This document shows positions 1-64,000 of a stretch of 64,000 nucleotides of DNA, piece by piece (the first letter of the stretch is position 1; each line of letters starts with the position of its first letter). The stretch is from the NCBI GenBank assembly GCA_964518875.1, contig CAZFHI010000008.1:1929-65928 (forward strand), given 5' to 3'. The position numbers and the translations under genes were made by a program. The notes below the pieces were generated by a model. The model saw only the letters and a program-made list of their open reading frames with translations. It did not search any database and was not told where the DNA came from. Source of the stretch: an uncultured Oscillospiraceae bacterium (GTDB lineage: Bacteria > Bacillota > Clostridia > Christensenellales > Aristaeellaceae).

Positions 1-217
1 AGAATATGTTGATGCTCTGTTGCGCGGTTTACGCAACCAAGTAGATATTCTTCGGGAAAACGATGCCGTGCGCTCCTTAATTATGAATATTGTTCCCACA
101 TACAAGCCGGCAGAAGAAGTAAATAAAACAGCTGAGCATACATCTGAATTTCGGATGGCTGCAGATCACCCTTACATAAAAATTAAGCCTATACAGAATA
201 CCAGCAAAGGTTTATAG
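1..217 (+). CDS. 3' end of a gene that starts upstream of the window (last ~72 codons). Product not assignable; the tail is only vaguely reminiscent of CapD-type polysaccharide biosynthesis proteins.
   Basis: Frame 2 is open from nt 2 (EYVDALLRGLRNQVDIL...) to TAG at 215-217. A hairpin terminator follows at 294-319. Confidence 0.35.
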   Translation, partial: EYVDALLRGLRNQVDILRENDAVRSLIMNIVPTYKPAEEVNKTAEHTSEFRMAADHPYIKIKPIQNTSKGL

Positions 218-293
218 AAATATCTAAATGTATTAAGACTTTATATAAGTCTAATATTCGTTTATAGAGTACAAATCAATTAAATATATATAG

Positions 294-319
294 ATCGGGA
301 GCTTAAGCTCCCGATTTTA
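294..319. terminator. Rho-independent terminator hairpin between two convergent gene ends
   Basis: Perfect 22-nt palindrome ATCGGGAGCTTAAGCTCCCGAT (294-315) followed by TTTT. It sits between the end of the + strand partial gene and the end of ftsK. Confidence 0.75.
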
Positions 320-463
320 ATTATATCTATACTTCAATCAAAAAATTTTCAGTATTTTAATATAGCTCACAAAGCAGTTCAGACATTTTTTAAGAAGCAT
401 AAGTTTATAACATATTTATATTTTAAACTAACAAACAACTTTGCAAATCTTATATATAAATCC

Positions 464-3301
464 CTACCTTATCCTTTCATCCCCTGCTTCAACAAGGCGG
501 TTGTATTCTTCGCGCGTCATAAGCGTTACGCGGGGCTTGGTGCCTTCGCTGGGGCCTACTATGCCGCGGCGCTCCATTTCGTCTACAAGCCTGCCGGCTC
601 TGCCGTAGCCTACGCGCAAAACGCGCTGAAGCATGCTTATTGATGTCTGCCCGGATTCAACCGCCATTTCTATTGCGTCAGGCAAAAGCTCGTCAAATAC
701 TTCAGTATTTTCTGAGGAGTAATAGTCAGGGCCCTTCTTTTCCTGCTTTTTAGCGTCCTCTATATGCTCCATAAGATCCGCGTTATATTCTGTCTGGTTG
801 CGGCTCTTTACATATTCTGTAACAGATTCCACGTCTTTATCCGATATAAAGCAGCCCTGAACGCGCGAAGGCGCAGGAGACGTGCGCGGCATATACAGCA
901 TATCGCCGTAGCCCAAAAGCTTTTCCGCGCCGACAGAATCCAATATGGTTCTGCTGTCCACCTGAGACGTAACCTGAAAAGCTATGCGGCTTGGAATATT
1001 AGCTTTTATAACTCCAGTTATTACGTTTACCGAAGGACGCTGAGTAGCTAAAATAAGGCATATGCCAGCCGCCCTCGCTTTTGCAGTAATGCGTTTTATA
1101 TATTCTTCAACCTCTTTGCCGCTTGTTAAAATTAAATCCGCCATTTCATCTATGATCACAACGATATAAGGCATTTTTTCTTCGCCTGGGTTAAGACGCT
1201 TGTTGTAGCCCGCTATGTTGCGCGCGCCGCTTTTCTGCATGCGCAAATAGCGGTCGTCCATTTCGTCGCACAGCCACTCCAGTGCCGCGGCAGCATCATT
1301 AACGTCTGTAATTACAGGCGAAAGAAGATGCGGGCAGGCGTTATAAGGCTGCAGCTCAACAAACTTAGGGTCAACGAGTATAAGGCGCACCTGATCCGGC
1401 CTTGCGCGGTACAAAAGACTCGTAATTACAGAGTTAATGCATACAGATTTGCCGGAGCCCGTAGCGCCCGCTATTAGCAGGTGCGGCATACTACTTAAGT
1501 CGCATATTATAGGCGTGCCCGCTATGTCCTTTCCAAGGGCTACTGTGGTCGGCGAATTATTGTTTAAAAGCTTTTTAGAAAACAAGACCTCTCTTAAATA
1601 TACGGTTTCCGCCTTGTCATTTGCTACTTCTATGCCTACAAGCGGCGTTCCCGGGATCGGTATCTCCGCGCGCACAGGCGCTTTCGCGAGCAACTCAAGC
1701 GAAAGGTTGTCTAAAACATTTCTTATCTTATTTACGTTTACGCCTTCGCCTAAACGTATGGCAAAGCGGGTTATGGCAGGCCCATGCACAATCTGCTGCA
1801 CAGTCGCTGGAATATTAAAAGAATCCAGCGTCTGTACAAGTTTCTTTGCGCGTTTAACGTCTTCTTCGCTCGTATCTTCTCTGCTGCCTTCAGGACATGA
1901 TGACAGCAGTCTCTCCGGCGGTATGTCGTAGTATTCCGGCACAAACGAAAGCTGTTCTCCGTTTGATTTTAAGTTCCCGCCCGATTTTTCGAATGTTTTC
2001 TTTTTTGGTTTTAAATTGACCGCCGTATTTTCAGCTTTTGGTTCACGCTTTTTGTTTTCTATTTTATTTTCGTTTTTATCTTCTTCAGGCTTGCTGTTTT
2101 CAAAACTTTTTTGTTTGAGATTTGGTGAACATGAAATATCCTGAGCTTCATCAGGCGACGTTTTTTGATCGTCTTTTATACATTCAGATGAATATATCTG
2201 ACTTGTATTATTAGCTGTATAGTTGTTGTCTGCATCTTGTATTGCTTTTTTTATTCCTGATTGCTGCTCGTCTTGCGCTTTATATAATGCGCTTTGTGTC
2301 TGCCGCTGCGCGCGCACGTCGTTTATCATGGAAGCGTTTTCTTTATTAAAATAATTTTGCGAATGTTCATCGTGCTTTTTTATATGACGAGCTGTTTCCT
2401 GACCTGTAAGGTTATAGAAATCGTCCATATTGTCCTCAACAGGTTTAAATCCAAGCTGTTCATCTGTTTTTTCATTGTAAAAAGCGTTTGGATCTATTGC
2501 CGGCGCGCCGAAAAGAGATTCCTGCACAAGCGGAGCGTCCCACGTAACCTGCTTAGACGCTGTGTTTTCCTCAGCTTCATAAACAGGCTGTTTCTGCGTT
2601 GCCGCAGTATTTGCTCCTTCATGTGCATCAGTTTCATTTAAGGGGTCTTTATCTATGCTGTTAACAGCCTGAGCCCGCTTTTTATCGCTAAGCTTCTGTG
2701 CATAGATAATAGGATTAAAGCCTATAAGCGCAAAAAGCTGTGCCGCCGCCGCAATTACTATAAGCATTATTCCGCCCGCTTTGCCAAGCAGTTTCCAAAG
2801 CGGGAACGCTATAAGCATGCCTATCCATCCCCCTCCGGGCAATGGCGTGGCGCGCCCCCCAAACTGCGCATAAGCTGCGCTCAGATAGGCGCCGTAGCTT
2901 GTTGGGTTGGGATGTTTTAAATAGTGAATATTTAAGTTAAGAGTATAGTCCATAAGCGTTCCATAGCCTGTAACGGTGCTTATGAGCGTAATAAAAGTTA
3001 AAATACAAACATATAAAGAAAAACTTAACAAAGCGACTCTTAACGAAGCGCGTCTTTTTGAAGATACAGCAAAAGAAGCGCCCAAGGCTATTAGCAAAAA
3101 AGGCAGCGGCACATTAAAATTGCCTGAAAGGCTTATTACAACGCTTTTAAAGAATGCAAGCGAGCGCGTAGTTGTAGGAGCAGAAATGCCAAGCAGAAAA
3201 CACACGCCTAGGGTTATCATAATAACGGCCATGCAAAGCATAAATACGCCCGCTCTGTCCGTAGAGCGAATATTCTGCTGTGCCTTGCTTCTTGTACTCA
3301 C
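464..3301 (-). CDS. ftsK: DNA translocase FtsK/SpoIIIE
   Basis: 945 aa. N-terminal polytopic membrane region, then a long low-complexity Q/E/K/N-rich linker. C-terminal motor has Walker A GATGSGKSVCIN and Walker B IVVIIDEMADL. A gamma-type winged helix is present (SISMLQRVLRVGYGRAGRLVDEME). The GTG start overlaps the upstream stop by 1 nt. Confidence 0.95.
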   Translation of the reverse strand: MSTRSKAQQNIRSTDRAGVFMLCMAVIMITLGVCFLLGISAPTTTRSLAFFKSVVISLSGNFNVPLPFLLIALGASFAVSSKRRASLRVALLSFSLYVCILTFITLISTVTGYGTLMDYTLNLNIHYLKHPNPTSYGAYLSAAYAQFGGRATPLPGGGWIGMLIAFPLWKLLGKAGGIMLIVIAAAAQLFALIGFNPIIYAQKLSDKKRAQAVNSIDKDPLNETDAHEGANTAATQKQPVYEAEENTASKQVTWDAPLVQESLFGAPAIDPNAFYNEKTDEQLGFKPVEDNMDDFYNLTGQETARHIKKHDEHSQNYFNKENASMINDVRAQRQTQSALYKAQDEQQSGIKKAIQDADNNYTANNTSQIYSSECIKDDQKTSPDEAQDISCSPNLKQKSFENSKPEEDKNENKIENKKREPKAENTAVNLKPKKKTFEKSGGNLKSNGEQLSFVPEYYDIPPERLLSSCPEGSREDTSEEDVKRAKKLVQTLDSFNIPATVQQIVHGPAITRFAIRLGEGVNVNKIRNVLDNLSLELLAKAPVRAEIPIPGTPLVGIEVANDKAETVYLREVLFSKKLLNNNSPTTVALGKDIAGTPIICDLSSMPHLLIAGATGSGKSVCINSVITSLLYRARPDQVRLILVDPKFVELQPYNACPHLLSPVITDVNDAAAALEWLCDEMDDRYLRMQKSGARNIAGYNKRLNPGEEKMPYIVVIIDEMADLILTSGKEVEEYIKRITAKARAAGICLILATQRPSVNVITGVIKANIPSRIAFQVTSQVDSRTILDSVGAEKLLGYGDMLYMPRTSPAPSRVQGCFISDKDVESVTEYVKSRNQTEYNADLMEHIEDAKKQEKKGPDYYSSENTEVFDELLPDAIEMAVESGQTSISMLQRVLRVGYGRAGRLVDEMERRGIVGPSEGTKPRVTLMTREEYNRLVEAGDERIR

Positions 3302-4506
3302 TATTCTCCTTCTTTCTGTATAAGCATCGCTGAAAATATATCTTGTTTATCTATACTTATCATAACGCTGAATTCGCCAAAGGAGTACATAAGTCCTTCC
3401 CCTTCTTCAACGAAATACTGCTCTGCAACGCTGCCTTCAAGCGGCAGCACGGCCAAAGGTTCGCCAAAAGATTTAATTATATCTTGTTTTTTTGTAACAC
3501 CTGTTTTGCAGTTTGCTACTGACATTCTCTTTGCAAGCATGCCGTTCACCGTTGTTTTCCCATCATTTACTATAGGATAAATGTTTCTGAATTCCGGCGC
3601 TTCAAGCACGTAGCGTTCTGAAGAAATATAGCGTTCAGGGTCTGTAAGCTCTTTGTATTTTTCAAGCACTTCCTGTATTGGTTTTCCTATTATGTCAGGC
3701 ACATTTGGAAGCCTGCCCTTTGAAATGTTTTCTTTATCTAAATCAGCGTTATCTGCATTAAGCGCATCGAGTTTTAACAAAGGACTGTTTTCGCTTAAAT
3801 TGAGCATATCCTTAAGCTCATAATAATAAAATGAAAACGCCGCCGATCTGTCGGATAAAAACTTAAATCCCGGCTGAGAATAGCTTATAAATACGCCTGT
3901 TTGCGTAAGTATCGCTCTGTCAAGCGGTACAGGCAGCGCATCTGAAACATCGTAAAAAGACATATTGACAAGCTTGTCTTCAATCCATGCTTCAATTTTT
4001 CCCTGGGCGGAAGCGTTAAATATATTCTTCGCTTCAAAAGGCTCGCCGGTATCGCATAAAAACATAAGCGGTATATATTCATGTCCCCGCAATCCGGATA
4101 ACAGCCTTCCTTCCACAGAAATAAGAACGCTTATAATATACGGTTCTGCTTTCGCGCTCAATATGCACGCTTCGCTTAATATGCTGGTTTCGCTTCCATA
4201 GCCTGATTCGCCCAAAGCAATAAAGCTGTCCACATTGGCCGCCTGTTTTATTGCATAGTTTATTTTCTCTTCCGCCGCTTTATTTTGAATATCCCTTATT
4301 TGCGGATAATCTATTTTTACGTTCCCGCTCGTTTCTTTTATAAATTCAATCCGTGCCTTACTTTTTACATTTGAAGCTATAAGCGGCGCAGGTGAAATAT
4401 ACGGCGTATCAGTATTTTGTTCTTCTTTAATAGACGCTTGCGCCAAAGCCGTTAAAGGCACAAGAATCGCAGTAAATATTATGCACAGGCGTTTTATTGT
4501 CTTCAT
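3301..4506 (-). CDS. Secreted protein of unknown function, DUF4163/DUF3298-like (RsiV/PdaC-N-like) envelope domain
   Basis: 401 aa. Sec signal peptide MKTIKRLCIIFTAILVPLTALAQA. The segment DYPQIRDIQNKAAEEKINYAIKQ resembles the DUF4163/DUF3298 signature as I remember it. Translationally abuts ftsK. Confidence 0.55.
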   Translation of the reverse strand: MKTIKRLCIIFTAILVPLTALAQASIKEEQNTDTPYISPAPLIASNVKSKARIEFIKETSGNVKIDYPQIRDIQNKAAEEKINYAIKQAANVDSFIALGESGYGSETSILSEACILSAKAEPYIISVLISVEGRLLSGLRGHEYIPLMFLCDTGEPFEAKNIFNASAQGKIEAWIEDKLVNMSFYDVSDALPVPLDRAILTQTGVFISYSQPGFKFLSDRSAAFSFYYYELKDMLNLSENSPLLKLDALNADNADLDKENISKGRLPNVPDIIGKPIQEVLEKYKELTDPERYISSERYVLEAPEFRNIYPIVNDGKTTVNGMLAKRMSVANCKTGVTKKQDIIKSFGEPLAVLPLEGSVAEQYFVEEGEGLMYSFGEFSVMISIDKQDIFSAMLIQKEGE

Positions 4507-4598
4507 GGCAAAACCTCCTGTATATATTTTAGCTTAAAGCATGAATTGTTTCAAGTTTAATACATAATATTTACCTATTATTACATGCAAAATATGTT

Positions 4599-5819
4599 TT
4601 AATTATAAACGGGGCCTATAAGCGCCTTGGCGCATGGGATATGCAGCATTTCAGACGCCGCATGCACGTCAGACCTTGTAACGGAGTCTATGTTGTTTAA
4701 AGTCTCAGACAGGCTTATATATTTTTTAAGGCTTATTTCCTGCTCTCCCAGGTCGTGCATGCGGTGCATAAGGCTCTCCTCAGCTATTACCACAGCTGTT
4801 TTAACCTGTACCTTGGCGTAATCAAGTTCCTCCTCCGTTACGCCGTCCGTTTTAAGCTTTCTAAGCTGTTCATATATTTCGCTTTCGACTTTCGCTATAT
4901 TTTCCGGCCTGCAGGCTGCGTAAACAATAAAATCGCCTATATAAGGGTATGTGGTATAGCTCGAATACACCTGATAAGCGAGCGCGCGCTCTTCCCTTAC
5001 GCTCTGGAAAAGCCTTGATGAATTTCCCCCGCCAAGTATGGTTGAAAGAATGGACATAGTGTATGCTCTTTTATCGCCTTCAGCCACGCCTTCAAATCCA
5101 AGGCATATATGCGCCTGTTCAGTATCCTTTTTGATATACAGCTTTTTATGTTCATAAAGAAACTTATTTTCAGGGTAAGCCGCTTCGGTGCCCTGTTCCC
5201 AGCAGGAAAAGCACCGCTCTATTTTTGATTTTATTTTTTCTTTATCAAATTTCCCAGCTACTACTACAAGCGCGTTGTTTGCTACATAATATTTGCTCCT
5301 GAAGTCATTTAACGACTGCGTTTTATATTTAAGCAGCGCTTCCTTTTCACCTAATATGGTTTCAGACAGGCTTCCCTCATACAGCGCTTTATTTATAAGG
5401 TCAAAAACGCTTTCTTCCGGCGAATCCTCAACCATGGCGATTTCTTCAGCTATTACGCGTTTTCCTTTTTTAAACGAGTCCTCGTCTAATACAGGGTTCA
5501 GCGCGATATCCGCTAAAAGCTCTATGCAGCTTTCTATTTCATCAGGCAAAACCCTTGCGTAATACACAGTGCTCGTGCGGCTTGTAGCTGCGTTTATCTG
5601 CCCTCCGAGAGCGTCCATCTGCTTTGCAATCTGTTTTGCGTTCCTCGTAAAAGTACCCTTAAACGCCATATGCTCCATGAAGTGCGAAAGGCCGTTTTCA
5701 TCTCTGCTTTCAAGCATTGAGCCCGCCTTAACCCATACGCCTGCGGCGGCTGAGTAGCTCTTGCTGTCAAGATCCAGTATTACTTTAAGGCCGTTTGGCA
5801 AGCTGTAGCGTTCCGTCAT
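4599..5819 (-). CDS. M16-family (pitrilysin/insulinase-like) zinc peptidase
   Basis: 406 aa with the inverted zinc motif HFMEHMAFKGT (HxxEH). Located immediately downstream of pnp, as in many Firmicutes. Confidence 0.88.
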   Translation of the reverse strand: MTERYSLPNGLKVILDLDSKSYSAAAGVWVKAGSMLESRDENGLSHFMEHMAFKGTFTRNAKQIAKQMDALGGQINAATSRTSTVYYARVLPDEIESCIELLADIALNPVLDEDSFKKGKRVIAEEIAMVEDSPEESVFDLINKALYEGSLSETILGEKEALLKYKTQSLNDFRSKYYVANNALVVVAGKFDKEKIKSKIERCFSCWEQGTEAAYPENKFLYEHKKLYIKKDTEQAHICLGFEGVAEGDKRAYTMSILSTILGGGNSSRLFQSVREERALAYQVYSSYTTYPYIGDFIVYAACRPENIAKVESEIYEQLRKLKTDGVTEEELDYAKVQVKTAVVIAEESLMHRMHDLGEQEISLKKYISLSETLNNIDSVTRSDVHAASEMLHIPCAKALIGPVYN

Positions 5820-5831
5820 CTATACCTTCTT

Positions 5832-5861
5832 TAAATAAACAAGACCTGCGAAAACCGCAGG
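5832..5861 (-). terminator. Hairpin terminator downstream of pnp
   Basis: Minus-strand RNA reads CCUGCG-GUUUU-CGCAGG followed by UCUUGUUUAUUU. Confidence 0.6.
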
Positions 5862-5885
5862 CGTTGTTTTAATTTATCTGTCGTT

Positions 5886-8060
5886 TTAGTCGTTTTTTCT
5901 GTCGCGGCTCTGGCCGTCTCTGCGCGGCGGGCGGCGGCGTTCCGAACCACCGTGCGCTCCTCTGCTGCGCGGCTTATATTCCATGTCGTTGCGCAGAAGG
6001 TTTATCCTGCCCTGCGAATCTATTTCCGACACCTTTACTTCTATTGTATCGCCTATGTTCAGCACGTCTTCAACCTTATCCACATGCTCGTTTGCAAGCT
6101 TGCTTATGTGCAGCAGGCCGTCCTTTCCGGGCAGAAGCTCTATAAACGCTCCCATGTTGCTAAGTATTCTGACAACCTTGCCAAGATATACTTCGCCGAC
6201 TTCTATATCCTTCGCGATGCCTTCTATTATGCTCTTGGCGCGCAGGCCTGCTTCTTCATCGTTTGTGGCGATAGCAACGCGTCCGTCGTCCTCTATGTCT
6301 ATCTTGACTCCTGTTTCATCGATTATCTTGTTTATTACTTTTCCGCCGGAGCCTATTACTTCTCTTATCTTGTCCGGATTAATATTAAACATAATGATCT
6401 TTGGAGCATAGGGGCTTAAGTGCTTGCTAGGTTCAGGCTTGGCTTCAAGCATTATCTTCAATATGTGAAGCCTGCCCTGCAGAGCCTGTTCAAGCGCTGT
6501 TTTTAATATGGCCTTGTCGATACCTGAAATCTTTATGTCCATCTGCACTGCCGTTATGCCGTTTTGGGTACCTGCAACTTTAAAGTCCATATCGCCCAAA
6601 AAGTCTTCAAGGCCCTGTATGTCTGTAAGCACTATGACTTTGCCTGTCTGCTCGTCCTTTATAAGGCCCATTGCAACGCCAGCGACAGGCGCTTTAATCT
6701 GCACGCCAGCGTCCATCAAAGATAGGGTGCTTCCGCATACGGACGCCATAGATGAAGAACCGTTGCTTGATAAAATTTCGCTCACAAGACGGATAGCGTA
6801 AGGGAATTCTTCTTCGCTCGGTATTACCGGGAGCAAGGCTCTCTCCGCCAGAGCGCCGTGGCCTATTTCACGCCTTCCCGGGGATTTAAGCCTTCCGGTT
6901 TCGCCCGTGCAGTACGGAGGGAAATTGTAGTGATGTATATAGCGCTTGCTGTCTTCGTTTGAAAGGCCGTCAAGCATCTGCGCTTCTCTTAAAGTGCCAA
7001 GCGTTGTAACCGTAAGGGCTTGTGTTTGCCCGCGCGTAAACACGGCGCTTCCGTGGGTGCGCGGCAGTATGCCCGTTTCGCACCATATAGGACGCACTTC
7101 AGTAACCTTTCTTCCGTCCGGACGTACGCCCTGATCCACTATTTTGCGGCGCATTACTTCTTTGTTCAGGTTGTAAAGAGCGTCCGCAATTTCAAGCTCT
7201 CTGCCTTCAAAAATTTCAGCGAAATGCTCCTGCACCTCGTTGGTAATCTGTTTTTCTCTCGCCTGTCTTTCCTGGCGGTCATATGTGTCAAATGCCCACT
7301 GCACTTTAGAAAGCGCAAATTCGCGCACGGCTTCCTTTATGTCCTCTCCTGTAAGCGCAAGAGGGAAATCCTTTTTGGGCTTGCCTATTTCTTCAACTAT
7401 TTTCTTTTGGAAAGCGCAGATTTCTTTTATGCTCTCATGGCCTAACAGTATGCCTTCAAGTAGCACGTCTTCCGATACCTCGTTTGCTCCGCCTTCAACC
7501 ATCATAATGGCGTCTTCCGTTCCTGCGACCGTTAAATGCATTACGCTCTTCTGGCGCCCGGCTTCATCAGGGTTTATAACATATTTTCCGTCAACCAGGC
7601 CTACTTCAACAGCGCCTATCGGGCCGTTCCACGGTATATCGCTCACCGCTATCGCGGCGGAAGAGCCTATCATGGCGGGGATCTCCGGCGGTACGTCCTG
7701 ATCCACAGATAACGCGGTAGCTACAACCTGCACGTCGTTGCGCATGCCCTTAGGAAAAAGAGGGCGCAGCGGCCTGTCTATAAGGCGGCATGTAAGTATG
7801 CCTTTTTCGCTTGGCCTTCCCTCGCGGCGTATAAAGCCGCCTGGTATTTTGCCAACAGAGTAAAGCTTTTCCAGAAAATCCACAGTAAGAGGGAAAAAGT
7901 CCGTCCCCTCGCGCGGTTCCTCGGACGCGGTTACGTTTACCATGACAACCGTATCCCCGTAGTGTACAAGCACTGTGCCGTTTGCCTGCTGTGCGTACTT
8001 GCCGAACTCAAGGGTTATTTCCCTTCCGGCAAAATCCATAGTATACTTTTTGTGTTCCAT
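5886..8060 (-). CDS. pnp: Polyribonucleotide nucleotidyltransferase (PNPase)
   Basis: Two RNase PH-like halves, KH and S1 regions, and a basic C-terminal tail. ATG at 8060 ([15 protein letters not shown]...) is preceded by GGAGAGGAAG. The ORF track extends to an upstream GTG at 8084 that lacks an RBS. Confidence 0.97.
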
Positions 8061-8104
8061 TCTCTTCCTCTCCGGCGTACTCACAGCACGCCTAACACCT
8101 TACT

Positions 8105-8142
8105 TATAAAAAGAAAACCGGACAACAAGGCGTTCTCCGGTT
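8105..8142 (-). terminator. rpsO terminator / rpsO-pnp intergenic hairpin
   Basis: Minus-strand AACCGGA-(13 nt)-UCCGGUU followed by UUCUUUUUAU. T-runs on both sides make it potentially bidirectional. Confidence 0.7.
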
Positions 8143-8152
8143 TGTTTTTGTC

Positions 8153-8416
8153 TTATTTGCGCAGCCCGAGCCTTGCGATTAATTCACGATAGCGTTCAAT
8201 ATCAGTGCGCATAAGGTAATCGAGCAGGCCGCGGCGCTGACCGACCATAAGCAAAAGCCCGCGCCTTGAGTGGTGATCGTTCTTGTTTTCTTTTAAATGC
8301 TCGTTCAGATGGTTTATACGATGCGTAAGCAAAGCTATCTGCACATCGGGCGAACCAGTGTCGTTCTCGTGGCGGCCATATTCCTTGATAATCTGCGCTT
8401 TAATTTCTTTGTCCAT
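8153..8416 (-). CDS. rpsO: 30S ribosomal protein S15
   Basis: 87 aa, [31 protein letters not shown]...[16 protein letters not shown]. Classic S15 sequence and position upstream of pnp. RBS AGGAGGA. Confidence 0.98.
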
Positions 8417-8521
8417 AATAATCCTCCTAATATCGGGGCGGTAGCCCTTTTATTATCCCCAAGAACTGCCGAATGCGTTGGAGAATCGCAGCCCGGCGTT
8501 CCGGTTCAAAACCGCTTGAAT

Positions 8522-8550
8522 AATATACCACGGTTTCTGCCTTTTGTAAA
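8522..8550 (-). promoter_or_regulatory. Sigma-A-type promoter of rpsO, followed by a ~100-nt structured leader
   Basis: Minus strand: TTTACA, 17 nt, TATATT, with TGg immediately upstream (extended -10). The leader (8417-8515) contains several short GC stems. S15 autoregulatory leaders are known in Firmicutes, but I cannot assign the fold by eye. Confidence 0.55.
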
Positions 8551-8697
8551 CCGTCATATATTAAGCTTAGCATTTTATATAATATTACTTGTAATCACAA
8601 AGGCTGTGAAAAAAAGCCGTACCGTTTTATTAACGATACAGCTTTTTATTATGCTTAATAAAATGGTAATTTATTCATTTATCAGCCACGCGTGTTT

Positions 8698-10737
8698 TTA
8701 TTGTTCAATTGAAATACGTACTTCTTCCATATTCGGAGCGATTGGGCTTTCCGAAGTAGAATTAGCCTCAAAATATGCCTGAAGCGCGTCTCGCATATAA
8801 GTCTTATCCAAGTAGACCAGTTGCTTTGCGTCATCAGCCATTTCCTTGGAATTATCCAACAGGTTGAACATAGTATATCCATCGCCGCCGCCTGCCAGGA
8901 AGCTGTTGATAACCACCTTATATCGGGCGTTCATGTTAAGCGGAGTACCGTCTGATAGAGTAACGGAAGTAAGCTTATTGCCATCTTCTGACGCCTTAAA
9001 GGCATAGGTCATACCGGCCACCTGAGGGAATTTGCCGTTTCCTTCAGGCCATGCAGAGATGCCGTTCTGCAACGCATTCCAAATAGTCTCGCCGGAAGCT
9101 TCAACCAGCATCATATTATTATCAAAAGGAAGAACGGATGTTACTTCGCGTATTGAAACTTCCCCTGCATCCAGTTTGGCGCGAATACCGCCGCCGTTAA
9201 CGATGCAAAGCTCAGCGCCATCTTCCGTGAAGAAATCAAGCAGCGCGTCTGTAACAAGGTTTGCAATGGGAGAATTCTGGCAGCGCACAAGCTCGGTAGA
9301 CCAGGGCAAATCTTCCGCCAGATACCCAATGGTTTTTTCCAGCGCTGCATCCACCTGCGCGTTATACTTATCAACCAGCGCCTTTACATCAGGATTTTCA
9401 GCATAGGCGTCTGTCAGGAACAACTGGTTGCAGATAAAACCTGATACCTTGCCATCCAACACGTTCACGTTAATCTGCGTAAGAGCTTCTCCGTGCTTAC
9501 CGGGGTTAATAAGATATTGATTGTCCCCTATAATAGTGGGACGGCCTGCGATATCGTTGCCTCCGCCAATTGAAATGTCGATATCCTTTTCCTGAAGCAT
9601 GAGATCGTCATTCTTATTGTGCAAGTGACTAAGCGCTATAATAAGATCGCATTTTTCCTTATCGCGTAGTTTGGCAACCATTTCGCCGCTCTTAGTAAGA
9701 TCGTCGTCCCATGTTATATCCGCGGTATTGGCATAAAGCGTTGTTCCTGCTGAGTTATTATCGGTGCAGCCGAAAATTCCAATTTTAAGACCGGCAGCTT
9801 CACGAATTATGTAGTCGCCAAACTGTTTGGGATACAGGCTTTCCGCGTCTTCCGGCTGATGGCCTTCCTTGTACCTGGTATTCGCGGACAACATGTCGTA
9901 TTCCGCATTATCAGAAAGACGAAGCAGGTTCTCAAAAGTATAGTCAAAGTCATGGTTGCCCAGTACTGTTGCGTCAAGATCCAATGCGTTCAATGCTGCA
10001 ACGCTCACGTCTCCCAGCGTAATGTTAGCGAGCGTAGTGTTGTAGGGAGAGTCGCCGCCGTCGACATACAGCACGTTTTCTTCGCCGATTTCCTTACGCA
10101 CTTCGTCCATTATGGTTTTGATGCGCGCAACAGAGCCGATATTAAAATTGCCGTCTGATGATGTGTATGGAATATAGTTGCCATGAATATCGGACGTTGC
10201 AAATACTGCAACAATTTGAAGCTTGTCGGCCAGTTTATAAATTATATTTTGCGCAGCTTCAACCGTTATAATGTCATCCGTCAGCTGTTCATTAGTGAAA
10301 ACGCCGTCGGCAACCGCTAATGAAAGATGATCAATATTAAGATCGGCGCCATACAGGCCCCTGGCAACAGCAAGAGCAAATTCCTTTTGGGTTACAGGCT
10401 TGCTCGGGCGGAATGAAAGGTTGTCGCTATCCAGCCCCATAAGGCCCGCATTTATTACAGCCTCAATCTCTGGCTGTGTTTCGTAGGAAACGCAATCCTT
10501 GGCGGCGGAGACAACGTTAGCGGAAACAACCGCCCCGTTGGAAGCTGAGTAACCGAGGTTGCGCGGAGTAGTTTCAAACTCCGGTATGTTCATGGGATGC
10601 ACATCCGCTAGTGCGAACAAATCGTCCAGCATCACAGCGGCTGTTGCGCGGGTTAAATTTTCCTCTGCTGCTGTACCAGGCATAACGCTGAACAACAGCA
10701 TAAAGGAAATCAGAATTGAAAAAATTTTTTTCATCAA
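8698..10737 (-). CDS. Secreted bifunctional metallophosphatase / 5'-nucleotidase-family protein with an N-terminal SLH-like region
   Basis: 679 aa. Signal peptide MMKKIFSILISFMLLFSVMPGTAA. Calcineurin-like motifs SDIHGN, GGDSPY and GNHDFDY. C-terminal 5'-nucleotidase substrate-binding-type domain. N-terminal segments (TRATAAVMLDDLF, VTQKEFALAVARGLYG) resemble SLH repeats. Confidence 0.82.
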   Translation of the reverse strand: MMKKIFSILISFMLLFSVMPGTAAEENLTRATAAVMLDDLFALADVHPMNIPEFETTPRNLGYSASNGAVVSANVVSAAKDCVSYETQPEIEAVINAGLMGLDSDNLSFRPSKPVTQKEFALAVARGLYGADLNIDHLSLAVADGVFTNEQLTDDIITVEAAQNIIYKLADKLQIVAVFATSDIHGNYIPYTSSDGNFNIGSVARIKTIMDEVRKEIGEENVLYVDGGDSPYNTTLANITLGDVSVAALNALDLDATVLGNHDFDYTFENLLRLSDNAEYDMLSANTRYKEGHQPEDAESLYPKQFGDYIIREAAGLKIGIFGCTDNNSAGTTLYANTADITWDDDLTKSGEMVAKLRDKEKCDLIIALSHLHNKNDDLMLQEKDIDISIGGGNDIAGRPTIIGDNQYLINPGKHGEALTQINVNVLDGKVSGFICNQLFLTDAYAENPDVKALVDKYNAQVDAALEKTIGYLAEDLPWSTELVRCQNSPIANLVTDALLDFFTEDGAELCIVNGGGIRAKLDAGEVSIREVTSVLPFDNNMMLVEASGETIWNALQNGISAWPEGNGKFPQVAGMTYAFKASEDGNKLTSVTLSDGTPLNMNARYKVVINSFLAGGGDGYTMFNLLDNSKEMADDAKQLVYLDKTYMRDALQAYFEANSTSESPIAPNMEEVRISIEQ

Positions 10738-10950
10738 CTATTCTCTCCTTTCAAGTTGTCACTTTATCCTTTGCGTCCAAACTCACAGTTTAACTATAGC
10801 ACATATTATATGAATACACAGAGGGCAAACAGTAAAGATTGTGTAAAATCATAAAACTCTCACAAGCAAATTGCTCATATTGAAAACTTTGGCTATATTG
10901 TGATAAACTTTATGTACAGGCAGATTTTAAATGTTTTTTGGGAGGATCAA

Positions 10951-11706
10951 ATGTCAAAAACAGAGCTTAATAATATTTTTGATAAAAAAGATTTATCGCT
11001 GTGGTTAAAGAACATACCAAAGCGTATAAGCCTTAGACATTTTACGGAAAATACTCCTCTTGAAGATGTTAACGCGCTTGAATATAAGCTTGCCCGCATA
11101 CATTTTGACGGCGTGCGGCTCAATATAGCTAAAAATGACGGCCGGCAGGATATAATAATACCGTTGCCATTTTTCCCGGCATTTGAAAATGTTTATTATT
11201 ACATAGCCGTAATTATAGACGCGACTATGCCCTTAAGCACGTTTTACGCAGGCTTTTTAGGCGAAGCTATGGTGCTTGAAGTGACAAGCCTTAATCTTAA
11301 CTCCTGCTGGATGAGCGGAAACTTTAAAAGAAGCGCATGCAAAGTAAAGCTTAATGAAGAGGAAAAGCTTATAGCCGTTATACCGTTCGGCGCGCCTCTT
11401 GGCAGCAACAAGGGTAAGGGCAGAAAAAGCCTTAACGCGCTTTGCAGGGACAACCCGAGCACCTGGCCGCTTTGGGCTTACAACGCCGCGGAATCAGTAC
11501 GCCGCGCGCCTTCTGCCGTGAACAGGCAACCCTGGCGCTTTGATTTTACCGGGAATACGCTTCGCATTCAATTCAAAAAAATAAACAGTCTTGACGCAGG
11601 AATAGCCTGCCTGCATGCCATTTGCAGCCTTAACAGCGTAAAATACCGCTGCTTTATAGATGTTAATTCTGACTGCTGCGACTTTTTCGTGGAGGACAAC
11701 GAATGA
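10951..11706 (+). CDS. Nitroreductase-superfamily protein (TM1586-like arrangement)
   Basis: ATG at 10951 is preceded by GGGAGGA; the ORF track starts earlier at 10900. Contains RRAPSAVNRQPWRF, the SAxNxQPW nitroreductase signature, but located near the C-terminus. Confidence 0.55.
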   Translation: MSKTELNNIFDKKDLSLWLKNIPKRISLRHFTENTPLEDVNALEYKLARIHFDGVRLNIAKNDGRQDIIIPLPFFPAFENVYYYIAVIIDATMPLSTFYAGFLGEAMVLEVTSLNLNSCWMSGNFKRSACKVKLNEEEKLIAVIPFGAPLGSNKGKGRKSLNALCRDNPSTWPLWAYNAAESVRRAPSAVNRQPWRFDFTGNTLRIQFKKINSLDAGIACLHAICSLNSVKYRCFIDVNSDCCDFFVEDNE

Positions 11707-12998
11707 CTTTGTTTGACTTTGCTGACAGGGACGACAGCAAGAACCGCCCATTAGCGGACCGTATGCGTCCCCGCAATCTTGACGAATTCTTCGGACAGGA
11801 GCATATAGTAGGCAAAGGGCGGTTGCTCAGGCGAGCGATAGAAATAGACAGGCTTACAAGCAGCATATTCTGGGGGCCTCCGGGTACCGGCAAAACAACC
11901 CTTGCGAATGTAATCGCGCAGCTTACAAAATCCGCGTTTGTAAGGATGAACGCCGTTACAAGCGGCGTTGCGGATGTGCGCGAAGTATTAAAGCAGGCGA
12001 AAGACAGGCAAAAAATGTACGGAAAGTCCACCTACCTCCTGCTTGACGAATGCCATCGCTGGAGCAAAGCGCAGTCTGACAGTATTTTGCCCGCAATAGA
12101 GCAGGGAGTTATAAAGTTTATAGGCTCTACTACTGAAAACCCCATGGTATCCATGACGCCCGCAATAGTTTCAAGATGCCGCCTGTTTCATTTTAATCCG
12201 CTAAATCAGAACGACGTAAAAAACATTTTGCTTTTGGCCGTTAACGATAGCGAACGCGGGCTTGGAAAACTGAACGTGGAAATAGAAAAAGACGCGCTTG
12301 ATCATCTGATATTCGTATCTAACGGAGACGCAAGAATGGCGCTTAACGCTCTTGAGCTTGCGGCACTTACGACGCCGACGGTAAAGGGTAAAATTACAAT
12401 AACGCTTGATATAGCCCAGGAAAGCATACAAAAACCTGTTCTTCGCATGGACGATAATTTGTATTACGACATGCTTTCAGCGTTTTGCAAGTCGCTGCGC
12501 GGTTCAGACAGCGATGCCGCTCTATTGTGGTTTTCCCGCCTTCTGTACGCAGGCTGCGACCCCATGCTTTTAGCAAGGCGCATAATAGCCCACGCAAGCG
12601 AAGACGTAGGACTTGCCAATCCAGACGCCATGGTGCAGGCTGTAAGCGCTGCGCAGGCGCTTAAAATTATAGGCATGCCTGAAGCAAGGCTTAGCCTTAC
12701 GCAGGCAATAATAGCCGTATGCGAAAGTCCGAAATCAAACAGCGTTGTTATAGCAATGGACAAAGCTAAGTCGGACGCCGAAAAAGGAGATTTAGGCGCC
12801 GTACCCATGTATCTGCGCGACACGCATTATAAGGGCGCGGAAAAAACAGGCGCGGGCAAAGGCTATCTTTACCCGCACGACTTTGAAAACCATTATGTAG
12901 AGCAGAACTATATGCCGGAAGGATTTGAAAACACCGTATATTACACTCCCGGCAAGTTGGGATTTGAAAAAAATATAAAAAAACAAAAGGACAAATAA
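11703..12998 (+). CDS. rarA: Replication-associated recombination protein A (AAA+ ATPase RarA/MgsA)
   Basis: 431 aa. Walker A GPPGTGKTT, Walker B LLLDECHRW, MgsA C-terminal region (DAALLWFSRLLYAGCDP, RRIIAHASEDVGLANP). ATGA overlap with the upstream gene. Confidence 0.95.
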   Translation: MTLFDFADRDDSKNRPLADRMRPRNLDEFFGQEHIVGKGRLLRRAIEIDRLTSSIFWGPPGTGKTTLANVIAQLTKSAFVRMNAVTSGVADVREVLKQAKDRQKMYGKSTYLLLDECHRWSKAQSDSILPAIEQGVIKFIGSTTENPMVSMTPAIVSRCRLFHFNPLNQNDVKNILLLAVNDSERGLGKLNVEIEKDALDHLIFVSNGDARMALNALELAALTTPTVKGKITITLDIAQESIQKPVLRMDDNLYYDMLSAFCKSLRGSDSDAALLWFSRLLYAGCDPMLLARRIIAHASEDVGLANPDAMVQAVSAAQALKIIGMPEARLSLTQAIIAVCESPKSNSVVIAMDKAKSDAEKGDLGAVPMYLRDTHYKGAEKTGAGKGYLYPHDFENHYVEQNYMPEGFENTVYYTPGKLGFEKNIKKQKDK

Positions 12999-12999
12999 T

Positions 13000-13581
13000 A
13001 TGGCACACCATTTTTTCGCTTACCTGTCAAGAATGAAATATATAGCGCGCTGGGGACTTATGCGCAACATGCTTCCTGAAAACGATATGGAGCACTCCAT
13101 GCAGGCGGCTATGTTCGCGCACGCCATAGCGGTAATAGGCAACGAGCGCTATAACAAAAATTACGATGCGGAGCATATAATGGCGCTTGCGCTTTACCAT
13201 GACGCGAGCGAAGTTATAACAGGCGATCTTCCAACGCCTGTAAAGCACAACAACGCCGCAATTAAAAAAGAGTATAACAAAATAGAAGAAATCGCCGTGG
13301 AGAGGCTTTTGTTTATGCTGCCTCAGGACTTAGTAAAATACTACAGGCCTCTTATATCGGCGGATACTAAAACGCCTGAATGGCGTATAGTCAAGGCGGC
13401 GGACCGCATATGCGCTTATGTAAAATGCCTTGAAGAAAAAGCGGCCGGAAACATGGAGTTTGCTCAGGCTGAAAGCGGCATATTAAGCTCCATACGCGCA
13501 ATAGAGCTTCCTGAAGTAAAGGACTTTATGGACGAATTCATACCGGGCTTCGCGATGACGCTTGACCAGATATCCAAGTAA
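13000..13581 (+). CDS. HD-domain 5'-deoxynucleotidase, YfbR-like
   Basis: 193 aa. RMKYIARWGLMRN..., EHS and LYHDASEVITGDLPTP match the YfbR-type HD phosphohydrolase pattern. Starts 1 nt after the rarA stop. Confidence 0.85.
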   Translation: MAHHFFAYLSRMKYIARWGLMRNMLPENDMEHSMQAAMFAHAIAVIGNERYNKNYDAEHIMALALYHDASEVITGDLPTPVKHNNAAIKKEYNKIEEIAVERLLFMLPQDLVKYYRPLISADTKTPEWRIVKAADRICAYVKCLEEKAAGNMEFAQAESGILSSIRAIELPEVKDFMDEFIPGFAMTLDQISK

Positions 13582-13827
13582 AACTTGCGTTAATAATAAT
13601 ATATATAGTTAATAAATATATTTAAAGATTTAAAGTATCTCGCAAGCTGTTAAGTATCTTGGGATTTCTCCCCTGGTCTTCGCATCGCAGTTTTGCTTTT
13701 TATAAAAATAGCGTTTTTCAGTAATTTTTTGCTTAAAACTTAATATATATTTATAATTAAATTTATGTATTGATTAAAAGTTTTTAATTCCTGTTTTGCT
13801 TAAAAGCGTGTCTTTAAGAATTAAGCT

Positions 13828-14286
13828 CTACTTTTTATCCTTCATCATGTTGCGCAGCTCCTGCATAAAGCTTGGTATATCCGTAAACTGTCTGTAAACA
13901 GAGGCAAAGCGCACATAAGCTACCTCGTCCAATTCGCGCAGTTCATCCATAACCATTTCCCCTATCTGCTTTGTAGTTACTTCTTGCTTTAAGCTGTTGT
14001 ACGCCATCTGCTCTACCTTGGAAACTATGTCGTCTATTTGGTTTGCAGTTACGGGCCTTTTATGGCACGCATGTATAATGCCAGACCTTATTTTATCAGG
14101 CATGAAAAGTTCTCTCGTGCTGTCTTTTTTTATTACAAGCAGCTGCACGTGCTCCAGTTTTTCATACGTAGTAAAGCGCTTGCCGCAGCTTGCGCATTCG
14201 CGTCTGCGCCTTATGCTCGTTTTATCCTCCGCAGGGCGTGAATCCACAACGCGGCTGTCCTCTCCTCCACAAAACGGACATTTCAT
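13828..14286 (-). CDS. nrdR: Transcriptional repressor NrdR
   Basis: 152 aa. Zinc ribbon MKCPFCG...CASCGKRFTTYE followed by an ATP-cone. Confidence 0.97.
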   Translation of the reverse strand: MKCPFCGGEDSRVVDSRPAEDKTSIRRRRECASCGKRFTTYEKLEHVQLLVIKKDSTRELFMPDKIRSGIIHACHKRPVTANQIDDIVSKVEQMAYNSLKQEVTTKQIGEMVMDELRELDEVAYVRFASVYRQFTDIPSFMQELRNMMKDKK

Positions 14287-14313
14287 AGTATTCCCCCTTA
14301 AATAAATTATATT

Positions 14314-15495
14314 TTAAAAACCGTTTCCGGTTAAATAATCATATGCTACGTCCATTACTGCGCGGCTTATATTGCCTACATGATTTGTCATCTTCTTTGA
14401 GCATCCGTTTGTAAGCAGCACAACTGAGGCGTCAAGATCCGGACAAAAATAGGCGTTGCAGACAAACTCTTCTATCATGCCCTGATGACCGTACCATTTT
14501 ACCGGAGTCATATCGTTTAAAGAAATATCCACATTAAGCCCGTAACTGCTTTTTTCTGTTTTTACAGAAGAATTTGGAATCGTGGCCTGGTTTGTGCGCA
14601 TGAGCTTTATTGTTTCAGGGTTTAAAAGTCTCACATTGTCAACAACGCCGTCCTTGCAAAGAACATATGCAAGGCGAGCAAGATCCCTCGCGGAAATGTA
14701 CAGCCCGCCGACCGTTTTGTAGTAATGGTTCTTATAGTCGCTCGTATCATTATAGTATCCTGAATTCTTTTTCATACGCTCCGCGGAAATTATAACATTG
14801 CCGTCTTTCTTAAAGCGCCAGCTTACAGTATTTATATCCTCTATTAAAGATACGTTATACGCGGCTTCTATGTTAAGAGGGCCAAAAACCTGCTGCTTCA
14901 TAAACTGGTCTGCGCTCATGCCGCTCAGACATTCTATTACAGCTCCCAACAGGCCGCCGTTTAGATTGGCGTACTGATATCTGGTCCCTGGCGCATAGTC
15001 GTTCCATTGTTTGTTTGTGTTTCTGTTCGGCGTTAAAAGCCATTCAAGATCATGTTTCCTCGATCCAAAATTGCTGTCGCCAGATATTGAAGAAGTGTGG
15101 CTCATAACCTGTCTTAGCGTTACCGGAGTTGATTTATAATGCGGGTTGCCCACCCGAAATTTAAAATACTGGCTCAAATCTGTGTCCAAATCTATAAAGT
15201 TCTGTTCAACAAGGCGCATAACGCCTATTGCGGTAACCATTTTAGCTACGGAAGCGGTATGAAATTTGGTTTGAGCGTTTACAGGCATATCGCGTTTCCC
15301 CTGTCTTCCGTAATAATACTCATATACGATTTTGCCGTTTTTAACTATTGCTATTGCGCCGCCCACCGTGCTGTATTTGCGCAAAACGTCGTTGAAACGA
15401 TCATCCCAGGGGTTATGGAAAGGGTATATATCAGCGCTCGCTAAAAAAGGCATAAGCAGCGCTGCGCACAGCAGTACTGCAAAAAACTTCTTCAT
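14314..15495 (-). CDS. Secreted serine hydrolase, beta-lactamase/PBP-fold (class C-like)
   Basis: ATG at 15495 (MKKFFAVLLCAALLMPFLASA signal peptide) with AAGGAGG RBS. The ORF track extends to 15582 without support. Motifs SVAK (SxxK), YAN (YxN), HQG (HxG). Confidence 0.8.
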   Translation of the reverse strand: MKKFFAVLLCAALLMPFLASADIYPFHNPWDDRFNDVLRKYSTVGGAIAIVKNGKIVYEYYYGRQGKRDMPVNAQTKFHTASVAKMVTAIGVMRLVEQNFIDLDTDLSQYFKFRVGNPHYKSTPVTLRQVMSHTSSISGDSNFGSRKHDLEWLLTPNRNTNKQWNDYAPGTRYQYANLNGGLLGAVIECLSGMSADQFMKQQVFGPLNIEAAYNVSLIEDINTVSWRFKKDGNVIISAERMKKNSGYYNDTSDYKNHYYKTVGGLYISARDLARLAYVLCKDGVVDNVRLLNPETIKLMRTNQATIPNSSVKTEKSSYGLNVDISLNDMTPVKWYGHQGMIEEFVCNAYFCPDLDASVVLLTNGCSKKMTNHVGNISRAVMDVAYDYLTGNGF

Positions 15496-15668
15496 ATTAA
15501 CCTCCTTAATCTTTACTCTTTCTATTGTATAGATAAAGCTTATCAATTTCAAGTAAAAATAATTGTTTTGCGCTGGCCGCAAGCCGTCCCGCTTTTAATA
15601 ATTTATTTTTTTAGCCTTATGCTATAATTTACTCATAGGCTTACGCCTTAAATATAAAGGGGGTAATT

Positions 15669-17534
15669 ATGAAAAAACTGTCCGCAATTATTATGAGCAT
15701 TGCTCTCTTGCTGTCCATCATACCGGCTTTTGCCGCAGTAAGCGGCGAATTTACCGGTAAAGCTACTGGCTTCGGGGATGAAGTCAGCGTTACGCTCACA
15801 ATCAAAGACGATAAAATCGTAAGCGTTTCAGCTGAAGGCGCAAGCGAAACCCAGGGAATAGGCTCCAACGCTGTTGAAATACTTCCGGAAAAGATAAGCG
15901 AAACCGGCAGCATAGGCGTAGAAACTGTAAGCGGCGCAACCATTACTTCAGAAGCGCTCCTGGAAGCCGCAGGAAACGCATTATCCAGCGCCGGGCTTAA
16001 CCCTGACGACTACATGCAGAAATCCTCTGACGAAGCTAAAAAAGAACCCGTCGTGCTTGACTGCGACATAGTTGTAGTAGGCGCAGGCGGCGCTGGAATG
16101 ACGGCTGCAATAAGCGCCGCAGATCAAGGCAAAAAAGTAATACTCATAGAGAGCCAATCCATGGTTGGCGGCAACACGGTAAGGGCGACCGGCGGCATGA
16201 ACGCGGGCAAAACTCCAGTGCAGGATACAAACGATTTTAATGAAACAGCCGGAGTAGAAAAAACGCTTGGAAAAGCCAAGGATTTTCCTGACAACGCCCG
16301 CATACATGAACTTACGCAAATCGTTCAGAAGCAGTTTGACGAATATAAAGCAAATCCGGAAGGCTATTTCGATTCCGCAGAACTTATGCAGCTTGACACG
16401 CTTATAGGCGGCAAGGGCATCAACAATCCTGAGCTCGTGAAGACGTTCGCAGAAAGCAGCGCATCAGCAGTAGAGTGGCTGAATGAAAACAGCATTGCGC
16501 TTACTAATGTTTCAAGCCTTGGCGGCGCCTCTGTAAAGCGCACTCACAGGCCCGTAGGCGAAGACGGAAAAACAATATCCATAGGCAGCTATCTGGTGCC
16601 GCGTCTTGAAGAAAACGTGAGAGAAAGAAATATAGAGCTTATTCTTAACCTTGAAGCCGTAAGCCTTATAGAAAATGACGGCAGAATCACAGGCGTTAAG
16701 GCAAAAGGAGATCTCGGCGACGACGTAACAATAAACGCGGGCGCTGTAATATTATCCACAGGCGGTTTTGGCGCAAACCTTGATATGGTTGAACAGTTAA
16801 AACCTGAGCTTAAAGGCTTTATGACGACCAACGCTTCCGGCGCTCAGGGCGCTGGAATTAAAATGGCCCAAGAAGCTGGCGCCGCGGTTGTAGATATGAA
16901 AGAAATACAAATACACCCAACCGTTCAGTTTGATACTTCCGCCCTTATAACAGAAGGCCTGCGCGGAGACGGCGCAATACTTGTAAACGCGGAAGGCAGG
17001 CGCTTTACAGACGAAGTCGCCACTCGCGATGTAGTATCCGCAGCTGAAATAGCGCAGCCCGGCAGCTTCAGCTACCTTATAGTAGATAAAAACATGGCTG
17101 ACGCTTCAAGCGTAATTGCAGGATATATCAAAAAAGGCTTTACAACGGAAGGCGAAAGCGTAGCGGATCTGTCAGATAAGCTCGGTATGGACGCAGCGGT
17201 TCTGCAAAGCACGCTTGACGCCTGGAACGAATGTGTAAAAAGCGGAGAGGACAAAGAGTTCGGCAGGACAAGCTTTACAAACCCGCTTGACACAGCGCCA
17301 TATTATGCCATAAAGGTAACCGCCGGCATTCATCACACCATGGGCGGCCTTAAAATAGACGAAAACACCCATGTGCTTAATGAAAGCGGTCAAGCTATAC
17401 CGGGCCTTTTCGCAGCCGGCGAAGTAACAGGCGGAATACACGGCGCAAACCGTCTTGGCGGCAACGCCGTCGCCGACATAGTTGTATTCGGCAGGATAGC
17501 GGGCATGCAGGCAGCCGAAAGCTTAGATAAATAA
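15669..17534 (+). CDS. Secreted FMN_bind-domain + FAD-dependent flavoprotein reductase (soluble fumarate/urocanate-reductase-like)
   Basis: 621 aa. Signal peptide ...IIPAFA/AV. FMN_bind-like module ending VETVSGATITS. Dinucleotide fold VVVGAGGAGMTAA. LRGDGAILVN and GGIHGANRLGGNAV signatures. Confidence 0.8.
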   Translation: MKKLSAIIMSIALLLSIIPAFAAVSGEFTGKATGFGDEVSVTLTIKDDKIVSVSAEGASETQGIGSNAVEILPEKISETGSIGVETVSGATITSEALLEAAGNALSSAGLNPDDYMQKSSDEAKKEPVVLDCDIVVVGAGGAGMTAAISAADQGKKVILIESQSMVGGNTVRATGGMNAGKTPVQDTNDFNETAGVEKTLGKAKDFPDNARIHELTQIVQKQFDEYKANPEGYFDSAELMQLDTLIGGKGINNPELVKTFAESSASAVEWLNENSIALTNVSSLGGASVKRTHRPVGEDGKTISIGSYLVPRLEENVRERNIELILNLEAVSLIENDGRITGVKAKGDLGDDVTINAGAVILSTGGFGANLDMVEQLKPELKGFMTTNASGAQGAGIKMAQEAGAAVVDMKEIQIHPTVQFDTSALITEGLRGDGAILVNAEGRRFTDEVATRDVVSAAEIAQPGSFSYLIVDKNMADASSVIAGYIKKGFTTEGESVADLSDKLGMDAAVLQSTLDAWNECVKSGEDKEFGRTSFTNPLDTAPYYAIKVTAGIHHTMGGLKIDENTHVLNESGQAIPGLFAAGEVTGGIHGANRLGGNAVADIVVFGRIAGMQAAESLDK

Positions 17535-17545
17535 TTACTTCTCTA

Positions 17546-17585
17546 TAAAAAAGCGGGCGCTCGTTAAATGAGCGTCCGCTTTTTA
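17546..17585. terminator. Bidirectional terminator between the convergent reductase and ABC importer operon
   Basis: AAAAAAGCGGGCGCUC-GUUAAAU-GAGCGUCCGCUUUUU, with an A-run before and a T-run after. Confidence 0.8.
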
Positions 17586-17596
17586 CTTCAAAAACA

Positions 17597-18385
17597 TTAC
17601 AGCCAAAATTTCGCCTGCTCCCGCATAGTTTTTTGAACGTCAAGATTATAGGCTTCATTTATTTGCCGGCTGAAAAGCACATCTTTGCAAAGGCCGCGCA
17701 TTGTTACACAACCGTCCTTAAGCAAAAGGCAGTTTTCCCCGTACTTTGCCGCTATGCTTATATCGTGCACAACGGATATTACGCATCGCTCCCCCTTTGA
17801 GAGCCATAGCTTAACAGCGTCAAGCAGGCTTATCGTATAATGAAGATCAAGGGAGTTTACAGGCTCGTCCAGCAAAAGCACCTGCGGGTTCTGCGCGAAC
17901 ACCTGGGCCAAATAGGCGCGCTGCTGCTCGCCGCCTGAGAGCGTGCGCATGGAGCGGTTCTGGTATTCGCGCAGGCCTGATATATCTATTGCGTTGTCTA
18001 TATAATGCATATCTTCATCGCTTAAAGCTTTAAACACGCCTGTATAGCTGTACCTGCCCAAAGCAACAACCTCTTTAACGCTTAATCCTGTAAAGTTATC
18101 GTGCAGCTGGCTCAGCACGCCTAATTTTTTAGCGTATTCCTTATGGCTGTATTCATGTATGTTTTTACCGAGCAGAGTAATATCGCCGCTGTACTTGATT
18201 TCCCTGCACAGCGTCTTTATGAGGCTTGTTTTTCCGGCGCCGTTCGCCCCGAGCAGCATAAGCCATTCGCCCTTTTGCACTTCGAACGATACGTCGTTAA
18301 GCGCCTTTTTGTTTTCATAAAAAGCAGATACGTTATTTACCTGAAGCAACTTTTTCCCTTCCTGCGTATATAATAACAAAAACAA
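17597..18385 (-). CDS. Corrinoid/iron-siderophore-type ABC importer, ATP-binding subunit (FecE/BtuD-like)
   Basis: Walker A GANGAGKTS, signature LSGGEQQR, Walker B LLLDEP. The ORF overlaps the permease by 53 nt. A TTG at 18349 would reduce the overlap to 17 nt. Confidence 0.9.
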   Translation of the reverse strand: MFLLLYTQEGKKLLQVNNVSAFYENKKALNDVSFEVQKGEWLMLLGANGAGKTSLIKTLCREIKYSGDITLLGKNIHEYSHKEYAKKLGVLSQLHDNFTGLSVKEVVALGRYSYTGVFKALSDEDMHYIDNAIDISGLREYQNRSMRTLSGGEQQRAYLAQVFAQNPQVLLLDEPVNSLDLHYTISLLDAVKLWLSKGERCVISVVHDISIAAKYGENCLLLKDGCVTMRGLCKDVLFSRQINEAYNLDVQKTMREQAKFWL

Positions 18386-19376
18386 TAGCGCCTACAAATG
18401 ATGTAACAACGCCTATCGGCAGCTCCACAGGGCTTAGGATAGTTCTCGCCAGAAGATCCGTAAGCATTAAAAAAATCGCTCCTGAATAAAGGCACATAGG
18501 CAGAAGCTTTTTATAGCTGCCTGAGCTTCTTATTCTTAGCGCGTGCGGCACTATAAGCCCTACAAACCCTATGCTGCCTCCTATGGAAACCGAAGTTCCT
18601 ATCAAGCAGCTTACTGCAATCAGTATTGAAATCTTAACCCTTTTAACGTTTACGCCTATATGCAGCGCCTCGCTTTCCCCAAGCGAAAACGCGTTTATTT
18701 CTCTTGCGTGAAGCATTAAAACAAAGGATGCAGGCAAAAGCACCGCAAGCATAAGCAACACGTTAGGGAAGCCGGATCCGGAAAGAGAACCCATTGTCCA
18801 AAAAGCAATGGAGCGCAGCTTTTCTCCTGAAAAAGCCATTACAAGGCTTATAAGGCTGCTTGCGAACATAGAGAATATGACGCCCATAAGTATTATGGTG
18901 TTGTTTGTAAAATTTCTGTCCACGCTGAAAGCGACAAACATAACTATTATTAAAGATATAAAGCTGAATATTATTGCCATAAGCGCTGTGCCGGCAAGCG
19001 GAAAACCTGGAAACGTGATGCCTAAAGCTATGGACAGAACCGCACCGAGCGCCGCTCCGGAGCTTGTGCCAAGCGTACCTCCTTCAGCCAGAGGGTTCTG
19101 CAAAAGGCCCTGCATAGAGGCGCCGCTTACAGCAAGCGCAGCGCCTACTAAGCCCGTGCTTAAAACACGCGGAAGCCTAATAAAAATGAGTATGCTGGCA
19201 TTTGTGCTGCTCTGCTCAACGCCTGACAACGCCTTGTACAATATATCCATGCTTTCTGTAAAGGGAATAGGCACAGATCCGACGCTCAGGCACAGAAAAA
19301 AACAAAATATAAGCAGCAAAAAAAACAATATATGCTGTTTTAAAGTCAGTTTTTCCATAAATTGCGCCGGCTGCAC
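18333..19376 (-). CDS. ABC importer permease, FecCD/BtuC family
   Basis: 347 aa polytopic protein with typical FecCD features (RLPRVL, GASMQGLLQNPLAEGGTLG, FVGLIVPH). Confidence 0.9.
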   Translation of the reverse strand: MQPAQFMEKLTLKQHILFFLLLIFCFFLCLSVGSVPIPFTESMDILYKALSGVEQSSTNASILIFIRLPRVLSTGLVGAALAVSGASMQGLLQNPLAEGGTLGTSSGAALGAVLSIALGITFPGFPLAGTALMAIIFSFISLIIVMFVAFSVDRNFTNNTIILMGVIFSMFASSLISLVMAFSGEKLRSIAFWTMGSLSGSGFPNVLLMLAVLLPASFVLMLHAREINAFSLGESEALHIGVNVKRVKISILIAVSCLIGTSVSIGGSIGFVGLIVPHALRIRSSGSYKKLLPMCLYSGAIFLMLTDLLARTILSPVELPIGVVTSFVGAIVFVIIYAGREKVASGK

Positions 19377-19400
19377 TTAAAGTGCAGCCGGAAAGTACAT

Positions 19401-20312
19401 TCAATCGGCCTTATCTTCCGCTTTGTTTTCATATATGAAGTTGTAAAAATCTTTCACAGCGTCTACAAGCCTTGGGCCAGGCCTTGTTATCATGTCGCTG
19501 TCGGCATTGTAGATTTCGTTATTCTTAACAGCTGTTATACCTTCCCAGCCCTTGCGGGAAAGTATTTCTTCATCAGGCTTTGGTCCTTCGCCATAATATG
19601 AAGTCGTTGTTACTATGTAGTCAGGGTTCAGGCTTATAACCTGTTCTTCAGAAACTTCCGCCCAAGCGGCCTGGTCGGCAAATATATTTTCAAGACCAAG
19701 CATGTTTCCTATTTCGTCCATAAATGTTCCGCCGCCTGCAGCCCAGAGACCCCATTGCAGAGGCGATACTTCGTAGTAGATGGTGCCTGATTTTCTTCCG
19801 TCCACCTTTTTAATTATTTCATCAAAGCCATTTTGCATTTTGGCGATAAGTTCGCTAGCTTCCGTTTCCCTGCCCGATACTTTGCCTATAAGCTCTATTG
19901 CTTTATATACGTCTTCGATATTTTGCGCGTCAACAACAAGGCTTGGAACTCCGGCTTTTTCAAGAGCTTCCATGCTTTCCTTGCTGTGCGCCATTTTGGT
20001 TGCTATAACCAGATCCGGATTCAGAGCAAGCACCTGCTCAATGTTCATCTCCTGTCCGGATTTAACCGCTTCCACCTCTGATATCTCTTCAGGGTAGTTG
20101 CAGTATTCGCCGCGGCCTACTATTTTATCGCCCACGCCTATTTCATACAGTATTTCGCAGTCCGCAGGCATAAGCGCAACTATGCGCTCCGCAGGCTTTG
20201 AAAGTGTGATTTCTCTTCCTTCAAAATCCGTAACAGTAAGGTTTTCCGCCATGGCGCTGCCAACAAGCAAAGCCGCGGCAAGGATAAGAAGGATAGCCGT
20301 CTTTTTTTGCAT
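19401..20312 (-). CDS. ABC importer substrate-binding protein (BtuF/FhuD class), probably corrinoid-binding
   Basis: 303 aa. Signal peptide MQKKTAILLILAAALLVGSAMA. Periplasmic-binding-protein type 2 pattern (ERIVALMPADCEILYEIG, LNPDLVI). First gene behind a cobalamin riboswitch. Confidence 0.85.
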   Translation of the reverse strand: MQKKTAILLILAAALLVGSAMAENLTVTDFEGREITLSKPAERIVALMPADCEILYEIGVGDKIVGRGEYCNYPEEISEVEAVKSGQEMNIEQVLALNPDLVIATKMAHSKESMEALEKAGVPSLVVDAQNIEDVYKAIELIGKVSGRETEASELIAKMQNGFDEIIKKVDGRKSGTIYYEVSPLQWGLWAAGGGTFMDEIGNMLGLENIFADQAAWAEVSEEQVISLNPDYIVTTTSYYGEGPKPDEEILSRKGWEGITAVKNNEIYNADSDMITRPGPRLVDAVKDFYNFIYENKAEDKAD

Positions 20313-20374
20313 ATATGCCTCCTAAAATATATTTTGAATAGGTTTCGGCATAAAGCCGCCCCGATTAAAGAAGG

Positions 20375-20590
20375 AGCGGCAGCAAAAAAACAGGCTTCTT
20401 CCAAACCCAGGGAATATTGCAGCAGCAGGTTTCCCGACTTGGCATCATCCTCGCGGACGCCTTCCCGCTTAAGCAGTGGCATATTGTCCGTTCGTCAGCT
20501 TCACGGTTACTGGGATAGTCCGAAATTTTCATTCGCGTTCCCTCGGCATTTGCCGGCGCAAGACGCAAGGCTGCAAAACCATATTCAATT
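20375..20590 (-). promoter_or_regulatory. Cobalamin (B12) riboswitch in the leader of the ABC importer operon
   Basis: Minus strand reads ...GCCGAGGGAACGCGAAUGAAAAUUUCGGACUAUCCCAGUAACCGUGAAGCUGACGAACGGACAAUAUGCCACUGCUUAAGCGGGAAGGCG.... It contains the AGGGAA / GAAAAUU...CCC core and the B12-box GCCACUG...GGGAAGGC. A downstream GAAGAAGC...UUUUUUU...GCUCCUUC element may act as the expression platform. Boundaries are approximate. Confidence 0.8.
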
Positions 20591-20688
20591 AATAAAATTA
20601 TATGCACTTCGCAGCTTTCCGTCAAGGCTTGCCGCAAAATGAACGCGGTGTTATCATAAAAGCCGTAAAAACACGACGGGAGGTATTT

Positions 20689-21210
20689 ATGGAACATCTT
20701 TTGCATGTTTATACAGGTGATGGTAAAGGAAAGACCACGGCTTCTATGGGAGCGGCGCTTCGCATGCTCGGCCATCACGGCAAAGTATTTTTGGTTCAGT
20801 TTATGAAGTCGGACAATTCAGGAGAGTTAGCGCCTTTAAAGGAGCTCGGCGTAAACATCTACCCTGCTCCGCAGATTAACAAGTTCACATTCCAGATGAA
20901 CGAAGACGAGTTAAAGCAGGCAAGCGATGAGATGCAAAACGCAGTCGCCAAAATGATAGATGCCATAAACAGCTTTAAGCCCGCTTTGTCCGTTTTTGAC
21001 GAGCTATGCGTGGCAGCGGGCCTTAAGCTTATTAAAGAAGATCAGGCAATTAAGCTTATAGACGCGGCCTTAAAGCATGGCGAATGCATAGTAACGGGCC
21101 GCTACGCACCGGCATCGTTCATAGAAAAAGCCGCTTATGTAAGCGAAATAAAGGCCGTAAAGCACCCCTTCAACGAAGGCACCCAGGCAAGAGAAGGCAT
21201 AGAGTGGTAA
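20689..21210 (+). CDS. cobO: Cob(I)yrinic acid a,c-diamide / cob(I)alamin adenosyltransferase (CobA/CobO/BtuR family)
   Basis: ATG at 20689 is preceded by GGGAGG; the ORF track starts at 20602 inside the riboswitch region. N-terminus MEHLLHVYTGDGKGKTTASMGAALR has the P-loop typical of this family. 173 aa. Confidence 0.85.
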   Translation: MEHLLHVYTGDGKGKTTASMGAALRMLGHHGKVFLVQFMKSDNSGELAPLKELGVNIYPAPQINKFTFQMNEDELKQASDEMQNAVAKMIDAINSFKPALSVFDELCVAAGLKLIKEDQAIKLIDAALKHGECIVTGRYAPASFIEKAAYVSEIKAVKHPFNEGTQAREGIEW

Positions 21211-21571
21211 ATAATTTAATTAAAAAGCTTTATTTTTTATTATAAAAATCCCCGCCTAGTCTTTTTTTATTTTCAGCATTATATATACAGTATAGTTTAA
21301 CGTTTTAAAATATATAATTTTTTATAGTTATTATTAGTTTCGCGCAATTTTTGTTTTGTTAACAAAGTTAGCCTAAACTTTGAAAGAAACAGGTTAAGTA
21401 CATTGCTTAAAAATTTAGTTAAGCAGCAATGTTACGAGTTAAAAGTAAAATAATTTAGCTTATATAAAATTTAAATAGTATTTTAAAAAATCAACCGCGG
21501 GCGGAACATGAAAAAACCATCTTAAAACATTTTTATGTTTTCAGACAAATATCTATATGTGAAATTTTTCA

Positions 21572-22381
21572 TTAACGCGTCAGCCCATAATATTTGCGCA
21601 TAATGCGGAAGAATAGACCAGGTAAAAGAATATCGTGAAGAATAACGGCAAGGCGCTGAGAGAAGGAAGCTACTATAAGCTTGCATGGCGGGTTCTTTTT
21701 ATTTACGGCCTTCGCCACTTTTTCACCAAGCTTTTCAGGTGAAAGCCCGTTTCTTTCGTCCCTTTCTATTCTGCGTACAGCGTTTTCATACGCGTTTTTA
21801 TATATATTCCCAACATTTTCTGCGTGTTCGCGGTATTTCTTCTGCCCTCCGCTGTGATCCCCCGGTTCTACAACCATAACACGCACGCCTTGGTCGTGCG
21901 TTTCCATTGACAGGGCTTCGCTGAAGCCTTCCAAAGCGTGCTTTGAAGCTGTATAAGCGCCTTCAAATGGAGTAGCGAGCAGCCCGTTTATGCTGCTCAC
22001 ATTTACTATTATACCGCGCGTTTGTCTAAGATGCGGAAGCGTTAAGCGTATCATACGCGCAGCGCCTAAAAAACAAACGTCCATAACGCTTTTAAGCTCT
22101 TCTTCCGTATAGTTTTCCGCAGCTCCAAGGTTTAAAACGCCTGCGGCATTAACCAATACGTAAGGCGGCGGCAAAGCGGACAACGCGTCGTGCGCAAAGC
22201 GTTCATCGCTTTCTTCGCTTGTTACGTCTAAATTCAGGCAGCATGAAAGCGCGGGCGTTTCGCCTTTGGAAAAGCTTCTTGCTCCTCCCACGACACAGAA
22301 GCCCTGTTTTTCAAGAGCGAGGGCAATATGAAGCCCAAGACCGCTTGAAGCTCCCGTTACCCAGGCGACTTTTTTATTCAT
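21572..22381 (-). CDS. Short-chain dehydrogenase/reductase (SDR) family oxidoreductase
   Basis: 269 aa. TGASSGLG cofactor motif, NAAG, catalytic YTASKHAL (YxxxK). Confidence 0.9.
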   Translation of the reverse strand: MNKKVAWVTGASSGLGLHIALALEKQGFCVVGGARSFSKGETPALSCCLNLDVTSEESDERFAHDALSALPPPYVLVNAAGVLNLGAAENYTEEELKSVMDVCFLGAARMIRLTLPHLRQTRGIIVNVSSINGLLATPFEGAYTASKHALEGFSEALSMETHDQGVRVMVVEPGDHSGGQKKYREHAENVGNIYKNAYENAVRRIERDERNGLSPEKLGEKVAKAVNKKNPPCKLIVASFSQRLAVILHDILLPGLFFRIMRKYYGLTR

Positions 22382-22486
22382 ACGTACTCCTTAGCATGCT
22401 TAAACGCTGCAGCGGGTTAATATGCTTTTTAGTAAGTCCGCAAGCCCGATTACCGCGTATTCAAAAACAAGTTAAAATAAGGGTCT

Positions 22487-22828
22487 TCAGCCCATATTTT
22501 CCGTCAGCTTTTTGCCGGCCAGCATATGGAAATGCAGGTGCTGCACGCTCTGGCATGCGTTTTCCCCGCAGTTAGATATAAGCCTGTATCCTCCTTTTAT
22601 GTTTTGTGAAGCGGCTATTTTTTCCGCCGCCCTGAGGCAGGCTGCTAATGCGGCGTCGCCTATGCCGTCCAGATCCGCCAGGGAAGCTGCGTGCTGCTTT
22701 GGAACAATAAGCGCGTGGAAAGGAGCCTGAGGGTTTAAATCCGCAAAGGCAAAGCAGTATTCATCCTCATAGTACTTTTTTGAAGGTACTTCTCCCGACG
22801 CTATTTTGCAAAAGATACAATCTTTCAT
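22487..22828 (-). CDS. HIT (histidine triad) family protein
   Basis: 113 aa. CIFCKI N-terminus and HLHFHML triad. 4-nt overlap with the mtaB stop. Confidence 0.93.
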   Translation of the reverse strand: MKDCIFCKIASGEVPSKKYYEDEYCFAFADLNPQAPFHALIVPKQHAASLADLDGIGDAALAACLRAAEKIAASQNIKGGYRLISNCGENACQSVQHLHFHMLAGKKLTENMG

Positions 22829-24123
22829 AAATTATCCTCCTTTTTATTTACAAGCGTCCCTGTAAAGACGCCGTTGTTGTAATCAGTAAGTTTGGTAAGA
22901 GCAATATGGTTTGGTTCAGCGCCTGATGTTTCCACCCTTAAATAGTTTTCAGTATAGCCGGCCGCCCCTCCCTTATGCTCTTCCTCGTACAAAACCTGCA
23001 CGGTTTTGTTTAAAAACATTTCAGCGTAGTTTCGCTGGGAGCGCTTTCCTATTTCAATCATCTCATGCGCCCGCTCATTTTTTACTTCTTTTTTTATTTG
23101 CAACGGCATGTCGGCGGCCTTTGTGCCTCTGCGCCTGCTGTATGGGAACACGTGCACCCTGCTGAACCGCATTTTTTCAACAAATTCAAGGCTCTCTGTA
23201 TGTTCTTGCTCTGTTTCACCAGGAAATCCGCATATTACGTCAGTGGTAATTGCAGGGTTATCAAAATATCTGCGCAAAAGGGCAACGGCGTTTGCAAATT
23301 CCTCTGTATTGTAGCGTCTTCTCATGCGCTTTAGCACGCTGTCCGATCCAGACTGCAATGACAGATGGAACTGCGGGCATAACGGCTGTATACCGCTTAT
23401 CTCTTTAACAAATTCCTCTGTTATAATCACAGGTTCTAAAGAGCCGAGCCTGAGCCTTAGCAGGCCTTCCTGCGACGCCGCTCTTATAGCGTCAATAAGT
23501 CCTGCATTGTCAAGGTCCTTTCCATAACTTGTCAAATGTATGCCTGTCAGTACTATTTCTTTATAGCCGTGTGCTATGAAGCGTTCAGCCTCTTTTTTTA
23601 TGCTTTGAACGCTCCTGCTTCTTATGCCGCCGCGTACATAAGGTATTATGCAGTAAGAGCAGAAGCGGTCGCAGCCTTCCTGTATTTTCAGAATTGCTCT
23701 TGTCTTGTGCTGATACGTTTCAACGCTTAGCGGTTCAAAGTCCGCCTTTGTTATGTTTTCAACAGCGGAAATGCCGTTTCTTTGCGCAAGCGCCCGCTTA
23801 TAAAGATTTACTATGTCTTTTCTGCGGCTGTTGCCTATAACAAGGTCAGCCCCTTTTAGCAACAGCTTATCCGCTTCTCTTTGAGCAAGACAGCCCGTTA
23901 TTATAATAAAGGCTTCCTGATTAAGCTTTCTGCATCTGCGCGCCATCTGCAGGCTTTTTCTTTCTCCGGTGTTTGTAACAATGCACGTGTTTATTACATA
24001 AACATCCGCTTTTTCAGAAGGCTCTACCTGAGTAAATCCATCCTTTATAAATTCGTCGAGCATGGCTTCGCTGTCGTACTGGTTTACCTTGCAGCCAAGC
24101 GTATAAAATGCGACTGTTTTCAT
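22825..24123 (-). CDS. mtaB: tRNA methylthiotransferase, MtaB-like (radical SAM MTTase)
   Basis: 432 aa. MTTase N-domain (FYTLGCKVNQYDSE), radical SAM cluster motif CDRFCSYC, C-terminal TRAM-like region. The position after prmA-rsmE matches yqeV/mtaB of Firmicutes. Confidence 0.85.
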   Translation of the reverse strand: MKTVAFYTLGCKVNQYDSEAMLDEFIKDGFTQVEPSEKADVYVINTCIVTNTGERKSLQMARRCRKLNQEAFIIITGCLAQREADKLLLKGADLVIGNSRRKDIVNLYKRALAQRNGISAVENITKADFEPLSVETYQHKTRAILKIQEGCDRFCSYCIIPYVRGGIRSRSVQSIKKEAERFIAHGYKEIVLTGIHLTSYGKDLDNAGLIDAIRAASQEGLLRLRLGSLEPVIITEEFVKEISGIQPLCPQFHLSLQSGSDSVLKRMRRRYNTEEFANAVALLRRYFDNPAITTDVICGFPGETEQEHTESLEFVEKMRFSRVHVFPYSRRRGTKAADMPLQIKKEVKNERAHEMIEIGKRSQRNYAEMFLNKTVQVLYEEEHKGGAAGYTENYLRVETSGAEPNHIALTKLTDYNNGVFTGTLVNKKEDNL

Positions 24124-24809
24124 TCCAGATTACCGGACAGCATCATTATTCCGGCAGCAGCTACGAGCCCTGCCGTTTCCGTGCGTAATATTCTTTTGCC
24201 AAGCGTGATAACGTCCGCCTTAATAATATCCACTTCTTCTTTTGATATGCCCCCTTCAGGGCCTATTATAACGGCTACGTCCTTAGCGCCCTTGTAAACC
24301 CTCGTTAAGCTGTTTCCCTGCGCTTCCTCCCATGGCAATATTGCCTGTTCATGCTTAGAAAGAAGCCCGGCTAAGCGTTTTACATCTATCGCGTTATGCA
24401 CCTTAGGTATTCGGCATCTTTGAGACTGCATTGCGGCTTCCTTTGCTATCCTGTTAAAACGCGGTATTTTCTTATCCGCATCGTGTACTATGCATCGCGA
24501 AAAATATACAGGAACAATGGAATTCACGCCAATTTCAGTGCATTTTTGCACTATATAATCCATCCTGGCGCCCTTTGCAAAGCCCTGGTAAAGCGTTATG
24601 CTTACAGAAGGTTCCGTTGAATGGAGAGTACCATATATTTTTGCCGAAGAATCTTCCGCTGCATATTTTGCCATATAACGCGTTCCGTTAAAAATAACCG
24701 CTATTTCTTCGCCGTCCTTAAGCCTCAGCACGCGCTTTGCATGATGGGCGTCTTCATTGTTTAAAATCGCTTTATTGTTATCTATATTATCTACATAAAA
24801 ACTATGCAA
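24120..24809 (-). CDS. rsmE: 16S rRNA (uracil1498-N3)-methyltransferase RsmE
   Basis: 229 aa. HHAKRVLRLKDGEEI PUA-like start and C-terminal IIGPEGGISKEE...LGKRILRTETA SPOUT knot motif. Confidence 0.92.
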   Translation of the reverse strand: MHSFYVDNIDNNKAILNNEDAHHAKRVLRLKDGEEIAVIFNGTRYMAKYAAEDSSAKIYGTLHSTEPSVSITLYQGFAKGARMDYIVQKCTEIGVNSIVPVYFSRCIVHDADKKIPRFNRIAKEAAMQSQRCRIPKVHNAIDVKRLAGLLSKHEQAILPWEEAQGNSLTRVYKGAKDVAVIIGPEGGISKEEVDIIKADVITLGKRILRTETAGLVAAAGIMMLSGNLE

Positions 24810-25740
24810 GTCTTTCCCCTTTTTTCGCTTTAATTGCCGTCCAATCCGCCTTACGCCTTACTTCTGCTACAGCAAAGCCATATTTCTCAAGGGCTCTGAT
24901 TACATTATCCTCTTTATCCTTAACTATGCCTGAAGCTATAAAGCAGCCGTTTTCATTTAGTATATCGTTAAGCGACGGCGCAAGCTGCACTATTGCTTCC
25001 GCCAGTATGTTGGATACTACGGTGTCAAAGCTTTTGTTTATGCCTTTTGCCAAGTCGCCAGAGATTATTTTAACAATATCGTCAACATTGTTTATTTTTG
25101 CATTGTTCCGCGCGGCTTCAACGGCAAGAGGATCCCTGTCAACGGCAAGCACTTCTTTCGCGCCTAATTTAGCCGCCGCAACAGACAGTATGCCGCTGCC
25201 AGTCCCTATGTCAAGCAGAGTGCCGCCGTTAAGATTTTCTTCAAGCAGAGTAAGGCACATATCCGTAGTTTCATGCAAACCTGTGCCAAAGGCAAGCCCA
25301 GGATCTATTTCAATTACAATTTCATCTTTTTGCGCCGTGTATTTTCCCCAGCTCGGCTTTATAACAAAACGGCTGCCTATATGCAGTGTTTTAAAGTCCT
25401 CTTTCCACTTATACTTCCATTCGTCGTCTGCAACGGATTTAGCGCTTAATTTAAGGCTTCCCAGATCTATTTTTGTTATGTTTGGCAAAGACTGCAAAGC
25501 GTTCTTTATACTTTCAAGCTGCTTTTCATCGTGAAGCCAAGCTTTAACCAGCACAACGCCTTCAGGCGGCCGCTTTATGCTTTCATCCAACAGCTCAAAA
25601 TTTTTAAGCGCCTCTTGATAAGTGGGAATATCGCCGCCGTCTATTACCTGCGCGCCCTGCGCCCCTAAAGCGTGGAACTGCTCTACTATAATGTCCGCGC
25701 CCTGCGCGTTGCTTTCAACCGTTACTTCTATCCATCGCAT
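24802..25740 (-). CDS. prmA: Ribosomal protein L11 methyltransferase PrmA
   Basis: 312 aa. MRWIEVTV start, GLAFGTGLHETT, SAM motif LLDIGTGSGILS. Confidence 0.95.
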   Translation of the reverse strand: MRWIEVTVESNAQGADIIVEQFHALGAQGAQVIDGGDIPTYQEALKNFELLDESIKRPPEGVVLVKAWLHDEKQLESIKNALQSLPNITKIDLGSLKLSAKSVADDEWKYKWKEDFKTLHIGSRFVIKPSWGKYTAQKDEIVIEIDPGLAFGTGLHETTDMCLTLLEENLNGGTLLDIGTGSGILSVAAAKLGAKEVLAVDRDPLAVEAARNNAKINNVDDIVKIISGDLAKGINKSFDTVVSNILAEAIVQLAPSLNDILNENGCFIASGIVKDKEDNVIRALEKYGFAVAEVRRKADWTAIKAKKGERLA

Positions 25741-25742
25741 AA

Positions 25743-26864
25743 TTACTGCTCCGTTTTGTTTAATTGTGCTTTATCATTAACGCTTTTTTCATTAGTGGAT
25801 TTTTTATGTTCGTCTTCTTTCGCCGCATCTTCCGGAAGTATATCTTCTTTTGTAAGCAGCATAAGCTCTTCCCTCGTTATATTCTGCTTGGAAGCAAGCC
25901 TGTCCGCCTGGCGCGCCACAGCCGTTTCAAACAGATTGCGCACCCCCCTTGCGTTGCCAAAGCCCGTTACGTCCACGCTTTTTTCTTCAAGCGTTTTTCT
26001 GAGCGCGTCCTCCGCGTCAGCAGACAGCTCATAACCGGCTTTTTTCATTCGCAGAGAAAAAATGCCCATCATTTCGTCAACGCTGTAATCCGGGAAATAT
26101 ATAAAGCGGTTGAAGCGGGACTCAAGCCCTGGATTGGAATTTATAAAATCCTTCATAAGGTTTGTATAGCCTGCGACTATTACGATAAGGTTATCCCTGT
26201 TGTCTTCCATAGCCTTAAGCAGGGTTTCCACAGCTTCCTGACCGTAATCCTGCGGACCTCTGCTTGTCAGGGCATAGGCTTCGTCTATAAACAGCACCCC
26301 GCCAAGCGCTTTGCCTATTACTTCCTGCGTTTTTATCGCTGTCTGCCCAACATAGCCTGCAACAAGGCCGCTTCTGTCCACTTCAACGAGGTGGCCTTTT
26401 GAAAGTATTCCCAGGGAATGATATATGCGGCTCATAAGTCGCGCAACCATGGTTTTCCCTGTACCTGGGTTGCCGGTAAAGACCATGTGCAGCGATAATT
26501 CCTCCGTAGGAAGGGAATGCTCTTTTCTCAGCTTATATATGCTTACTAAGTTTATAAGGCTGTTTACTTCTTTTTTAACTGAATCGAGCCCTATATACTC
26601 GTTTAGCTCTTTTTTAAGGTCTTCTATATTTTCTTTGGGGATTTTATCCTCCTGCCGGCTTTCGTCCTGCTTAACTTTCTTATTTTCATTTTTTTCGCCT
26701 TCAGAAAAAACATCCGGCACCTTTGGATAGCCTTCAGGAGGCGTGTCCCTGCGTCCCCACAGATCTTCGCCTACGTCGCGCAGATTGCGCTCAGTCATCT
26801 GGCGTATTATATCATTTTGCAGCTCGATTATTTTAAGCCTTCGTTTATCCTTGTCTTCTTCCAT
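25743..26864 (-). CDS. AAA+ ATPase of the SpoVK/CbxX (CfxQ) family with charged N- and C-terminal extensions
   Basis: 373 aa. IGLDSVKKEVNSLINL, Walker A GNPGTGKTMVA, Walker B VLFIDEAYAL, GYVGQTA. The stop lies 2 nt before the prmA start. Confidence 0.78.
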   Translation of the reverse strand: MEEDKDKRRLKIIELQNDIIRQMTERNLRDVGEDLWGRRDTPPEGYPKVPDVFSEGEKNENKKVKQDESRQEDKIPKENIEDLKKELNEYIGLDSVKKEVNSLINLVSIYKLRKEHSLPTEELSLHMVFTGNPGTGKTMVARLMSRIYHSLGILSKGHLVEVDRSGLVAGYVGQTAIKTQEVIGKALGGVLFIDEAYALTSRGPQDYGQEAVETLLKAMEDNRDNLIVIVAGYTNLMKDFINSNPGLESRFNRFIYFPDYSVDEMMGIFSLRMKKAGYELSADAEDALRKTLEEKSVDVTGFGNARGVRNLFETAVARQADRLASKQNITREELMLLTKEDILPEDAAKEDEHKKSTNEKSVNDKAQLNKTEQ

Positions 26865-26900
26865 GGTCCTCTCCCTTCACGTTTATTATACGACAAATAC

Positions 26901-26928
26901 AAAAAAATTACACGCCCAAATGGGCGTG
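26901..26928 (-). terminator. Terminator-like hairpin inside the 5' leader of the AAA+/prmA operon (possible attenuator or end of a small transcript)
   Basis: Minus-strand CACGCCC-AUUU-GGGCGUG followed by UAAUUUUUUU, 37-64 nt upstream of the AAA+ start codon. No upstream minus-strand gene for it to terminate. Confidence 0.5.
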
Positions 26929-26980
26929 CTGAAATTAATCCGAAAGTTCAAAAAAACGTTTAAAAACATAAATTATATGC

Positions 26981-27009
26981 TTGCAGACGCTTTGATATTG
27001 CAATAATAT
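26981..27009 (+). promoter_or_regulatory. Sigma-A-type promoter of the 27.0-32.3 kb envelope cluster
   Basis: TTGCAG, 17 nt, TAATAT, about 45 nt upstream of the ATG at 27055 (RBS AAGGAGGA). Confidence 0.5.
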
Positions 27010-27054
27010 TTAATGGTGTGTTAATATGCTTAAGAGTTATTAAGGAGGATTTTA

Positions 27055-27594
27055 ATGCACAAGTCAAACCGTATCGCCTTAGGCGCTATGTTTTTAGCCG
27101 TGATGCTGGTGCTCGGTTATATAGAATCCCTTATTCCATTAGGCGTGCCTGGCATAAAATTAGGGCTTGCAAACAGCGTTCTTCTGCTTTCTTTGTACTG
27201 GCTTGGCATTCCTTTTTCATTTGGGCTTATGTGTGCCAAGGTTTTGCTCAGCGGGTTTTTATTTTCAAACCCCAACGCAATGCTTTACAGCTTTGCAGGC
27301 GGCGTTCTTTCAATGCTGGGCATGATATTAACCGTGTACGTAATGAAAGGCGTAAGCCCTTTAGGCGCCGCAATAACAGGAGCTGTTTTACACAACGTGG
27401 GGCAGATAGCCGTTGCCATGCTTATGCTTAATACCGCAAAGCTTCTTTATTATTTGGCAATACTTATGTTAGCGGGCGTTGTTATGGGTTTTATAACCGG
27501 CAACGTTTGCAAACATCTGCTGCGCTATCTGCCAAAAAGCAGGCGCGAGCGCTTTTTTAAGAGCTCTGACAATAAAGATTCAATGGAAGCATAG
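27055..27594 (+). CDS. Gx transporter family membrane protein (PF07456, often mis-annotated as heptaprenyl diphosphate synthase component I)
   Basis: 179 aa with about 5 TM helices. N-terminal LGYIESLIPLGVPGIKLGLANSVLLLSLY matches my recollection of that family signature. Confidence 0.65.
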   Translation: MHKSNRIALGAMFLAVMLVLGYIESLIPLGVPGIKLGLANSVLLLSLYWLGIPFSFGLMCAKVLLSGFLFSNPNAMLYSFAGGVLSMLGMILTVYVMKGVSPLGAAITGAVLHNVGQIAVAMLMLNTAKLLYYLAILMLAGVVMGFITGNVCKHLLRYLPKSRRERFFKSSDNKDSMEA

Positions 27595-27615
27595 AGTAAC
27601 TATAAGGAGGATTGC

Positions 27616-29646
27616 ATGGCTGTGCCCGCAAGAGATATTTCACTGTTAATGCCTTCGCTCATTACGCTTTACAACTTTATTTTTTGTATATTGGCATCTA
27701 ACGCCTTAACGCAAAAGCCCATATTCGGCGGCGCTCTTTTTATGGTCGCTCAGGTTGCCGGCCTTGCGGGTAAATATATATTCAGCCACAGCTACAGAAA
27801 CCTATTAAACAAAAAAGAGCGCGTAATCGTATATGTGCTTACGTTGCTTTGTTTTTTTGCAAGCATAGCTTTAATTTTGTTTTATCCAAAAAGAAGCGTT
27901 CTGCCTGAAGCGTGGGTTGTTTTTGCCATATCGCTCGCTACGTGGCTCCGCTCTCTAGGCTTAAGCCGCCTTATAGATTCCCCTATAACGTACAAAATGT
28001 CAGGCGTGCAGAAGGGCATTCGAATGGCGGAAATATCCGTACTGTTTTTAGCTGTGGTAACAGCCGTTCTGTTTTCTACTCAAAACGCGCAGACAGCCTG
28101 GTACATCACAGGGGCGTTCGCATTAAACTCTCTGGCGGAAGCCGTTACGCTTTCAAAATACAAAAGGTTTGATTATAAAGGCAGTCAGGTAAATACTGAC
28201 GCCGTACAAAAGGCAAGCAGTATAAACGCTTACAATGTGTTCGTGCGTCTTGTGGTGTTTTCCGCGGCGGCGCTGCAGATTACGCAAATACTCATTTTTT
28301 CTTTTATAGCTACAACGGCAGACACCGTCTTTTTCGCTTTTCTTATAGCGATACTTACAAGCTTTGTTATAGCGCAGATAGTCCGCTTCTACATGGCGCA
28401 AAAAAAGGAAAGCGATGTAAGCAATCTGCTGCTTTTTGGTCTGTCCCTCTGGGTAATAAGCCTTTTAATGTTCTGGCACCAGATCAACAGCAGCAATCAG
28501 GTAATGCGTTATATATCGCTCGCCGCTTGCAGCGCCGGAATACTTTTGAGCATATCCGCGCTGTCCCGTCTTGAAAAAAACATGCAGGAAGTGCTGCTTT
28601 TTGCAGTAGACAATGAGGTAATGAAATCTTTGCGGCAGACAAAGTCCATAGTGATAGCCTTCGCTTCTTTAATAGGGCAGATGTTAGCTCTTATAGGTCT
28701 CGCCCTTTTAAGCTTCTTTGAAAACGATAAATTCCTAAGCATGGAAAACGTGTTTCAACCGACGCTTATACTGCCCGCTCTCGTTTTAGCGGCGGCCGCG
28801 GCGATTTCAGCGCTGCGTTTTCCTCTTACAAAGCAGCACTTAAACAAGCTGCATAATTATATGCTGCTCAAGCAAAACGGCGAAACCAACGCGCCTTTGC
28901 AGAAACAGCTCGAAAACGTTATTGTAAAAGTAAGCAGGAGACGCTACGGCTTAAAGCTTATAGGCAAATTTGTAAGCCTTTTTATGCGTGTGCAGATTGA
29001 AGGAGAAGAAAAAGTTCCTACGGGCGACGGCATAAGCAATGTATTTATATGCAACCACGGAGAGCTTTACGGGCCGGTCTGCTGCTATATATTTATGCCT
29101 TTCCCGTTCAGGCCGTGGATTACGGATAGAATGATGGATAAAAGCCTTACTGTTAAACATATATACGAAGGCACGTTCATGAGACAAAATTGGATGCCTA
29201 AATCCTGGCAGATGCCGATGGCTAAGTTTGTCGCCCCAATAATAAACTGGGCCATGCATTCAGCCTACGGCATACCTGTATACAAGGACAATCCTAAACT
29301 TTTAATTAAAACCTTCCGCGAAACCGCCATATGCATGCAGGCGGGAGACGATATTTTAATATTTCCTGAAAACCCTGCGGCAGAAAACAGCAATGATAAT
29401 TTGTATTTAAGAAGCGGCATAGGCGAATTTTTTAAAGGCTTTACGCTTGTAGCGCCCATATATTATCAGAAAACGGGCAAGTGCTGCCGCTTTATACCAG
29501 TTTATGCAGATAAGAAGCGCCGCAAACTAAGCTTTGGCGACTACGTGCAGTACAACCCGGATAACAGCTCCGATATGGAAAGCAATCGCATTTGCGATGA
29601 AGTGCGCAGCGCCATACTTGATTTAGCGGAAGGCGGAGAAAAATGA
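27616..29646 (+). CDS. Fusion protein: N-terminal polytopic membrane domain (~10-11 TM, MFS/LplT-like by topology only) plus C-terminal PlsC/LPLAT-like acyltransferase domain
   Basis: 676 aa. Residues ~1-440 are hydrophobic helices. The C-terminal ~230 aa carry acyltransferase-like blocks VFICNHGELYGP (HX4D position occupied by G) and ILIFPENPAA (FPEGTR-like). Confidence 0.55.
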   Translation: MAVPARDISLLMPSLITLYNFIFCILASNALTQKPIFGGALFMVAQVAGLAGKYIFSHSYRNLLNKKERVIVYVLTLLCFFASIALILFYPKRSVLPEAWVVFAISLATWLRSLGLSRLIDSPITYKMSGVQKGIRMAEISVLFLAVVTAVLFSTQNAQTAWYITGAFALNSLAEAVTLSKYKRFDYKGSQVNTDAVQKASSINAYNVFVRLVVFSAAALQITQILIFSFIATTADTVFFAFLIAILTSFVIAQIVRFYMAQKKESDVSNLLLFGLSLWVISLLMFWHQINSSNQVMRYISLAACSAGILLSISALSRLEKNMQEVLLFAVDNEVMKSLRQTKSIVIAFASLIGQMLALIGLALLSFFENDKFLSMENVFQPTLILPALVLAAAAAISALRFPLTKQHLNKLHNYMLLKQNGETNAPLQKQLENVIVKVSRRRYGLKLIGKFVSLFMRVQIEGEEKVPTGDGISNVFICNHGELYGPVCCYIFMPFPFRPWITDRMMDKSLTVKHIYEGTFMRQNWMPKSWQMPMAKFVAPIINWAMHSAYGIPVYKDNPKLLIKTFRETAICMQAGDDILIFPENPAAENSNDNLYLRSGIGEFFKGFTLVAPIYYQKTGKCCRFIPVYADKKRRKLSFGDYVQYNPDNSSDMESNRICDEVRSAILDLAEGGEK

Positions 29647-31586
29647 CCGCCGTACCTGTTTTTTTGGCGTTTGAAGTATGCGGGGTAACGCTTGTAAACC
29701 AGCTTATTCCCAAAAAAAGCCCTCTGTGCAGAGTATGGATAGGCTTAGTCTTTGGCATAATGATTATGATGTGGCTGCCTGCGCTTGTAGCGTTTTTCAT
29801 TCCGTTCTCGGTTGTCTCAAATCTTATAGCGTTAGGAATAGCCGCCGTAACGGCAGGTTCAGCTGTATTTATTTGTAAACAAAGGCCTTCCTTTGCGCTT
29901 AGCGAAAAGGACAGAGGAGATTTGAAAGCCATAGCTCTTGTAGCCGTGCCTTTGACTGCTCTTTCCGTGTACCTGCTGCATACGCATATTCTGCGCCCTG
30001 TTGAAGGCAGCCTGCACGCGGGGCAGTCTACCTATGGCGATCTGCCCCTGCACCTGTCAATAGCTGCTTCGCTTAGAAACAAGCAGCTTCCGCCTATATA
30101 CAGCATATACCCGAACGAAAGACTGTCTTATCCGTTTTTAATGGACAGCCTTTCCACAAGCTTTATGCTCTTTGGATCCAGCCTACGTTTCAGCATGATA
30201 TTCCCCGCAGCCGTTATGATGCTGCTCGTTTTTGCCGGGTTTATGCTGTTGGCTTTAAGCTTAAGCGAAGAAAGGCGCGCGGCGGCGCTGGCGTCCTTGC
30301 TGCTTTTTATAAACGGCGGATTGGGCTTTATATATTCGCTGGATATGGCGGGCGTAAGCTTAGGGAGCGCTGGAAGCAACGAGCTTAAGTACGGCGTATG
30401 GTTAGACAGGCTTAGTACAATATTTAACGGCTGGTACCAGACCCCTGCAAACCACGCGGAGTTTAACACGTATAACCTCAGATGGAGCAATATAATAGTC
30501 GATATGTTCGTTCCGCAGCGGACTTTCTTAGCGGGATGGGTATTTTTGCTCCCCTGCATATATTTAATGTATGATTTTATCAAATCAAAAAATCGCGATG
30601 TCAGGCAGCTTGTGCTGCTCGGAACCATTGCAGGCGGCATGCCGCTTATACATACGCACAGCTTTTTAGCGCTTGTGCTGCTGAGCTTCGCATGGTTTTT
30701 ATGGGATATTATAAAAAACAAGAATATAAAGCCCTGGCTTATATATATAGCGGTAGCGGGCGCATTGTCCCTGCCTCAGCTGTTTCTTTTCACATTCAAG
30801 CAGTCGTCCGCGAGCGAACACTTTTTAAATCTGCATTTTAACTGGGTAAACAACGACGGAGGCTTAAAAGACCCTTATATATGGTTCTACGTAAAGAACG
30901 TAGGGATTCCTTTTTTGCTTATTATATTGTCTCTTTTTGAAAAAAACAAAAAACACCGTTTTATATATTTCGGCGCCTTTATGATATTTGTTCCTGCGGA
31001 GCTTATACGCTTTCAACCCAATGTGTACGACAACAACAAGCTTTTCTATGTCTGGTACGCGCTCTGCACTATCCCTATAGCGGAATACGCCTTTTCAGTT
31101 TTTGATGCTTTAAAAAAATTTAAGTCGCGCAAAATAATCGCAGTTCTTTGCTGCCTTATGTTCTTTTTAACAGGCTCGCTTTCTATAATACGCGAAGTTA
31201 AAAGCGACTACCAGATGTTTTCAAAGGAAGATGTGGAACTATCCCAATGGGTAGAAGAAAACACCAGCGACGACGCTCTCTTTTTAAGCGGCACTCAGCA
31301 CATAAACCCCGTTTCATCGCTTGCAGGAAGGAAGATAGTGTGCGGACCCGCCATGTGGCTTTACTACCACGGCTTTGATACCGCTGAAAGAGAAAAAGAC
31401 ATACAGCTTTTTTACTCTTCGCCGTCTTTTGGCAATGATATTTTAAAAAAATACGGCGTCGACTACATACTGTTTACGCCGTTTGAAGCTTCCAGATACG
31501 GCGTAAATAAAGACGATCTTGCGTCGGCGTACAAAACACTTTATGACAAAGGCAGCACGGCCGTATTTAAGGCAGAATATGATTGA
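29643..31586 (+). CDS. Large polytopic membrane protein, GT-C-fold glycosyltransferase-like (ArnT/PMT/YfhO-type topology). Family not resolved.
   Basis: 647 aa with at least 12 predicted TM helices. Loop motif STYGDLPLHLSIAASL follows the early helices. Soluble C-terminal region (YYHGFDTAEREKDIQLFY...KKYGVDYILFTPFE). ATGA overlap with the upstream gene. Confidence 0.4.
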   Translation: MTAVPVFLAFEVCGVTLVNQLIPKKSPLCRVWIGLVFGIMIMMWLPALVAFFIPFSVVSNLIALGIAAVTAGSAVFICKQRPSFALSEKDRGDLKAIALVAVPLTALSVYLLHTHILRPVEGSLHAGQSTYGDLPLHLSIAASLRNKQLPPIYSIYPNERLSYPFLMDSLSTSFMLFGSSLRFSMIFPAAVMMLLVFAGFMLLALSLSEERRAAALASLLLFINGGLGFIYSLDMAGVSLGSAGSNELKYGVWLDRLSTIFNGWYQTPANHAEFNTYNLRWSNIIVDMFVPQRTFLAGWVFLLPCIYLMYDFIKSKNRDVRQLVLLGTIAGGMPLIHTHSFLALVLLSFAWFLWDIIKNKNIKPWLIYIAVAGALSLPQLFLFTFKQSSASEHFLNLHFNWVNNDGGLKDPYIWFYVKNVGIPFLLIILSLFEKNKKHRFIYFGAFMIFVPAELIRFQPNVYDNNKLFYVWYALCTIPIAEYAFSVFDALKKFKSRKIIAVLCCLMFFLTGSLSIIREVKSDYQMFSKEDVELSQWVEENTSDDALFLSGTQHINPVSSLAGRKIVCGPAMWLYYHGFDTAEREKDIQLFYSSPSFGNDILKKYGVDYILFTPFEASRYGVNKDDLASAYKTLYDKGSTAVFKAEYD

Positions 31587-31800
31587 CCGTTTTTTAACGT
31601 ATTCCTTGCAGCACAATAAAAAAGTTAAGGCGATGTGGCTCGAAGGAGATAAAATAAAGCAAGGCAACATTACAGTAAAAAAAATAGACGGCGATATTAT
31701 ATACTGCGCATTATCAAAATCTAAAGCGCTAAAAGCCATCGATAAACGGCAGCTGTTAAGCTTAGGCTACGCCCGCGGAGACAGCGGAGAAACTATTTAG
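31579..31800 (+). CDS. Small hypothetical protein (73 aa), translationally coupled to the GT-C-like gene
   Basis: ATG at 31579 overlaps the upstream stop by 8 nt (ATGATTGA). Sequence MIDRFLTYSLQHNKKVKAMWLEGDKIKQGNITVKKIDGD... has no TM helix. The ORF track starts at 31519 inside the upstream gene. Confidence 0.45.
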   Translation: MIDRFLTYSLQHNKKVKAMWLEGDKIKQGNITVKKIDGDIIYCALSKSKALKAIDKRQLLSLGYARGDSGETI

Positions 31801-31812
31801 CAAGGAGAACTT

Positions 31813-32283
31813 ATGAAGGAAAAAATACAGAATCTGCTTAAAAGCAAGGACTTACAGCAGATAATTAAATACATAATTTTCGGTATATTAACGACGCTTG
31901 TAAACTGGGCCGTATATTTTTCGCTTACTTTTTTGCTGAAGCCTGAAAATTACCCTAAGGGCAGCTTTGAAAACGCCGCAATACTCAATGTTTCAAACCT
32001 GTTAGGCTGGATATTGAGCGTTCTGTTCGCATTTTTCACAAACCGGAAATACGTTTTTAACTCAACGTCGAAAGACAAAAAAAGCAAATGGAAGGAGTTC
32101 GTTCTGTTCGTGTCCGCAAGGGCTTTAAGCCTGCTGCTCTTTGATATAGCCCTTTACAACGTGTGCATCTACGCCTTAAATATGCAGCATGGCATAGTTA
32201 AAATACTCATGAACGTGCTAGTTGTAATATTCAACTATTTCGCAAGCCGCTTCGTTGTATTCAGACAAAAAAAACATAATTAG
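31813..32283 (+). CDS. GtrA-family membrane protein (polyprenyl-phosphate-sugar flippase-like)
   Basis: 156 aa, 4 TM helices. IKYIIFGILTTLVNWAVYF and the FNYFASRFVVFR ending are typical of GtrA-like proteins. RBS AAGGAGAA. Confidence 0.8.
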   Translation: MKEKIQNLLKSKDLQQIIKYIIFGILTTLVNWAVYFSLTFLLKPENYPKGSFENAAILNVSNLLGWILSVLFAFFTNRKYVFNSTSKDKKSKWKEFVLFVSARALSLLLFDIALYNVCIYALNMQHGIVKILMNVLVVIFNYFASRFVVFRQKKHN

Positions 32284-32311
32284 CCGGTTAAATTTCTTTA
32301 GCTTGCTTTAT

Positions 32312-32944
32312 TTAAAACTCCTTCTTTTTGTAAATCCTTACAGAGCATACAAAAGACAACAGGTTAATAATAACAGTAAGCGCAAACAATATGCAGCCCG
32401 CAAGCTTTATGTTAACGCTTGAAAATACAGAAGGCCAGTTCGTTAATAAGTCTTTATTTGAACCGAAGTAAGAAAAAACAGCGAATACCACAAAGTAAAG
32501 AGCTACAAAAACCAGCCTTGATTTTTCCGCACCGAACTTATACATAAACGGAAGCTGAATGTCCGAAATAACCGTTGTAAGGAAAAGCATGGCAGGCAAA
32601 AGAACGTACCATGGCAAAATATAAGCATCAGCCTGAGGAATAAATCTTATAATAAACGCAAAGGCCGTGCCTATAAACGCCAGACACCAGATCGGTACAT
32701 AGCGGCTTAATACTATGGTTTCTTTTTTTACAGGCCCTGCGGCTATATACTGGTCGGAGTGCGATTCCGCGTCGTTTCCAAAAAGCATGCCGATAAAAAT
32801 AAGCGGTATTAAAATGAACATCAGCGGCATCGCTATAAAATTTTCTTCGTTGAAATTGTATATTCCAATTAATATTATCAAGGCCGCCAAAATTAATATG
32901 GGTTTTTTTATTGCAATAAAGTCCTTATAAATCAACGCTTTCAT
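32312..32944 (-). CDS. ABC-2-type transporter permease
   Basis: 210 aa, 6 hydrophobic helices. Start abuts the stop of the ATPase gene (1-nt overlap). Confidence 0.65.
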   Translation of the reverse strand: MKALIYKDFIAIKKPILILAALIILIGIYNFNEENFIAMPLMFILIPLIFIGMLFGNDAESHSDQYIAAGPVKKETIVLSRYVPIWCLAFIGTAFAFIIRFIPQADAYILPWYVLLPAMLFLTTVISDIQLPFMYKFGAEKSRLVFVALYFVVFAVFSYFGSNKDLLTNWPSVFSSVNIKLAGCILFALTVIINLLSFVCSVRIYKKKEF

Positions 32945-33795
32945 CAGCGGTTCCTCCTTATCATGTTAACCATAATGTCTTCAATGCTCGGTTTTTCCAA
33001 TTCCATATTTTTTGGAGCAAGCTCTCTTACAAGCAGCACTTCAACGCCGAATTTATGCGTTCTTTTTCCCACTATGGCTTTTCTGTCTATGCTTTCGAGC
33101 TGCTCCTTTCTAATAGAAGCCTTGCCGTATTTATCAATAAGGCCGTCCTTGGTATCCATAAAAAGCAGCCTGCCTTCATGTATAAAAGCAATATAGTCTG
33201 CAATTTTTTCAAGATCAGACAATATATGCGACGACACCAAAACAGTATTTTCTTCATTCTGAATGTATTCAAGCAGCAAGTCTAAAACATCGTCGCGTAT
33301 AACAGGGTCAAGCCCGCTCGTTGGTTCATCTAAAAGCAGCAGCTTAGCGTTATGGGAAAGTGCAAGCGCAATGCCCAGCTGCATTTTCATGCCGCGTGAA
33401 AAATATTTTATCGTCTTGTTTTCAGGCAGCTTAAAGTGGTTTAACAATCGTGAAAACGAAGCGTCGTCCCAGGCTTTATTGTACAGTTTTTTATGAAAAT
33501 TTCTAACGGTTTCAAGCGTCATTTCCTTTGGAAGATAAAGATTGTCAAATACGAACGCTATATCTTTTTTCATTTCTGTTGTAAAGCTGTGTATATCCTT
33601 ATCGAATATTTCAATTTTGCCGGAATCAGCTTCTATTAAGTCAAGCAGCAGCTTTATCGTAGTGCTTTTGCCCGCGCCGTTTTCTCCTATGTACCCTACG
33701 ATAGAGCCGCGCGGAACAGATAGGTTTATGGGACCAAGCGTAAAATTGCCGAACGTCTTTTTTACGTCTGTCATTTTAATGGCATTGTTAATCAT
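32944..33795 (-). CDS. ABC transporter ATP-binding protein
   Basis: Walker A GENGAGKST, signature FSRGMKMQL, Walker B LLLDEPTSGLD. 8-nt overlap with the GntR gene. Confidence 0.92.
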   Translation of the reverse strand: MINNAIKMTDVKKTFGNFTLGPINLSVPRGSIVGYIGENGAGKSTTIKLLLDLIEADSGKIEIFDKDIHSFTTEMKKDIAFVFDNLYLPKEMTLETVRNFHKKLYNKAWDDASFSRLLNHFKLPENKTIKYFSRGMKMQLGIALALSHNAKLLLLDEPTSGLDPVIRDDVLDLLLEYIQNEENTVLVSSHILSDLEKIADYIAFIHEGRLLFMDTKDGLIDKYGKASIRKEQLESIDRKAIVGKRTHKFGVEVLLVRELAPKNMELEKPSIEDIMVNMIRRNR

Positions 33796-34165
33796 TATTT
33801 TCCTCCAGTATATTAAGCATGTTTATAAGCTCTGAATGAGGGATGCCGGCTATTCTAGCATAATGTATGGCATCAGAAAGACTTGCCTCAATATTTTTCA
33901 AAAGCTTTTCTTTCACCAGCTCAGGATTTTGAGCAGCAACAAAACTTCCCTTGCCTTGAACGGAATTTATAAAGCCGTCTCTTTCCAGCTCATCGTAGGC
34001 GCGCTTTGTCGTAATGACGCTTATCCTGAGCTCTTTTGCCAATATGCGTATGGAAGGCAAGAGCTCATTTTCCTGAAGCTCATTTTTTAATATAGCGTCT
34101 CGAATCTGGTTTTTTATTTGCAGGTATATAGGCTCGTCGCTTGAGTTTTTTATAAGTATATTCAC
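33788..34165 (-). CDS. GntR-family transcriptional regulator, YtrA subfamily
   Basis: 125 aa. PIYLQIKNQIRDAILKNELQENELLPSIRILAKELRISVITTKRAYDELERDG winged HTH with a short C-terminal tail. Heads an ABC operon, as YtrA-type regulators do. Confidence 0.9.
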   Translation of the reverse strand: MNILIKNSSDEPIYLQIKNQIRDAILKNELQENELLPSIRILAKELRISVITTKRAYDELERDGFINSVQGKGSFVAAQNPELVKEKLLKNIEASLSDAIHYARIAGIPHSELINMLNILEENND

Positions 34166-34197
34166 GTTTCACCTCCATTCAAAGCTGTTTATATTGT

Positions 34198-34215
34198 ACA
34201 TATACACTTATATGT
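34198..34215. promoter_or_regulatory. Candidate GntR/YtrA operator (inverted repeat)
   Basis: ACATATA-CACT-TATATGT, 33-50 nt upstream of the GntR start codon. Confidence 0.35.
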
Positions 34216-34230
34216 TGTCAATACCCCGGC

Positions 34231-34258
34231 AATAAAAAAGAGGTCGTTTAAGACCTCT
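34231..34258 (-). terminator. Terminator of the ferredoxin gene
   Basis: Minus-strand AGAGGUC-UUAAAC-GACCUCU followed by UUUUUUAUU. Confidence 0.8.
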
Positions 34259-34279
34259 AATATTAAAGTTGTTTTTTTG

Positions 34280-34465
34280 TCAGGCTTCCTCTATAGCAGA
34301 AACCGGGCAGTTTTCTTTTGCTTCAGCCGCTTTTTCAATGTTTTCAGCAGAAACCTCTTCATCGCTGGCCTTAGCGACTCCTTCGTCTGTCATAGAAAAA
34401 ACTTCCGGGCATATTCCTTCGCACATGCCGCAGCCTATGCATTCATCGTTAACAAAATACTTCAT
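34280..34465 (-). CDS. Small [4Fe-4S] ferredoxin
   Basis: ATG at 34465 with RBS AAAGGAGG; the ORF track extends to 34519. 61 aa: MKYFVNDECIGCGMCEGICPEVF...ENCPVSAIEEA (CxxCxxC...CP plus a distal CP). Confidence 0.9.
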   Translation of the reverse strand: MKYFVNDECIGCGMCEGICPEVFSMTDEGVAKASDEEVSAENIEKAAEAKENCPVSAIEEA

Positions 34466-34592
34466 AGCAAACCTCCTTTTCAGATTAAAAACAGCTTTAA
34501 GCTGAACGCTTAAGGACAACCTTGCGTTTTGCGTATATCAAGGCTTTTCCCTTAGCTTACGGCTTCATAATACTACAAAACGGCATATATTT

Positions 34593-34610
34593 ATGTTGCT
34601 ATAGCAACAT
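34593..34610. repeat. 18-bp perfect palindrome ATGTTGCTATAGCAACAT (candidate operator, function unknown)
   Basis: Read directly from the sequence. Lies ~130 nt upstream of the ferredoxin start and ~60 nt downstream of the DUF5107-like gene end. Confidence 0.4.
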
Positions 34611-34667
34611 TTTATCGAGCTTTTGCTTTTTTTATGCTGATTGTATAATTTTTTGCTACTCTTCAGC

Positions 34668-36740
34668 CTATCTCATTCTAAAATCCAAGTGCGCAGGCGG
34701 CGGATAATCTCTCTTTACCTGCGACATTATTTCTTCTGTTGCTGGTTTGCCGCTTGTTTTTTTAAGCGCGAACAGTTCGAACCACAATTCTGTAAGCTTA
34801 ACCTCCCCTTCCCGCACGTCTGTAAGCTGTACAGGGCCGCGCAGCATTTTTTCAGCCAGATCATAGCCGCCGGTTTTGATAAGCGCTTCTATGTACAGCA
34901 TTTTAACGCGCCCAAGCTCTTGCTTATTTTTATCAAGCTTTTTATACAGCTCTATTGTTTCATCGAAACGTTCGGCTTCGTTAAACGCCCGCATGGCTTC
35001 AATAATCAGATGCCTTTCCGGAAGCATTTGAACCGCTTGTTTTAATTTATCCGCCGCTGAATTTAAATCGCCTTCCCATTGATACAGCACCGCGAGGCAG
35101 CGAAGCGCCCATGGGTTTTGAGCTGCTTTTATAGATTTTTTAAGGTTTTCTTTTCCTGAAGTAATTTCGTTTCTGTAAAGCTGCATTACTGCAAGCAGAT
35201 AATAGCCGTACCAGTGATTGCTTTTTTTGTTATTTATAGATTCGCTCAGCAGCTTCTCCCACTCATCGCCTATCTGATAGCTAAGCGGTTTGCTTAAAGG
35301 ATCTATGCATGGCAGGCGTCCTTCTTTAACAAGTTCCGCCCACGGGCTTTCTTGCTCTCCTATATTTTCGTTGCTAAATATAAGTCCCGCGTCGTTAAAG
35401 GACTTGTCCAGCATTTTCTGCACCGCCGCCCAGCCATCTGCAGAATGTACTATTTTGCCGTGCTTATTGTCTAATTCGGCTCGCGCTGTTTTATGCATGT
35501 TTTCTAATTGTTCGCGCGGGCAGGCCTTATTAAGCGCGCTTTCAACAGCTTTAACGGCCTTATTCCAGTCTTCACCCTGGGTTGCTTCGGCGTCCGCTTC
35601 AATCGCACCGTAGGCTTCCAACCAGTCAAACGTTTGATTAGCTTTCATGGGCAGATGCTCTAACTGCGTACGCGCAAGCCCCGCCTGCAGTTCAATGTAT
35701 GCCTGACCCGGTTCAGATAAAAACTGCTGCCAGTTTCTTCCGCCGTCCCCTGTTCCCCATACGAACAGCTTTCTTCCCTTAAGCGTATCAGTAGATGTCT
35801 GCACAAGGCCGTATCCGTTTGAATCAACGGCGGAAATCCACCTGCGCTGTCCTTTTGGCAAGTCAAAAAAGAAGTCCATTGACTGCTTAATCTGCGTTGT
35901 TCTGCTTATGTCCCAACAAGTCTGCATTTTGCTTAAATCTTGCGAAGACTTTTCATGGTTATCCCTGTATTCTTTAACGAACATATACGGTATTGAAACC
36001 TTGGACATTTCCCCGCCGTAGCCCCAGCGGTAGGCTGATTCGGCAGGAACAATGACGCGCACGTCGCTTCGCTCGTTAACGGCTATGTTACTCCACCAGT
36101 AAACCGCCGTATCTTTATTGCCCGCGTTATCTATGCGCACACGAACAAACAAAAACTTTGATTTTTCTGGAAGCATAGCTTCAACACGGTATACAAGTTT
36201 GCGCACCCTTTCATACTGGTACATGCGCAGCACAGGCGTTCCGTCCGATAAAGAAAGGGTTTCCGCAAAAACATTGTCCACCGTAAAAGGCGTGTGTCCT
36301 ATAATGCCTATGTTCCACTCAACGCCTCCTGAAACCCACGCATTGCGCAAGGCCAAATTGCAGGGCTGAAAAACCGGGTTGCAGTGCAATAGGTCTTTAT
36401 TCCTTTTCTTATCCTCAAGCGACCAAAGCCTGCCGCCTATTTCAGGCAAAAAAACAGCTTTTAGAAATTCATTTTCCAATACAACGGCCTTCCATTCCTT
36501 AGGACGCCTGTTCCTGTCAAAACTATCCTGAATCATGTATGGCAAAATACCGTTTACTCTTCCCCATCCCATGTATTTTGCTTCTTCTTCCGATATAGTT
36601 TTTTTGTCATATTTTATAGAAGCATGGCAGTCGGCATCACGTTTAAGATCCGGCAGCGGGTTTAATTCTCCAAGATCGGCTGATAAAATGGATATTTTTG
36701 TTAGGCTTAAGCTCGACATGTATAATAACCTCATTATCAT
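34668..36740 (-). CDS. DUF5107-like N-terminal domain protein with C-terminal TPR repeats
   Basis: 690 aa. The N-terminal ~330 aa (WSLEDKKRNKDLLHCNPVFQP, GGVEWNIGIIGHTPFT) resemble DUF5107 as I remember it. The C-terminal half has TPR-like helical repeats (YGYYLLAVMQLYRNE, ALRCLAVLYQWEGD). Confidence 0.45.
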   Translation of the reverse strand: MIMRLLYMSSLSLTKISILSADLGELNPLPDLKRDADCHASIKYDKKTISEEEAKYMGWGRVNGILPYMIQDSFDRNRRPKEWKAVVLENEFLKAVFLPEIGGRLWSLEDKKRNKDLLHCNPVFQPCNLALRNAWVSGGVEWNIGIIGHTPFTVDNVFAETLSLSDGTPVLRMYQYERVRKLVYRVEAMLPEKSKFLFVRVRIDNAGNKDTAVYWWSNIAVNERSDVRVIVPAESAYRWGYGGEMSKVSIPYMFVKEYRDNHEKSSQDLSKMQTCWDISRTTQIKQSMDFFFDLPKGQRRWISAVDSNGYGLVQTSTDTLKGRKLFVWGTGDGGRNWQQFLSEPGQAYIELQAGLARTQLEHLPMKANQTFDWLEAYGAIEADAEATQGEDWNKAVKAVESALNKACPREQLENMHKTARAELDNKHGKIVHSADGWAAVQKMLDKSFNDAGLIFSNENIGEQESPWAELVKEGRLPCIDPLSKPLSYQIGDEWEKLLSESINNKKSNHWYGYYLLAVMQLYRNEITSGKENLKKSIKAAQNPWALRCLAVLYQWEGDLNSAADKLKQAVQMLPERHLIIEAMRAFNEAERFDETIELYKKLDKNKQELGRVKMLYIEALIKTGGYDLAEKMLRGPVQLTDVREGEVKLTELWFELFALKKTSGKPATEEIMSQVKRDYPPPAHLDFRMR

Positions 36741-36811
36741 TAAAAATTAAATGATATAATAACATTATTTTTCTTTAAAAACAACGGTATTTTGTTTTAA
36801 AAAAGTATTTT

Positions 36812-36870
36812 ATAAAAAAATTACCGCGCAGATGCAAAGCCTGAGTCCAAGCTTGTTCATCCGCGCGGTA
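36812..36870 (-). terminator. Terminator of the second flavoprotein reductase gene
   Basis: Minus-strand UACCGCGCGGAUG-(23 nt)-CAUCUGCGCGGUA (13-bp stem, one mismatch) followed by AUUUUUUUAUA. Confidence 0.75.
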
Positions 36871-36899
36871 TTGTTTAATTTATTAAAGTTTAAAACGAG

Positions 36900-38690
36900 T
36901 TATTCCGCTTCAGCTATCGTATTGCCAAATTCCATTCCAGAGGCAAAGCACCAGATGAGGTATTCGGCGTAAGCGCCGTTGATGTTGCCCACAACTTCGC
37001 CTGCGGCATAAAGCCCCGGGACCGGCTGCTCGTTTACATCCAGCACTTCAAAGCTATCCGAAACGTTTACGCCGCCCAAAGATGTGGCATAGCGCGCAAC
37101 CGTTTGCAGAATATAGAACGGGCCGTCCGTTGACATTTCAGGAGTATTGGCGCGTTTAAAAGGATCTTTATTGCCGGCGGCTGCGTTTTCGTTGTAGTTC
37201 TTTACGGTTTCCGCAAGCTTTTCACCGTCAAGTCCCAATGCCGCAGCGGCTTCTTCAAGCGTGTCGCCCTTTACAAACTTGGTAACGCCTGCGCCGTTTT
37301 CTTCAAGCAGCTGCGCTATCCTGTCTTTTTTAAGCACGGTGTTTGCGTCCAAAACTTCTTCGCTTAAGTCGAAGCCTTCCTGATCCATTACAATATAGAG
37401 CCTGCCGTCTTTTGACTTGTACATTGAGGCAAGCGCTATATCAAGCTCGTCGCCGTCTTCATTTACAACGCGCTCGCAGTCGCTGTTTACCGCGATGGCG
37501 CCCGTCTTTTTAAACAGCTGCGCAACCAAATAGTGAATATGTATACCATAACCGGGTTCTGTTTCAACGCCAAAGTGCTTGGTCGCGAGTTTGTCCATGT
37601 TGAACATAGGAACGCCTATTTCTTTCATCATTATGTGCCCGTCGCCTGTTGCGCCAACAGGTCCGTAATATATTACGCGGTCAAGTATTGAAGTATCAGA
37701 AATAAGATCCGTGTTGTTGCCGTAGCCGCCCGTCGCCATAAGAACTTTGTTGGCGTTTATAGTAATTTTCTGGCCGTCCTTGCCCACAGCTTCAACGCCT
37801 GCAACAGTGTCGCCGTCCATAATTAAGTGTGTGGCGCGTGTGTTAAGCATAACGGGTATGTTTTCATCAAGCACGCGTTCATACACAGTGTTTACAGCCT
37901 TTACCGCTCTGCCTTCGCAGCCATAGTGAGCAATAGGCTCGCCTTCAACAGGCTCCCCTGTTATGCCTACGCCTTCGCTCTTAAGCCACTCAATAGTAGG
38001 CGTTGAAAGCCTTGCCTGCATCATGGTTAAGCGCGCATTGTTCTTGAACTTTCCTATTCTTGACAAATCTAAAAACAGTTCTTCTATGTTGCGTTCAGTT
38101 TCATCAGGGTCATCGGATACTACATATCCTGGCATGCCGCCCCCTGCCATGGCAGTCGCGCCGCCTATCGCGGGCATCTTTTCTATGACCAGGACGTCTT
38201 TAACGCCGTTTTCATTAGCGGACAGCGCCGCTGATAATCCCGCCGCGCCTGCGCCCACTATAACGACATTGCAGTCTATGGTTTCTTCAGGCTTGGCTTC
38301 TTCTGAAGCTTCTTTTTCAGCGAATATAACTTCATCCGTTCCGCCCGCTTCCTTAAGCGCAGCTTCTGCAGCGGCAAGAACAGCCTCGGAAGAAACGGTG
38401 CAGCCTGCAAGCGTGTCGACAGAGAGCGTCTGCTGCTCCACTATTGTTTCCGGCAGCTGCTCGATAGCGGTAGAGCCTATGCCGTCTGTTTCATTGGGGC
38501 CTTCAGCCTTAACAGAAATGATAGCGTCATCGCTTACTTCTACCGTAACCGTTACATCGCCGCCAAAGCCGTCCGCCGTTGCAGTATAGGTTCCCGCATT
38601 GTACTTGTTCTCTGCCAGCGCAGTACATGCAAGCATCATGCAGAGCGCTAACACAAGCGCCGTCAGTCTTTTGGTTCTAATCGTCAACAT
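36900..38690 (-). CDS. Secreted or lipid-anchored FMN_bind-domain + FAD-dependent oxidoreductase, divergent paralog of 15669-17534
   Basis: ATG at 38690 with RBS AAGGAGGGA; the ORF track extends to 38726. Signal peptide MLTIRTKRLTALVLALCMMLACTALA. FMN_bind-like module ending VDTLAGCTVSS. VVIVGAGAAGLSAA dinucleotide fold. Lacks the RGxGA and HGANRLGGN signatures of paralog 1. Confidence 0.7.
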   Translation of the reverse strand: MLTIRTKRLTALVLALCMMLACTALAENKYNAGTYTATADGFGGDVTVTVEVSDDAIISVKAEGPNETDGIGSTAIEQLPETIVEQQTLSVDTLAGCTVSSEAVLAAAEAALKEAGGTDEVIFAEKEASEEAKPEETIDCNVVIVGAGAAGLSAALSANENGVKDVLVIEKMPAIGGATAMAGGGMPGYVVSDDPDETERNIEELFLDLSRIGKFKNNARLTMMQARLSTPTIEWLKSEGVGITGEPVEGEPIAHYGCEGRAVKAVNTVYERVLDENIPVMLNTRATHLIMDGDTVAGVEAVGKDGQKITINANKVLMATGGYGNNTDLISDTSILDRVIYYGPVGATGDGHIMMKEIGVPMFNMDKLATKHFGVETEPGYGIHIHYLVAQLFKKTGAIAVNSDCERVVNEDGDELDIALASMYKSKDGRLYIVMDQEGFDLSEEVLDANTVLKKDRIAQLLEENGAGVTKFVKGDTLEEAAAALGLDGEKLAETVKNYNENAAAGNKDPFKRANTPEMSTDGPFYILQTVARYATSLGGVNVSDSFEVLDVNEQPVPGLYAAGEVVGNINGAYAEYLIWCFASGMEFGNTIAEAE

Positions 38691-38760
38691 AGCAAATCCC
38701 TCCTTAGAGCTTAATTGACAATACAATTGTAGTATAATACACTTTTAGTGATATGTATGT

Positions 38761-39477
38761 TTGTTTTCAGACAAAGAGGGGGATTTTTTGTTAAAAGCGC
38801 TGCCTATAATTAAAAAGACAAAATTATTTTCAGGGCTTTCAGACACTGAAATTGAATCTTTAATCGCTAAAATGGACAGCAGGATTATATCCTTTAAAAA
38901 AGGAGATATAATATATTCCGCAAGCGTCAAATCTAACGGTATATTTATAGTGCTTGAAGGAAGCGTGATTTTAGAAAAGAACGATATCTGCGGCAACCGC
39001 TGCGTAATATCCGACTTGTCAGTCTGCGGGATTTTTGGCCTTCCATATGCGGTGCTTCCAAACGCTTCAAGAATGATGGACGCCACGGCCGCCCAGGACA
39101 GTATAGTTTTGTTTCTTAACATTAACGCTGTTCTGCAGGATAATGAAATTATGGCGCGGTATCCGGATTTTTTACGCAACCTGCTTATAATTATCGCTTC
39201 AAAGCTTGCAAGCGAAGTAGAGCATCCTTACAAAAACCGCACCACGCGCATGAAGCTTTTGTCTTTTCTCTGCATGAAGGCAAGAAAAGCGGGGCGCAAA
39301 TCTTTTGACATAGTATTTACCCGCCAGGAATTAGCGGATTACCTCGGCGTTCAGCGCTCCGCCATGTGCACGGAGCTCGCTCGCCTTAAACAGGATGGTC
39401 TTATAGACTTTAACCGCAATCACTTTACTGTTTTTTTTGACGAGCCTTTTAATATTAAAAACAGCAGTCAAAAATAA
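38761..39477 (+). CDS. Crp/Fnr-family transcriptional regulator
   Basis: cNMP-binding-like N-domain (LFSGLSDTEIESL..., KGDIIYSA) and C-terminal HTH TRQELADYLGVQRSAMCTELARLKQDGLI. No N-terminal Cys cluster. Start is uncertain: TTG at 38761 per the track, or TTG at 38788 just after GAGGGGGA. Confidence 0.85.
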   Translation: MFSDKEGDFLLKALPIIKKTKLFSGLSDTEIESLIAKMDSRIISFKKGDIIYSASVKSNGIFIVLEGSVILEKNDICGNRCVISDLSVCGIFGLPYAVLPNASRMMDATAAQDSIVLFLNINAVLQDNEIMARYPDFLRNLLIIIASKLASEVEHPYKNRTTRMKLLSFLCMKARKAGRKSFDIVFTRQELADYLGVQRSAMCTELARLKQDGLIDFNRNHFTVFFDEPFNIKNSSQK

Positions 39478-39526
39478 AAGCGTAATTAAATTATATGCAT
39501 TAGCTTTTGTTTTATAAATAAATCAG

Positions 39527-40210
39527 TCAATATTTAAACTGCTTAAGCCTAATTTTTTGTTTGTCTGTAATCCTCCTGCTTTCAACGGCTTTCTGTATTG
39601 TTTTGTTATGCGTCCACCTATCCAGCTTTCGCTTTTCTATAAACGGGAGCACGGCGTCGTACTGTTTGGCAAGAGCTGTCGCAAAATACCACGCCTTCAT
39701 CATATTTACATAGTATTCTTCCGATCTTATTGACGCCGCCATTTCAGGATACCTGATGTTAAAATCCTCATCAAGGTAATGATCCATAAGCATTTTTACC
39801 GCAAACCTTACAGTATATGCGTCTTTTGACAGTATCCATTTTTCTATATATTTAATAAGCTCTTCTTTATGCTTTTTAAAAGACTTGGGCGACATTTGGT
39901 CGCACGTCGCCCAATTATCTATGTATGGTAAAAAGCGGCAAACTTTTTCTATACAGATATCAAAATTTTTAATTTCTGAAATAATGAATGCATGAAGCTG
40001 GTTTTCTTCAAAATATCTGTGAGGCAGCTTTTGCAAAAAGTCAGCGGCGCCGCCATTATTTAAAAGCTTTTTCGCGTATAGTCTTAGTTCTTTTGTCCTA
40101 ACGCCTATAATCCTGCTTTTGTCTATATTGGGGATCATTTTAATTTCAAAAGCGCGGTACGATTCATCCCGCATTTTAAAAAGCGCGCTTTCTATTTCTG
40201 TGTTTTTCAT
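39527..40210 (-). CDS. DNA alkylation repair protein, AlkD/AlkC-like HEAT-repeat family (PF08713)
   Basis: 227 aa. Helical repeat protein with YIDNWATCDQ and other features that I associate with the DNA alkylation repair enzyme family. 9 nt downstream of the kinase gene. Confidence 0.6.
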   Translation of the reverse strand: MKNTEIESALFKMRDESYRAFEIKMIPNIDKSRIIGVRTKELRLYAKKLLNNGGAADFLQKLPHRYFEENQLHAFIISEIKNFDICIEKVCRFLPYIDNWATCDQMSPKSFKKHKEELIKYIEKWILSKDAYTVRFAVKMLMDHYLDEDFNIRYPEMAASIRSEEYYVNMMKAWYFATALAKQYDAVLPFIEKRKLDRWTHNKTIQKAVESRRITDKQKIRLKQFKY

Positions 40211-40219
40211 TCTATACTG

Positions 40220-41197
40220 TTATTTATCGCCGCGTGAAGCCTTGCTTTGTGTTTCTTTAATAGGAAATTCCATTACAAAGGCTTTGGTATAGGGAGGCTC
40301 CATATGTTCAATATACAGCTTGCCGCCATGTTCATAAGTTATGTCATACGCTATGGACAGCCCAAGGCCGTACCCTCCGCCTTGGCTTCTGCTGTCGTCT
40401 AATTTTGCGAACGGCTTGAATATCTGCGCCTGCTGGTGCGCGGGTATTTCAGGGCCAGAATCCGCCACGTAAATGCGTATTGTTTTTTTTAAGCGCTTTT
40501 CGCATATTTCTGTTTTAACCAGCACTTCGCTGCCCTGAGGGCAATATTTGAGCGTGTTAAGCAGTATGTTTTCAAACGCGCGCTTAAAATGCGTTTCATC
40601 CAGCGAAAGCACTGCGTCATTAGAAAAATCGCATGAAAGGGACATTTTATTTTCTTCAAATTTATAATAATGCTCTGCAACTATGGCGCGCAAAAACGCA
40701 TTTAAATGTATTGGAACAATAAATTTTTTTCTGTCAGCAAGGCTGTTTTTAGCGTAGTCCATCATTTCTTCAAGCATTTTTTCCATATCCGCGGACTTCC
40801 TGTATATGGTTTCAGCGGCCCGTTCGATACCTTCCTCATTTGATATCTTTTTAGTTGCAAGCGCGCGGGAAAAACCCATAATGCTGGTAAGAGGCGTCCT
40901 TATATCATGTCCCATATCCGCCATAAGCTTCATTCGCTCTTTGACTAAAGTGTCGTTATACTGCTTTATGCGTCTTTTCATGCGCCTGGCAAAGCATATT
41001 ATAAACAGAACATGCAGCCCTATATCCGAAAGAAGATATAAAGCTATTTGAATTTGATCAGGATGTCCGCTCGCGTTTTTATCCGTAATCCATATAAAAA
41101 TGCTCTCCGCCAACATTGTAGCAAGCCCCAGCGCCAGCGTGTAAATTATAATGCTTTTTATTAAATAACCGCTCAGGTTTTTTGTGTCCCGTCCCAT
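40220..41197 (-). CDS. Sensor histidine kinase, intramembrane-sensing type (two TM helices with a ~13-aa loop, no obvious HAMP)
   Basis: 325 aa. H-box MGHDIRTPLTSIMGF. N, G1 and G2 blocks (LLNTLKY, DSGPEIP, GGGYGLGLSIA). The two TM helices are separated only by TDKNASGHPDQIQ. Confidence 0.9.
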   Translation of the reverse strand: MGRDTKNLSGYLIKSIIIYTLALGLATMLAESIFIWITDKNASGHPDQIQIALYLLSDIGLHVLFIICFARRMKRRIKQYNDTLVKERMKLMADMGHDIRTPLTSIMGFSRALATKKISNEEGIERAAETIYRKSADMEKMLEEMMDYAKNSLADRKKFIVPIHLNAFLRAIVAEHYYKFEENKMSLSCDFSNDAVLSLDETHFKRAFENILLNTLKYCPQGSEVLVKTEICEKRLKKTIRIYVADSGPEIPAHQQAQIFKPFAKLDDSRSQGGGYGLGLSIAYDITYEHGGKLYIEHMEPPYTKAFVMEFPIKETQSKASRGDK

Positions 41198-41850
41198 TTG
41201 TACCCTATTCCTCTGATAGTTTTTATTTTGTTTTCTCCTACCTTGTTTCTAAGTTTATTTACGCACACCCTTATCGCGTTGTCATTTACGGGGAAGCTTT
41301 CCCCCCAGCCCGCTTCATAGAGCTGTTCAAGGGTAAGCACTCTCCCTCCGCCCTGAATCAGCGCTTCAAGCAGGCGTGTTTCTGTGGCTGTCAATTCCGT
41401 AACACTGTCCCCATTTGTAATAGTGCATGAGGCAGGGTCAAAGCGCACACCGTCAGATACGATCATGCCTCTATACTCAGTCTGCCTATACGCGCGGCGC
41501 AGAAGAGCTTTCGCTCGAAGCAGCAGTTCTTCAGGATCAAACGGCTTGCAAAGATAGTCGTCTGCACCCGACTGAAAGCCCAGCGTCTTATCTTCAAGCA
41601 GCGTTTTAGCCGTTATAACTAGTATAGGCACGGATTTATCCAATCGCCTTATTTCATTCATAAGCTGAAAACCGTTAATGCCCGGCATCATAATATCTAT
41701 TACGGCTAAGGAAATAACGTTGCGCTTAAAGGCGTTCAGGGCTTCATTTCCGTCCTTCGCTGTTATAATACGCCCTAAATCCTTAAGGTACAGGCTGCAA
41801 AGAGAAAGAATATCAGTATCGTCGTCTGCTAAAAGTATGGTGTGCGCCAT
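41173..41850 (-). CDS. OmpR/PhoB-family response regulator
   Basis: 225 aa. Receiver (ILLADDD...VIDIMMPGINGF...ITAKT) and winged-helix output (LTATETRLLEAL...IKTIRGIGYKW). Confidence 0.94.
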   Translation of the reverse strand: MAHTILLADDDTDILSLCSLYLKDLGRIITAKDGNEALNAFKRNVISLAVIDIMMPGINGFQLMNEIRRLDKSVPILVITAKTLLEDKTLGFQSGADDYLCKPFDPEELLLRAKALLRRAYRQTEYRGMIVSDGVRFDPASCTITNGDSVTELTATETRLLEALIQGGGRVLTLEQLYEAGWGESFPVNDNAIRVCVNKLRNKVGENKIKTIRGIGYKWDGTQKT

Positions 41851-41859
41851 AGGTCCTCC

Positions 41860-43752
41860 CTATAAGAAATGGTATTGTCCAAAGCTTGCAAGCAGTATAA
41901 TAAGAAGTACAACAGCGGCCGATCGGCATATAAGCTTTGTTTTAATACGCTTATCACTGTACTTTTTGCTGTCCCGGACAGTTCTGAAAATAATATACAG
42001 CATTATAAGGCAGACCGCAATGCTGGATACCAGAAGGCAAGCCGTAAAGCCGTTTATCGCTTGCTTTGCGGGGCTTTCGTTTTCCGCTATATGATTAAGC
42101 CCGGCAAAATAGGCTGCGCTTATGGCTGCTCCTGAAAGCGTTAAAATAAACGGCGCGATGTCGCGCTTTTTATGGCGTTTTGCGTTAACTACGCGAATTA
42201 TAAGCTGTATAAACGCGGATATTATAAAGCCCGCCATAAGTATTATAAGCGTTAAAGCTAACAATAAAAACACATTGTAATTTTTTACAGGCGTTTTTTC
42301 AATAGGAATAAGCGAGTCGCCGTCTGTCCAGACAGTATCTACAATCCCGTCCCGCGTTTCAAGGTACAGCGTTTCAACCATTTCAGGGTGATTTTCCACA
42401 CGGTAAAAAGAGCCTGTTTCTCTTATTGCTTTAAGGCCCATATCGTCAGCGCCAAAAAAGCCTGCTATACGCATAAGCGCGGAAGTTAAAAACGCGTAAT
42501 CTCCTTCTGTTTTAAGGTGGTACGTGTTCACGTAGCTAAGCAAACTGTAATAAGGGAGGTTAAAAGCGTTGCGGCCTGATACATAGTATCCGCTCTGCGG
42601 CGCCGGCTTAGCGTCTGAAGGCATTTTTATTTTTTTAGATCCGCCCATTAGCAGGCGGTTTAACGAGGCGTTTACAGCGTTTGCGTAGGCGGTATTGCTA
42701 AGCAGCACATATCCTATATTTTGTTCGGGAACAACGCTTATCTGCGCCGTAAAGCCGTTTGTGTTGCCTGGATGCTGGTAGCCTTTCCCATTTTCCGCGT
42801 TCATAGTAAAAAGGCCGTGAGCGACGCCGTCCATTCCTTCAAGCGGCGCAAAGCTGTCTGAAAAAAGCATATCAAAAGTAGCTTGATTTTTAAAAATGCG
42901 CTTATCCCTGTTAAGCAGCGCAACGCCTAATTTCGCCAGGTCCTCCGCGGTTCCCCGAGCGGCGCCTGCAGGAACAAGCGCTACGCGCGACAAGCCCGTA
43001 TTAATAAAGCTCCCTGATTCATCAGGCATACTGCCTTCCGCCATTTTTGCGCTGCTGCCGTTTAATCCTGCCGAAGTCATTTTGAGAGGAACGAAAAAGC
43101 GCTCATTCAAATAATCTGAAAATGTTTTATGTGACACGCATTCCACTATGTATCCCGCTAAAGCGCAGCCGAAGTTTGAGTAAGCGGTTACGGTGCCCGG
43201 ATTAAAGCGCTGCACAGGGCAAGCCTTTATAAGCGCTTCTTTAAGAGGCGCTTCGGGCTCATTTTCTTTAAGTATCATATCAAGCGGAGCTTCCTCAAAC
43301 CCCGCGCGGTGATTCATTAAATCAAGCGTCGTTATCGGCCATTTTAATTTAAGCGCGCTGTAAAAGTCATTCGGAAGATAGTTGGAAATATCTTCATCTA
43401 ATTTAATCTTTCCTTCTTCAGCTAACTGCATAACGGACAGCCATACAAAAGTCTTTGTAACGCTGCCATATTCAAAGCCTGTTTTTTTAGCGTCTATCAG
43501 CCTTTTATTTGCGATGTCTTCCGCGCCAAATCCCTTTGAAAACAGTATTCCGTCATTTGAAAAAACGACTATGGCCGCCCCTAAAAATTCTTTGCCTGCT
43601 TTTTCCTTAAGCAGATTTTCCGCTTTTATCGCAAATTCTTCATTTGAAAGACCCGACGGCGTTTGCGCGTAAGCCATACTGGTCCCCATAGTAAGCACCG
43701 TCGCAAGCATAATGGCGACAGCTCTTAACACTCTTTTTGATGCAAATTTCAT
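41860..43752 (-). CDS. Beta-lactamase/PBP-fold serine hydrolase with four C-terminal transmembrane helices
   Basis: 630 aa. Signal peptide ...MAYAQ. Motifs SVTK (SxxK), YSN (YxN), HPGNTNG (HxG-like). Residues ~495-630 form 4 hydrophobic helices. First gene of the operon with the RR and HK. Confidence 0.75.
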   Translation of the reverse strand: MKFASKRVLRAVAIMLATVLTMGTSMAYAQTPSGLSNEEFAIKAENLLKEKAGKEFLGAAIVVFSNDGILFSKGFGAEDIANKRLIDAKKTGFEYGSVTKTFVWLSVMQLAEEGKIKLDEDISNYLPNDFYSALKLKWPITTLDLMNHRAGFEEAPLDMILKENEPEAPLKEALIKACPVQRFNPGTVTAYSNFGCALAGYIVECVSHKTFSDYLNERFFVPLKMTSAGLNGSSAKMAEGSMPDESGSFINTGLSRVALVPAGAARGTAEDLAKLGVALLNRDKRIFKNQATFDMLFSDSFAPLEGMDGVAHGLFTMNAENGKGYQHPGNTNGFTAQISVVPEQNIGYVLLSNTAYANAVNASLNRLLMGGSKKIKMPSDAKPAPQSGYYVSGRNAFNLPYYSLLSYVNTYHLKTEGDYAFLTSALMRIAGFFGADDMGLKAIRETGSFYRVENHPEMVETLYLETRDGIVDTVWTDGDSLIPIEKTPVKNYNVFLLLALTLIILMAGFIISAFIQLIIRVVNAKRHKKRDIAPFILTLSGAAISAAYFAGLNHIAENESPAKQAINGFTACLLVSSIAVCLIMLYIIFRTVRDSKKYSDKRIKTKLICRSAAVVLLIILLASFGQYHFL

Positions 43753-43817
43753 TACAAGTTCCTCCTGCCGTTTGATTTCGCTAAAAGCATATCACGCCAT
43801 TATTTCTAATCGATACG

Positions 43818-43839
43818 CTGAACATTAACTGAATATTAA
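43818..43839. promoter_or_regulatory. Tandem 11-bp direct repeat, candidate OmpR-type response-regulator binding site
   Basis: CTGAACATTAA CTGAATATTAA (10/11 identical, 11-bp register), 66-87 nt upstream of the hydrolase start codon. Confidence 0.35.
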
Positions 43840-43871
43840 CTTTTAAAAAAAGTAGTTTTTGCTTAGCGCAA

Positions 43872-43904
43872 TTAAAAAAACGGGGCCGCATTTGCAGTCC
43901 CGTT
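43872..43904 (-). terminator. Terminator of the ABC-2 exporter operon
   Basis: Minus-strand AACGGG-(14 nt)-CCCGUU followed by UUUUUUUAAUU, 12 nt after the permease stop. Confidence 0.5.
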
Positions 43905-43915
43905 CGCGCTGACAA

Positions 43916-45043
43916 TCATATAAACGTTTCAGCATTTTTCCCGCGTCTTAGAGAGAAAGCGCAAAGCGATATGCCTAAGACTATGAAGCCAATAAGCGCA
44001 ATAAAGCTGTCCGTTGTCGTAGAAATAGGTTTGCCGCTTATAAGCGAAAGGATCGCGGTGTTAGCCCAATAGTTAGGCGTAATCATGCCTATATTCTGCA
44101 AAAATTCAGGCATAAGCCATATGGGCCAGAAGCTTCCGCCAAGCATTGCAAATATTAAAGATATTGAGGAAGTAATACCTGAATAAAACCGGCTCGTGTT
44201 AGCGGCTAAGGACATAAAGATGCTGAAAAATATCCAGCATGTGCCGTGTAAAAGCCATAGCAGATATATAGGCCACGCTATATATGTAGGCACTATAAAG
44301 TTAGCGATGATAAAAATAGTAAACATATTAAATATTAATATTATCAGAGCCGTGAAAAACATAGCGTATATATAGTTAATGGACCTGATAGGCGAACACT
44401 TTATGCGGTTAAGCGTGCCGCCCTGCCTTTCAGATATTATAAGACTTCCTATTGAAAACATGCTTACGCTCAATACATAAGTTAAAAAGCCGTTCCCTAA
44501 CTGCAAGCCATTCGATGCATTGCTTCCAGTATTTTTTTCTTCGTACTTGACGCCGCTTGACTGCATTTCATTGTAATAAAGCATAAGCTTCTCCGGGTCA
44601 TCTGTGTTTTTTATTTCTTTCAGCTCAAGCAGCGAATTTATATACATGTTTACCCTGTTTTGCAGCATTGCGACTATCTCCTGCCCCTGCAAAACTCTTA
44701 TGGAAACCTTTGGGTTTTCTCCGTCCATTACGCTTTTTTCAAAGCCTTCAGGTATTATAAGCAAAGCGTCCAGCGAATTTTCCAAAAGCTTGGAGTCAAG
44801 ATTATCTTCTTCGCTCATATCTTTGTATAAAATCGAGCTGCTTTCAGTAGATGAAACGAGATCCTTTGAAAGAATAGTATCGTCCTTATCTACCAGGCCT
44901 ATACGCCATTTAGCTTCGCCGCCCTGAGGGTTGAATACTGTAAGGCTCAGCGCGAGCAACAGCACGGGAAGTATAATCGTTATGAAAAGTCCGCCTTTGC
45001 TGCTTAATATAAGGCGAATATTGTTTTTTACAATCTGAAGCAT
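43916..45043 (-). CDS. ABC-2-type exporter permease (second of two)
   Basis: 375 aa. N-terminal TM helix, large extracytoplasmic loop, five C-terminal TM helices. 1-nt overlap with the preceding permease. Confidence 0.78.
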   Translation of the reverse strand: MLQIVKNNIRLILSSKGGLFITIILPVLLLALSLTVFNPQGGEAKWRIGLVDKDDTILSKDLVSSTESSSILYKDMSEEDNLDSKLLENSLDALLIIPEGFEKSVMDGENPKVSIRVLQGQEIVAMLQNRVNMYINSLLELKEIKNTDDPEKLMLYYNEMQSSGVKYEEKNTGSNASNGLQLGNGFLTYVLSVSMFSIGSLIISERQGGTLNRIKCSPIRSINYIYAMFFTALIILIFNMFTIFIIANFIVPTYIAWPIYLLWLLHGTCWIFFSIFMSLAANTSRFYSGITSSISLIFAMLGGSFWPIWLMPEFLQNIGMITPNYWANTAILSLISGKPISTTTDSFIALIGFIVLGISLCAFSLRRGKNAETFI

Positions 45044-46146
45044 TACCTTTTCCCTCCCTTTTTGGTGTACATAATAAACGACAAAGCTATAAACGCCGCG
45101 CCTAGTATTAAATTTATCGTTACGGATCTAATCAGCATGGAAGAATCCTGCGAATAGATAAAACGCATCAATCCCTGGTTCATCATGCCAACAGGCGTAT
45201 ACGTGGAAATGTTTGTTATTTCATTTGACAGCATGTTTAAAGGCACATAGCCTCCGCCTAAAAACGTAAAAAGTATTACAAGCACATTGAGCGTTCCGTT
45301 TGTGGCCTGAAAGTTTTCACCGCTCGCTTCATACACTAAAAGCCCTAATCCGCAGCTGAACAAGGCAAAAGGTACAAGGCTCAGCATAGATATGAACGCG
45401 TTTCCAAAGTTAGCGGAATAAATAAGAATGTTTGAAAGCATAAGTATTATTACCTGCATTATAAGCACAACAGACGCCGCAAAAACTTTGGCAAAGAAAA
45501 CGCCGTTCATGCTGTACGGGGAGCTTTTAAGCCTTAAAATAGTGTTTTCCTGCTTTTCACGGTTTATTGTTTCCGCCGTCTGTATGGCGCCGTAAAGTAT
45601 TGTCATAGTAATCATTGCGATTGCATAATAATCTATACTTCCGGGGCTTTTGCTTCCGCTGACGTTTTCCACGTCAACATAGTTATTTCTTTCAGGTTTT
45701 GCAAAAGCTTTTGAAAGCTTTCCGCTTTTAACAGCCTCGTTTACAAGGTTTGACTGTTTAGCAAAAGAATCCGAATATATCCTTAGTATTAAGCTGTCCA
45801 GATCCGAATATACGTCTGAATACATTGTAATTTTATCGTTGTCTATTTCAACATATTTTTTCACCTCATTATTGTCCAACTTTTCCTGCAGATCATCTTT
45901 TGAGATTCTTTCAAATATGATGCCGGCGTTTTTCCCTTCTTTAATGTAAAGGTCTTCCATCAAGCCGTTTGACGCTATAACCGGCACGTTTATCTGCGGC
46001 ATTTCGTAGGTGTTTTTAAAGCCCTGATTCAGCGCCGTTCCTAAAACCCAGGTGATTATAAAAGGAAAAAGTATCATCATGGTAAACGTCGTAGGATCGT
46101 TTATGAGGTGCAACATTTCTTTTTTTACAAGCTTAAAAAATCTCAT
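45043..46146 (-). CDS. ABC-2-type exporter permease (first of two)
   Basis: 367 aa with the same topology as its neighbour. The two are paralogous but not identical. Confidence 0.78.
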   Translation of the reverse strand: MRFFKLVKKEMLHLINDPTTFTMMILFPFIITWVLGTALNQGFKNTYEMPQINVPVIASNGLMEDLYIKEGKNAGIIFERISKDDLQEKLDNNEVKKYVEIDNDKITMYSDVYSDLDSLILRIYSDSFAKQSNLVNEAVKSGKLSKAFAKPERNNYVDVENVSGSKSPGSIDYYAIAMITMTILYGAIQTAETINREKQENTILRLKSSPYSMNGVFFAKVFAASVVLIMQVIILMLSNILIYSANFGNAFISMLSLVPFALFSCGLGLLVYEASGENFQATNGTLNVLVILFTFLGGGYVPLNMLSNEITNISTYTPVGMMNQGLMRFIYSQDSSMLIRSVTINLILGAAFIALSFIMYTKKGGKR

Positions 46147-46158
46147 GGTATTTTCCTT

Positions 46159-47082
46159 TCAGTCACGCAGGCGTTTGCCTGTAAGCGTCAGGAAAACGTC
46201 CTCAAGATCCGGCTCGCTTATAGACATATCTATAATTTCAACATGATGCGTTATAAGAGTGTCTAATATTTCCTTTAACTGGTTTTCCTTAAGCCTGCAC
46301 GAAAAACGGTAGTCGTAGTCCCTTATGTCTATATTTTCAACGCCTTTTATTAAACGAAGCTCCTCAACAGGCACATCGCCTTTTAAGCGCATGGTTATAA
46401 ACCAGTTTTCATCTATAAGCTGCCTTAACTCCTGCAGCGTGCCCTGGGCGACAATCTGCCCCATATCCATAATGGCTACGCGCTGGCAAAGCTGCTCCGC
46501 TTCCTCCATATAGTGCGTAGTGTAAAGTATAGTCATGCCTTCTGATTTTAATCGCATTATGTATTCCATAATGTAATTCCTGCTCTGAGGGTCTATGCCG
46601 ACCGTGGGTTCATCGAGTATAAGCAGCCTGGGCCTGTGCACAAGGCCGCAGGCTATGTTCAAGCGTCTTTTCATGCCGCCTGAAAATGTTTTGGCCTTGT
46701 CTTTTCTTCTTTCGTACAGGCCTACGTAGTTAAGCGTTTCTTTGGTCTGGTTCTGCAACTCCTTGCCGGATAAGCCATACAGCGAACCAAAAAATGAAAC
46801 GTTTTGTTCAGCTGTAAGGTCGTTATAAATAGCTAATTCCTGCGGCACAATGCCGAGCATGCTTTTACACTCGTTCAGGTTTTTATCCATATTTTTGCCT
46901 TCGATAAAAACATCTCCGGAATTTTTCTTTATAATTCCGCTTATAATGTTTATAGTCGTGCTTTTTCCGGCGCCGTTTGGACCTAAAAGCCCAAACACCT
47001 CTCCCGTATGAATTTCAAAGCTTATCTCGCTTACCGCAAGCACTTTACCATATCTCTTTACAAGTTTTTCAGCTTTAAGCAT
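46159..47082 (-). CDS. ABC exporter ATP-binding protein (DrrA/NatA-like)
   Basis: ATG at 47082 ([13 protein letters not shown]) with RBS AGGAGGA; the ORF track extends to 47223. Walker [10 protein letters not shown], signature FSGGMKRRL, Walker [12 protein letters not shown]. Confidence 0.92.
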
Positions 47083-47169
47083 AACATCCTCCTGTTTTGC
47101 AGATAGTTCACCTGTACGATGAAGCGTATTAAGTTTAACATGCGCGCATTCATTCTGACAGTAAAAAAG

Positions 47170-47200
47170 GTCATAATTTAAAATGACTTTAGTCATAATT
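47170..47200. promoter_or_regulatory. Repeated motif and palindrome upstream of the ABC exporter operon (candidate NarL-type regulator site)
   Basis: GTCATAATT at 47170-47178 and again at 47192-47200 (22-nt register). Palindrome ATGACTTTAGTCAT at 47183-47196. 88-118 nt upstream of the ATPase start. Confidence 0.3.
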
Positions 47201-47259
47201 ATTTTCATAGTTGAAGTAAGCAAAAAATACAGCTATAATCCTAAAAAAAGGAGGTTAGT

Positions 47260-47643
47260 ATGCAGGAAACAATATTATGCTACAACTTAAACGAAAAAAG
47301 AAAGGCGGAAATAGAGAAGCTTGCAAAAGCGCTTGATATAGTAATAAAGCATATAAAAAAAGATGATTTTGCTCTGCCTCTGGGCGTTCTGTGCGGCTTA
47401 GAAGAAAACAACAGCAAAAAAAGCTCAAATGAGAGCTTTGAAGATGAAATGATGGTGCTTTGTTTTTTTAACGACGACAAATTCGGCGCTTTCCTTGCGT
47501 CTTTTAAACAGAATAATATAAAACCCGTTGCGCTTAAAGCGGTTTTAACGCCAAACAACGCTAAGTGGAGCAGCTTAACGCTTCACAAAAACCTGTTAGA
47601 AGAGCATATGTATTTTATGAATCAAAGAAAAAAGCAATTATAG
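47260..47643 (+). CDS. Small cytoplasmic protein, DUF3783-like
   Basis: 127 aa. RBS AAGGAGG. MQETILCYNLNEKRKAEIEKLAKALDI... and ...MMVLCFFNDDKFGAFL resemble DUF3783 as I remember it. The 3' end overlaps the convergent response regulator gene by 6 nt. Confidence 0.45.
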   Translation: MQETILCYNLNEKRKAEIEKLAKALDIVIKHIKKDDFALPLGVLCGLEENNSKKSSNESFEDEMMVLCFFNDDKFGAFLASFKQNNIKPVALKAVLTPNNAKWSSLTLHKNLLEEHMYFMNQRKKQL

Positions 47644-48243
47644 CTCTCCCTTTAAGCGGCTTATAGCGATCTGCGTGCGATGATCAAGCCCGCTTTTCTG
47701 AAGAATAGAAGTTACATGGTTTTTTACCGTTCCTTCAGACAGAAAAAGCGTTTCCGCTATCTGACGGTTGCTCAGTCCCTTGGCTATTAAAGCCACTATA
47801 TCTTCCTCCCTGTCGCTAAGCTGCGCAAGTGTTTTGCGGCTTTTAGGTATGTTTTCCCTTACGGCTTTCATAACTACCGCGTCGTAAACGTTTTTGCCTT
47901 TATATATTTCTATTATAGCGTTTATAATTGATTCGGGCGTTGCGGATTTAAGCAGATAGCCGTGCGCGCCCAAGCTCAGCGACTGGAGTATTTCAGTCTG
48001 CTCATCAAACGTTGTAAGCACAAGCACCCTTGTGTTTTTTAAAATTTCAGGAAGAGCTTCAAGCCCGGATTTATCTGGCATGCGAAGGTCAAGTAGCAAT
48101 ACATCGCACATTTTGCTAAGCTTTATCGCTTCATACCCGTCTTTCGCCGTACCTATAACCTTAATATCCTCTTTGCCGTCTATAAGAATAGATAAAGATT
48201 CCCTAATCAAAGCGTCGTCGTCCGCTATGGCTACTTTTATCAT
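47638..48243 (-). CDS. NarL/LuxR-family response regulator
   Basis: 201 aa. Receiver (KVAIADDD...LLDLRMPDKSG...LTTF) and LuxR HTH (LSDREEDIVALIAKGLSNRQIAETLFLSEGTVKNHVTSIL). Confidence 0.94.
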   Translation of the reverse strand: MIKVAIADDDALIRESLSILIDGKEDIKVIGTAKDGYEAIKLSKMCDVLLLDLRMPDKSGLEALPEILKNTRVLVLTTFDEQTEILQSLSLGAHGYLLKSATPESIINAIIEIYKGKNVYDAVVMKAVRENIPKSRKTLAQLSDREEDIVALIAKGLSNRQIAETLFLSEGTVKNHVTSILQKSGLDHRTQIAISRLKGEL

Positions 48244-49241
48244 GTCTTCCTCCTTGGAATAATGGAAATTACCGTTGTGCCCTGTCCCCTGCTTCCGCGC
48301 ACTATAAGCGTTCCGCCAAGGGCAGATACTCTGCTGCGCATTCCGGATATGCCCATGCCTTCGCTGTAATTGTCAGAGCCTGCGCCGTTATCCTTTACTT
48401 CAAGGCGCACAACGCCCGGCAGAACCTGTATGCATACCTTAACCTGCGTTGCGTGGGAATGCCTAATCACGTTGGACAACGCTTCATGCAGGTTTCCACG
48501 CAATGCTTCCCAGATATCCATTCTTACTTTCTCAGCATCGCCCTGAAGGCTGTATATTATCTGCATGCCGCTGTCGCGCCTGAATCTGTCTATGACCGCC
48601 TGCATGTCCCGCGTGCGCATATCAGGAACCTCGGCCCGCATTTTGTGAACAGCCGAACGTATATTGTCTACGCCCGCGCGCATGGAATCTGCCGCCTGGC
48701 TGAGCAAGGCTTTTGATTTTTCAGGCTCTTTATCCATTATTGACTTAGCCGCTTCCACCTGCAGAATGCTTGCAGTAACGGAGTGCCCTAATAGATCGTG
48801 TATTTCCTGCGCAATGCGCTGTCTCTCCCTAAGCTGTGAGTTTATTGTTATCTGGCTTTCGTATTTATCCTGCAAAAGCCTGTATAGCCTGACCTGCTGC
48901 GCTTCAAGCTTTAGACTGGTGTTTTCTTCTGTAAGGGATTTTATTTTTTTCTCCTGCAGCGAAAGATAATAATACAGCACCGCATAAAACGCGTACAAGA
49001 GTATAAGCAAAAAAGGCACATAATCCCAAAGGAAAAAAAGAAGCAAAGCGTTGCCTATGGAAAACGCATCGTGTATGGCAAGGGATAAAGCGCGAAGATC
49101 TATAAAAAAAAGCAGAAGCAAAAAAACATGGCTTATGCTTTCCGGCGCCACGAAAAAACACGCTATGGCATAGCTTGTTACAATTACAAAGTCGCAGAAG
49201 AGAAGAAATTTTTTAATAATATCAACTCCCGTGAATTCCAT
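48240..49241 (-). CDS. Sensor histidine kinase, HisKA_3 (NarX/LiaS/LnrJ-like) with an N-terminal membrane domain
   Basis: 333 aa. H-box RIAQEIHDLLGHSVTA, HATPase_c (VKDNGAGS, GMGISGMRSRV). 3-4 N-terminal TM helices with minimal loops. The start codon directly follows a short hairpin plus U-run (49248-49268) and has no obvious RBS, so the start is uncertain. Confidence 0.85.
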   Translation of the reverse strand: MEFTGVDIIKKFLLFCDFVIVTSYAIACFFVAPESISHVFLLLLFFIDLRALSLAIHDAFSIGNALLLFFLWDYVPFLLILLYAFYAVLYYYLSLQEKKIKSLTEENTSLKLEAQQVRLYRLLQDKYESQITINSQLRERQRIAQEIHDLLGHSVTASILQVEAAKSIMDKEPEKSKALLSQAADSMRAGVDNIRSAVHKMRAEVPDMRTRDMQAVIDRFRRDSGMQIIYSLQGDAEKVRMDIWEALRGNLHEALSNVIRHSHATQVKVCIQVLPGVVRLEVKDNGAGSDNYSEGMGISGMRSRVSALGGTLIVRGSRGQGTTVISIIPRRKT

Positions 49242-49273
49242 TAAAAAGAGGCTGTCTTCGCAGCCCCCTTATT

Positions 49274-49810
49274 TTAAATCATATTTACAAAAGAATCCAC
49301 AGCGCCCTGCAGGAACTTTGCCGTATCAGGGTTTAAGTTTCCATCCTTATCAAGCAGCTTGTGTACGTTGCCCAGATATATTTCCGGATACTGCATAAGG
49401 TGCACGTTCAGGCACAGAAGCACCTGCCTTAAATGCGATACTGCTCCAAAGGCTCCCATAGATCCTGGAGATACGCCGTACAGAAGCCCCGGCTTGTTGC
49501 TCCACAGATTATGTCCCATAGGCCTTGAAGCTATGTCTATTGCGTTTTTTAAAGGCGCTGTAAACGAGCGGTTGTATTCAGGCGTAGCAAATATCACGCC
49601 ATCCGCCTCTTTTATTTTTTGTCTGAACGTTATATAGCTTTCAGGGTATTCGCCCGTAAGCTCAAAATCCTGATTAAAAAAAGGAAGCGCTCCTATATCT
49701 ATAAATTCCGCTTCAAAGTCTTCAGGCAGCATCTCAACTACTTTTTTAGTTACTCTTTTTGTAAAAGAATCTTTGCGCAGGCTTCCGACAAGTACAGCTA
49801 TCTTTTTCAT
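49274..49810 (-). CDS. NAD(P)H-dependent FMN reductase family oxidoreductase (PF03358)
   Basis: 178 aa. MKKIAVLVGSLRKDSFT and FATPEYNRSFTAPLKNAID are typical of this flavodoxin-like family. Confidence 0.82.
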   Translation of the reverse strand: MKKIAVLVGSLRKDSFTKRVTKKVVEMLPEDFEAEFIDIGALPFFNQDFELTGEYPESYITFRQKIKEADGVIFATPEYNRSFTAPLKNAIDIASRPMGHNLWSNKPGLLYGVSPGSMGAFGAVSHLRQVLLCLNVHLMQYPEIYLGNVHKLLDKDGNLNPDTAKFLQGAVDSFVNMI

Positions 49811-50054
49811 AATTATTACCTCCTAAAAAATTACATAGTTATATTACCATATTTTGTATGTTTTAAACAGTTTTACTGGAATAAAAGACATGTTCTTTGT
49901 ATAATGTTCCAGGAAAGGGGGCGTCAGTATAAAAAAATACAGAGTAAGCACGATAGGTGTCTGGCTAAGCCATGTCCCCAAGAACAAATTTTTTTACCCG
50001 TTTTACTTAGCGAACCAGCTCGATACAACCAGGGAAATTTTTGCTTCCAATGAC

Positions 50055-50786
50055 GTGCCTAAAAGCCTTGACGGCTTTAAGATAGCGTATTTTTCGGATA
50101 TTCATTTCGGACCTATGTTCAGTAAAGAGCGCGTCTTAAACCTTGCTCAAAAAATAAACGCGCTTAACGCAGACCTTGTTCTTATGGGCGGAGATTACGG
50201 AGAAACAACGCTTACGGCCGTTGAATTTTTTAAGATTCTTCCTGAGCTTAAATCAAAATACGGTTGTTTTGCATGCATAGGAAACCACGACCGCAAGGGC
50301 TCGGAGGAAGAATTTGCAACGCTTTTACACGTTATGAAGAATAAAGGCGTTTCCGCGCTCATAAATAAGCAGATTGTTTTTGACACAGGAAACGCAAGTA
50401 TATCCCTTTACGCAAGCGACGACATGTACCTGGGTCATCCTGATATTTCTTTTTTTGATAATGCAAAAAAATATAAAAACACGTTCAGTATCTTTTTCCC
50501 GCATTCGCCGGACATTATGCCTGATGTGCTTAAAAGAAACGATAAGTCCTTTGATCTTGCGCTATGCGGTCATACGCATGGAGGGCAGATAAGATTTTTT
50601 GGGAAAGCTCTGTATTCCTCAAGCGATTATAAAAACAGGTACCTTTTCGGCTGGAAAGAAGAAAACAATCACAGCATATTTATTTCAAACGGCGTAGGCA
50701 CGTCCATTATGCCAGTGCGCCTTGGCGCAAGGCCGCAGATTCACCTTATTACACTAACCTCAGGGAAGGCTCCGCGTTTAAGCTGA
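50055..50786 (+). CDS. Metallophosphoesterase, YkuE-like. The N-terminus is possibly incomplete (see findings).
   Basis: Motifs FSDIHFG, GGDYGE, GNHD, GHTHGGQ. The first canonical start is GTG at 50055, but the frame is open and family-like for 50 codons upstream. Confidence 0.8.
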   Translation: MPKSLDGFKIAYFSDIHFGPMFSKERVLNLAQKINALNADLVLMGGDYGETTLTAVEFFKILPELKSKYGCFACIGNHDRKGSEEEFATLLHVMKNKGVSALINKQIVFDTGNASISLYASDDMYLGHPDISFFDNAKKYKNTFSIFFPHSPDIMPDVLKRNDKSFDLALCGHTHGGQIRFFGKALYSSSDYKNRYLFGWKEENNHSIFISNGVGTSIMPVRLGARPQIHLITLTSGKAPRLS

Positions 50787-51813
50787 GCCGCGACAGATCG
50801 CCTTTTAAAAGCCGTCTGTAGCCTGCGGATGCTATCATGGCTGCGTTATCCCCGCACAGAAAAAGCTCGGGCATATAAAGCGCCGTATTTGTTTTAGCGC
50901 ATTCTTCTTTAAAGCGTCTGCGCAAAAGACTGTTTGCCGAAACGCCGCCCGCTATTAAAAGCGTGTCTGCGTTTTTCTCTTTAACGGCAAGCATGGTTTT
51001 TTCTATAAGCAGCTCAACCACCGCTTTTTGAAAAGAAGCGGCGCAGTCCTCTACCGTGTATGCTATGCCTTTCTGCTGCATATTGTGTAAGGCGTTTATA
51101 AAGGCCGTTTTAAGCCCTGAAAAACTGAAATCATACCTTCCCTGCGTTTTGGGGTGAGGCAGCTTTAAAAAGCTGTCTTCGCCTTCCTGCGACGCCTTAT
51201 CAAGCTTTGGGCCGCCCGGGTAGCCAAGCCCCAGCACCCTTGCAGCCTTGTCAAAGGCTTCGCCTGCGGCGTCGTCCTGCGTGCAGCCTATCAGATTATA
51301 ATTATCGTTTTTGTCCGCTTCAATAATATGGCTGTGCCCGCCGCTTACGACAATGCACATGCACGGAGGATTAAGCTCTTTAAAGCTTAAATAGTTAGCG
51401 CATATGTGCCCCTCTATATGGTTTACGCCTATAAGCGGTTTTCCGCTCGCAAAGGCCAGGGCTTTTGCGTAGGAAACGCCTACAAGCAGAGCGCCTACAA
51501 GGCCAGGGCCCCTGGTAACGGCTATGGCGTCAATATCGCTTAAAGAGCGCCCGCTTTGTCTTATCGCTTCCGAAACTACTATGTCTATTTTTTCTGTATG
51601 CGCGCGGCTTGCAATTTCCGGCACTACGCCGCCGTATATAGTATGCAGGGGTATTTGAGAAAAAACAACGTTGGACAGTATTTCTCTTCCGTTTAAAACA
51701 ACTGACGCGGCGGTTTCATCGCAGCTTGTTTCAATGCCCAGCACAAGTATATTTTTTTTTGCTTTTACTCTATCAAGATTTTCTTTTTGCTTGTCAATAT
51801 AATTATTCTGCAT
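50749..51813 (-). CDS. tsaD: tRNA N6-adenosine threonylcarbamoyltransferase TsaD
   Basis: LVLGIETSCDETAASV, HIEGHI and VSGGHSH motifs. ATG at 51813 (MQNNYIDKQ...) overlaps the upstream stop by 11 nt. The ORF track extends to 51843. Confidence 0.95.
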   Translation of the reverse strand: MQNNYIDKQKENLDRVKAKKNILVLGIETSCDETAASVVLNGREILSNVVFSQIPLHTIYGGVVPEIASRAHTEKIDIVVSEAIRQSGRSLSDIDAIAVTRGPGLVGALLVGVSYAKALAFASGKPLIGVNHIEGHICANYLSFKELNPPCMCIVVSGGHSHIIEADKNDNYNLIGCTQDDAAGEAFDKAARVLGLGYPGGPKLDKASQEGEDSFLKLPHPKTQGRYDFSFSGLKTAFINALHNMQQKGIAYTVEDCAASFQKAVVELLIEKTMLAVKEKNADTLLIAGGVSANSLLRRRFKEECAKTNTALYMPELFLCGDNAAMIASAGYRRLLKGDLSRLSLNAEPSLRLV

Positions 51814-52504
51814 CTGATTTATTGCCTTTAAATATAGCAGCAAAGCATCCCATTGCTAAGCACAGCGCGGCCGGAATTATCCGTTTTAGCAGCAGCTTTG
51901 CGTAGCTTTCAAAAAATGCCTGCGGCATGAGCTTAAGCAAAATATCCTCTTGCGCGTTAAGAAGCCAAAGGTCGTTTGTAAAAAGCAGCCTGTGGAATTT
52001 TTCAAAAAGACCGTCAAAGTTTACAAAATATGCTATGACGATAGCCGCAAGACAGATTATGAACAATCCCACGCCTATTAGAAAAGAAATTTCAACGGTT
52101 CTGGCGCTTATGCTTATAATTTTTTTCCTGTTAAGCAAAAACAGCGCTAAAAACAGAAGCAGTATTATAAGCGCTGGCCAAAAAAACGAAAGGCCGAGCA
52201 TTACAAGGCTCCGCACGTCCCGCATATGCAGCGTTTCCCTTTCGCTTAAAAGAATTTTACCGTTGTTGTCAGGGAGGGACATGTCAAGCGCCTGCTTTTC
52301 CCCTGACAGATATTGTGTAATATCCTCTGAAAACGCCCTGTACTGCTCGCCGCTGCAGTCTAACTCAGCATACTGCATAAACTGCTTCTGCATTAAAGCA
52401 GCGTCGACGCTAATATTTGCCATTTGATAGCAGCATATTAAAACCGCCGCGGCGAATATTAAAACAGCAAGGACCGCGCGCAAAAAAACGCTTTTTGCCT
52501 TCAT
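51803..52504 (-). CDS. TIGR01906/DUF1461-family integral membrane protein (the family that includes the lipoprotein intramolecular transacylase Lit)
   Basis: 233 aa. N-terminal TM helix, an extracytoplasmic segment containing SERETLHMRDVRSL, then 3-4 TM helices. Family call is from memory of that motif and topology. Confidence 0.5.
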   Translation of the reverse strand: MKAKSVFLRAVLAVLIFAAAVLICCYQMANISVDAALMQKQFMQYAELDCSGEQYRAFSEDITQYLSGEKQALDMSLPDNNGKILLSERETLHMRDVRSLVMLGLSFFWPALIILLLFLALFLLNRKKIISISARTVEISFLIGVGLFIICLAAIVIAYFVNFDGLFEKFHRLLFTNDLWLLNAQEDILLKLMPQAFFESYAKLLLKRIIPAALCLAMGCFAAIFKGNKSDAE

Positions 52505-53601
52505 TGCATTTTAAGGTAGGAAATTATGAAGCTGTCAAGGTTGCCGTCCATTACGTCGCTTATATCGCTTGTTTCACAGCCGGTGCGGTGATCCTTAACC
52601 ATGGTATATGGCTGGAATATATACGAACGTATCTGGCTTCCCCACTCTATCTTTTTCATTTCGCCCTTAATTTCAGCCATCTGTTCTTCTTTTTCGCGCT
52701 CCTTAAGCTCTATAAGCTTTGCTTTGAGCATTTTAAGGCAGACTTCCCTGTTCTGTATCTGGCTGCGTTCATTCTGGCAGGATACCACTATGCCGGTAGG
52801 TATATGCGTCATGCGCACAGCGGAGTCTGTTTTGTTTACATGCTGGCCGCCAGCGCCAGTTGAGCGGTAAGTATCCACACGCACTTCTTCCATATTTATC
52901 TCTACTTTTCCGTCGTCTTCAAGCATAGGCGCTACATCTAAAGAAGCAAAAGAGGTGTGCCGCCTTGCGTTTGAATCAAACGGGCTTATCCTTACGAGTC
53001 GGTGCACGCCTTTTTCGCCTCGCAGATAGCCGTAGGCGTTTTCTCCGTCCACTTCGAATGTAACGGATTTCGTGCCGGCTTCGTCGCCGTCAAGGTAGTC
53101 GAGCAAAGTAAGTTTAAAGCCTTTCTTTTCGCAGTAGCGCGTGTACATGCGGTAGAGCATCTGCGTCCAGTCCTGCGCTTCAGTGCCGCCCGCGCCTGCG
53201 TGCAGGCTTAATATTGCATTGCAGTCGTCATAGTCTCCACGCATAAGTGTTTCAACTGCAAGGTTTTCTATGTCTTCGGAAAGCTTTTTCAAGGTATCCA
53301 TAGCTTCTAATGCGGCGTCGTGGTCTTCCTCTTCTTCCGCAAGCTGAAGCATAGTTTCAACGTCGTCGCACTGCTGCATAAGGTCGTTATAATGGTTTAT
53401 TTTGTTTTCCATCGTAGCGCGCTTTTTATTTACAGCCGTCGAGTGCTCAACGTCCTCCCAGAACCCCGGAGAATTCATTTCTTCTTTTATTTCTTCAAGC
53501 TGGTTTTTAAGGTCTTTTATATGCAAGCCTTCGCCTGTTTCTTTAAGTCTCTCGCGCTCCTGCTGCAATTGAGCGCTGCACTGTTCAACTTCAACTATCA
53601 T
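52501..53601 (-). CDS. prfB: Peptide chain release factor 2
   Basis: SPF tripeptide (RISPFDSNARRHTSF) and GGQ (STGAGGQHVNKTDSAVR). ATG at 53601 (MIVEVEQ...) follows GGGAGGAAAG and overlaps the secA stop by 1 nt. Single continuous frame. Confidence 0.95.
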   Translation of the reverse strand: MIVEVEQCSAQLQQERERLKETGEGLHIKDLKNQLEEIKEEMNSPGFWEDVEHSTAVNKKRATMENKINHYNDLMQQCDDVETMLQLAEEEEDHDAALEAMDTLKKLSEDIENLAVETLMRGDYDDCNAILSLHAGAGGTEAQDWTQMLYRMYTRYCEKKGFKLTLLDYLDGDEAGTKSVTFEVDGENAYGYLRGEKGVHRLVRISPFDSNARRHTSFASLDVAPMLEDDGKVEINMEEVRVDTYRSTGAGGQHVNKTDSAVRMTHIPTGIVVSCQNERSQIQNREVCLKMLKAKLIELKEREKEEQMAEIKGEMKKIEWGSQIRSYIFQPYTMVKDHRTGCETSDISDVMDGNLDSFIISYLKMQ

Positions 53602-56321
53602 TAATTCTTTCCTCCCGCTCTGCCGCAGCAATTCTTATATTTTTTCCCGCTTCCGCAAGGGCATGGGCTGTTGCGGCCAGGCTTTTTCCCTTTTACTATC
53701 GGCCTGTTCGCTTTTACAGCGTTTGAAGCCTGCCGCGGCGCCGTATCCGCCCCTTTTTCAGATGTTACCCTTGCTACCACCCTTCTTTCAGCAGGCTTTT
53801 GTATCTTAATCTGATAGAGCTGGCGAATCGTGTCCTCCTGTATAAGGTGCACCATCTCATCAAACATATCATAGCTTTCAACCTTGTATTCGTTCACAGG
53901 ATCGCGCTGTGCGTACGCCCTTAAGCCTATGCCGTCGCGCAGCCTGTCCATGGCGTCTATGTGATCCATCCAGCGCAGGTCTACTGCCCTTAGAAGTATA
54001 TTGCGCTCAAGCTCGCGCATGTCTATGCCTATGGATGTTATTCCCTTTTCTCTTTCTGAATAGAAGTCTTCAGAAGCTTTTATTAAAAAGTTTATCGCGC
54101 CGTCTTTGTCAAAATCAGCAAACGCTTCCCTGTTTTTATCTATCGTGCCGTTACGTACGCACAGCTTCTCCAGGTATTCTGCAAGGCCGTCGACATTCCA
54201 CTCGGAATTTTCACCGGTTAAAAAGCGGTCAACAGCTTCAGTTATAAGCTTTTTAACCATGTTCCTTATGTTTTCGCGCATGTTTTCGCCTTCAAGCACC
54301 TGACGGCGCTCGCCGTATATTATAGTGCGCTGCTGGTTCATTACGTCGTCATACTTAAGCACGTTTTTACGTATCTCATAGTTGCGGCTTTCAACGCGCT
54401 TTTGCGCGTTTTCTATCTGCTTTGTAAGCATGCCCGCTTCGAGCGGTTCCGAATCGTCCATGCCTAATTTATCTGTGATAGCCTGCATGCGCTCTCCGCC
54501 GAACAGCCGCATTAAATCGTCCTCAAGAGAAATAAAGAACTGGGAAGATCCCGGGTCTCCCTGTCTGCCCGCGCGGCCCCTGAGCTGGTTGTCTATGCGG
54601 CGGCTCTCATGCCTTTCAGTGCCTATTATGTGCAGCCCGCCAAGCTTAACTACCTTTTCATGCTCTGCGTCCGTCTTAGTTTTATACTTATCTCGTAATG
54701 AGTTAAATTTTTCTCTTGCTTCTATTATCTTCTCATCGTCAGTTTCGCCTTTGCCAGTCGCCTGTTCTATAATATTTTCGTCATAGCCTTCTCTTGCCAT
54801 CTGCTGTCTTGCCATAAAAGATGGGTTTCCGCCAAGCAGTATGTCTGTGCCGCGGCCTGCCATATTAGTGGCTATGGTAACAGCGCCAAAGTGTCCGGCC
54901 TGCGCTACTATAACGGCTTCACGGGCATGGTTTTTGGCGTTTAAAACCTCGTGCTCTACGCCGCGGCGCTTAAGCATGGCGCTTAAAAGCTCGCTTATTT
55001 CCACTGAAATGGTGCCGACAAGTATAGGCTGCCCAGTTTCGTGTCTGCGTATTATTTCTTCTATTACAGCGTTGTACTTGGCCTTCTTGCTGCGATATAC
55101 CATGTCGTTTAAGTCCTGCCTTATCATAGGCATATTTGTAGGAACTTCTACGACGTCAAGATTGTATATGCCCTGGAACTCCGCTTCTTCCGTTTTGGCA
55201 GTGCCTGTCATGCCGGAAAGCTTTTCATACATTCTGAAATAGTTCTGGAATGTGATTGTAGCAAGCGTTTTGCTTTCGCTTGCGACAGTTACGTGCTCTT
55301 TTGCTTCTATTGCCTGGTGCAGGCCGTCTGAATAGCGCCTGCCTACCATAAGCCTGCCTGTGAATTCATCCACTATGACAACTTCGTTGTTTTGCACTAC
55401 GTAGTCTATATCGCGCTTCATAATGGTATTAGCGCGAAGGGCGTTTAATATATAGTGGTTAAGCTCGTTATTTTCAGGGTCGGAAAGATTGTCTATGTTA
55501 AAAGCTTTTTCAGCCTTTTCGGTTCCCTGTTCCGTAAGAACAACGGAACGCTCTTTTTCATCTATGCTGTAATCTTCCTCGTTTTTAAGGCGTATAACAA
55601 AGTCGTTGGCCTTCCCGTACATCGCGGTAGGCTTTTCGCCCTGGCCGGATATTATAAGCGGCGTTCTCGCTTCATCTATCAATATAGAGTCCACTTCGTC
55701 GACTATCGCAAAGGCGTGGCCTCTTTGCACCATGTTTTCCTTATAGACGACCATGTTGTCCCTTAAGTAGTCAAAGCCCATCTCGTTGTTGGTGCCGTAA
55801 GTTATATCGCAGTTGTAGGCCTCGCGCCTTTGTTCGCCTGTTAAATCGTGCACTATAATGCCTACTGTAAGCCCTAAAAATTTAAACAGCTTGCCCATAT
55901 CCTCGCCCTGGAAGGACGCAAGATAATCGTTTACTGTAACTATATGCACGCCTTTGCCTGTAAGGCCGTTAAGGTATGCGGGAAGGCACGCCGTAAGCGT
56001 TTTGCCTTCGCCCGTTTTCATTTCGGCTATCCTGCCCTGGTGAAGCACTACGCCGCCCATTAGCTGTACTTTAAACGGCCTTAAACCCAGTATTCTGTCC
56101 GACGCTTCACGCACAGTCGCAAAGGCTTCGACTAATATATCGTCCAGGGTTTCCCCGGCTTTAAGTCTACACCTGAATTCTTCAGTCTTATTTGCTAAGT
56201 CTTTATCGCTCAGCTGCCTGTATTCGCTTTCGAGAGCTATTATTTCATCAGCGGTTTTTTCTAACGGCCCAAGCTCTGCATTTTCACCCAGGCCAAGCAT
56301 TTTCTTAATTTTATTAAACAT
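53601..56321 (-). CDS. secA: Preprotein translocase ATPase SecA
   Basis: MKTGEGKTL Walker [20 protein letters not shown], and a C-terminal zinc motif [17 protein letters not shown] at 56321 ([10 protein letters not shown]) is preceded by AAGGAGAAG. The ORF track extends to 56339. Confidence 0.97.
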
Positions 56322-56437
56322 TAACTTCTCCTTTGGCATAAAGCCTTTGTTATTATACCATTGTGCGGGTCAGCAGGCAATATTACCGCTTGCGCGACAC
56401 GCAAAGCTAAGGTAAAATTAAGCGAGGAGGATATATT

Positions 56438-56863
56438 ATGGAAAGTTTGTTTGGTTCAGCGGAGCTTACCGTAAAAAAAGAACATCTTGCAGAAAACATA
56501 GGATCCGGCGATACAGAGGTGCTATCCACCCCTGTTATTGCAGCGCTTATAGAAAAAGCCGCTTATCAAAGCATCGCTTCGCTTTTAGAGCCGGATGAAA
56601 CAACGGTAGGCACGTTTATTTCTATTTCACACATTTCCCCTACGCCAGAAAGCATGAAGATTTATGCTTTCAGCAAATTAGTCAGCATATCGCAAAACCA
56701 ACGAGAATTTTCTTTCCTCGTAGAAGCATATGATGAAACAGGCTTAATATGCAAGGGCGAACACAAGCGCGTAAAAGTAAAAAAACAAAAATTTGTCCAA
56801 AAAGCTGAAAATAAATTATTTTCCGATGCAAGGAATTCCGCTCCTGTTCCGTTTAATAGTTGA
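56438..56863 (+). CDS. Hotdog-fold thioesterase-like protein (COG5496/FlK-like)
   Basis: 141 aa. GSGDTEVLSTPVIAALIEKAAYQSI resembles the N-terminal signature of this small thioesterase family. RBS GAGGAGGA. Confidence 0.55.
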   Translation: MESLFGSAELTVKKEHLAENIGSGDTEVLSTPVIAALIEKAAYQSIASLLEPDETTVGTFISISHISPTPESMKIYAFSKLVSISQNQREFSFLVEAYDETGLICKGEHKRVKVKKQKFVQKAENKLFSDARNSAPVPFNS

Positions 56864-56881
56864 AATGTATCCGTATCGGAG

Positions 56882-57397
56882 GTGAGCAAGTCGTCGCAGG
56901 AAGATTATAACGCGATAGCCGAGTCGCTTTATATTAAGTACGCTAAGGATGTTTTGCGCGTAAGCTACTTTTATCTTGGCGACGTACAGCAGGCCGAGGA
57001 TGTTATGCAGGAAGTGTTCGTACGGCTGCTCACAAATAAGCCTCCGCTGGAAAAAGGCAAGGAAAAGGCCTGGCTTCTTTCGGTGGCGTTTAACCTTTGC
57101 AGAGACATATGGCGGAGCGGCTGGGCTAAGCGAGTGTTTTCAGCTTCCGACAAGCTTATGTTTTATCCTGATGAAAACAGCGAAGTGGAAAACCTTGCGG
57201 ATAAGGCGGCGCTTATGCAGGCTTTGCACTCTTTAAGCCCCGCTCTTAAAGAAACTATGCTTTTGTACTATTATCAAAGCTATACAATAGACGAGATAGC
57301 GCAAATACTGCATTCCACTTCAGGAACCATAGCAAGCAGGCTGTCGAGAGGAAGAGAAAAATTAAAAAAGATTTTAGAAAGAGGTGAAGGCGCATGA
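56882..57397 (+). CDS. ECF-type RNA polymerase sigma-70 factor
   Basis: 171 aa. Region 2 (AEDVMQEVFVRLL...WLLSVAFNLCRDIWR) and region 4 HTH (SYTIDEIAQILHSTSGTIASRLSRGREKLK). GTG start with a weak RBS. Confidence 0.85.
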   Translation: MSKSSQEDYNAIAESLYIKYAKDVLRVSYFYLGDVQQAEDVMQEVFVRLLTNKPPLEKGKEKAWLLSVAFNLCRDIWRSGWAKRVFSASDKLMFYPDENSEVENLADKAALMQALHSLSPALKETMLLYYYQSYTIDEIAQILHSTSGTIASRLSRGREKLKKILERGEGA

Positions 57398-58308
57398 AAA
57401 ACTTAGAACATTTACCGGAAATAGCTGATGAAATGCTTGACGAACTCAAACCGGATTCTTTTTCGTGGGCCAGGATTGTAGCAAAGGCGGACAAAAGAAA
57501 AGATAAGGTAAAAGTATGGAGCACAAAGCGCGTAGCAGCCTTAGCTTGCTCTGTCGCCGTCGTTTTGTTTGCAGGCCTTGCACTCTACAATAATTTTGCT
57601 AAAGACCCGCGGCAGATACAGACCGTTGCGGCTAGCGGCAAGGACCATCTGCGCATGACAGCGCTGTCCGTTCCCCGTGGCAGCATAAGCCTGTCCGACG
57701 GCCAGCCTTCGCAAAACATAGGCATATGGGCTGGCGTAAGCGGCGCCAACTTCCCTCTTATCGCGGCGGAAGGCAGATACTACCGTCTTTTAACTAATCC
57801 TACCGAAATACCTGAAAATATGTTAGGCAGAAAAATAGGCGCTGTTGATACGTTTACCGATGAACCCGCGCTCTGCAATGCCAACGCGCAGATAATAAGC
57901 AACGCTGCGGCGCAGGGAAGCGATGTCTATGCTGTTTCAGGCATGGACGGCGCCGTTGTTGCAGCAAGCGTCGACGGTTCGATGCGCGTGTTCCAGCGCA
58001 TATCCTTTGGCGGACACGCGCTTGTAGGCAGCGAAAGCATAACGTCCACATTGGGCAGCGTTAAGCCCGTCGCAATGCGCCTTTCAGGCGTAGGCACCAT
58101 TACAGATGAAAGTAAAGTAAGCGTACTCCTGGGAATGCTTAGTCAGTCTGACTATCTTGGATCGTCTGTCGCAAGCAAACCGCAAAAGCTTCTAATAGAG
58201 TTCAGCAATGGTTTGGTGTTGCAGCTCTATGCTGACGAGGACAGCTTTTACGCTTGCGGAGGCTTCAACTGCCCTGACTTTTTTTCAACCTTCGCTCAAT
58301 CGTTGTAA
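57394..58308 (+). CDS. Single-pass membrane protein coupled to the ECF sigma gene (candidate anti-sigma factor, non-ZAS)
   Basis: 304 aa. ATGA overlap with the sigma gene. ~50-aa cytoplasmic N-terminus, TM helix VAALACSVAVVLFAGLALY, ~235-aa extracytoplasmic domain with no motif I recognise. Confidence 0.45.
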   Translation: MKNLEHLPEIADEMLDELKPDSFSWARIVAKADKRKDKVKVWSTKRVAALACSVAVVLFAGLALYNNFAKDPRQIQTVAASGKDHLRMTALSVPRGSISLSDGQPSQNIGIWAGVSGANFPLIAAEGRYYRLLTNPTEIPENMLGRKIGAVDTFTDEPALCNANAQIISNAAAQGSDVYAVSGMDGAVVAASVDGSMRVFQRISFGGHALVGSESITSTLGSVKPVAMRLSGVGTITDESKVSVLLGMLSQSDYLGSSVASKPQKLLIEFSNGLVLQLYADEDSFYACGGFNCPDFFSTFAQSL

Positions 58309-58328
58309 AAGCAGCATATAAAAAACAG

Positions 58329-58351
58329 CCCCCGTACAATCGGGGGTTTTA
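58329..58351. terminator. Terminator after the sigma/anti-sigma pair (potentially bidirectional)
   Basis: CCCCCG-TACAAT-CGGGGG followed by TTTT and preceded by AAAAAA. A second hairpin, ACAGCAGG-(9 nt)-CCTGCTGT, lies at 58354-58378. Confidence 0.8.
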
Positions 58352-58406
58352 TTACAGCAGGCTGCCTCCGCCTGCTGTTTAAGTTTATCGAAAATAAATT
58401 TGCGTT

Positions 58407-59573
58407 TTAAATATTTTTAAAAAACGGTTCTCCGTTTTCTTTTAGTAAAATACCATAATCGTCAAAATGCAGTTCTTCAGGGGCCGAACCCATATACCGT
58501 ATTATTTCGTCCATTTTTATGCTCTCCTGAAATGTCATAAGCGTAAAAGCTTCCCCTTCTTTTTTAGCTCTTCCGGTTCTGCCTATTCTATGCAGGTAAT
58601 ATTCATTTTCATTAGGCAAATCGTAATTTATAACTATGTCTACATCGTACACATCTATGCCGCGCGCAGCAACATCAGTGCATACTAATATAGGAAATTC
58701 GCCCTGCTTAAAACCGTTCATTATATGCGTTCTTTGCTTTTGACGTATGTCTCCATGCAGCGCTTTAGCGTTGTATCCGCTTTTTTTAAGCATTGCGCAC
58801 AGCTTTTCCGCCATAAACTTGGTATTTACAAAAACCATGGCGCGGTTATACTCGTTAGAGTCAAAAAGATATAAAATATAGTCCGTCTTCCTGCTGTGCT
58901 CCGCTTTAATCACATACTGCTTTATTTTAGGCTTGTCTTCATTTTCAGCCTGTACTACGATTTCAACAGGCTTGTACTGGTACTGCCATGAAACAGTCTG
59001 AACGTCCTGGTTTGTAGTAGCGGAAAACATAACCGTCTGTTTATCTTCAGGCGTCATATCTAATATTTTTTTTACGTCTTCTATAAAGCCCATGTTGAAC
59101 ATTTCGTCCGCTTCATCTATTACCATAGTATGAATATACTTAATGGAAACATGTCTTCTATATATCATATCAAGCAGTCTGCCGGGCGTTGCTATAACTA
59201 TATGCGGCTTCTTTTTAAGCTTGCTAACCTGCTTTTTTATAGGCTGGCCACCATATATAAGAGCTATCCTGACATCTTTTATGTATTTAGCAAGAGATAC
59301 TATTTCTTCAAATATCTGCATCGCTAATTCTCTTGTCGGCGCCAAAACAAGCTCCTGCAGAGTATCGCTTTTAAGGTCTATATATTCAAGCATGGGTATG
59401 CCAAAAGCTATGGTTTTGCCTGTGCCGGTAGGCGCAATAGCAATAATATCCTGCCCGTCCATCATAAGAGGTATGGTCTTTTCCTGTATGGAAGTAGGCT
59501 TTACTATATCGAGGTCTGAAAGCGCTCTTTGCACTTCCCTGCTTACAAAAAGTTTTGAAAAATCTTCAGCCAT
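58407..59573 (-). CDS. DEAD-box ATP-dependent RNA helicase
   Basis: 388 aa. Q-motif region, APTGTGKT, DEAD (VIDEADEMF), SAT, HRIGRTGR. Confidence 0.94.
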   Translation of the reverse strand: MAEDFSKLFVSREVQRALSDLDIVKPTSIQEKTIPLMMDGQDIIAIAPTGTGKTIAFGIPMLEYIDLKSDTLQELVLAPTRELAMQIFEEIVSLAKYIKDVRIALIYGGQPIKKQVSKLKKKPHIVIATPGRLLDMIYRRHVSIKYIHTMVIDEADEMFNMGFIEDVKKILDMTPEDKQTVMFSATTNQDVQTVSWQYQYKPVEIVVQAENEDKPKIKQYVIKAEHSRKTDYILYLFDSNEYNRAMVFVNTKFMAEKLCAMLKKSGYNAKALHGDIRQKQRTHIMNGFKQGEFPILVCTDVAARGIDVYDVDIVINYDLPNENEYYLHRIGRTGRAKKEGEAFTLMTFQESIKMDEIIRYMGSAPEELHFDDYGILLKENGEPFFKNI

Positions 59574-59596
59574 TTCTAATCCTGTTCAGTACTTTC

Positions 59597-60259
59597 CTAC
59601 ATCATGCTCTGATTGTTTATTATTAGTCCAAAGCGCAGTCCCAGCTTTTCTGCCGCGCGCTTGCACAGCAGCATTCTGTTTAAAAATATTTCAAAATAAT
59701 CTGAAATAGAGCTGACGCTTGTATCTATCTGCAAATTGAGCAGCACTTCTTTTTTTTGCACATCAAGCTGCACATCAGATTTTTCAACAGCATAGTTAAC
59801 CCTGTCGTGTATATCAAAGCTGATATTATCCTTGTTGCGCACGCGGCTCCTGCGTACGTCCGTTTTATCCGCAAGTATAAGAGCTGCCGCTATATCGCTT
59901 ACAGGCGAAGCTGTGCCCTCGTCGTGGTTGCCTATGGCGCCGACTACAAGCGCTATGTCGTCAGGTTCCGCCCCTAAACGATTTAATATTTGAAACACCA
60001 TAACCGCGCCTGAAATCTCATGCCCGCTGCGGTTTATCACGTTGCCTATATCGTGAAGATATCCCGCAACCGCCGCAAGCTCCGCCTGTTTTTCTGTGTG
60101 CCCTGTTTCCCTGAGTATCCACGAGGCTATTTTAGCAGACCTTGTTACATGCGGAAAACTGTGCTCCGTGTAGCCCATGGCTATAAGCATTTCATCCGCT
60201 TTTTGTATGTATGTTTTTATTTCTTCGTTATTTTTTATTACGTCAAGCGTTAACTCCAT
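59597..60259 (-). CDS. HD-domain phosphohydrolase-family protein
   Basis: 220 aa. HSFPHV...LHDIGN...GNHDEG pattern of HD metal-dependent phosphohydrolases. Confidence 0.7.
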   Translation of the reverse strand: MELTLDVIKNNEEIKTYIQKADEMLIAMGYTEHSFPHVTRSAKIASWILRETGHTEKQAELAAVAGYLHDIGNVINRSGHEISGAVMVFQILNRLGAEPDDIALVVGAIGNHDEGTASPVSDIAAALILADKTDVRRSRVRNKDNISFDIHDRVNYAVEKSDVQLDVQKKEVLLNLQIDTSVSSISDYFEIFLNRMLLCKRAAEKLGLRFGLIINNQSMM

Positions 60260-60310
60260 AGCGTCCCCTGATCAAATCATAAAAGCCCGACTTGCGCCGG
60301 GCTTTAGCTC

Positions 60311-60658
60311 TTATTGCTGGGAAAGCTCTACAAGCTTTGTAAAGCCTTGCGTATCGTTTATTGCCATGTCGGCAAGCATTTTACGGTTGACTTCTATACC
60401 CTGCTTTTTAAGACCGTTTATAAATTTTGAATAGCTTGTACCGTTCATACGTGCCGCCGCGTTAATACGCGTAATCCACAAGCGGCGAAAATCTCTCTTG
60501 CGCATTTTGCGCCCTGCATATGCATAGCGTAAAGACCTGCGAACCTGTTCGCTTGCGGCACGATAATTTTTTGACCTTGCGCCATAGTAACCCTTTGAGA
60601 GTTTTAATATTTTGCGGCGTTTTTTTTGCGCATTAACCGCTCTTTTTATACGAGCCAT
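60311..60658 (-). CDS. rplT: 50S ribosomal protein L20
   Basis: 115 aa. [27 protein letters not shown]... Confidence 0.98.
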
Positions 60659-60684
60659 TGTAGTTCCTCCTTAAAGCAAATAAC

Positions 60685-60882
60685 TTATTGTTGAATCAAA
60701 GTGCGAATGGTACGCGTTTCTCTATTGCTGGCCAAGATACCGCCTGCACGCAGTTTGCGCTGACGCTTCGTATTCTTTTTGGTAAGAATATGGTTGCGGT
60801 TCATTTTCCTGTACTTTACCTTACCGTTCTTTGTCACACGAAAGCGCTTGACTGCGCCGCGGTTTGATTTCATCTTAGGCAT
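60685..60882 (-). CDS. rpmI: 50S ribosomal protein L35
   Basis: 65 aa. [36 protein letters not shown]... Confidence 0.98.
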
Positions 60883-60928
60883 AAATGTCCCTCCTTGATA
60901 TTGTGATGCACATACGCATTGTTTATCG

Positions 60929-61465
60929 CTATTTGTTTTCTTCCGGCTTGTCGTCTTGAGAAGCAGGCGCCAGAATCATAATCATATGGCGGCCTTCAGT
61001 GCTTGGCTTTTTTTCCACAACGCTGACATCGCTAAGCCTTTGCGCAAAGTCTTTCATAACAGAAAAGCCGATTTCAGGGTGAGTTATCTGGCGGCCTCTA
61101 AAGCGTATTGTAACTTTAACTTTGTCGCCTTTGGTTAAAAACTTTCTTGCTCTTCTTTCCTTAACCTGAATATCATTCTCTTCAATAGTTACGGATAGCT
61201 GAACCTCTTTCACAGATATGGTCTGCTGGTTCTTGCGCATTTCCTTTTCTTTCTTTGCCTGTTCGTAACGATGTTTGTCGTAGTTCATTAGCCTGCATAC
61301 TGGCGGCTTGGCGTTTGGCGCAACGCGCACTAAGTCCAAAGCGGCGGCGTCTGCTTCCTGCAGCGCCTTATCAATAGGCATAATGCCCAACTGTTCCCCG
61401 TTTGAACCTATTACTCGCACCTCTCTGTCGCGTATTTGCCTGTTCACCATTAGTTCGTTGCTGAT
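60929..61465 (-). CDS. infC: Translation initiation factor IF-3, apparently initiating at a non-canonical ATC codon
   Basis: [29 protein letters not shown]... aligns residue-for-residue with the MSKDFIINEQIRAREVRLI start of Bacillus IF-3 as I recall it. ATC at 61463-61465 lies 8 nt downstream of GGAGGTG. The next ATG (61450) is 23 nt from the SD. The ORF track's upstream extension to 61531 runs through the leader terminator. Confidence 0.9.
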
Positions 61466-61485
61466 AAACAATGCACCTCCTGAGC

Positions 61486-61516
61486 ATAAAAATTGGCGGG
61501 CACAAGCACCCGCCAA
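61486..61516 (-). terminator. Intrinsic terminator inside the infC leader (L20-type transcription attenuator)
   Basis: Minus-strand UUGGCGGGUGCUUGUGCCCGCCAAUUUUUAU immediately upstream of the infC SD. Confidence 0.75.
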
Positions 61517-61597
61517 AAACGCACAAACCACGTTTTAACCTTAACAAAACAAAATTCGTAAGGTGAGAAGCGGGCAGCTTCTGCTTTTCGCATGAAT

Positions 61598-61626
61598 ATA
61601 TTACCAAACTTCACGCTTTTTGTCAA
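61598..61626 (-). promoter_or_regulatory. Sigma-A promoter of the infC-rpmI-rplT operon
   Basis: Minus strand: TTGACA (61626-61621), 17 nt, TAATAT (61603-61598), with TGg extended -10. Confidence 0.75.
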
Positions 61627-62222
61627 TATTTTAATTTGTAGTATTATTCCAAAATTGTACCGAAGTCAAACATATGTGACGCAAGTCCCCGCTAAAACAT
61701 ATTAAATATTATTCCCAGAGAGGGCTGCTGAGTTTCACTCCATTTTATTCAGAGGGATTGTCAATGGCTTTAGAGCGCAGCGTGTACTTGAAGCCAAGTA
61801 TTTGCGATGCGATCCGGCTTTATGTAACAGCCTTGCTGATTTTATTAAGAATTATAATACTTCTTATTTTGCATTAACAGTTCGGAAAGTTTGCATTATG
61901 GTTAGGGTATGGTAAGCATAAGGCAAATAAATTTATATAGTATTTTATCTTTCCTATTGCATATTCAACCGCTCATTTATAACAGCGCATTTTTAGTACT
62001 TTATACTTTTTGCTTAAATGCAGTATTATATATAATGCAGCATAGTATCATTTATTGCAGTAAATTCGCCTTATACTTGCTTATCTATAATTAAAGAATA
62101 GTATTTTATTAAAATCAAAAATATAGAACGCTATAAATTCAGCAATAAAATCAGATTTTTTTTGAAAAGCATCTCTGTTTCTCCGGTTCATTATTTATTT
62201 ACAAACAGTTCATAAACAAACC

Positions 62223-62250
62223 TTGACAAAGTACGTGTTTAATGTATAAT
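62223..62250 (+). promoter_or_regulatory. Sigma-A promoter of hsp20
   Basis: TTGACA (62223-62228), 16 nt, TATAAT (62245-62250). Confidence 0.7.
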
Positions 62251-62254
62251 AATA

Positions 62255-62281
62255 TTAGCACTCGCGAGATGAGAGTGCTAA
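62255..62281 (+). promoter_or_regulatory. CIRCE operator (HrcA binding site)
   Basis: TTAGCACTC-GCGAGATGA-GAGTGCTAA is a perfect match to the consensus TTAGCACTC-N9-GAGTGCTAA. It lies 4 nt after the -10 and 36 nt before the hsp20 ATG. Confidence 0.92.
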
Positions 62282-62317
62282 AAAGTAAGAGGACTTTAAT
62301 TAAAAGGAGTGTATATT

Positions 62318-62770
62318 ATGGCAACATTAATTCCATTTAACCACAGGAGAGATATATGGGATGGCAGCAGCCTGAACAGCATACATAACATGCTTGACGA
62401 TTTCTTTTCTTCAGAATATCCAACAATGAGGAATCTGGCAAGCGATACATTTAAAATGGACATTCAGGAAAGAGAAAAAGACTACATCATAGAAGCGGAG
62501 CTTCCAGGCGTAACAAAGGACGACATCAAACTGTCAATGGATAACGATTGTCTTACAATTGCAGTTGTAGTAACCGAAAAAAGCAAACAGGAAGACGAAA
62601 AGAAAAACTACGTTCATAAGGAACGCCGTTACAGCTCTATGAGCCGCAGCGTTTACCTTGACGATGTAAACAAGAACGAAATAAGCGCTAAGCTTGACAA
62701 CGGCATTTTAAGCATAACCGTTCCAAAGCAGATAAAGGACGAAAATGTAAAAACAATTAACATAGACTAA
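62318..62770 (+). CDS. Small heat-shock protein, Hsp20/alpha-crystallin family
   Basis: 150 aa from ATG at 62318 (RBS AAAGGAG; the ORF track starts at GTG 62309). Alpha-crystallin core FKMDIQEREKDYIIEAELPGVTKDDIKL...GILSITVPK. Confidence 0.94.
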   Translation: MATLIPFNHRRDIWDGSSLNSIHNMLDDFFSSEYPTMRNLASDTFKMDIQEREKDYIIEAELPGVTKDDIKLSMDNDCLTIAVVVTEKSKQEDEKKNYVHKERRYSSMSRSVYLDDVNKNEISAKLDNGILSITVPKQIKDENVKTINID

Positions 62771-62780
62771 CAGTATTTTA

Positions 62781-62810
62781 AAACCCCCTCCTAATATGGA
62801 GGGAGTTTTT
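62781..62810 (+). terminator. hsp20 terminator
   Basis: AAAACCCCCTCC-TAATAT-GGAGGGAGTTTTT. Confidence 0.85.
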
Positions 62811-62970
62811 ATGTCTTTGTCTTTGTTTTTGCATTACGTCATTTCTTATTAAAACTACATATCAGCTTATTTTAAAACGATAAGCGCCATAAAGCAAATT
62901 ACAGCGCAACAAAAAAAGTAAACACAATAAAACTAATCCCCTATTGTTTTTAGGGTATTAGCTTTACTGC

Positions 62971-63003
62971 AAAGAAAGCAATAAGCCCCTTCCGGGGCTT
63001 ATT
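62971..63003 (-). terminator. Terminator of the repeat-protein gene
   Basis: Minus-strand AAUAAGCCCC-GGAA-GGGGCUUAUU followed by GCUUUCUUU. Confidence 0.8.
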
Positions 63004-63013
63004 GACTTTAAAA

Positions 63014-64000
63014 TTATTCAGCTACTGTAAGCTGTAAATCCATTCTGTTCTCATAAGCTTCTTTTAGCGCTCCCAGAATATCGCCGTGAGCGTCTTTAAG
63101 TGACATAGTCGCAGAAGACGTTACGTCAGCAAGCATAGCCTTTTCTTCTTCAGAAAGAGCATCATACTTCGCCTGATCTTCTTCATTTTTCTGCTCCGGC
63201 TTAAGCGGACGGCCGTTTGAAGCTGCGTACTTGTTAAACCAGTCTTCAATTTCTTCCACTGTCTTTCCAGCAAAGAAATCCTGATAGGCGTCCATCTGGC
63301 TGCTCCATGTTCCTGTAGCAAGCTTGTAGCCTTCACCGCGTTCGCGCTTGGTAGCCCATGTTAATATTTTTTCGCTGAAGCTTTCTTCGGTTATCTCCGG
63401 CGCGCTTTCATCTACCTTGCCATCGTGATCAAGATCGCTGTTATAGGGTTCGCTTCCAGGATAACCTGAGAAGTGCGGCATTGAAGGGCCGTCATAGTTT
63501 GGAGAAGCAACTTCAAGCTGATCTATGTAAGAATCCAGCACTTTGCCATCCTTGTCAAATAAAAGCGCCGCGAATACTTCGTTAATGCTGTAAACCCTTG
63601 TACCAAGATCGTCCTTGCCAGGGCCAAGCCTGCCGGACGTATTTAAGCTGATGCCTATTGAAGAAGCGTTCTCAAGGTCCTTAAGAGGCACCCTGTTTTC
63701 ATATGCCTTGCGGTATGAGCCTATTATATCCCCATGCGGGTCCTTAAGAGACATAGTCGCAGAAGACGTTACATCCGCCAGCATCGCCTTTTCTTCATCA
63801 GACAGAGCGGCATACTTTTTGACGTCCTCTTCCTTTTCCATGGTTTCTACGAGCGGACGTCCGTTCAGATCTGAAGTATATTTGCTGAACCATTCTTCTA
63901 CTTCGTCTACGGTTTTCCCAACAAACGCTTTCTGGAAACCGTCCATCTCCTGTACCCATGTTCCTGAATTCATCTTATATGAATCGCCGCGCTCGCGCTT
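63014..64000 (-). CDS. 3' part of a gene for a modular repeat protein (216-aa repeat unit; FMN_bind-like motif in each unit). The gene continues beyond the window.
   Basis: The frame stays open to nt 64000 (KRERGDSYK precedes the track's Met at 63973). Two copies of GTW..M D..Q.F.GKTV.E.E.WF.KY...NGRPL....K.EED..KY.ALS.EEKAMLADVTSSATMSLKD.HGDI.G....AYENR lie 648 nt apart, and the KRERG..YK..(S/T)GTW junction also repeats. Confidence 0.55.
   Translation of the reverse strand, partial: KRERGDSYKMNSGTWVQEMDGFQKAFVGKTVDEVEEWFSKYTSDLNGRPLVETMEKEEDVKKYAALSDEEKAMLADVTSSATMSLKDPHGDIIGSYRKAYENRVPLKDLENASSIGISLNTSGRLGPGKDDLGTRVYSINEVFAALLFDKDGKVLDSYIDQLEVASPNYDGPSMPHFSGYPGSEPYNSDLDHDGKVDESAPEITEESFSEKILTWATKRERGEGYKLATGTWSSQMDAYQDFFAGKTVEEIEDWFNKYAASNGRPLKPEQKNEEDQAKYDALSEEEKAMLADVTSSATMSLKDAHGDILGALKEAYENRMDLQLTVAE

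Follow-up and report, generated by a model that had tools for sequence, protein, structure and literature searches.

A secreted protein with a canonical FMN_bind domain and two expanded repeats related to an apbE-associated family: a candidate three-flavin electron carrier

The DNA analysed here (a stretch of 64,000 nucleotides, the window) ends inside a gene that we have followed beyond its border. On the minus strand, an open reading frame comes in from past the window end at 64000 and closes with a stop codon at 63014-63016. The 328 codons inside the window, together with the stop, are the 3' part (63014..64000, minus strand) of a gene of 543 codons whose product is secreted, the 5' 215 codons lying beyond the window. 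This gene is the end of a transcription unit: an intrinsic-terminator-like hairpin (62979..63004, minus strand; 11-bp stem, 6 GC pairs) stands 10 nt past the stop codon, and an hsp20 open reading frame on the plus strand (62318-62770) faces the gene in convergent orientation. Exact-match scans of genome and metagenome contigs for the window end gave no match, and the full gene was obtained from a 3,077-nt public contig (L009) reached through the neighbouring hsp20 product. This contig is 100% identical to window positions 62900-64000 and continues beyond the window end. The full open reading frame, preceded by a ribosome-binding site (AGGAGG) before its start codon, encodes in order a predicted Sec signal peptide (MKKTFSIIMVLSMLLSIGAFA/QE, manual criteria), an FMN_bind domain, a linker that is modelled with low confidence by AF2, and two repeats. 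The canonical FMN_bind domain (residues 30-101, Pfam E 4e-15) is encoded outside the window, contains DVEGVSGATITS and carries the motif VSGAT. Three threonines are candidate FMN acceptors, namely Thr87 in the FMN_bind domain, Thr297 in the first repeat unit and Thr513 in the second. We consider it very likely that the 543-aa protein is a secreted covalent flavoprotein.

The two repeat units, each of about 216 aa, lie on the minus strand at a spacing of 648/651 nt. Unit 1 is represented in the window by its helical C-terminal half (63674..64000, minus strand), which comprises KRERG..Y..GTW, GKTV.E, NGRPL and the motif loop, while its beta half is outside. Unit 2 is complete (219 aa; 63017..63673, minus strand). 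Following the same minus strand, it has three long beta strands (63509-63664, AF2 model), continues with a first insertion (63377-63508, hhalign to the shorter units described below), a helical part between the two insertions and a second insertion (63131-63241, hhalign to short units), after which the motif loop comes next, and ends with a final helix (63044-63079, AF2 model). The DVTSSATMS motif is encoded at 63749..63775 in unit 1, where 63755-63757 is the codon of the candidate acceptor Thr297, and at 63101..63127 in unit 2, where 63107-63109 encodes Thr513 (both on the minus strand). The first insertion of unit 2 also holds an Asp-rich loop, DLDHDGKVDES (63404..63436, minus strand), whose EF-hand/dockerin-like letters, a resemblance at the level of sequence only, make it a possible Ca2+-binding loop. 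Its family consensus is D-E-N-H-D-x-K-V-D-G, and the loop is absent or degenerate in unit 1 of the window's clade.

An earlier, sequence-only reading of this DNA had proposed tandem repeats of about 216 aa, each with a 27-nt stretch encoding DVTSSATMS, and a KRERG..YK..GTW junction recurring at the window edge, and all three proposals hold. Units 1 and 2 of the full protein align over 201 residues with 53% identity, far more than chance would give, and direct DNA repeats at the 648/651-nt spacing extend over 92 nt (85% identity), 70 nt (70%) and 45 nt (73%). The two 27-nt stretches both translate to DVTSSATMS and have 25 of their 27 bases in common, with an exact core of 23 nt. The junction occurs twice, at fragment residues 1-15 (63956-64000) and 218-232 (63305-63349). 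The same reading expected more units upstream, and here it was mistaken: since the open reading frame on L009 is complete, the protein has two long units and none further, and apart from the beta half of unit 1 the upstream part encodes only the FMN_bind domain and the signal peptide. We also asked if the repeat could have arisen from chance resemblance, low sequence complexity or faulty assembly. The probability of this is practically nil, and we rule it out on the identity of the two units, on the identical sequence of an independent contig (L009) and on the existence of 1382 homologues.

These 1382 proteins match the window fragment, and the best 120 of them are 540-575 aa long; nearly all full-length proteins among those 120 share the arrangement of a signal or lipobox, an FMN_bind domain and two repeats. 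They are named either "FMN-binding protein" or "hypothetical protein", and their hosts are Clostridia, Christensenellales, Sedimentibacter and a Phascolarctobacterium MAG. A lipobox or hydrophobic signal was found, by manual criteria, at the start of 104/104 full-length homologues. Together with the Sec signal in the full open reading frame, this settles in favour of export a point that the sequence-only reading had left to the full-length protein. The repeat pairs are always fused to one to three canonical FMN_bind domains; in some variants two or three canonical domains precede the pair, and others have a single repeat. Within the repeat, where the compared sequences share 50-60% identity, mean column identity reaches 64%. 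Lys, Arg, Tyr, Trp and His residues are invariant, and conservation outside the motif is found in TKRERG..Y, W, NGRPL and D.HG. A repeat-like unit was also seen in a 334-aa protein (P0212), next to a LysM domain and in permuted form, the helical half with VDVTTGATMSL coming first and the beta half last.

Across 209 repeat units the motif reads L-A-D-V-[TV]-[STA]-[SGAT]-A-T-M-S-L-x-D-x-H-G. The Asp is present in 207 units, the Ala in 208, the Thr in 208 (with Ser in the remaining one) and the following Ser in all 209; the A-T pair is found in 208/209, and a Thr or Ser at the acceptor position is kept in every one of the 209. Position -3 is S, T or A and position -2 is S, G, A or T, with Gly at -2 in 25% of the units. 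The N-terminal domains of these proteins that Pfam recognises with significance are equally tolerant, with A, S or T at -3 and G, S, N or T at -2. The motif used by ApbE has been given as D-x-x-[S/T]-G-A-[S/T], with about 50% of flavinylation remaining after a Gly-to-Ala change and lower flavinylation after an A-to-V change (PMC12052999). The D-V-T-S-S-A-T of the window protein, present twice, departs from this motif by Gly to Ser only. The proposal that DVTSSATMS fits the ApbE pattern is thus upheld, with a near-invariant D, A and T across the 209 units. Together with the homology to a shorter family and the apbE linkage of that family, described below, this makes it likely in our judgement that both long repeats are covalently flavinylated.

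The window holds two further proteins with such motifs, both exported, fumarate/urocanate-reductase-like and built of FMN_bind and FAD_binding_2. The first (15669-17534, plus strand) has VSGAT; the second (36900-38726, minus strand), which adjoins a Crp-family regulator (38761-39477), has an unusual LAGCT, and this AGCT motif sits in a genuine FMN_bind domain. Elsewhere in the window, two large overlapping plus-strand open reading frames drew our attention: 27616-29646 (676 aa) has no Pfam match, and 29643-31586 (647 aa) has a borderline Dpy19 match only.

The sequence-only reading had named PF04205 and structure searches as a check on the repeat, and by these searches the repeat is not detectably an FMN_bind domain. 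Sequence and profile searches of Pfam, NCBIfam and the PDB, with the fragment and with a 16-unit profile, returned no significant match for the repeat. PF04205 (gathering score 22 bits) does not match the window fragment, and on full-length proteins it matches residues 30-101 only. When 16 diverse repeat units were compared with Pfam, FMN_bind was weakly matched by one of them (E 0.0052). Global hhalign of the repeat against FMN_bind gave no collinear match; matches that are collinear but sub-threshold (E about 1e-3) appeared in local mode only, where they cover the motif with the final helix (E between 4e-4 and 4e-3) and the beta2-beta3 hairpin (E about 0.1). With matches of this kind, the refuting condition set by the sequence-only reading, a lack of HMM or structural similarity to FMN_bind, is formally a borderline case. 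Some units came near the threshold of DUF5780 (PF19092) with their helical half, for example at residues 256-319 of the homologue P0010 (27.5 bits, the cut-off being 28.2). We set these matches aside as too weak and unannotated, DUF5780 being a family of no known function.

The fold itself is predicted with confidence: the AF2 model of unit 2 has a pLDDT of 92.3, and the full-length model of a 90%-identical homologue (P0003) a pLDDT of 91 and a pTM of 0.82. Foldseek of the unit 2 model against the PDB found no FMN_bind structure, the best match being IscU at E 0.07. We judged the matches of the repeat model to IscU and LptE meaningless (E >= 0.07), and rejected MHC class I matches of the full model for an rmsd above 20 A. 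In the positive control, Foldseek of the full-length P0003 model, the N-terminal domain alone matched 8P2B/8P2A (TM 0.84-0.87). When the modelled repeat is set beside Pfam FMN_bind (PF04205, also called FMN-bind1; NqrC, RnfG, PplA, and the crystal structures 3O6U, 8P2A and 8P2B), the order of elements is the same, that is beta-beta-beta, helices, motif loop and helix. Both are extracytoplasmic, both have the acceptor motif D-x-x-[STA]-[GSAT]-A-T-x-[ST] with an amphipathic helix after it, and one genuine FMN_bind copy is found in the same protein as the repeats. The repeats differ in failing HMM and Foldseek recognition, in being about 2.5 times larger with strands of 13-16 residues, and in having a 10-residue hairpin (MSLKD.HG) between the Thr and the next helix, which the canonical domain lacks.

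A link between the repeat and ApbE comes from a second family. The repeat profile, searched against 1.84 billion representatives, led to shorter tandem-unit lipoproteins with units of about 145 aa, which occur singly or in arrays of 2, 4, 6 or 8 and have no Pfam domain. The short unit is homologous to the window's repeat over its whole length (hhalign probability 99.5%, E 2e-22, 141 columns). Therefore, the long repeat is a short unit enlarged at two places, by about 35 aa after beta3 and by about 30 aa before the motif. The acceptor Thr or Ser is kept in 44/44 short units, within [AS][SG][CVA]T, including canonical ISGAT and ISGAS. Compared with Pfam, 16 short units had FMN_bind as their sole recurrent weak match, and the best single match was DUF2271. 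DUF2271 and DUF3570 were identified as ApbE substrates via apbE association and later validated (PMC8238504).

A pattern scan for the short family matched at least 596 species genomes, and its gene neighbourhood was surveyed in 79 species-representative genomes (loci L010-L088). An apbE gene lies within 6 kb of the short-family gene in 54 of the 79, always on the same strand and just downstream, and no other neighbour recurs around the gene in this set. Sedimentibacter saalensis DSM 13558 (L037) and Helcococcus kunzii ATCC 51366 (L012) are examples of species in which the two genes adjoin. In both loci that were examined individually (L089 and L091), apbE directly follows on the same strand. 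At L091, EetA-like and EetB (PF07456) genes also follow, beside an Rnf operon, EetB being an FAD exporter (PMC9973259); at L089, DsbD_TM, TrxR-like and thioredoxin-like genes lie upstream. A family that lacks any other Pfam domain has little reason to stand directly upstream of apbE if it is not an ApbE substrate.

This association bears directly on another reading of the window protein, in which the N-terminal FMN_bind domain alone is flavinylated and the repeats serve as accessory modules without a redox role, for ligand, metal or cell-wall binding or for reductase docking, so that the conserved A-T-M-S-L-x-D-x-H-G would be structural or ligand-binding. The lack of an HMM or fold match between the repeat and any flavin-binding domain is in keeping with such modules, as is the replacement of the motif Gly by Ser in the window protein. 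In the short family, too, the place at which Ala is preferred by ApbE is mostly taken by Cys or Val, and it is the A-to-V change that lowers flavinylation (PMC12052999); finally, the conservation beyond the motif and the possible Ca loop would suggest a specific binding site. The acceptor residue, however, is retained without exception in long and short units alike, canonical SGAT variants exist in both families, and the homologous short family, with no other Pfam domain to account for it, is placed directly upstream of apbE in most of the genomes surveyed. On balance, we find the accessory-module explanation unlikely.

Around the long-repeat genes themselves, the context is less telling. ApbE, Ndh2 or Eet genes had been suggested as neighbours to look for next to the window gene, and neither it nor its close homologues have one. 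In seven distinct contexts (the window and the loci of six homologues), apbE was beside the long-repeat gene in none. There is no apbE in the window or, by tblastn, within 10 kb of three homologue loci, nor did one turn up in a scan of the window open reading frames of at least 300 aa, which took in all except 3301-4506 and 4599-5819. Likewise, no ndh2, eetA, eetB, dmkA, dmkB, fmnA or fmnB was found in the window open reading frames scanned or at the homologue loci. No neighbour is common to the seven contexts, which makes the long-repeat gene an orphan, and Rfam found no upstream riboswitch at three homologue loci. The source organism must nonetheless have an ApbE, because the two exported FMN_bind reductases and the canonical domain of the protein need one. 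Two long-repeat loci have [FeFe]-hydrogenase-like and 2Fe-2S thioredoxin-like genes nearby (L092, 955-2783, directly upstream on the same strand; L093, 273-4954), which may be chance. Directly downstream of the P0003 gene, there is a 1151-aa open reading frame without a Pfam match (L001, 6844-10299; also in L002-L004), which is absent from the window, the convergent hsp20 gene being there in its place.

An orphan gene with its own terminator is typical of a self-contained function, and this leads to a further possibility: the flavinylated repeat pair could be a catalytic unit, a new extracellular flavoenzyme fed with electrons by the N-terminal domain, whose covalent FMNs would act on a small-molecule or metal substrate held by the conserved pocket. 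The mean column identity of 64%, unusually high for an electron-transfer module, and the insertions that are specific to the long repeat would also suit an enzyme. We nevertheless consider a catalytic unit very improbable, given that the sequence and Foldseek searches revealed no similarity to any enzyme, that no substrate-related neighbour genes are conserved, and that SaFMN3 and CbFMN4, which are characterised multi-FMN proteins, act as carriers (PMC10339131). In its most specific form, which is improbable as well, the repeats would be a two-flavin catalytic platform combining a core of the FMN-bind2 type (see below), a Ca-loop insertion and a pocket made of K-R-x-R-G..Y, N-G-R-P and D-x-H-G. 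If that were true, the family, with its approximately 1,400 sequence clusters in anaerobic Bacillota, would count as a new class of secreted flavoenzymes.

The reading that we favour, to which we give a probability of roughly two in three, is that of a Sec-exported, soluble 543-aa protein with three flavins, in which expanded versions of an apbE-associated repeat serve an electron relay. After export by Sec, ApbE would transfer FMN to Thr87, Thr297 and Thr513. Each 216-aa repeat would be the domain of about 145 aa enlarged by the two insertions, and the pair would most likely pack as one rigid, pseudo-symmetric two-flavin body. We infer this rigidity from the pTM of 0.82, the low-confidence N-terminal linker and the precedent of FMN-bind2. 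The canonical domain could then swing on its flexible linker to trade electrons with donors in the membrane or with soluble reductases, so that the three flavins would relay electrons from a membrane donor to extracytoplasmic acceptors. Candidate acceptors include the two exported FMN_bind and FAD_binding_2 reductases of the same window. The sequence-only reading had envisaged an exported, multi-flavinylated variant of FMN_bind proteins. The core of this proposal holds, though by another route: it is supported by the export signal, a canonical FMN_bind domain in the same protein, the motif and homology to an apbE-linked family. Recognition of the repeat itself as FMN_bind was not confirmed.

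Under the favoured reading, flavinylation censuses based on Pfam score about 1,400 relatives of this protein as mono-flavin or hypothetical, though they probably carry three flavins, and no Pfam model exists for the short apbE-linked family, which at least 596 species genomes contain. With both domain types recognised, the predicted set of multi-flavin electron carriers in anaerobic Firmicutes would grow, and a domain so far described from structure models only would gain an HMM definition. In addition, a flexible FMN-bind1 domain joined to a rigid expanded pair could serve as a testable model for how electrons pass from a flavin that moves to a two-flavin unit that stays in place.

Among known systems, the closest parallel is FMN-bind2 (Huang, Meheust, Barquera, Light 2024, mSystems; PMC11334425). 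This extracytosolic domain of about 160 aa has no InterPro identifier and was found by BLAST; it occurs in two or four copies, and in six in one case (for example, two copies in NTW96865.1 and six in WP_312031774.1). It has long strands and, relative to FMN-bind1, insertions that lengthen the sheet, one of them between beta3 and alpha1, and its pairs are predicted to pack sheet-to-sheet as a pseudo-symmetric two-flavin unit (PMC11334425). The short family agrees with this in its even tandem copies, its lack of a Pfam match and its link to apbE; judged by the published description, the short ApbE-associated domain of about 145 aa is probably this FMN-bind2 subtype. The window's repeat also has two copies, no Pfam or NCBIfam match and an insertion after beta3. 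Its unit is longer, however, at 216 aa against about 160, with two further insertions and the extra MSL.D.HG hairpin after the Thr; moreover, its repeats are fused to FMN-bind1 and its gene does not adjoin apbE. We found no published description of such a 216-aa expanded unit fused to FMN-bind1. The 216-aa repeat would be an expanded variant of a domain type already described, with its own flavinylation predicted.

The window protein can also be compared with the multi-flavinylated proteins described previously (Meheust et al., 2021, eLife, PMC8238504; SaFMN3 and CbFMN4, Tong et al., 2023, PMC10339131), which are likewise secreted, have several ApbE sites and have been proposed, or in some cases shown, to carry electrons. 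Its N-terminal domain is 34-35% identical to 8P2A/8P2B, with a TM of 0.84-0.87. The known proteins, however, are strings of FMN_bind domains that Pfam recognises, whereas the window protein has only one such domain, so that a census based on Pfam would score it as mono-flavinylated. A last comparison is with PplA of Listeria. None of the genes of the Listeria EET locus (Ndh2, EetA, EetB, DmkA, DmkB, FmnA, FmnB) is near the window gene, and the two proteins differ in domain type and in the number of sites (three in the window protein, two in PplA). Nevertheless, both are exported with more than one predicted covalent FMN, and a role as an extracellular electron shuttle is plausible for the window protein. 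It is probably a hidden member of the multi-flavin proteins of extracellular electron transfer.
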